From positions 1-24,900 of IMG/VR virus record IMGVR_UViG_3300005758_000180: a stretch of DNA of 24,900 bases; one strand, written 5' to 3'. Source of the stretch: a virus (lineage: Duplodnaviria; Caudoviricetes). The translations under genes were made by a program, and so were the position numbers. Below are positions 1 through 24,900 of this stretch, piece by piece. The notes under the pieces are model-generated. The model searched no databases and was not told the DNA's origin. It saw only the letters and a list, made by a program, of their open reading frames with translations. Position 1 is the first letter of the stretch. Each line of letters starts with the position of its first letter.

Positions 1-105
1 TAACCAAGAACCTATACCACCAGCACCAAGTATAGATACAGACTGTAAATTTTCATACCAAGGTAATCCTTTAAATCTGCCATGTGTTTGTATTATTTTC
101 ATCAT
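1..105 (-). CDS. ThiF/E1-like adenylating enzyme, N-terminal part (continues beyond the left edge)
   Basis: Not in the ORF track. Manual translation gives MMKIIQTHGRFKGLPWYENLQSVSILGAGGIGSWL, with the N-terminal Arg (RF) and the GxGGxGS nucleotide-binding loop typical of ThiF/MoeB/E1. It lies directly after the JAB and E2-like genes. Confidence 0.8.
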   Translation of the reverse strand, partial: MMKIIQTHGRFKGLPWYENLQSVSILGAGGIGSWL

Positions 106-119
106 AATTTTTTTAATTT

Positions 120-141
120 AAAAAGGGAGCAAAGCTCCCTT
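120..141 (-). terminator. Intrinsic terminator between the JAB and E1 genes
   Basis: AAGGGAGC-aaa-GCTCCCTT inverted repeat (123-141) with a T-run on the minus strand. Confidence 0.7.
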
Positions 142-144
142 ATG

Positions 145-1548
145 TTATTTTTCATTTGATTTTAATCTAAATTCTTCTTCTAATATTACATTATCTAATG
201 TATGTTTAATATGAAGAGCTTTTAATTTTAAATTAATTTGGTTTAATAAATCTGTTTCTTCTTTTACAGATAATTTTTCATCTGTACAAAAATCTTCAAA
301 TTGTTCTTCTAAACATTCAATAAATGAGTACATTGAAAAAGTATCAAAAGAAGTACCATTAATATGTTTATAAAATTCACTAAATTTATAAGTAAATTCC
401 ATATTTTCAGGTATATTTTTTAAATCTAAAGCTAAAATAGCTTCATCTAATGAATCAGATAAAATATTAATAGCACTTGTTTCTTTAGATAATTTACCTT
501 TACTTTTTTTATTTTTAAGTTTAGGAACATAAAAATCATCGTCATTATCCCAATAATTATGTGTTTTTTTATTATTTAAAAGTTCATTATCTTGAAATAA
601 TCTACCGTTACCATAAAAATTATTATTACTTTGATAATTATAATCTGGATAAAAAGTATATTTAGATTTTTTCTTTTCTATTTCTTCATATCTTTTTACA
701 AAAGATTCTGGTAGGTTTACTACATCATGTTCTTTATACTTAATTGTACAATCATAAGTAAACATTGCTTTTTCTTTTAAATCTTTTTTAGTACTATTAT
801 TTCCAAAAGTACCATCATCTTTTTTAAATTTTAATACTCTAGAATAATTTTCTTCTATTTCTCCTTCAAAAGCAATTTTTGCACACCATTTATCAATATC
901 TTGAAAATTTACAATTAATGATAAATAATAATTATATGCAGTATGATTATCAATTAATTCTTTTGTATCAGTACCAGAAAAGAAACAAGACATACTATGA
1001 TGCGTGTGAATATGTCCTGTTTTTAATGTTTCATCATTCATTAAAGAATTTATTTTATCGAAAACATAATCATCTTCAGTTAAAGCTTTAGATAAAGAAT
1101 ATTCAGTATAAGAAGCAGAACCAATATCCATTAAAATAATATCAATCATTTCAATTACAAATTTTGAAGGGTTTTCTATACTTTCTTTAATTATTTTATA
1201 GATTAATACACCACTCCATTCAACTGATTTTACTTTATTATGAAGAAAATCTACTTTATCTTTAAATTCTTTACTTATTAAAATTGTTGGTTTTTCTGGT
1301 AAAGAAATTTGTTTAATTGTGGGATTTACTACATTGTTAAAATTATTATTAAATCCTATAGGATTATTAACTTTATAAGGTAAATTTACATCATCATCCA
1401 ATCTATGTAATAAATTATTTTTACTAGATTTACTTTTTTTTACTTTTGCTAGTTTATTATCAGCAGTAAAATTTTTAACACTTTTCAATTTTTTTAATAT
1501 ATTTGTCATAAATTTTTTTGTTAAAATAATATTTAATTTTATTTTCAA
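145..1548 (-). CDS. JAB/MPN+ (JAMM) metalloprotease-domain protein (start uncertain, probably nearer 1480-1510)
   Basis: VEWSG (catalytic Glu) plus an exact HxH-x7-SxxD motif (GHIHTHHSMSCFFSGTD). Long low-complexity linker and a helical C-terminal region follow. Confidence 0.88.
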   Translation of the reverse strand: MKIKLNIILTKKFMTNILKKLKSVKNFTADNKLAKVKKSKSSKNNLLHRLDDDVNLPYKVNNPIGFNNNFNNVVNPTIKQISLPEKPTILISKEFKDKVDFLHNKVKSVEWSGVLIYKIIKESIENPSKFVIEMIDIILMDIGSASYTEYSLSKALTEDDYVFDKINSLMNDETLKTGHIHTHHSMSCFFSGTDTKELIDNHTAYNYYLSLIVNFQDIDKWCAKIAFEGEIEENYSRVLKFKKDDGTFGNNSTKKDLKEKAMFTYDCTIKYKEHDVVNLPESFVKRYEEIEKKKSKYTFYPDYNYQSNNNFYGNGRLFQDNELLNNKKTHNYWDNDDDFYVPKLKNKKSKGKLSKETSAINILSDSLDEAILALDLKNIPENMEFTYKFSEFYKHINGTSFDTFSMYSFIECLEEQFEDFCTDEKLSVKEETDLLNQINLKLKALHIKHTLDNVILEEEFRLKSNEK

Positions 1549-2833
1549 TAATAGTTTTTAATGAAGATGGTATTCTTTTTTCTTTAATTTGTTCTAATTT
1601 ATTATCTTCTAATGTTATAAAAATATCTTTATTTGTTAAATCAGTATATAAATACTTGTTTGTTAAATTTACATTATTTGATGAAGACGTTCTTTTTATA
1701 TACCTTACAATACCTAAATTATCTTTATCTGTAATATAATTGTTAGATATTATATCATAATAAAATTCTTCATTTATAATTTCAGCGTTTATGATATTAT
1801 TATTTAATAAATCAGATTCTACACTAATAGATAAAGTTTTTTTTATTACATCTTTATTAAATAAACTGTTAGTATTTAATTTTTCAATAATTGATGCAAA
1901 ACATTCTAAATTTATAGCTTTTTCATCAAGGTCATTATAAAATTCATTGTTACTTTTTACAATATTTTTAATATATTTATAAGGAGTACCTTCTAAAGAT
2001 TCCCATCTAATGTATGAATCTATAGTTGCAAATATTGATATAAAACTTTCAAATTTAGATTTTATGTAAATTGAACTTTCGTTAAAAAAATTAAAAAACT
2101 CATGAATTTTTTTATTTATTTCAGTATCAGAACCTCCATAACATAAATCTGAATCAAGAGAATAACAATCTCCTTGTGAATGAGAAAAATTATAAGAAGA
2201 ATATAATTCGTCTTTAGTTACTACTGGTCTAATAATTCTACAATAATTTCCACCATAATCATTTAAATTATTATCAACAGATATTGGTATCATGAAATTT
2301 ATTTGTGGCATAGTATGTTTTAATCTAAGAGAATTTGAAATTTCAACATTTTTAAATTTTAACATTAAATTAAAAGCACCAGCTCTACAAGTATAACTAC
2401 TTTTTTGGTCACAAAAATTAAATTTATTAAATACAGAAAAATTTAAAACTTCACTTAAAAAAATTTTAGTAAGTTTTTTTCTAGTTGAAGACTCTTTTTC
2501 GCCTACTATAATTTCAAAATCAATATTTAAAAAATCTAATACTTTATGAAAAAACATTAAAATTATAGCATTTGCTTCAGTTTTATATTTATTATTATAC
2601 CCGTTTAATTTTCCTAGTAAAGATTTATTTTCATTTAAATAAACTATAATGTCATTTAATTCATTATTATTTAATAAATTAATAGCTGTTTCAATAAAAG
2701 TTTCTTCAATGTTTTTAATTTCTATTTCAGGTACTACTACTTGTTCTGTGTTTTCTTCTACTTGTTTTATTTTTTCATTATTAATAGATTGAGAAAACAT
2801 CATATCTATTTCTTCAAACAGTAAATCATCCAT
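1475..2833 (-). CDS. Putative prokaryotic E2/UBC-like conjugating enzyme
   Basis: YNFSHSQGDCYSLDSDLCYGG resembles the H..H-x(n)-CxG active-site pattern of prokaryotic E2 families. A WESLEGTPY block follows. The gene sits between the Ubl and JAB genes. Fold is inferred. Confidence 0.6.
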   Translation of the reverse strand: MDDLLFEEIDMMFSQSINNEKIKQVEENTEQVVVPEIEIKNIEETFIETAINLLNNNELNDIIVYLNENKSLLGKLNGYNNKYKTEANAIILMFFHKVLDFLNIDFEIIVGEKESSTRKKLTKIFLSEVLNFSVFNKFNFCDQKSSYTCRAGAFNLMLKFKNVEISNSLRLKHTMPQINFMIPISVDNNLNDYGGNYCRIIRPVVTKDELYSSYNFSHSQGDCYSLDSDLCYGGSDTEINKKIHEFFNFFNESSIYIKSKFESFISIFATIDSYIRWESLEGTPYKYIKNIVKSNNEFYNDLDEKAINLECFASIIEKLNTNSLFNKDVIKKTLSISVESDLLNNNIINAEIINEEFYYDIISNNYITDKDNLGIVRYIKRTSSSNNVNLTNKYLYTDLTNKDIFITLEDNKLEQIKEKRIPSSLKTIIENKIKYYFNKKIYDKYIKKIEKC

Positions 2834-2845
2834 TTTTTTTATTTT

Positions 2846-2878
2846 AAAAAGCCGATAATAATTAAATTATCGGCTTTT
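2846..2878. terminator. Strong, possibly bidirectional, intrinsic terminator
   Basis: Perfect 13-bp inverted repeat AAAAGCCGATAAT-aattaa-ATTATCGGCTTTT (2847-2878). Confidence 0.75.
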
Positions 2879-2885
2879 GTTTTTA

Positions 2886-2984
2886 TTAGATTAAATTGTT
2901 TAAAATTTCAGAATTTATTATAGAAATTAATTTTTTTTGATAAATTTCTAATATGTTTTCTTCTAAAACATCTAAATCTTGCAT
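2886..2984 (-). CDS. 32-aa micro-ORF translationally coupled to the Ubl gene
   Basis: MQDLDVLEENILEIYQKKLISIINSEILNNLI. Its ATG overlaps the Ubl stop (TAATG) and it fills the gap up to the terminator. Confidence 0.5.
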   Translation of the reverse strand: MQDLDVLEENILEIYQKKLISIINSEILNNLI

Positions 2985-3214
2985 TATTTTCCTGATTTAA
3001 TTTCTTTTGTAGCTAAAAATATAATAGCTTCGCCTGAAGGTAATTGAGCATTGTCGTCTTCTAAACTAACTCTTGTTTCTCTAACCATACCTCTTAAATT
3101 AGCTGTAATGAAATCTGAATTTTCAGATTTTAATTGACCCCATGTTGTTGCACTTGTGATAACTTCTTTTCTTACTTGAGAATTTGAGTTAAATAATGTG
3201 ATTTTTCTAGACAT
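2984..3214 (-). CDS. Ubiquitin-like (beta-grasp) protein
   Basis: 76 aa with a beta-beta-alpha-beta pattern (RKITLF / KEVIT / TWGQLK) and a final strand LPSGEAIIFLA. The C-terminus KEIKSG-K has a near-terminal Gly. It lies upstream of the E2, JAB and E1 genes. Confidence 0.7.
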   Translation of the reverse strand: MSRKITLFNSNSQVRKEVITSATTWGQLKSENSDFITANLRGMVRETRVSLEDDNAQLPSGEAIIFLATKEIKSGK

Positions 3215-3236
3215 AATTGTAAATTTTAAATTGTTA

Positions 3237-3842
3237 TTATTTTGTTGTTATTAAATTTGTTTCGTTAGCAACTAAAGTGCTATCTAAATAGTTAATATAA
3301 AATTCCATAAATTCGTTGTATAATTCTTGAAAATCGTATTTATCTAATACATTATCTGCATTATCTAACTTATCTTCAATAGCTATTCTTATAGAATTAT
3401 AATTTATATTAGTGCTTATACCATGTTTTATTAATTTTTTAATAAGAGAATCTTCCATATTTAAGATTTTAAAATAAACACCAGGATTTTCTTTATTAAT
3501 AGAAGTATATTTACCATTTATACTTAAAGGTAAAGGAAACATTACACTTACATTATCATCTTCAATTAATTCTTTTTTTACCATAAAATCTTGAATTGTT
3601 TGAAGAGGATTAATCCAATCATATTTCCTTTTACTATTCCTTACAAAATGAAACCCTATTAATAAAGGATTGCTTAGTTGTCTTTTTTCTATTTCATTTG
3701 TAAATTGATTTTTAATTTCATTAATTTTTTCATCACTATCTTTATAATATTTTAAAGATAATTTACTGCTAATTAACATTTTTCCTGTCCATCTTTTACT
3801 GTTTTTAGAAGATGGTACATTATTCGGAATAAAAAATATCAT
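3237..3842 (-). CDS. rusA: RusA-like Holliday junction resolvase with a C-terminal extension
   Basis: N-terminal IPNNVPSSKNS and the catalytic pattern RKYDWIN...IQD...IEDDN. Confidence 0.7.
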   Translation of the reverse strand: MIFFIPNNVPSSKNSKRWTGKMLISSKLSLKYYKDSDEKINEIKNQFTNEIEKRQLSNPLLIGFHFVRNSKRKYDWINPLQTIQDFMVKKELIEDDNVSVMFPLPLSINGKYTSINKENPGVYFKILNMEDSLIKKLIKHGISTNINYNSIRIAIEDKLDNADNVLDKYDFQELYNEFMEFYINYLDSTLVANETNLITTK

Positions 3843-4821
3843 TTAATTTTTTGTTAATTAAAGATTTTAACTTTTCAGGATTATTAAATTTTATAAAATC
3901 AGAAGGGTCTTTATATTCATCAATAAAAATTGATTTAAATCCATAAACTTCTTCATATTTTTTACTAGCTTCTTTACCAGGTTCATCATTATCGAAAAGC
4001 ATTATAATGTTACTACAAACTTTTTCTTTTAACTTATTTATTATAGTTTCATTCAATAAAACTGTTTCTGATGCAGGTGCTATAGCAGTAAATCCTATAC
4101 TATATAATGACATTACATCTTTTAAAGATGATGTTATAAACAATATTTTTGGATTTTGTTTAATAGCTTGATTAATACCTTGTAAAACATTAGAATCTGT
4201 ATTACTAAACCATTTGTATTTTAAATTTAAAGGATTTAATATTTTATAAAATTTAATATTATTTTTAATACCTAATTTATAAGCAAAACATAAATTTTTA
4301 TTATAAATCCAATTACCATTAATAGAATACGCATTTAAAGATTTTACATTATAAAATTCTAATATTTTTTTATCAATATTATACTGTTTCCAATATTCTA
4401 AATCATTTTTAGAAAAGTTTTTAATATTGATATTTATTATACATTTTTCTTTAGGTAAAATAGTTAAATCATGTATTATAGGTTTTTCTATTATATCACT
4501 TTTAATAGAACTTGTTCCTTTAAGATTTAAATTAAAATCATTATTTATAATATTTAAAGCGGTAATAAAATCACAATTATATTTAGCTCTTACATACTGA
4601 AAACAATTATAATAATGACCTGTAGAAAAATCTTTATAAACTAAACCTTTTGATAAATTAGATATTATACAACTTGGTTTTTTATCTTCTCTTAATTCAG
4701 AACAAAATAAATTTCCAAGTTCTTTAAAAGAAGAACAATAAAATTTAAATATATCATATTCTGATATTAATTCAAGAATTTTTTGAAAAGTTAAAGCTTC
4801 TTTTGGTTTATTACCATACAT
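3820..4821 (-). CDS. dnaG: DNA primase (DnaG-like, TOPRIM)
   Basis: Degenerate N-terminal zinc-binding-like region (FCSELREDKKPSC..YKDFSTG) and TOPRIM motifs ITSSLKD, FDNDEPG and KDPSD, within a replication operon. Confidence 0.85.
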   Translation of the reverse strand: MYGNKPKEALTFQKILELISEYDIFKFYCSSFKELGNLFCSELREDKKPSCIISNLSKGLVYKDFSTGHYYNCFQYVRAKYNCDFITALNIINNDFNLNLKGTSSIKSDIIEKPIIHDLTILPKEKCIININIKNFSKNDLEYWKQYNIDKKILEFYNVKSLNAYSINGNWIYNKNLCFAYKLGIKNNIKFYKILNPLNLKYKWFSNTDSNVLQGINQAIKQNPKILFITSSLKDVMSLYSIGFTAIAPASETVLLNETIINKLKEKVCSNIIMLFDNDEPGKEASKKYEEVYGFKSIFIDEYKDPSDFIKFNNPEKLKSLINKKLNDIFYSE

Positions 4822-4838
4822 AAAAAATTATTTTTAAT

Positions 4839-4868
4839 AAAAAGAGGGTAGAAATTAATCTACCCTCT
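4839..4868 (-). terminator. Intrinsic terminator
   Basis: Perfect 10-bp stem AGAGGGTAGA-aattaa-TCTACCCTCT followed by a T-run on the minus strand. Confidence 0.75.
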
Positions 4869-4875
4869 AGATTAA

Positions 4876-5442
4876 TTAAAATAATTCATCGTCATCACTA
4901 TTATCAGAAGAATCATTATCTACAGGTTTTTCCAACTCATATTTATCATATTTTGGATTTGTAGATAAAATATCTTCTTTATCAGGAGTGGTAATAAAAT
5001 TAGGAAAAGTAGGTACTGTAATATAACCTTTTTTGTTATATACAAACTTCATAGTAAATTCTTTAGTTGTAAAATCTTCATCTTTTAACAAAGCTTTGAT
5101 TTTACTAACAAAATTTGCAAAACTATTAGCAGGTTTAGCTTCAATTTTATCAGCATAAGCCTGTTCTCCTACTAATTTTGTACAAATGTGTTTTACAGTT
5201 CTGTTAATTTGGTCTATTTGCCAATCTTCTTCACCTTCAAATAAAGAAATTTTAACTAAAGCACCGTTAGCTTGTTTAAAAACAAATTCAGCTCTATCTT
5301 CTTGAACTTGTTCATCTTTGTCTTTTGCAAAATCAAAATAGATAAATTTGTTCCCTTTTACTCTCTCACCTGCTACTGGTAAAACATAAGAACTATCTGA
5401 AGCTAATGTTTCACCTTTTGAATTTGTTGATTTACCGTACAT
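4876..5442 (-). CDS. Putative single-stranded DNA-binding protein
   Basis: Beta-rich, aromatic sequence with an acidic tail (DSSDNSDDDELF). Located between the Sak4-like ATPase and the primase. Confidence 0.5.
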   Translation of the reverse strand: MYGKSTNSKGETLASDSSYVLPVAGERVKGNKFIYFDFAKDKDEQVQEDRAEFVFKQANGALVKISLFEGEEDWQIDQINRTVKHICTKLVGEQAYADKIEAKPANSFANFVSKIKALLKDEDFTTKEFTMKFVYNKKGYITVPTFPNFITTPDKEDILSTNPKYDKYELEKPVDNDSSDNSDDDELF

Positions 5443-5467
5443 ATTTATTAAATTTAATGATTACTTA

Positions 5468-5920
5468 TTAAAATAAAGATTCTTCTTCTTCCTCTTCTTC
5501 TTGAACATCATCTAAAACTTCTTGTGGTATTTGTTCAGATTCTTCTTCAACAATATTTTGGGGTTCTAAAGATACTTCAATTTCTTGATTTTGTGTTAAT
5601 GTTTCTTCAATTAATTCTTCTTTTTCATCTTTAATTAATTCTTCTGATTCAATAACATTAGTGTTTTCATGATTTTCTAAAGATTTTATTCTTTCTTCTT
5701 TTTCTTCAATGGTATCAACAATTATTAAACTAGATTGTTTTTTAGTTTTTTTACCTTTTAATTGTGGATGATTGAATAAAATAGTTAATTGGTTATTATC
5801 TAAACCATATTTTTCACTAATTGAACCTATTAATGGTTCATAACCAATTGATGATGGTTTTCTGGTTAAACCATTTTCTAAATCATTTAAAATTTCTTGA
5901 ATACTTACAATTTTTGCCAT
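5468..5920 (-). CDS. Hypothetical protein: small helical (HTH-like) N-domain plus a long acidic tail
   Basis: N-terminus IQEILNDLENGLTRK..ISEKYGL..LFNHPQLKGKK; Glu-rich C-terminal half ending EEEEEESLF. Confidence 0.6.
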   Translation of the reverse strand: MAKIVSIQEILNDLENGLTRKPSSIGYEPLIGSISEKYGLDNNQLTILFNHPQLKGKKTKKQSSLIIVDTIEEKEERIKSLENHENTNVIESEELIKDEKEELIEETLTQNQEIEVSLEPQNIVEEESEQIPQEVLDDVQEEEEEEESLF

Positions 5921-5925
5921 TTTTT

Positions 5926-6672
5926 TTACTTTTTTAAACTTTCATAAATTAATTCCCATTTTACATCGCAAACATCATTTTTTTCAAAATCATATTTTGC
6001 TAGTATTATTTCTTGTCCTTTAAGATGATTACATCTTGAACCACAAACAATTTCATCTGAACCTTTAAAATTTGCTATAAGATTATTGTCTTCGTCTCTA
6101 TATAAATAACAAATAGCATCTGCATCAGTACTTATTATAGTTTTTAACTTACCAGTTAAATCTATTTCTTTATGAGATACTTCTTTACCTTTTTTCTCAA
6201 TAGAGCTATCTTTTAAATGGCAAACTAAAATTATATTGTCTGCTAATTTTTTAATTTTATTAATCCATTCTTGAAAAGCTTTTCTTAACCAGTAATAACC
6301 TGCTCCACGACTTAGTTCTAAAACTGAATCACCTTCAAAATTTGCACCTATTGGTTGAGCTTTATAAAGTTCTAAAGCATAATCTAAACACCATTCTTCT
6401 AATTTAGTAGTAGTGTCTATAATTACTGTTTTATAAGGTCTTTTAGCTTTTATAATAGCTGTACCAACTTCTTTTAGTTCTTTTAAGTTATTTACTTTAA
6501 TTTTAACAGCATCAACAAAATCAGAACCATCTTCTAAATCAATCAGTAAAGAATTAGGTAATTTACTTAATATAGTAGTTTTACCGATTTTTGGAATACT
6601 GTAAAGTATTAATAATTTTGGGTCTCTAGATATAGATTTGACTATATCTTTTGGTAATTCAATTTCTAACAT
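5926..6672 (-). CDS. AAA_24/Sak4-like P-loop ATPase (single-strand annealing recombinase-like)
   Basis: Walker A YSIPKIGKTT, LLIDLEDG, Walker B VIIDTTT, GAGY and ILVCHLKD. Confidence 0.8.
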   Translation of the reverse strand: MLEIELPKDIVKSISRDPKLLILYSIPKIGKTTILSKLPNSLLIDLEDGSDFVDAVKIKVNNLKELKEVGTAIIKAKRPYKTVIIDTTTKLEEWCLDYALELYKAQPIGANFEGDSVLELSRGAGYYWLRKAFQEWINKIKKLADNIILVCHLKDSSIEKKGKEVSHKEIDLTGKLKTIISTDADAICYLYRDEDNNLIANFKGSDEIVCGSRCNHLKGQEIILAKYDFEKNDVCDVKWELIYESLKK

Positions 6673-6677
6673 AATTT

Positions 6678-7748
6678 TTAAATTAAATATTTACTTGCTT
6701 TTTCATAATACTTATCTTTCATATCAACAGCTTTAGGAAGTTCTCTAAAAGTACCTACAGGACCTATAAAATTTAATCCTATATTAATACCTGGTTCACC
6801 ATCACGATTTTGTAATATTTCTAAATTTCTAAAACTGTTTCCTAGTTTAGTTATATCATAGCCTTGAAATGTTTTTTGTTTATCTCTATATGGGTCATAT
6901 AAAGCTAAAATAACGTTTGCATCCCTGACTGTGTATCTAGAATCTGAAAAATCTCTAAGAGTAGGTGTTAGTCTTCCTTGTTTATGCCTTTCATCATTAT
7001 CAGTTTCAAAAGATAATTGTTGAATAACTACTGGTATTAAATTAAAATTATTTCTAAGTTCAACCAAATATTGAGACATTTTATCAATATTCTGCTTTGT
7101 GTTAAATCCTCTTTCCTCTTTTAACAATGCAATATGGTCTATAATTACAATCCAATACCTATTATCATTATTTGGAATGTATTTATCAAATCTTTTAATT
7201 TCAATACCTTCATTACTTGTTCCTATAGTTTTAGTAAGTATCTTCCCGTTACTTTTAGCTTTATTTACAAGATATTTGTATATACCTGTAGCGTTATCAG
7301 GCATATCATGTATTGTTACTACATCTTCTAAGCTTTCAAAATAAGATTTATAAGATTTAATTTTTGCAAAAAGTTCATCTTCACAATAATTTCTACCTCT
7401 ACTTAAAATTGTGCTTATATCAGCAATAATACCTGTATCTTTCCATAAAGCTCTACTAATTCCCTTAGTAATTTTTGATTTTTTTTCTATTTCATAAGAA
7501 AAATAATCAATATCTAAAACTATATTTGTATCTTTTGTTTTTCTTAAATAATCAAATGGATTATACAAAAAAGCATCGTCAACAAAAGATGTTTTACCAA
7601 CTTTTGAACTTGCAGCCGCTAAATAATAAGTACCTTGTTGTATGTTAGGTAGATATTCGACTAGCCTATTAAAACCCATAGGCAACCCCTCATTTAAACC
7701 TTGTCTACCTCTTTCTATGTTTTTAATAACATCATCAAATATACTCAT
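6678..7748 (-). CDS. dnaB: DnaB-like (SF4) replicative helicase, motor domain only
   Basis: H1 AASSKVGKT, H1a FSYEI, H2 IVIIDHI, H3 VIQQL and H4 DANVILAL...QNRDG. Confidence 0.88.
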   Translation of the reverse strand: MSIFDDVIKNIERGRQGLNEGLPMGFNRLVEYLPNIQQGTYYLAAASSKVGKTSFVDDAFLYNPFDYLRKTKDTNIVLDIDYFSYEIEKKSKITKGISRALWKDTGIIADISTILSRGRNYCEDELFAKIKSYKSYFESLEDVVTIHDMPDNATGIYKYLVNKAKSNGKILTKTIGTSNEGIEIKRFDKYIPNNDNRYWIVIIDHIALLKEERGFNTKQNIDKMSQYLVELRNNFNLIPVVIQQLSFETDNDERHKQGRLTPTLRDFSDSRYTVRDANVILALYDPYRDKQKTFQGYDITKLGNSFRNLEILQNRDGEPGINIGLNFIGPVGTFRELPKAVDMKDKYYEKASKYLI

Positions 7749-7750
7749 AA

Positions 7751-8308
7751 TTAAACTGTTTTATGAAATTGGTCATTGTAATCTTGTTCCATACTTTCAA
7801 AATTTTCAATAAATGATTCTAACATAGAATTATTGTTTTTATATATAAAAAAATGAGCTAACATCATATAATTAAAATTTTCTTGTTGCTTTTTTTCTAC
7901 ATATATTTTAGTAGCTTCTAATATAGTTTTTTTATCTCTTCCAAATTCAAGCATAAACTTTTTTAAATTAGCTATACAAGTTTTTTTAATACCTCTAACA
8001 GGATAACCTCCAGAATGTACACCACTTGGAAATAAATTTCTATATTCATCTACCCAATCTTCTACATTTAAATCATTATTGTTTTCAATGTTAAATATTT
8101 TTTTAGCTTTAGGTCTTAATTCAATTTTTTTACCTACTTGTTGAATTAAAGCTTTTTCTAATAAATTATTTATTACATTTTCAAAATTTTCTATAGCAGG
8201 AATTTCTAAGTTATTTGCTATACAACTTAATATAACATACTCATTAAAATCAATACTGTTAGCTAAACATTTGTTCAAGTCCACTTGAATAATTTTTTTC
8301 TCTCTCAT
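7751..8308 (-). CDS. Hypothetical protein, possible replication initiator or helicase loader
   Basis: wHTH-like N-terminal part and a helical C-terminal part (WVDEYRNLFP...ILEATKIYV...YMMLAHFFIYK). Immediately upstream of dnaB; function inferred from context. Confidence 0.45.
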   Translation of the reverse strand: MREKKIIQVDLNKCLANSIDFNEYVILSCIANNLEIPAIENFENVINNLLEKALIQQVGKKIELRPKAKKIFNIENNNDLNVEDWVDEYRNLFPSGVHSGGYPVRGIKKTCIANLKKFMLEFGRDKKTILEATKIYVEKKQQENFNYMMLAHFFIYKNNNSMLESFIENFESMEQDYNDQFHKTV

Positions 8309-8537
8309 AAAATTCTAGATTTTCTTGATAATTATTTATTTGTTTTCTAGATTCAAGTTCAAAATCTTCTTCAGATTTAAATAAAGCTAATTCATTATAT
8401 AAAAATACTTCATATTCATCAACAGTAATAGTAAGATTAAAATCCTTATTAATTAAATCTACCTGGTCTTCTATACTTTTACTTGTGAAATCATTATATT
8501 TATTTTTACATAAAAAGAATTGAAGTTTTAAATCCAT
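8259..8537 (-). CDS. Hypothetical protein
   Basis: 92-aa ORF overlapping its neighbours in the operon. Confidence 0.65.
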   Translation of the reverse strand: MDLKLQFFLCKNKYNDFTSKSIEDQVDLINKDFNLTITVDEYEVFLYNELALFKSEEDFELESRKQINNYQENLEFYEREKNYSSGLEQMFS

Positions 8538-9655
8538 AATGTATCAATTTTGTTTTTGTTAATATAAATGTTTTTTACTTTAGACTGACTTTTATTTAAC
8601 CAATTTTCTTCAATAGTGTTTTTACAGTATATTCTAATAATTATTGATTCTTTTTTATTTTTTTCAAGTCTTACTACTCTACCTGTTCTTTGAATAAATT
8701 GTTTTTCTTTAGAAGTATTAGCTAATATTATAGCAAACTGTAATCTTGGTAATGTAACACCTTCATCTAAAGTCATTGCACTAGATAATATTTTTTCTTT
8801 AGTTCTACCATCTGAAAAAAGTTTTATTACTTCTGTTCTTTTTTTAGAAGTTAAACCACTATGATGTACTAAAGAATTTTCTACTATTTTTTGTACTTTT
8901 TCTGCTGATTTTTTTGATTGTGTAAATATAATACCATAAGAATTAAAATATTTTTTAATTTCTTCTAATAATTTATATTTGTTAGAAGCATCATAAATTA
9001 AATTTTTTCTTTGTCCTATTAAATCCCAAGCATTGTAACCTTTTATAGAAGCTTCATTAATTTTATTAGATAAAAATGTATATCTTTTATTTTCATTCTT
9101 TGTTAAATTAACACCTATATTATAAACTTTAAAATTGTTTATTAATTCTAATTCTAAAGCTTTTTTAATATTCATCTGATAAATAATAGGACATTTTTGT
9201 TCAATAAATAATTGATGAAAATGTTCTCCAGGAATACTTGCCGATAAACATATTTTTCTTTTAAAAATATTATTTTTAAATACATTATAAAAAGTATTTC
9301 CTAAATAATTATGAACCTCATCAAAAATACCAATACTATAATTTCTGTTTTTATATTTACTACAAGTATTAACACATTGAATATCAACGTGTTTTAATAT
9401 ATGCAGCATTTTCCATTTTTTAAATTCTTTAACCCATTCTTTTTTAATTTCAGTAGTAGGAGTTACAATTAAAACAGAAAATTTGTCAATGTTAATATTA
9501 GAAACAATAGCTTGATTGTAAATTAAATTTATTGCATCTAATCCTACTTCACATTTACCAAAACCAGTTACAGCATTTATAGTTCCTTGATAATTATTTT
9601 TAATCCACGCTTGAATTGCTTTACTTTGTTCATTTATTTTATTTTCAATCTTCAT
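8528..9655 (-). CDS. Superfamily 2 (DExH, ResIII/UvsW/XPB-like) helicase
   Basis: Motif I AVTGFGK, Ia IVTPT, II IFDEVH, III LSAS, V LDEGVTLP and VI QRTGRVVR. Start moved to MKIENK (9655) to limit overlap. Confidence 0.88.
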   Translation of the reverse strand: MKIENKINEQSKAIQAWIKNNYQGTINAVTGFGKCEVGLDAINLIYNQAIVSNINIDKFSVLIVTPTTEIKKEWVKEFKKWKMLHILKHVDIQCVNTCSKYKNRNYSIGIFDEVHNYLGNTFYNVFKNNIFKRKICLSASIPGEHFHQLFIEQKCPIIYQMNIKKALELELINNFKVYNIGVNLTKNENKRYTFLSNKINEASIKGYNAWDLIGQRKNLIYDASNKYKLLEEIKKYFNSYGIIFTQSKKSAEKVQKIVENSLVHHSGLTSKKRTEVIKLFSDGRTKEKILSSAMTLDEGVTLPRLQFAIILANTSKEKQFIQRTGRVVRLEKNKKESIIIRIYCKNTIEENWLNKSQSKVKNIYINKNKIDTLWI

Positions 9656-10082
9656 TTTCAATAAAATTAAACTTACTTTTAAACGAAACATTGTTACAAT
9701 TAACTATAAATTCTATATTAATTGCTTCTTTTAATTCATTAATTGAATAATATTTATTTTCTTCAATATTAAGTATTTTAATTGTATCGTTTTGAAAAAC
9801 ACTTTTAAAATCTAAACCTTTTATTAATTTAAAATTTAATAAAATTTTATTTGTCTTTATTTGAGAATCATATTCATCTTTGTAAATATAATTAAAAATG
9901 TTGTTAGATGTAATAGATTTTAGATTTAAAACACTTAAAGAATTAAAAAAAATATTTCCAAATACTTCTTTAATTAATTCTATGTTTTCTGGTATTTTTA
10001 GAATTTCATCTATGTTTAAAAAACAATTTTCTAATAATTTTTTTATTTCAGTATCTTTATTCATATTTTTTATTTTTTCCAA
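9645..10082 (-). CDS. Hypothetical protein
   Basis: 145-aa ORF packed between polA and the SF2 helicase. Confidence 0.6.
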   Translation of the reverse strand: MEKIKNMNKDTEIKKLLENCFLNIDEILKIPENIELIKEVFGNIFFNSLSVLNLKSITSNNIFNYIYKDEYDSQIKTNKILLNFKLIKGLDFKSVFQNDTIKILNIEENKYYSINELKEAINIEFIVNCNNVSFKSKFNFIENED

Positions 10083-11950
10083 TAATCATTAACATAACAA
10101 TCTGCTTTAATAGGTACATTTTTAATATATTTTTTAGCAGTAGAAACCATAATTTCTTCTAATTTAACTTTCCATTCTTCAGATTGATTTTCAATGCACA
10201 TTGTGTTAATTTCATCATACACAGATAATAATATTTTAGCATCCCAATTATTGTTTTCAATTTCTTTTTGAACATTAATTAAAGCTGCTTTTATAATATC
10301 TGCGTTCATTCCTTGAATTGGTGTATTATAAGATTTTCTACTTATTGAGCCTTCTATATTACTATCATTATTTTTAATATAATATTGAAAATCGTTAAAA
10401 TATCTAATCCTGTTAAATGGCGGTGGTGTATGAATAAAACCTTTTTTTAAACCAAATTTTGCCATTTTTTCTAAAAATTTAGAAACTGTAGGTACATTAG
10501 ATTTAAAAGCTGTAATGATTTTTAAAGCTTCTTGTTTACTTATATTTAATCTATCTGACAATTTAAATTCTGACATGCCATAGGCAATACCAAAATTTAT
10601 TGTTTTTTGTACGTCTCTATAAGTTAAAGAAGGGTTATATGGAAATTGCTTTTTTACATCTTCAATAGGTATATTAAAAGTAGCTGCACATAATTTACTA
10701 TGCAAATCTTCTCCATTATTTAAAGCAGAAACCCATACATCATCATTTGATAAATCAGCTATTATACAAAGTTCCATACCACTATAATCACCACCTACCC
10801 ATTTATATCCTTTATCAGCAATAAAAGCACTTCTAATAAGAGGTCCTAATTCACCTTTTGAAGGAATGTTTAATAAATTAGGATTTTTACATGATATTCT
10901 TCCTGTTTCAACTATTTGCCAAAAATCTGGATGTATTTTATTAGTTTTTTTATTTATTATATCAATAATATTAGTACCAAAACTAGAATTTAATTTAGAA
11001 AGTTTATTGTACTCTAAAAGATTTTTAACTAATTCATTAGATTTATTTTTATTTAAAACTTCAGCATTAGTAGATGTTATATTTAAACCTAATTTTTTTA
11101 AAACATCAAGTTTTTGTTTTGAAGATTTCCAGTTAATTTTAATGATTCTTTCTTCAAAACCAAATAAATTTAATTGTCTTTCTTTAGGAACAAATTTTGA
11201 TAATTTATTAGAAGAAATAACAATATTATCCAAAGATTGTTCAATTTTAGTTAATTCTTCTTTTACTTTATCATTGATATTTTTCCATTTATTAATATCT
11301 AAAGTAACACCATTAAATTCCATTAAAGCAAATACTTTAACTACTTCATTTTCTAATTTAACAGTTTCAAAGTAATCAACTTTTAAATTTATTCTATCAT
11401 TTTCAATTTTTTCAAGTTGAATGTTTTTAATCTTTTTTAAATATTTTACATCTTCAGCAGCATAAAGAATAGCTCTTTCTGTTAAACCTTGTGTAAGTAT
11501 TTCATTTCTAACAGATTTATCTAATTTTATATTTAAATATTTATTACATAAATAATCTAAATTAAAAGGAGTTTCTTTACCGTTAGTTATTACTTGCTCT
11601 ACTAATTGCGTGCAATATACATTTTTTAATAATATGTTGTTAGCCATTAAAAATTTGTAATCAAATTTAACATTATGGGCTATAAACAATTTATTAGAAG
11701 AGTTTAAATAATCAATTAAGAATGAATTGTTAATTGTACTAAAATCAAATATAAATTGATGTTCATCAGTACCTAATTGAATACACAATAAATTATCTGT
11801 ATGGCAATCTAATCCAGTAGTTTCAGTATCAATTTCTAATTCATTTCCTGTATAATTATTTAATAGTTCTATAGCTTTTTCTGGTTTTGTTATAATAACA
11901 AAATTATCAGAATAAAATAATCTTTGGTTTTTTGTTATTAAATATATCAT
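10070..11950 (-). CDS. polA: Family A DNA polymerase with 3'-5' exonuclease (no 5' nuclease domain)
   Basis: Exo I DTETTGL, Exo II HNVKFD, Exo III YAAED; TGRISC.NPNLLNIP; motif A DYSGMEL; motif B RDVQKTINFGIAYG; NTPIQG; motif C VYDE. Confidence 0.96.
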   Translation of the reverse strand: MIYLITKNQRLFYSDNFVIITKPEKAIELLNNYTGNELEIDTETTGLDCHTDNLLCIQLGTDEHQFIFDFSTINNSFLIDYLNSSNKLFIAHNVKFDYKFLMANNILLKNVYCTQLVEQVITNGKETPFNLDYLCNKYLNIKLDKSVRNEILTQGLTERAILYAAEDVKYLKKIKNIQLEKIENDRINLKVDYFETVKLENEVVKVFALMEFNGVTLDINKWKNINDKVKEELTKIEQSLDNIVISSNKLSKFVPKERQLNLFGFEERIIKINWKSSKQKLDVLKKLGLNITSTNAEVLNKNKSNELVKNLLEYNKLSKLNSSFGTNIIDIINKKTNKIHPDFWQIVETGRISCKNPNLLNIPSKGELGPLIRSAFIADKGYKWVGGDYSGMELCIIADLSNDDVWVSALNNGEDLHSKLCAATFNIPIEDVKKQFPYNPSLTYRDVQKTINFGIAYGMSEFKLSDRLNISKQEALKIITAFKSNVPTVSKFLEKMAKFGLKKGFIHTPPPFNRIRYFNDFQYYIKNNDSNIEGSISRKSYNTPIQGMNADIIKAALINVQKEIENNNWDAKILLSVYDEINTMCIENQSEEWKVKLEEIMVSTAKKYIKNVPIKADCYVNDYWKK

Positions 11951-11964
11951 ACAATAAAAAAAAT

Positions 11965-11989
11965 AAAAAGGGAGGAATTAACCTCCCTT
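11965..11989 (-). terminator. Intrinsic terminator
   Basis: AAGGGAGG-aattaa-CCTCCCTT stem with long T-runs downstream on the minus strand. Confidence 0.75.
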
Positions 11990-12010
11990 AACTTCACAAC
12001 AAAATAAATA

Positions 12011-12331
12011 TTAGAACCTTTCGTTAAAGATTTCTTCTAATAATTGTAATTCTTTTTCTATAGCAATTACAGTTAATTTAGATTCAACTAATGTGTTAGG
12101 ATTTACATTAGGAGTTTTAGATTGAGCTTCAACTACTGTTTTAGCTTCTTTTACTTTTTTCTTATGTAAATGAATACAATTAATAAAATCTAATTTATTA
12201 TCTTCTACTGCACTTACTAATGAATCCATAGCTTTTGCTACTTCATCTTTACCTAATTCAGCTGTTGCTAAATCTAATACTTTTTTTGAATTTGCTGCTA
12301 CTTGAGCTGCTGCATTTGTTTGATTTTCCAT
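12011..12331 (-). CDS. Hypothetical alpha-helical/coiled-coil protein
   Basis: 106-aa ORF followed by its own terminator. Confidence 0.75.
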   Translation of the reverse strand: MENQTNAAAQVAANSKKVLDLATAELGKDEVAKAMDSLVSAVEDNKLDFINCIHLHKKKVKEAKTVVEAQSKTPNVNPNTLVESKLTVIAIEKELQLLEEIFNERF

Positions 12332-12341
12332 CTTCTTTTGT

Positions 12342-12884
12342 TTAATAAAAGTTTAATTTAAATAAGTTTCTGATAAATGTTGTGTTTTTTGTCTCTACAT
12401 TTTTAGACATTGTAGTTTGATTTTCTTTGAATTTATTTTCTATTGATTCAAATTCATCTTGCTTTACTTGTGTTAATTGTTGTGAAGATTTTATTTTATT
12501 GTATTCTTCTAATAAATTTTTATCAAATTCAGTTTTATTTAAATTGATATTTAATTTATTTTCTATTTCTTTTTTTTTAGATTCTTCAAATAACTTTTCT
12601 GCTTCATCAAATGGATTAGAACCTATCATAGTAAAATTATTTTTACTGTTATCAATTTCATAATCATCATCATCTTCTTCATCATAGTCATTAAATTCAT
12701 CTTGGTCTTCATCATAATAATCTTCATCTTCTTCACAAGTACAGTCATTTAAATCTCTGTTACAATCTTCGCAAAGATGATGTTCTATTAATCCTAAATC
12801 TTTAGCTTCAATTGCTAAAGGGTCAACATTTGAATTTTTATTTGTTTCTTCAAATGCTTTTTCAATTTCATCAAATTTATTCAT
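12342..12884 (-). CDS. Hypothetical acidic protein with a Cys cluster
   Basis: HHLCEDCNRDLNDCTC followed by a long D/E tract. Confidence 0.65.
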   Translation of the reverse strand: MNKFDEIEKAFEETNKNSNVDPLAIEAKDLGLIEHHLCEDCNRDLNDCTCEEDEDYYDEDQDEFNDYDEEDDDDYEIDNSKNNFTMIGSNPFDEAEKLFEESKKKEIENKLNINLNKTEFDKNLLEEYNKIKSSQQLTQVKQDEFESIENKFKENQTTMSKNVETKNTTFIRNLFKLNFY

Positions 12885-13149
12885 AATTTTCTATTTTAAA
12901 TTCATCTGTAAATTTAATAAATTCTTCTTTATCAAGAAGTAATTCTTCTTTTAAATCTAAATTAAAGTTACACTCAATAGCTTTTAATACTTGATTTATG
13001 TTAGTACAATAAGTACATTCATTTAAAAAATCAATAGCTTTATAAGGGTCATTAAATTCTTTTGATTGTTTTTCATCAGTTAATGTATCTAATTGTGCAT
13101 TATGTAATCCGCATATATCTACTAAAAATTCAACTTTTATACTTTTCAT
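12877..13149 (-). CDS. Hypothetical protein
   Basis: ORF with start/stop overlaps. Confidence 0.65.
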   Translation of the reverse strand: MKSIKVEFLVDICGLHNAQLDTLTDEKQSKEFNDPYKAIDFLNECTYCTNINQVLKAIECNFNLDLKEELLLDKEEFIKFTDEFKIENYE

Positions 13150-13421
13150 AAATCTAATTTTTTAATTAAATTATTTAACATTTCTAAATTATTTTTTATT
13201 TCTTCAACAGAATTTAATGCTTTTTCTTTACTTTTTTTTATATCTTCACTTTCATCAAAATCTGGATTAATTATTTTTATTACTTCTAAAATTTTTTCAG
13301 TGTCATTAAATTTTTTTATTGATTCTAAATAATGTTCCCTATTAGATTTTAAAAGTTTTAATAAATAATTATATTCTTCTACACTAACATTATTATTTTC
13401 TAGAATTTTTAATATGCTCAT
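13146..13421 (-). CDS. Hypothetical protein (coiled-coil)
   Basis: ORF with an ATGA overlap. Confidence 0.65.
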   Translation of the reverse strand: MSILKILENNNVSVEEYNYLLKLLKSNREHYLESIKKFNDTEKILEVIKIINPDFDESEDIKKSKEKALNSVEEIKNNLEMLNNLIKKLDL

Positions 13422-13524
13422 TATGTTTTTTCTTTAATTGTTTGAGTAATTCTTTTTCTTCTTTAGTTTTTTTAAAAACTGATTGGTCTACTAATTTATT
13501 AGTATTAATTATTATATTTTCCAT
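13393..13524 (-). CDS. Small basic hypothetical protein (43 aa)
   Basis: Manual translation MENIIINTNKLVDQSVFKKTKEEKELLKQLKKKHNEHIKNSRK; fills a gap in the operon. Confidence 0.5.
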   Translation of the reverse strand: MENIIINTNKLVDQSVFKKTKEEKELLKQLKKKHNEHIKNSRK

Positions 13525-13877
13525 GAGTAATTATTAATAAAATGTGTTATAAAATCTAATATATCTTTATCTGTAGATATGTTTTCTGGATTATTTGATA
13601 TTTTTTCTTTTAAATTTGGATTATTTTTTAAAGATGTGTAAAACCAACAAACAAAATCTAATCTTTCTTTATCTGATTTCCAATTACCTAATTTATTCCA
13701 TGTAATATAATCAAAATTTATTTCTTTTACTGTAGAATATTTTAACATATTAATGTAAACATCTAATTGTTCTTCATTAAAAAAAGTTATTATTCTTCCT
13801 TTTAATTTATAACCATCTTTTTTATATTCTGGTGAAAATAATAATTCTTTAAAAAATTCTTTAATTGCTTTAAACAT
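13512..13877 (-). CDS. Hypothetical protein
   Basis: 121-aa ORF in the operon. Confidence 0.65.
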   Translation of the reverse strand: MFKAIKEFFKELLFSPEYKKDGYKLKGRIITFFNEEQLDVYINMLKYSTVKEINFDYITWNKLGNWKSDKERLDFVCWFYTSLKNNPNLKEKISNNPENISTDKDILDFITHFINNYSWKI

Positions 13878-14172
13878 CTTTTACAAATTTACCGTTAATC
13901 ATTTTACCTGTTCTTTTGCTAATTACTTCATAAGCTGAATTAATACAATCTTCTATAGTTAAACCTTTTAAAGCAGCAAGATTAGTTAATACTACAGCAC
14001 AATCACCAATAGCATCTTTAAACTCTTCTTCATTTTCATTTTTAATAGATGTTCTTAGTTCTTCTACTTCTTCTATTAATTTTTCAAATTGTTTTTTAAG
14101 AGTAGATTGTTGTAAAATACCTTTATTACTTGCCCATAATCTAATAGGCTCAAATTCATTAGTTAGTTTCAT
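13870..14172 (-). CDS. MazG-like nucleotide pyrophosphohydrolase
   Basis: KLIEEVEEL...DAIGD (ExxE..D..D) motif and C-terminal AYEVISKRTGKMINGKFVKD, typical of phage MazG-like proteins. Confidence 0.88.
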   Translation of the reverse strand: MKLTNEFEPIRLWASNKGILQQSTLKKQFEKLIEEVEELRTSIKNENEEEFKDAIGDCAVVLTNLAALKGLTIEDCINSAYEVISKRTGKMINGKFVKDV

Positions 14173-14375
14173 CTTAATTTTTTATAAGTTCTTATTTCTT
14201 CTATTTCAATATTAATGTCAAACATTTTTGATTCATCATAGCTAACAGGATTAATTATTATTTCTTCTTCATTTAATTCTTTAAAAAATCCGCAATAATC
14301 AATTCCTGTTATAGTATTTATTAAAACTAAATCATTATGTTTAACGTGCATTTTAAAGCGCATTAAATCTTTCAT
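14169..14375 (-). CDS. Hypothetical protein (small beta-barrel-like)
   Basis: 68-aa coupled ORF. Confidence 0.6.
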   Translation of the reverse strand: MKDLMRFKMHVKHNDLVLINTITGIDYCGFFKELNEEEIIINPVSYDESKMFDINIEIEEIRTYKKLR

Positions 14376-14602
14376 TAATAATTTAATCCTACTAAAAATC
14401 CTCTGTTATAACCATGAGTATAAGAATCTTCTCCTATTCTTGGTATAGGACACATTGGTGGTGGAGGTGGCATACAACTATATGTGTTACTTTTATAGCA
14501 ATAACCATTCTTAAAACCATTGTAAAATCCTTCACAATAAGCATCGCTATAGTTACTAGAAGTTAATCCTAATAACAATACAATTAAAACAATAAATCTC
14601 AT
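14375..14602 (-). CDS. Small secreted Cys/Pro-rich protein
   Basis: Signal-peptide-like MRFIVLIVLLLGLTSS, four Cys, a PPPPP tract and repeated G(F/Y)xxG(F/Y). Confidence 0.7.
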   Translation of the reverse strand: MRFIVLIVLLLGLTSSNYSDAYCEGFYNGFKNGYCYKSNTYSCMPPPPPMCPIPRIGEDSYTHGYNRGFLVGLNY

Positions 14603-14988
14603 AAAAATTTCTTTTTTACTTCAGTTAATAATTTATCTAAACTTTCTGCATCAATAGATTGAATAATTAAAGCATCTGATATAGATTTTACAGAAGTATG
14701 AATTTTATAGCTATTTAAAAACTTTTCTACTTCAGGAATTAATTTAAAAGATTGTTCTACGTAATTTTCTATTACATTTTTATAATATAAATTACCAGAA
14801 GCAAATAATCTATTTTTTTCAAACTTTTCTCTTATAGAAAAAGATTCTTTTCTAAATTTAGCTATATCTTTAGAATACTTTTCACGTAATTCTTTTAATT
14901 TAGCTTCAAAAATTTCTCTTTTTTCTTTTTGAATACTTGATGCTAAAGTTTCAGCTAAAACTTTAATTTGTGTTTGTGTTATCTTCAT
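14599..14988 (-). CDS. Hypothetical protein
   Basis: 129-aa helical ORF. Confidence 0.65.
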   Translation of the reverse strand: MKITQTQIKVLAETLASSIQKEKREIFEAKLKELREKYSKDIAKFRKESFSIREKFEKNRLFASGNLYYKNVIENYVEQSFKLIPEVEKFLNSYKIHTSVKSISDALIIQSIDAESLDKLLTEVKKKFL

Positions 14989-15745
14989 TTTTTAAAATTT
15001 TAAAGTGTATTAACATTTTACGTACTTCTTCTACTAAATCATCAATGCTTCCATTATTATTTATTACATAATCAAATTCAGCATTGTTTAAATCATTTTC
15101 AGATATATGATTCATTGATTCTACATTATCATTTAGTATTTTAACTATATAATTTTTTTTAGTTTTATTTCTTATGAAATTATATTCGTCTTTAAATCTT
15201 AAATCTGTTATAATATAATGTTTACCTTTTTTTATCTGTTTGTCTACTAAGTCAATCCAGATATTAGGATTAATGTTATTTTTAAATAATTCAGTACCTA
15301 TTTTTTGCATCATTTGTCTGTATGTAGGTTTTATTAATACAAAATAATGTTCAGGTTCTCCTTCAGGAATTAAATTAAAAATTTGTTTTGATATTTTATT
15401 TTGGTAATACCAAAATTGTTCATCAACAAATGAGTTTTTAAAGTCTTGATTGTTAAAATTACTTTTAGCTTTATTAAATACAACAGAACAAATTTCTTTT
15501 AATTTATCAGCAAAAGCTAATTCAATCCATATTTTATTATACTTTTTTAAACCTAAAGAAAGTTTAGCAACATTAAAATCACACACAGCAAAATAGCAAT
15601 AATGACCTATAACCCAAGGTAGTCTACCTTGTTCAATTAGTCTTTTTTTTAAAGGCATTTGTGAATTACGTAATATTAAATACCTTATTATTTGAGCTAC
15701 AGTATTTTTACCTGAACCTGCTTTACCGTTTAGTGCTATCAGCAT
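14963..15745 (-). CDS. Deoxynucleoside monophosphate kinase (T4 gp1-like)
   Basis: LIALNGKAGSGKNT, FADKLKE, RQMMQKIGTE, IITDLRFKDE, HISE and INNNGSIDDL. Confidence 0.88.
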   Translation of the reverse strand: MLIALNGKAGSGKNTVAQIIRYLILRNSQMPLKKRLIEQGRLPWVIGHYCYFAVCDFNVAKLSLGLKKYNKIWIELAFADKLKEICSVVFNKAKSNFNNQDFKNSFVDEQFWYYQNKISKQIFNLIPEGEPEHYFVLIKPTYRQMMQKIGTELFKNNINPNIWIDLVDKQIKKGKHYIITDLRFKDEYNFIRNKTKKNYIVKILNDNVESMNHISENDLNNAEFDYVINNNGSIDDLVEEVRKMLIHFKILKNEDNTNTN

Positions 15746-16109
15746 ATTTTTTAATTAAATCTTTTAGTTTAATATCTTTTACAGAATCTGCTATTTTATC
15801 AATTAGTTCATCTACTATTTCATCTCCTAAAGCATCTCTCATAGAATTTTCTATGTTTTTTAATACTTTATAAGTATTTTCATTTACTTTATCTAAAGAT
15901 TTTAAAGTTTTATTTATTTTTTCTTTTTCTACATATTTTTTATTAGCAGGAGATAAAGTATCAAATTTATATTTAACTTTTTCAGAATGTAAATTTATTT
16001 TTCTTATTGTATCTAAACATCCTGTTAAATATATATTAGTTACAGCAGACATTGCAGCAAATACAGCTATATTATCTTTTTCTATTTCATCTAATATTAA
16101 TTTACTCAT
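15723..16109 (-). CDS. Hypothetical protein
   Basis: 128-aa ORF. Confidence 0.65.
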   Translation of the reverse strand: MSKLILDEIEKDNIAVFAAMSAVTNIYLTGCLDTIRKINLHSEKVKYKFDTLSPANKKYVEKEKINKTLKSLDKVNENTYKVLKNIENSMRDALGDEIVDELIDKIADSVKDIKLKDLIKKYADSTKR

Positions 16110-16678
16110 TATGAATTTATTATGTTTAAAAATTTTTCTTCATTATCAAATACTTTAATTATATAAGTTTTTAATTTTATATCATATTTTAAATCTTCAA
16201 AAGCTTTTATATAATGATAAATATTAGTTCTATCTACATTTATTTCTTTACATACTTCTCTTTCAGACATTAATAATTTTTTAAATAAAATAAAAGAAAT
16301 TATTTTTCTAGCGTAAACTAAATGTTCAATTCTTGATTTTGATTTTAATTCAATTAAAGTAATACCAATTTTATCACAAACAAATTTTATAATTTCATCT
16401 TTTTTATTTACACTAACAACAATGTCTAATCCTACAGCTATATAAGGATTTATTTTATTTTTAGACATAATATTTAATGCGTAATCAGAAGTATCGTTTA
16501 TAACTTCAATTTCTTCTTTATTTATTCTAGATAATACTTTTTTTGTTTTTCTTTTGTCTTGGTAAATAAAATAAGATTTATTTTGATTATTTGCCATTAC
16601 TTGATAAACTTCATTATTATATAAAATAGTATGACCTACTCTAATAACAATTCCTTTTTTATCTATTATTTTTTCCAT
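16109..16678 (-). CDS. DnaA C-terminal-like HTH protein with a YopX-like N-terminal region
   Basis: C-terminal ELKSKSR..HLVYARKI....INVDRTNIYHYIK resembles the DnaA domain IV/TrpR-like HTH. N-terminal DKKGIVIRVGHTI resembles YopX-like DkngkeIyeGDi. Confidence 0.65.
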   Translation of the reverse strand: MEKIIDKKGIVIRVGHTILYNNEVYQVMANNQNKSYFIYQDKRKTKKVLSRINKEEIEVINDTSDYALNIMSKNKINPYIAVGLDIVVSVNKKDEIIKFVCDKIGITLIELKSKSRIEHLVYARKIISFILFKKLLMSEREVCKEINVDRTNIYHYIKAFEDLKYDIKLKTYIIKVFDNEEKFLNIINS

Positions 16679-16892
16679 AAGTTTTATTAAAGTATTCTTT
16701 TAATTTATTTTCATAAATTGTTGTTTTGAATTCTTTTTCCCAATAATTACGACTTTCAGGTATTTCTAATATTTTATTAAGTTTAATTCTTATATGTTCG
16801 TGATATTCTAACTTTTGAACTTTAATTATTTTATAATTATGATGCGTTGAAAGTTGTAATGGTATTATTAATAATAAAATTAAATAATTCAT
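16659..16892 (-). CDS. Hypothetical protein with a hydrophobic N-terminus
   Basis: Begins MNYLILLLIIPLQL. Confidence 0.55.
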   Translation of the reverse strand: MNYLILLLIIPLQLSTHHNYKIIKVQKLEYHEHIRIKLNKILEIPESRNYWEKEFKTTIYENKLKEYFNKTYGKNNR

Positions 16893-16896
16893 TAAT

Positions 16897-17589
16897 TTAT
16901 TTTATTTTAGTTATTGATTTTATATCTTCTTTAAAAATAACTTTAGCTTTATCCGATTGATAACTAAAAGTTAGTGAAATTTCCCCAAAATTTTGTGTGA
17001 ATAATAAACCATAAATTTTCTCATTATTAATAGTAACTATCTCAACTATATCACCATTTTTAAACTCAGAAAAGTCTATTTTTGGTGTGGGTAGTTGGAC
17101 GTTTTTCCAACCAATACAATGAATATCCATATAATTACCTTTGAATTTCCCTGTAATTCTACGAAAATTTTTAGATACATCATAATCTTTCACTAACATT
17201 TCAACAGGTTCTGAAAACTCGCAAGTATCAGGCAATTCATCGAATTTACCCTCTTTGGCTAATTTTGTGTAAATAGCTTTTTGTAGATTTTCATCTTCAA
17301 TTTTTCTTTTGTTTTCTTTGTCAAATAAACTCATATTTTCTTTATTAATTTCTACATCGTTAACTTCCTCCCAAGAAAAATCAAAGCCATCAGGGAAATG
17401 TTTTTTAATTTCTTCGGTAATTGGTGGATGGTTGCCATTATAAATGGCATACCAAAATTTATCACTTGTTTCATCCCAATCAAAAGCATCTTCTAACATT
17501 TCTTTATAATCGTAATATTTATCCGTATTATTTTCCGCTAAATATTCAGTCATTCTTCTATATGGCTGTTTTAAATCTGCTATTTTCAT
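16897..17589 (-). CDS. Hypothetical multi-domain phage protein
   Basis: 230 aa with an AFDWDET..FWYAI block and an SH3-like C-terminus (FKNGDIVEIV). Confidence 0.75.
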   Translation of the reverse strand: MKIADLKQPYRRMTEYLAENNTDKYYDYKEMLEDAFDWDETSDKFWYAIYNGNHPPITEEIKKHFPDGFDFSWEEVNDVEINKENMSLFDKENKRKIEDENLQKAIYTKLAKEGKFDELPDTCEFSEPVEMLVKDYDVSKNFRRITGKFKGNYMDIHCIGWKNVQLPTPKIDFSEFKNGDIVEIVTINNEKIYGLLFTQNFGEISLTFSYQSDKAKVIFKEDIKSITKIK

Positions 17590-17611
17590 TTTATATTTTT
17601 TTTAAATAAAT

Positions 17612-17646
17612 AAAAAAGACTAGTAATAATAAATATTACTAGCCTT
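17612..17646 (-). terminator. Intrinsic terminator
   Basis: AAGACTAGTAATA/TATTACTAGCCTT stem (one G-U pair on the minus strand) followed by a T-run. Confidence 0.65.
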
Positions 17647-17664
17647 AAAAACAACACTATGGAA

Positions 17665-17973
17665 TTATAGTACCCTTTCTAAAGTTTCTTTATCAAAGTA
17701 AACTCTATAATACTTTAAAGCAGCTTTACCTGCAAATAATTTTAACATATAAATAATTTCATTTTTAGCAATTTGTTCTAATTGCTTTTTATTTATTTCA
17801 TTTACTGTATTTAATTTATGTCTAGATATATCTAATAATCTAGCTTGTAATTCAGTTTTTGTAGAAACAGAAGATAATATAATATTATAATTTTCTTTTA
17901 ATGCTTCTACTAATTTAGATTTTGATAATGCTTCTAATTTATCAATATCTTGATTTAAAATAATTTTTTTCAT
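17665..17973 (-). CDS. Hypothetical protein
   Basis: 102-aa ORF. Confidence 0.65.
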   Translation of the reverse strand: MKKIILNQDIDKLEALSKSKLVEALKENYNIILSSVSTKTELQARLLDISRHKLNTVNEINKKQLEQIAKNEIIYMLKLFAGKAALKYYRVYFDKETLERVL

Positions 17974-18017
17974 AATTCCAAGTTTTAAAAGTTTTTAATT
18001 TATTTTCTTTATTTTAA

Positions 18018-18164
18018 TTATTTAATTTCTTCCCATTCACTTTCCATAATTACATATTCGCAAGTTGTGCAAATATGAACATAGGATTTAAACGGTTTTG
18101 TTTGTTTTACTTGTGTTTTTTGCACTGAGCCACAGTTTGGGCATTTTATTTTTACTTTTTTCAT
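18018..18164 (-). CDS. Small zinc-ribbon protein (48 aa)
   Basis: Manual translation MKKVKIKCPNCGSVQKTQVKQTKPFKSYVHICTTCEYVIMESEWEEIK; CxxC...CxxC. Confidence 0.7.
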   Translation of the reverse strand: MKKVKIKCPNCGSVQKTQVKQTKPFKSYVHICTTCEYVIMESEWEEIK

Positions 18165-18196
18165 TTTATAAAAATTGTGCTATTGAAATAATAATA

Positions 18197-18484
18197 TTAT
18201 TTGATGATAAATAAAGATAAGGGGAAACGCACAACCCCACTACATTTATTTGGTTGGTTAATGTTTCCTTTTAACGTGCGTTTTTTTATTTGAAGTTCAT
18301 TTATTTTTTTTCTAATATAACCCATAACAGAAAAACCAAGACTTAAAAATATTGATAGACCAAAATAACCTGCTCTAGCTTCTGGCGTCCAATTTCTCAA
18401 ATCAAAATCAAAAATTATAAATAAGTGTAATACGTAACTAACCATAAATGCGCTTACTGTTGCTAAAATTATTTGTTTTTTCAT
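18197..18484 (-). CDS. Two-transmembrane small membrane protein
   Basis: Two hydrophobic segments separated by FDLRNWTPEAR. Confidence 0.65.
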   Translation of the reverse strand: MKKQIILATVSAFMVSYVLHLFIIFDFDLRNWTPEARAGYFGLSIFLSLGFSVMGYIRKKINELQIKKRTLKGNINQPNKCSGVVRFPLSLFIIK

Positions 18485-18660
18485 TTTATAAAATATTGGT
18501 TTAATTGATTAATCATAATTTCAGTTGAAAAAGGAAAACAGGTAAATTCCCAAAGATGAAAATCACACTCTTCATCAGTCCAACCAGGTTTGAAATACTT
18601 TACGCAGTCAACAGCTGTAAACTTGTTGTCTATTGCGTGTTGTAGTGTTAGGGGTTTCAT
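18481..18660 (-). CDS. Hypothetical phage protein (59 aa)
   Basis: Manual translation MKPLTLQHAIDNKFTAVDCVKYFKPGWTDEECDFHLWEFTCFPFSTEIMINQLNQYFIK; ATGA overlaps at both ends. Confidence 0.7.
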   Translation of the reverse strand: MKPLTLQHAIDNKFTAVDCVKYFKPGWTDEECDFHLWEFTCFPFSTEIMINQLNQYFIK

Positions 18661-18872
18661 ATTTCCGTAAATAACTCTTTATTTTCATAATCCTTTTGCC
18701 ATTTCTTTTTTATCTCGGCACAATCTTGTAATGTAGCCTTAGAACTTTTTAATTTCAAAGTTCTATATAACAAGTCTGTAGACTGATAGTCAAAATTAAA
18801 TCCAACAGCGTTAAGCATTGTTTGGAGGATTTGAATTTCGATTTTTTGGTGTTCTTGTTTTACTTTTTTCAT
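18657..18872 (-). CDS. Hypothetical protein
   Basis: Likely start MKKVKQEH (18872), which avoids overlap with the upstream ORF. Confidence 0.6.
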   Translation of the reverse strand: MKKVKQEHQKIEIQILQTMLNAVGFNFDYQSTDLLYRTLKLKSSKATLQDCAEIKKKWQKDYENKELFTEI

Positions 18873-18888
18873 TGTATTTTTTATTAAA

Positions 18889-19167
18889 TTAACCAATCCA
18901 TTTAAAAAACCCACTTGTGTGCTCAACTTCTTTTATTTGTTCAATCATAGCTTTGATTGATTTTAAAATAGTTTTCTCTGGGTACTCTTTTGGGTTTTCA
19001 GCTAATTCTATTTCACCTTTAATGTTTTCAATCAATTCAGTTAGCTGTTTTATTTTCTTAATTTGGCATTGAACAAGAGCTTCTCCTTGCGCATCATTAC
19101 CGCCATCAGGTGCATTCATGTATGAAGCAAACCAACCAGCGTGTTCGTGTATATTTTTAACTTGCAT
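18889..19167 (-). CDS. Hypothetical protein
   Basis: 92-aa ORF with an A-rich leader. Confidence 0.65.
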   Translation of the reverse strand: MQVKNIHEHAGWFASYMNAPDGGNDAQGEALVQCQIKKIKQLTELIENIKGEIELAENPKEYPEKTILKSIKAMIEQIKEVEHTSGFFKWIG

Positions 19168-19309
19168 ATTTTTTATTTAAAAAATTAAAACTATCGTTAA
19201 TGGGTGCTAGTGCAAAAAATTGAATTGCGTAAATATTGATGTTATTTCTTACTTTTCAATATTTCCTCCAAATCAACTTCCATTAACACATACTAATTGT
19301 TAATAAAAA

Positions 19310-19588
19310 CTAATCTTTTAAAATTTCTTGATTATACCACACACCTTCTACTTTATAAGCAACACTATCTATATTGCCCCAAGTAGTATCAGGTAAAAGA
19401 ACTTTGTCATTGATGTGATATTTTGGTAATTCTTTTCCAGTTGAACCTACATAAATACTTAAAGATATTAAAAAAATAATTGTTAATGAAAATAAAATAA
19501 ATTGTCTTAAAACATCATTTTCTATTAAATTTAAACTAAAAAGTATTACTAACATTATAGTTACTGTAAAAAATAATCCTTCTCCCAT
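19310..19588 (-). CDS. Membrane protein (2 TM) with a small C-terminal beta domain
   Basis: Two hydrophobic helices followed by PKYHINDKVLL. Confidence 0.65.
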   Translation of the reverse strand: MGEGLFFTVTIMLVILFSLNLIENDVLRQFILFSLTIIFLISLSIYVGSTGKELPKYHINDKVLLPDTTWGNIDSVAYKVEGVWYNQEILKD

Positions 19589-19591
19589 AAT

Positions 19592-19723
19592 TTATTTTTT
19601 TAAAAATTCTGTTGATTTAATAGCGTTGTCTAATTCATCAAACGATTTACCGTTATCATTTACAGTATTACCATTAATAGATTTTACTTTATAGTGTTCG
19701 TCACTATAATATCTTGTTTTCAT
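19592..19723 (-). CDS. Small hypothetical protein (43 aa)
   Basis: Manual translation MKTRYYSDEHYKVKSINGNTVNDNGKSFDELDNAIKSTEFLKK; fills a gap. Confidence 0.45.
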   Translation of the reverse strand: MKTRYYSDEHYKVKSINGNTVNDNGKSFDELDNAIKSTEFLKK

Positions 19724-20009
19724 TATTATACCAAATTAAAAATTGATTAATTGCTTGAATAACTGCTTTTTGTTTAGATTTACTGTACAAACTAGATATA
19801 ATTTTAGGATTAAAGTTATTTTCACGATTACCTAATTCTTGTATTTGACAAAAATTAGATTTTATCACAACTAAATATTTTAGCTTTTCAATAGCTTCAA
19901 CTAATTCCATTATCCAATGCCAATCACGGTAAAACATTAAATTAGTTCTGTTTTTAAATTTAACAAAATCAGCGCATAATTGATTAAATTGTATTTCTTC
20001 TTGTGTCAT
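19704..20009 (-). CDS. Hypothetical phage protein
   Basis: Likely start MTQEEIQ; contains the block FYRDWHWIMELVEAIEK. Confidence 0.7.
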   Translation of the reverse strand: MTQEEIQFNQLCADFVKFKNRTNLMFYRDWHWIMELVEAIEKLKYLVVIKSNFCQIQELGNRENNFNPKIISSLYSKSKQKAVIQAINQFLIWYNNENKIL

Positions 20010-20023
20010 AACTTTAATATTAA

Positions 20024-20257
20024 TTAATAACCACATTCAGGTCTATTGCAAAGGTCTTTACACCTACTATTACCTATTGTTTCTTTTCGGCAATATCCGC
20101 CAAATTTGTTTAATTCATATTCAACACCAGCAATAAATCCATCTACAAAAGCTTGTCTAAATAATATGTGCAGATTTGTTGTTATATTATATCCTTTTGG
20201 AGTTATTATTGATTTAAACTTTTCTTCTGCTAGTTTTTCTATTTCTTTTTGTGTCAT
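20024..20257 (-). CDS. Hypothetical protein with a C-terminal Cys cluster
   Basis: IEKLAEEK...AFVDGFIAG and C-terminal C..C...C....C. Confidence 0.65.
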   Translation of the reverse strand: MTQKEIEKLAEEKFKSIITPKGYNITTNLHILFRQAFVDGFIAGVEYELNKFGGYCRKETIGNSRCKDLCNRPECGY

Positions 20258-20259
20258 AA

Positions 20260-20556
20260 TTATTTATTTAAATTGTTGATGTTTTTATAATACCAATCAG
20301 TTATACTATTATAATGAAAATGCTCAGGTTTTTCTACACCAAACTCATTATTTTTAATAAAAAAAGATACTTCTTTTAATTTATCGTAGTATTTTATATT
20401 ATGAAACACACCACCTGTATTACTATCATAATATGCGTGTTTAAGTTGATTAATTAACCCCTCTAACTCTTTAAATTTTTCAATATTAAATTCATTAGTA
20501 GTTAGTTTACTAACTGAACTAGATTTAAACAATTTGTTTATAATTTTTGTAACCAT
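20260..20556 (-). CDS. Hypothetical protein
   Basis: 98-aa ORF. Confidence 0.65.
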   Translation of the reverse strand: MVTKIINKLFKSSSVSKLTTNEFNIEKFKELEGLINQLKHAYYDSNTGGVFHNIKYYDKLKEVSFFIKNNEFGVEKPEHFHYNSITDWYYKNINNLNK

Positions 20557-20557
20557 A

Positions 20558-20899
20558 TTATTTATTCAAATTAGTTAAAACGTGAGTAATTGCTTCTAAA
20601 TAAGCTTCTGTTGGTGAATTAAATTCTTTATTGAATGTATAGTTTGATTTGAAAGTATGACCGTCATTTACATCTGAAGCATGGTCTATAAATTTAATTA
20701 CTTCAATCCAAATTTTATGCTTTTCATACAACCACATAATTACCTGAGCTATTGTAGGGCAAGAATAAGTATTACCAAAAATAAAGTCATCATTTTCATC
20801 TTTACCTATAGTGCTTATAGTTTCATAATCTATGTTATTTTGTGGAAAACCTTTTTCAGCTAATAATTTAGCTATTTCGTATTTTACTTCTTGTACCAT
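20558..20899 (-). CDS. Hypothetical phage protein
   Basis: VKYEIAKLLAEKGF...CPTIAQVIMWLYEKHKIWIEV...FNSPTEAYLEAI, a pattern reminiscent of Bacteroidota phage ORFs. Confidence 0.75.
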   Translation of the reverse strand: MVQEVKYEIAKLLAEKGFPQNNIDYETISTIGKDENDDFIFGNTYSCPTIAQVIMWLYEKHKIWIEVIKFIDHASDVNDGHTFKSNYTFNKEFNSPTEAYLEAITHVLTNLNK

Positions 20900-20920
20900 C
20901 TTGTTTAGTTTTAAGTTAAT

Positions 20921-20945
20921 AAAAACAGCTATTAACCTTAGCTGT
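20921..20945 (-). terminator. Hairpin plus T-run (terminator, or alternative pseudoknot)
   Basis: Minus strand ACAGCT-aaggttaat-AGCTGT-TTTT. Confidence 0.45.
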
Positions 20946-21001
20946 AAGGTAATTATGTATCGCTAATTAAACGGTAATTATTAACTTTAATTACAAAGTA
21001 T

Positions 21002-21024
21002 AAAAATGCTAGTCTTTTCTAGCA
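21002..21024 (-). terminator. Terminator-like hairpin downstream of the tRNA-like gene
   Basis: Minus strand TGCTAG-aaaaga-CTAGCA-TTTTT. Confidence 0.5.
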
Positions 21025-21075
21025 GTCAACCATCTATCATCTTATTGGGTTATCCCTCAATGTAGCAGGATTTTG

Positions 21076-21206
21076 TGGACAAGGTAAGATTTGAACTTAC
21101 ATTACACATTTGGACTGTCTGTATATCATAAACTATATCCTGTTCCCATTCTGTCCTGAATTAGAAATCAATAGTTTATAGTGTCTACCAATTTCACCAC
21201 TTGTCC
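21076..21206 (-). ncRNA. tRNA-Leu-like RNA (131 nt) with an expanded, non-canonical anticodon arm
   Basis: Acceptor stem GGACAAG/CTTGTCC plus A73; Leu-type D arm TG-GTG-AAATTGGTAGA-CAC; T arm GTAAG-TTCAAAT-CTTAC; long variable arm TATACA/TGTGTA. The anticodon position holds ATAAACTAT/ATAGTTTAT closing a 34-nt insert, with no 7-nt loop. Confidence 0.75.
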
Positions 21207-21229
21207 TATCTTTTTCTGTTTGTTGTTGT

Positions 21230-21545
21230 ATTACAAAAGATAAACGTTATACAATCTCAATCTCCTTATAAATCCTCCTTGTTCACAAGACAAAAAACTG
21301 GGGAGATATGTTTTTACTTTATTAGCACCCTCGTACCTTTACATTAGTTGCTTGGCATCCGCAGTAAAGAGTAGGGTCACGTAGTTATTCTAACTTATTA
21401 CAGACGTTTATTATAAACTTTTTTATTGTATTAGAACTTGTATTAACTACTTGCTGAGAACTCCCAAAGGTTTATAGCAACTTATCTCAAATACATTTGC
21501 ATCCTTTCCTAGTATTACTATTAGGTTTCTATCAGGGTTTAGATT
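21230..21545 (-). ncRNA. Putative structured ncRNA segment (downstream of the HNH gene)
   Basis: No minus-strand ORF; higher GC than the flanking genes; nested stems AAAGG/CCTTT, GTAGTTA/TAACTAC, TTCTAA/TTAGAA, ACCCT/AGGGT and CTTTAC/GTAAAG. Confidence 0.55.
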
Positions 21546-21548
21546 ATT

Positions 21549-22034
21549 TTAAATATGTTTCCAATTTGTTCTTTGTATTATTCCTGCAATACAACCATAA
21601 GAAACATTATACAACTCTGCTAATTTTTGATAAGTTAATTTATTTTCTGTTCTTTTTTTTCGTATTTCTAATACCTGTTCTTCTGTTAATACAGAAAAAC
21701 CATTTTTAGAACCTTTGTTTGAAGCATTACCAAATTCATAAGCATGTTTATCATTTTCTTCTTTTGTAACCCATTCAAGATTATCTAAAGAATTGTTTTC
21801 TCTATTTGAATCTTTATGGTTGATAACATCTTTGTTTTCAGAATTATCAATAAATGCAATTGCTATTAATCTATGTAACTGAAAGTTTTTAATTTCTGTT
21901 TTAGATTTGTACAATTGAATACCAATATATCCATCAGGTCTTTTAAAAGATTTTTTAATTCTTTTAGTTGAAATTCTCCTTACTATTCCTTCAGGATTTA
22001 TTTCATAATCATAGTTTTCTATTTGTTTCCACAT
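21549..22034 (-). CDS. HNH homing endonuclease (NUMOD4-like N-terminus, HNH_3, C-terminal HTH)
   Basis: MWKQIENYDYEINPEG, LHRLIAIAF, INHKDSNRENNSLDNLEWVT..EN..H and an HTH (LTYQKLAELYNVS). Start moved to 22034, downstream of a promoter. Confidence 0.92.
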   Translation of the reverse strand: MWKQIENYDYEINPEGIVRRISTKRIKKSFKRPDGYIGIQLYKSKTEIKNFQLHRLIAIAFIDNSENKDVINHKDSNRENNSLDNLEWVTKEENDKHAYEFGNASNKGSKNGFSVLTEEQVLEIRKKRTENKLTYQKLAELYNVSYGCIAGIIQRTNWKHI

Positions 22035-22048
22035 AATAATATTTTTTA

Positions 22049-22079
22049 CAAATGTACAAATAAAAGTGATTAATACCAA
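22049..22079 (-). promoter_or_regulatory. Bacteroidota sigma-A-type promoter for the HNH gene
   Basis: TTG (22079-22077), 20 nt spacer, then TACATTTG (22056-22049). This matches the -33 TTG / -7 TAnnTTTG consensus and lies 14 nt before the ATG. Confidence 0.65.
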
Positions 22080-22090
22080 GCAATTTTATT

Positions 22091-22130
22091 AAAAAATACT
22101 CCACCCATTATTTCTAACTAGGGTAAGTAT
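22091..22130 (-). terminator. Hairpin plus T6 upstream of the HNH promoter
   Basis: Minus strand ATACTTACCC...GGGTGGAGTAT-TTTTT. Confidence 0.5.
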
Positions 22131-22517
22131 AAGAACTCATTTGTGTTGTAGTGCTACTCCTAACAATCATTAACACTCTTTCCGCTTTCCATTCCTTTCT
22201 CAAGGGAACAACACATCTAGGATTACTCCATTAAATTTTGATTCTAAATACCTTATGCAGTGGATTAGCACCTAAGCTTAGATTAATCAGTAATTAGAGC
22301 TTTTAACTGCTATATGATAACCTCTAAGATATTACCTAGACTAACATTTACAGTAATTAGCTGTGTATTAGCTTACTTCAATTTCTGTAGGATTTCTGGT
22401 ATGAGTAATTCCACTAACTCATATCTGTTAAGTACAGTTACTAAGAATCATTTTATAACACCTTGTCAATTCAAGGTTAACATCCAATTTATAGTGCTTT
22501 CAATGTTTAGTCACTTT
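22130..22517 (-). ncRNA. Putative large structured ncRNA segment (upstream of the HNH gene)
   Basis: No minus-strand ORF. Many stems: CCTTG/CAAGG, long-range TGATTCT/AGAATCA, TATGAGT/ACTCATA, GCAGT/ACTGC, GGA-GTAA-TCC, TGTGTTGT/ACAACACA and AGTGTTA/TAGCACT. Confidence 0.6.
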
Positions 22518-22524
22518 AATTTAA

Positions 22525-22678
22525 AAATCCTCAATGTCTCCAAGTAGAGTAAATTGTAATACAGCTAAAAAATAAAACCAATATAGGGTTTACTTATTTT
22601 TTAAGTTACTAATTTACCTAACTTCAAAGCTTACATTCTTGGTATGTACTTGTGCTTATCCATTAGCATTGAGGATTT
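22525..22678. ncRNA. 154-nt element closed by a perfect 12-bp inverted repeat
   Basis: AAATCCTCAATG (22525-36) pairs with CATTGAGGATTT (22667-78); internal stems GTAAATT/AATTTAC and TAAAAAATAA/TTATTTTTTA. Confidence 0.5.
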
Positions 22679-22687
22679 ATATTTTAA

Positions 22688-22861
22688 TTATTTATTATTT
22701 AATTTTTTATCTAAAAGAATACCAATAGATATTGCAAATGATATTGGTGAAAATATTATTACCATTGTAGATAATGGAAAATCATTTTCAGCTTTTCTGT
22801 ATAAATGTACTCCTATTGTTGCTAAGTAAGTAAATACAATGTATAAAATTATTATTGCCAT
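22688..22861 (-). CDS. Small 2-TM membrane protein (57 aa)
   Basis: Manual translation MAIIILYIVFTYLATIGVHLYRKAENDFPLSTMVIIFSPISFAISIGILLDKKLNNK. Confidence 0.6.
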   Translation of the reverse strand: MAIIILYIVFTYLATIGVHLYRKAENDFPLSTMVIIFSPISFAISIGILLDKKLNNK

Positions 22862-22881
22862 TTTAATTTAGTTTTAAGTTG

Positions 22882-23064
22882 TTAATCTTTTATTGATTCT
22901 ATTATTTCTTTAGGTAATTTTTCAAATTTAATTACTTTAAATTTGTTTTCAGATATTATTTTAAACCAGTAAGGTATATTGTAATAATTATTTTTACCAT
23001 CATTAACTTTTGATGAATTACTTTCTAGAAATTCAACTTGTTCTTTTGTTAATTCTATTATCAT
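22882..23064 (-). CDS. Hypothetical protein
   Basis: 60-aa ORF. Confidence 0.65.
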   Translation of the reverse strand: MIIELTKEQVEFLESNSSKVNDGKNNYYNIPYWFKIISENKFKVIKFEKLPKEIIESIKD

Positions 23065-23112
23065 TTGTATTAGGTTTATTAACTGTTTTTATGTGTAAAA
23101 CACTTTTGTGTT

Positions 23113-23184
23113 TTAAATGACCATATCTCTTACCATAAACTTACAATTGTTGCAATTGCAGTCTATTTTTTGAAGCTCTTCCAT
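23113..23184 (-). pseudogene. Truncated Cys-rich ORF remnant
   Basis: MEELQKIDCNCNNCKFMVRDMVI* with a good A-rich start context; it stops after half of a plausible metal-binding motif. Confidence 0.35.
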
Positions 23185-23238
23185 TTTTTTAGTTGTGTAA
23201 GCTATAGAATTTTAATTGTTGTAATGTAGTTTTATAAT

Positions 23239-23271
23239 TAAGAAATGGATATACTAAATACCCATTTCTTA
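23239..23271. terminator. Intergenic hairpin / terminator
   Basis: TAAGAAATGGATAT-actaa-ATACCCATTTCTTA; the T-run is weak. Confidence 0.5.
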
Positions 23272-23310
23272 TTTATATTATTAAATAACTATGTATAAAT
23301 AATATTATAG

Positions 23311-23646
23311 TTAAATTTTAAAACCTAATTTTTCTGCTTCTTCAACAGTTAATAACTTTGAACTTTCTCCTAAATAATCTGATTTACTTTTTAAATATGC
23401 AATACCTATTAATGTAGGAGAATATATTACTACGAATTTTTTAAATTCATCTAATCTATTTTCATTATACACTTCAAATGTATTATAACTATTTGAATCT
23501 AATGCTAATATTTTTTTAGTTTTTTCGTTTTCAAATATTGCTGCTACATCATTTTTAAAAACACAAGTGCTTATTTCATTATTTACGTTTATGTATTTTA
23601 CTCCTACTTTAAATTCATTAAATGGAATAGTGTTATTTTTTTTCAT
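23311..23646 (-). CDS. Hypothetical protein
   Basis: 111-aa ORF. Confidence 0.65.
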   Translation of the reverse strand: MKKNNTIPFNEFKVGVKYINVNNEISTCVFKNDVAAIFENEKTKKILALDSNSYNTFEVYNENRLDEFKKFVVIYSPTLIGIAYLKSKSDYLGESSKLLTVEEAEKLGFKI

Positions 23647-23658
23647 GGTAATTAATTT

Positions 23659-23862
23659 TTAATGATTAAAACATTTGTTTAAGAAGTTTTCTAATTCCTC
23701 TTTTACTTTTTCTAATTCTTCTACTTTATTCTCAACGTCATTGTATGTAATGCCATTTTCTCTAGCTTGAATTAGTTGATTTTCTAGTATTTTAAATTCT
23801 AGTAATAATTCTTTGTATAAATTAGTTATCTTTTCTACTGTTTCTAAAACTGGTTTTAACAT
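23659..23862 (-). CDS. Hypothetical coiled-coil protein
   Basis: 67-aa ORF. Confidence 0.6.
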   Translation of the reverse strand: MLKPVLETVEKITNLYKELLLEFKILENQLIQARENGITYNDVENKVEELEKVKEELENFLNKCFNH

Positions 23863-24120
23863 AAGCTATAATTTAATTAATAATTCTATTTTTAAGGTTG
23901 TTTTTAATCATGGTTTAAATTTAATGTTTACTTATGTTTTAAATTCAATCTTTACTCTTTGTTTTGATTGGTTTTTAAAATGATAAGTTATTTATTATTT
24001 AAACTTTTGGTTTTTTGAAATTGGTTAAATTTGTGGATTTTTTGTTGGGAGTTGATAATCAGTAACTTACACCACTTTACTTAAAGTAAAAATACAATTT
24101 AAACTCCTAAAACTTTATCA

Positions 24121-24218
24121 AATACCGTGATATTTTTAACTACTAACAACTAAAAAAGTTATCGTGATATTTTTATTTGCTTTAAATTAAAAAGCTAATT
24201 CAATATCGTGATATTTTA
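24121..24218. repeat. Three direct repeats of a quasi-palindromic site (AATATC-GT-GATATT)
   Basis: CGTGATATTTT at 24126, 24163 and 24207. Copy 3 is a perfect AATATCnnGATATT palindrome; copies 1 and 2 have one and two mismatches. Confidence 0.75.
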
Positions 24219-24309
24219 AGTTGCTTTTTTGAGCATTGTATAAACGGAGTAATTTAAAAGAATTTATTGCGTTTTGCATACAATGGGTTGCTATTCATTA
24301 CATTAAAAT

Positions 24310-24349
24310 AAAAAAAACAGAATAGTCAACACACTGACTACTCTGTTTT
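24310..24349 (-). terminator. Intrinsic terminator
   Basis: AAAACAGAATAGTCA-acacac-TGACTACTCTGTTTT stem with a long T-run on the minus strand, right after the stop codon. Confidence 0.75.
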
Positions 24350-24354
24350 AAATT

Positions 24355-24852
24355 TTAAAATGTATCTTCAGCGATATTTTCTGATTGTACACTATTAGCA
24401 TTAGCTAACACATCTGAAGCATCAGAAGATGCAATTTGAGTTTGAACAAATAATGGCATACCATTTTTCATTAAAACGTTACCATTTTTATCCAAAGATG
24501 GTTCTTGAGTTTCCCATTGAGGAGTAAAGCTTTCAATTAAGATAATCTTAGCTTTAACTCCAAATAATGATTCAATCAATGCTTTTGTGTCAGCTTCTGA
24601 TAATTGAGTTTCAAACATATCAGGAGTTAAACCTGTAGCTTCAGGGTCAATGTTTAAAATAGCTTTTCTTGTGCTATTATTACCACCTTTTAAGTTAGTA
24701 GCACTAACTAAGATGTAAAACTTACCATTTTCTTTAACACCAACAAATGCTCCTGCATTTGCTCCTGTTAAAAATTGTTCATGTTTCCATGAGGTTGATG
24801 CTACTTTACTTTTAAGTTGAGCAATCTTTTGGGTGAATGTTAATTCTGCCAT
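24355..24852 (-). CDS. Hypothetical protein, possibly OB-fold/ssDNA-binding
   Basis: 165 aa with its own terminator, a IESFTPQW..QEP...NGNVLMKNGMPLF block and an acidic tail ending EDTF. Function is speculative. Confidence 0.7.
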   Translation of the reverse strand: MAELTFTQKIAQLKSKVASTSWKHEQFLTGANAGAFVGVKENGKFYILVSATNLKGGNNSTRKAILNIDPEATGLTPDMFETQLSEADTKALIESLFGVKAKIILIESFTPQWETQEPSLDKNGNVLMKNGMPLFVQTQIASSDASDVLANANSVQSENIAEDTF

Positions 24853-24900
24853 AATAAATAGTCTTTCAGATTAAAGTGCTAACGGACTAGAGCACTAAAG

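Follow-up and report, generated by a model that had tools for sequence, protein, structure and literature searches.

Introduction

What does a phage keep in a gene that is folded like a tRNA but has no anticodon loop? This question is raised by a locus on the minus strand (21206-21076) of a 24,900-nt stretch of viral DNA, which is referred to here as the window. An initial annotation made from the nucleotide letters described the locus as a tRNA-Leu mimic with no anticodon loop, suggested that the RNA could be leucylated yet unable to decode, and proposed that it may be a decoy for tRNA-targeting defence nucleases, an aminoacyl donor, or a processing signal that matures a large RNA upstream.

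The window is a phage fragment of 22% GC, and nearly all of its long ORFs lie on the minus strand. It encodes PolA, primase, DnaB, a Sak4-like protein, MazG, dNMP kinase and an HNH endonuclease, as well as a protein with a match to the DnaA C-terminal helix-turn-helix (16109-16678, minus strand; PF08299, E 3.6e-9). The top PolA matches are crAss-like phages (about 30% identity), and from this affinity we infer a Bacteroidota host. A second contig (G001; 37 kb, 38% complete), which is 99.9% identical to the window over 2,707 nt, contributes the genes for capsid, portal and terminase, and no tRNA match at E<=1 was found in it. The element is the only tRNA-shaped gene in the approximately 59 kb seen of this phage (window and G001). 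Near-identical pieces of the phage were found in a freshwater metagenome run (X1).

Results

Structure of the element

The Rfam tRNA model matched the element with 41.3 bits (E 9.9e-6, above the gathering score), and this was the sole Rfam match at E<=1 in the window. Its parts are as follows.

21076..21206, minus strand: tRNA-shaped frame RNA of 131 nt, from position 1 to the discriminator A73 (Rfam match and reading of the sequence)
21200..21206, minus strand: 5' strand of the acceptor stem, 7/7 pairs with 21083-21077, including G1-C72, G2-C71 and A3-U70
21181..21197, minus strand: D arm, a 3-bp stem and an 11-nt Leu-type loop with A14, A15, G18, G19 and A20a (Rfam alignment and sequence; identity rules in PMC9976931, available part)
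21127..21180, minus strand: extended arm of 54 nt in place of the anticodon arm, consisting of a 10-bp outer stem, a 4x6 internal loop and an inner hairpin at 21166-21143 (folding and shuffles)
21101..21126, minus strand: long variable arm, a 6-bp stem and an 11-nt loop, with U48 at its end (folding and sequence)
21084..21100, minus strand: T arm, 5/5 bp with a canonical loop (Rfam match and sequence)
21075-21073, minus strand: C74 A75 A76 following the discriminator (read from the sequence)

The intact acceptor, D and T arms, A73, A15/U48 and the long variable arm noted in the initial annotation were all borne out by the Rfam score and the sequence. The seven acceptor pairs are all Watson-Crick, U8 and G9 are present, and the variable region comprises 27 nt. 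The description of a 9-10 bp anticodon stem extended by a second hairpin was likewise accurate: the 27-31/39-43 stem is prolonged to nine Watson-Crick pairs plus U26.G44, and beyond the internal loop lies a hairpin with 8/9 pairs and a 6-nt loop, so that a paired loop of 42 nt occupies the place of the 7-nt anticodon loop. Folding of the 54-nt arm gives -10.9 kcal/mol, compared with -5.2 +/- 2.0 in shuffled sequences (9 of 1000 shuffles equally stable), and the stability of the whole RNA is unremarkable (z -1.07). All stems are intact at a genomic GC of 22%. That CCA is not encoded is true, though nothing special: it is ordinary in these phages, because only 47 of the 216 canonical tRNAs in the fetched phage loci encode it.

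Identity of the body

With regard to aminoacylation, the E. coli leucine determinants A73, U8-A14, A15-U48, G18, G19 and A20a, as listed in the available part of PMC9976931, are all present in the element, and leucylation does not need the anticodon arm (PMC9976931; PMC2377443, available parts). Thus the D loop, A15-U48 and A73 are of Leu type. On the other hand, G1-C72/G2-C71 and the long variable arm are of Ser type, and the anti-SerRS pair C2-G71 is absent (PMC9976931, same part). The identity is mixed Leu/Ser and the original "Leu" label only partly right. Leucylation is a plausible prediction from the published identity rules, and serylation may also be possible.

These determinants also bear on the suggestion that the element is an aminoacyl donor, which LeuRS or SerRS would charge and a tRNA-dependent transferase would use outside the ribosome. 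The presence of the LeuRS determinants and the dispensable anticodon arm agree with it. However, no transferase family is annotated in the window or G001, the 56 proteins flanking 21 copies of related elements in bacterial assemblies share no neighbour gene family, and the discriminator varies in the class described below (G73 in 20 of 187 frames). This makes the donor proposal the least probable of those weighed here, and we give it very little credence.

A tmRNA has a tRNA-like domain, with G3.U70 for alanine identity, together with an mRNA-like domain. The element has A3-U70 and neither ARAGORN nor Rfam called a tmRNA, so this candidate was rejected.

Possibility of an intron

Could the element be an interrupted tRNA, from which a 35-nt insert is spliced out and a 7-nt loop restored, most plausibly with a UAU (Ile) anticodon? 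In the window copy, C32 and U33 are retained and the 27-31/39-43 stem is perfect, 195 of the 462 Ile codons in 15 window ORFs are AUA, and tRNA introns are predicted in Lak phages, with intron-less alleles in one case (PMC6784885, available part). Among 66 members of the class, nine yield some canonical loop by excision against 1.9 in shuffles, but a Leu anticodon in just one (shuffle mean 0.4). The eight possible 35-nt excisions from the element itself give UAU, AAU or AUU; none restores a Leu or Ser anticodon to match the Leu/Ser body, and the UAU product carries G38.

The archaeal-type tRNA intron motif consists of a 3-nt bulge, a 4-bp helix and another 3-nt bulge at the splice sites. Such a bulge-helix-bulge is absent from the element, where positions 32-35 pair with the four bases directly before 39 and no 3' 3-nt bulge is formed. 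An insert of 35 nt is far below self-splicing size, the catalytic core of group I/II introns being about 200 nt or more; with this length and no match to any Rfam intron family at E<=1 in the window, a group I/II intron was rejected. Neither a ligase nor a splicing nuclease is annotated across the 59 kb of this phage. Moreover, all four other elements found to share this acceptor are also oversized (4/4). An intron of the Lak type was rejected as well, since excision gives no cognate anticodon and no insert-less allele was found. Splicing back to a normal 7-nt loop, which had been considered at the outset, is opposed by both the excision products and the relatives, and we regard an intron-containing tRNA as very unlikely.

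A class of tRNA frames in phages

The initial annotation suggested a search for relatives with a variable but paired arm. This proved fruitful and revealed what had been overlooked, a large multi-copy class with unrelated middles. A first scan for a D loop and a T loop 60-90 nt apart gave 88 viral loci with 76 distinct elements including the window copy. In these, the acceptor pairs 7/7 in 57, the T stem 5/5 in 74, U8G9 is present in 74 and A73 in 55. ARAGORN with default settings called none of the 76 at their own position. The window element was also missed by default and became Tyr(AUA) with an insert in a relaxed run that allowed introns, so the anticipated intron call appeared only under the relaxed settings. 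Six or seven acceptor pairs are formed in 66 elements; among these, U48 is retained in 63, whereas the bases at 26-37 appear random (U33 in 23).

The commonest frame occurs in an estimated ~640 IMG/VR stretches and differs from the window acceptor by three compensated pairs, with intermediates in three loci (L027, L087, L167). It was collected in 125 distinct copies of 70-129 nt, a range bounded by the search pattern, and none of the 105 parsed copies has a canonical anticodon arm. Five chosen contigs contained 11, 4, 5, 5 and 4 frame matches, and a reversed-pattern control gave 0. In the contig with 11 copies (G002), each frame has a different middle and the frames are interleaved with a near-complete ordinary tRNA set. 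The frames do not replace missing tRNAs, because this phage also encodes real Leu(UAA), Leu(UAG) and Ser tRNAs. The region concerned (L401; G002:15500-23500) is a jumbo-phage RNA region, in which the 11 matches lie among tRNAs and other unannotated non-coding stretches.

Positions outside the search patterns were counted in 187 distinct frames of at least 98 nt, which are not independent as 121 share one acceptor: U48 was found in 179, A73 in 158, C74 in 172, U-1 in 127 and A-2 in 126. In the 216 canonical tRNAs of the same loci, U-1 was found in 137, A-2 in 129 and C74 in 209 (background T and A 0.32 each). Thus, U-1, A-2, A73 and C74 are conserved in frames about as in the real tRNAs beside them. 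The T-loop elbow is a binding site of RNase P, and in many bacteria the leader base found most often is U-1 (PMC11143913, available part). Acceptors vary across the class with pairing kept. The exact layout of the window copy, an extended arm plus a variable arm, was found in 14 of 151 viral frames. Another frame (downstream frame of L153, 208 nt) has an extra D-loop hairpin plus a long middle. The window element belongs to this class, having the Leu-type D loop, paired acceptor and T arm, U48, A73, C74 and a non-canonical middle.

A scan of GTDB gave 84 distinct matches, 43 of which were dropped as ordinary tRNAs with a second T-loop-like match; 27 are intact long frames, of which three (L190, L248, L260) look like duplicated 5' halves of real tRNAs. 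Eight GTDB frames, chosen by eye, combine a rod-like anticodon arm with the body of a tRNA-Leu, and six of them encode ACCA. In four tRNA-Leu bodies of bacterial assemblies from unrelated taxa (L187, L188, L226 and L254; ~1490-1600, and 289-403 in L254), the rod-like arm begins with U32 U33 G C C, a Gly-like loop sequence.

Searches by protein neighbours, BLASTN and related contigs gave no orthologue with the exact middle of the element. The neighbouring 113-aa protein had no relative among viral contigs, and the upstream 165-aa protein led to one near-identical contig that ends short of the element. Of the 74 phage records matched by the element in BLASTN, the 30 listed showed only 21-27-nt matches to the D loop or T arm and one weak match in coding sequence. 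Contigs of three related populations (X2-X4) have a similar acceptor and T arm at the same place with an unaligned middle; their T stem has one change, for which we claim no compensation. Short conserved motifs nearby were also unaligned, so this is only a hint.

Middles of the frames

The middles are largely unrelated, 181 pooled middles falling into 151 clusters. In 19 clusters of related middles, 28 of 38 changed pairs were kept, 11 of them through two-sided change. Nevertheless, paired and unpaired positions were substituted at about equal rates, so the pattern fits structured filler as well as functional cargo. On average the middles fold weakly (mean z -0.78; 8 of 66 below -2). The structure of the middles is tolerated or mildly selected. 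One middle was found on two different acceptor stems (L027, L083). In two others (L003, L039), the bases of a 6-nt loop could pair with the loop region of the second hairpin and the stems have changed in a compensatory manner, so that a pseudoknot payload is possible. An origin of the middles as guides or spacers was rejected for now, as 22 matches were found in 1.3 Mb against 20-26 for shuffled sequences.

These data bear on another explanation, that the class is a neutral or decaying repeat derived from tRNA. A half-shell of tRNA-Leu/Ser would then spread through non-coding RNA regions, by duplication or recombination, and be tolerated as harmlessly processed. The continuous length range, the mostly unrelated and weakly folding middles, their lack of matches above shuffle level and the patchy presence beside the large RNA described below would all be expected of such a repeat. 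It accounts poorly for the window copy, whose stems are all intact at 22% GC, for class acceptors that vary with pairing retained, and for the similar T5 RNA1, which is kept in 487 phage records with covariation. We consider it unlikely.

The upstream large RNA

The element is preceded by a large non-coding RNA and followed by terminator-like hairpins.

21322..22512, minus strand: large phage non-coding RNA, interrupted by an HNH cassette and homologous to an intergenic region of phage phi14:2 (no Rfam match)
21549..22034, minus strand: HNH endonuclease ORF within an insert of ~676 nt, with a duplicated 7-mer at 22139-22133 and 21463-21457
21207..21321, minus strand: 115-nt linker from the large RNA to the element, part of which aligns in related populations (X3, X4)
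21000..21024, minus strand: intrinsic-terminator-like hairpin and U run, ~50 nt 3' of the element (2 found against a shuffle mean of 0.5)
20945-20925, minus strand: second terminator-like hairpin (same scan)

This large RNA, which is structured, was found in 73 viral loci (among them L089 ~2800-3250 and L091-L163), in several of which it adjoins tmRNA or tRNA genes. Phage phi14:2 makes two abundant, stable intergenic RNAs (Drobysheva et al., bioRxiv 2020.03.07.982082, available part), and judging from homology the large RNA is probably one of them. The phi14:2 locus also contains an unannotated tmRNA-like match (L089 3921-4392; 46 bits, just below the gathering score), which overlaps small annotated ORFs.

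The 3' end of the HNH insert resembles a compact version of the large RNA's own 5' half. Rather than an intron, the insert may thus be a homing cassette that brings along a substitute for this half. Inserts of this kind are present in three other loci (L091, L146, L094), and a fourth (L135) has a related HNH ORF with the same 3' piece. The insert is missing from populations X3 and X4.

The element is likely to be the last unit of one transcript with the large RNA, because it starts 115 nt past the RNA's 3' end and ends ~50 nt before the terminator-like hairpin. Promoter scans were at chance (12 against 12.5; 38 against 54 for the Bacteroidota -7 motif). In the related populations, the trailer and terminators are missing and the element is placed directly before the next ORF.

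Does the element mature the large RNA, as had been proposed? Among 60 distinct copies of the large RNA, nine are followed within 300 nt by a tRNA-shaped unit, which in four cases lies at a distance of 3-6 nt; none was detected within 300 nt downstream in the other 51, phi14:2 included, by a detector that overlooked one canonical tRNA-Trp (L105). In two of 40 copies, a frame lies 3-4 nt upstream of the large RNA. The exact abutment seen in some copies speaks for frames being able to act as cut marks, and they are not required for maturation of the large RNA because they are absent from most copies, including that of phi14:2. With the 115-nt gap in the window, the proposal is weakened. In one locus (L402, ~1370-1460), a degenerate T-arm/acceptor piece lies within the large RNA's variable 3' stem and a full frame 3-4 nt past the RNA end.

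Discussion

The comparison supports the view that the element is a maintained, non-decoding tRNA-shaped gene, because the elbow and processing positions are conserved class-wide, no sensible splice product is obtained, and the counterpart in phage T5 covaries. The suggestions of the initial annotation that the RNA is unable to decode and that its intact pairing speaks against simple decay are therefore supported. What would such a gene do? We favour the reading that host tRNA-processing enzymes probably excise the non-decoding tRNA frame from the non-coding transcript of the phage, and that the frame would serve as a handle for this processing and as a scaffold that shields an interchangeable payload of 80 nt from nucleases, because the frame occurs in hundreds of contigs with unrelated middles, in several copies per genome and with conserved elbow and processing positions. 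We put it at an even chance of being correct.

A possible course of events, drawn from the sequences, is as follows. The element would be co-transcribed as the last unit behind the large RNA, as far as the terminator at 21024-21000. RNase P would cut before G1 and thereby also free the upstream RNA, and 3' trimming and CCA addition would follow. LeuRS or SerRS may charge the product, which would not decode since it has no 7-nt loop. The anticodon/variable slot would therefore be free to drift or to carry structured cargo. Some findings run against this model: in the window copy the base at -1 is A, not U, and the large RNA is 115 nt away, and 51 of 60 large RNAs have no unit detected within 300 nt downstream.

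In a bolder form of this model, phages would have evolved a tRNA-scaffold cassette of natural origin. Its acceptor/elbow frame would be nearly invariant, and the position of the anticodon arm would be taken by various structured small RNAs, with as many as 11 different payloads in one genome; the host tRNA machinery would thereby mass-produce and stabilise a small-RNA arsenal of the phage. The window element would be one such cassette. We advance this tentatively, as a possibility that we think is more probably wrong than right. If the payloads are functional, they would represent a so far unnoticed reservoir of phage small RNAs, each supplied with its own expression frame.

The main rival to the handle and scaffold reading is the decoy, also put forward in the initial annotation. 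Here the matured frame would accumulate and soak up defence or toxin enzymes that grip the acceptor, the T arm or the CCA tail, and the middle would be randomised only against mis-decoding and anticodon nucleases. Anticodon nucleases are unlikely targets of such a decoy, since the element lacks the very loop that they attack and so has no site for them; candidates remain among the enzymes gripping the acceptor and T arm. For example, Cas12a3 engages the tail, acceptor and T arm, which correspond to the conserved half of the frame (acceptor, T arm and C74), and removal of tRNA loops left its cleavage unimpaired (PMC12851939, available part). Several copies per genome would raise the dosage, and a Leu/Ser-chargeable body with an arbitrary anticodon would be expected to mistranslate, judging from the identity rules (PMC9976931, available part). 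On the other hand, phage tRNAs in the OLD study achieved rescue by standing in for the cut tRNA rather than by shielding it (PMC12445682, available part), the acceptor end is not kept in T5 RNA1 (U.U first pair, U73 and no CCA), and exact abutment to the large RNA is not predicted by a decoy. We therefore rate it as rather improbable. If the frame does act as a decoy, it would be a counter to defences that attack the tRNA acceptor end. Apart from the choice between handle and decoy, the comparison separates a selected half (acceptor, elbow and processing positions) from a free half (the anticodon/variable slot).

Comparison with known systems

Bacterial class II tRNA-Leu/Ser (Rfam RF00005) share with the element the acceptor, D and T arms, the Levitt pair, the long variable arm and an Rfam score above gathering. 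They differ in having a 7-nt loop instead of a structured loop of 42 nt and in lacking its mixed Leu/Ser identity. Moreover, ARAGORN Leu calls in the same loci are mostly 81-87 nt, against 131 nt for the element. A decoding tRNA-Leu or tRNA-Ser was rejected: the 7-bp acceptor, D and T arms, A73, A15-U48 and G18/G19 are all there, and a 7-nt loop with a Leu or Ser anticodon is not.

The "enigmatic" tRNA introns of Lak megaphages (Devoto 2019; PMC6784885) similarly enlarge a phage tRNA gene by extra sequence in the anticodon loop. In the available parts of that report and its preprint (PMC6784885; bioRxiv 356790), the anticodons predicted for these genes are ordinary (Tyr GUA, Thr UGU, Phe GAA, Gly UCC), whereas no cognate anticodon can be restored in the element. 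The Lak inserts are mostly 52-141 nt, identical across cohorts, and have one intron-less allele (PMC6784885 Table S6, available part), in contrast to the element, for which no insert-less allele was found.

Allo-tRNAs also have a class II-like body with a non-cognate identity, and irregular tRNA-like polycistrons have been reported with them (PMC7609411, available part). However, they are of the 8/4 or 9/3 type with a real anticodon loop (same source), whereas the element has a 7/5 acceptor/T structure without this loop. Membership was rejected on the 7/5 structure. The T4 species 1/2 RNAs (rnaC, rnaD) are small stable phage RNAs from a tRNA region, and rnaC has a T arm. Unlike the element, they lack a D arm of Leu type and the order of a cloverleaf, and the Rfam tRNA model does not match them; they were rejected as a direct type because of this difference in architecture.

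The closest likeness is to RNA1 of phage T5 (NC_005859 30501-30644), annotated as "tRNA-like stable RNA with unknown functions"; T5 RNA2 is similar. In T5 RNA1 the D loop is of Leu type, the 5-bp anticodon stem leads by way of an internal loop to a second hairpin, the variable arm has 6 bp, the T arm is canonical and the 7-nt anticodon loop is missing; like the element, this RNA sits among phage RNA genes. In contrast to the perfect acceptor, A73 and C74 of the element, T5 RNA1 has a U.U first pair, U73 and no C74/CCA. The two align at the D and T loops only, and no T5-like phage was found among the 30 listed of 74 records at E<=10 that would indicate homology of the extended arm. The element is therefore like T5 RNA1 in architecture and not homologous to it in the arm.

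In 11 T5 RNA1 orthologues, picked across the identity range, two-sided change was found in 12 of 35 pairs, seven of them in the extended arm, although the pairing figures are inflated as the structure was drawn from T5 itself. The middle of T5 RNA1 is conserved over the 487 phage records, whereas the middles of the freshwater frames are for the most part unrelated and a genome contains several of the frames. The open-access literature searched gave no description of a multi-copy frame with unrelated payloads; the element taken singly is a variant of something already annotated in T5. The T4 and T5 annotations list tRNA-like RNAs under "unknown function", and default tRNA callers skip them. This old unknown is now directly testable, as T5 RNA1 is tractable in E. 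coli.
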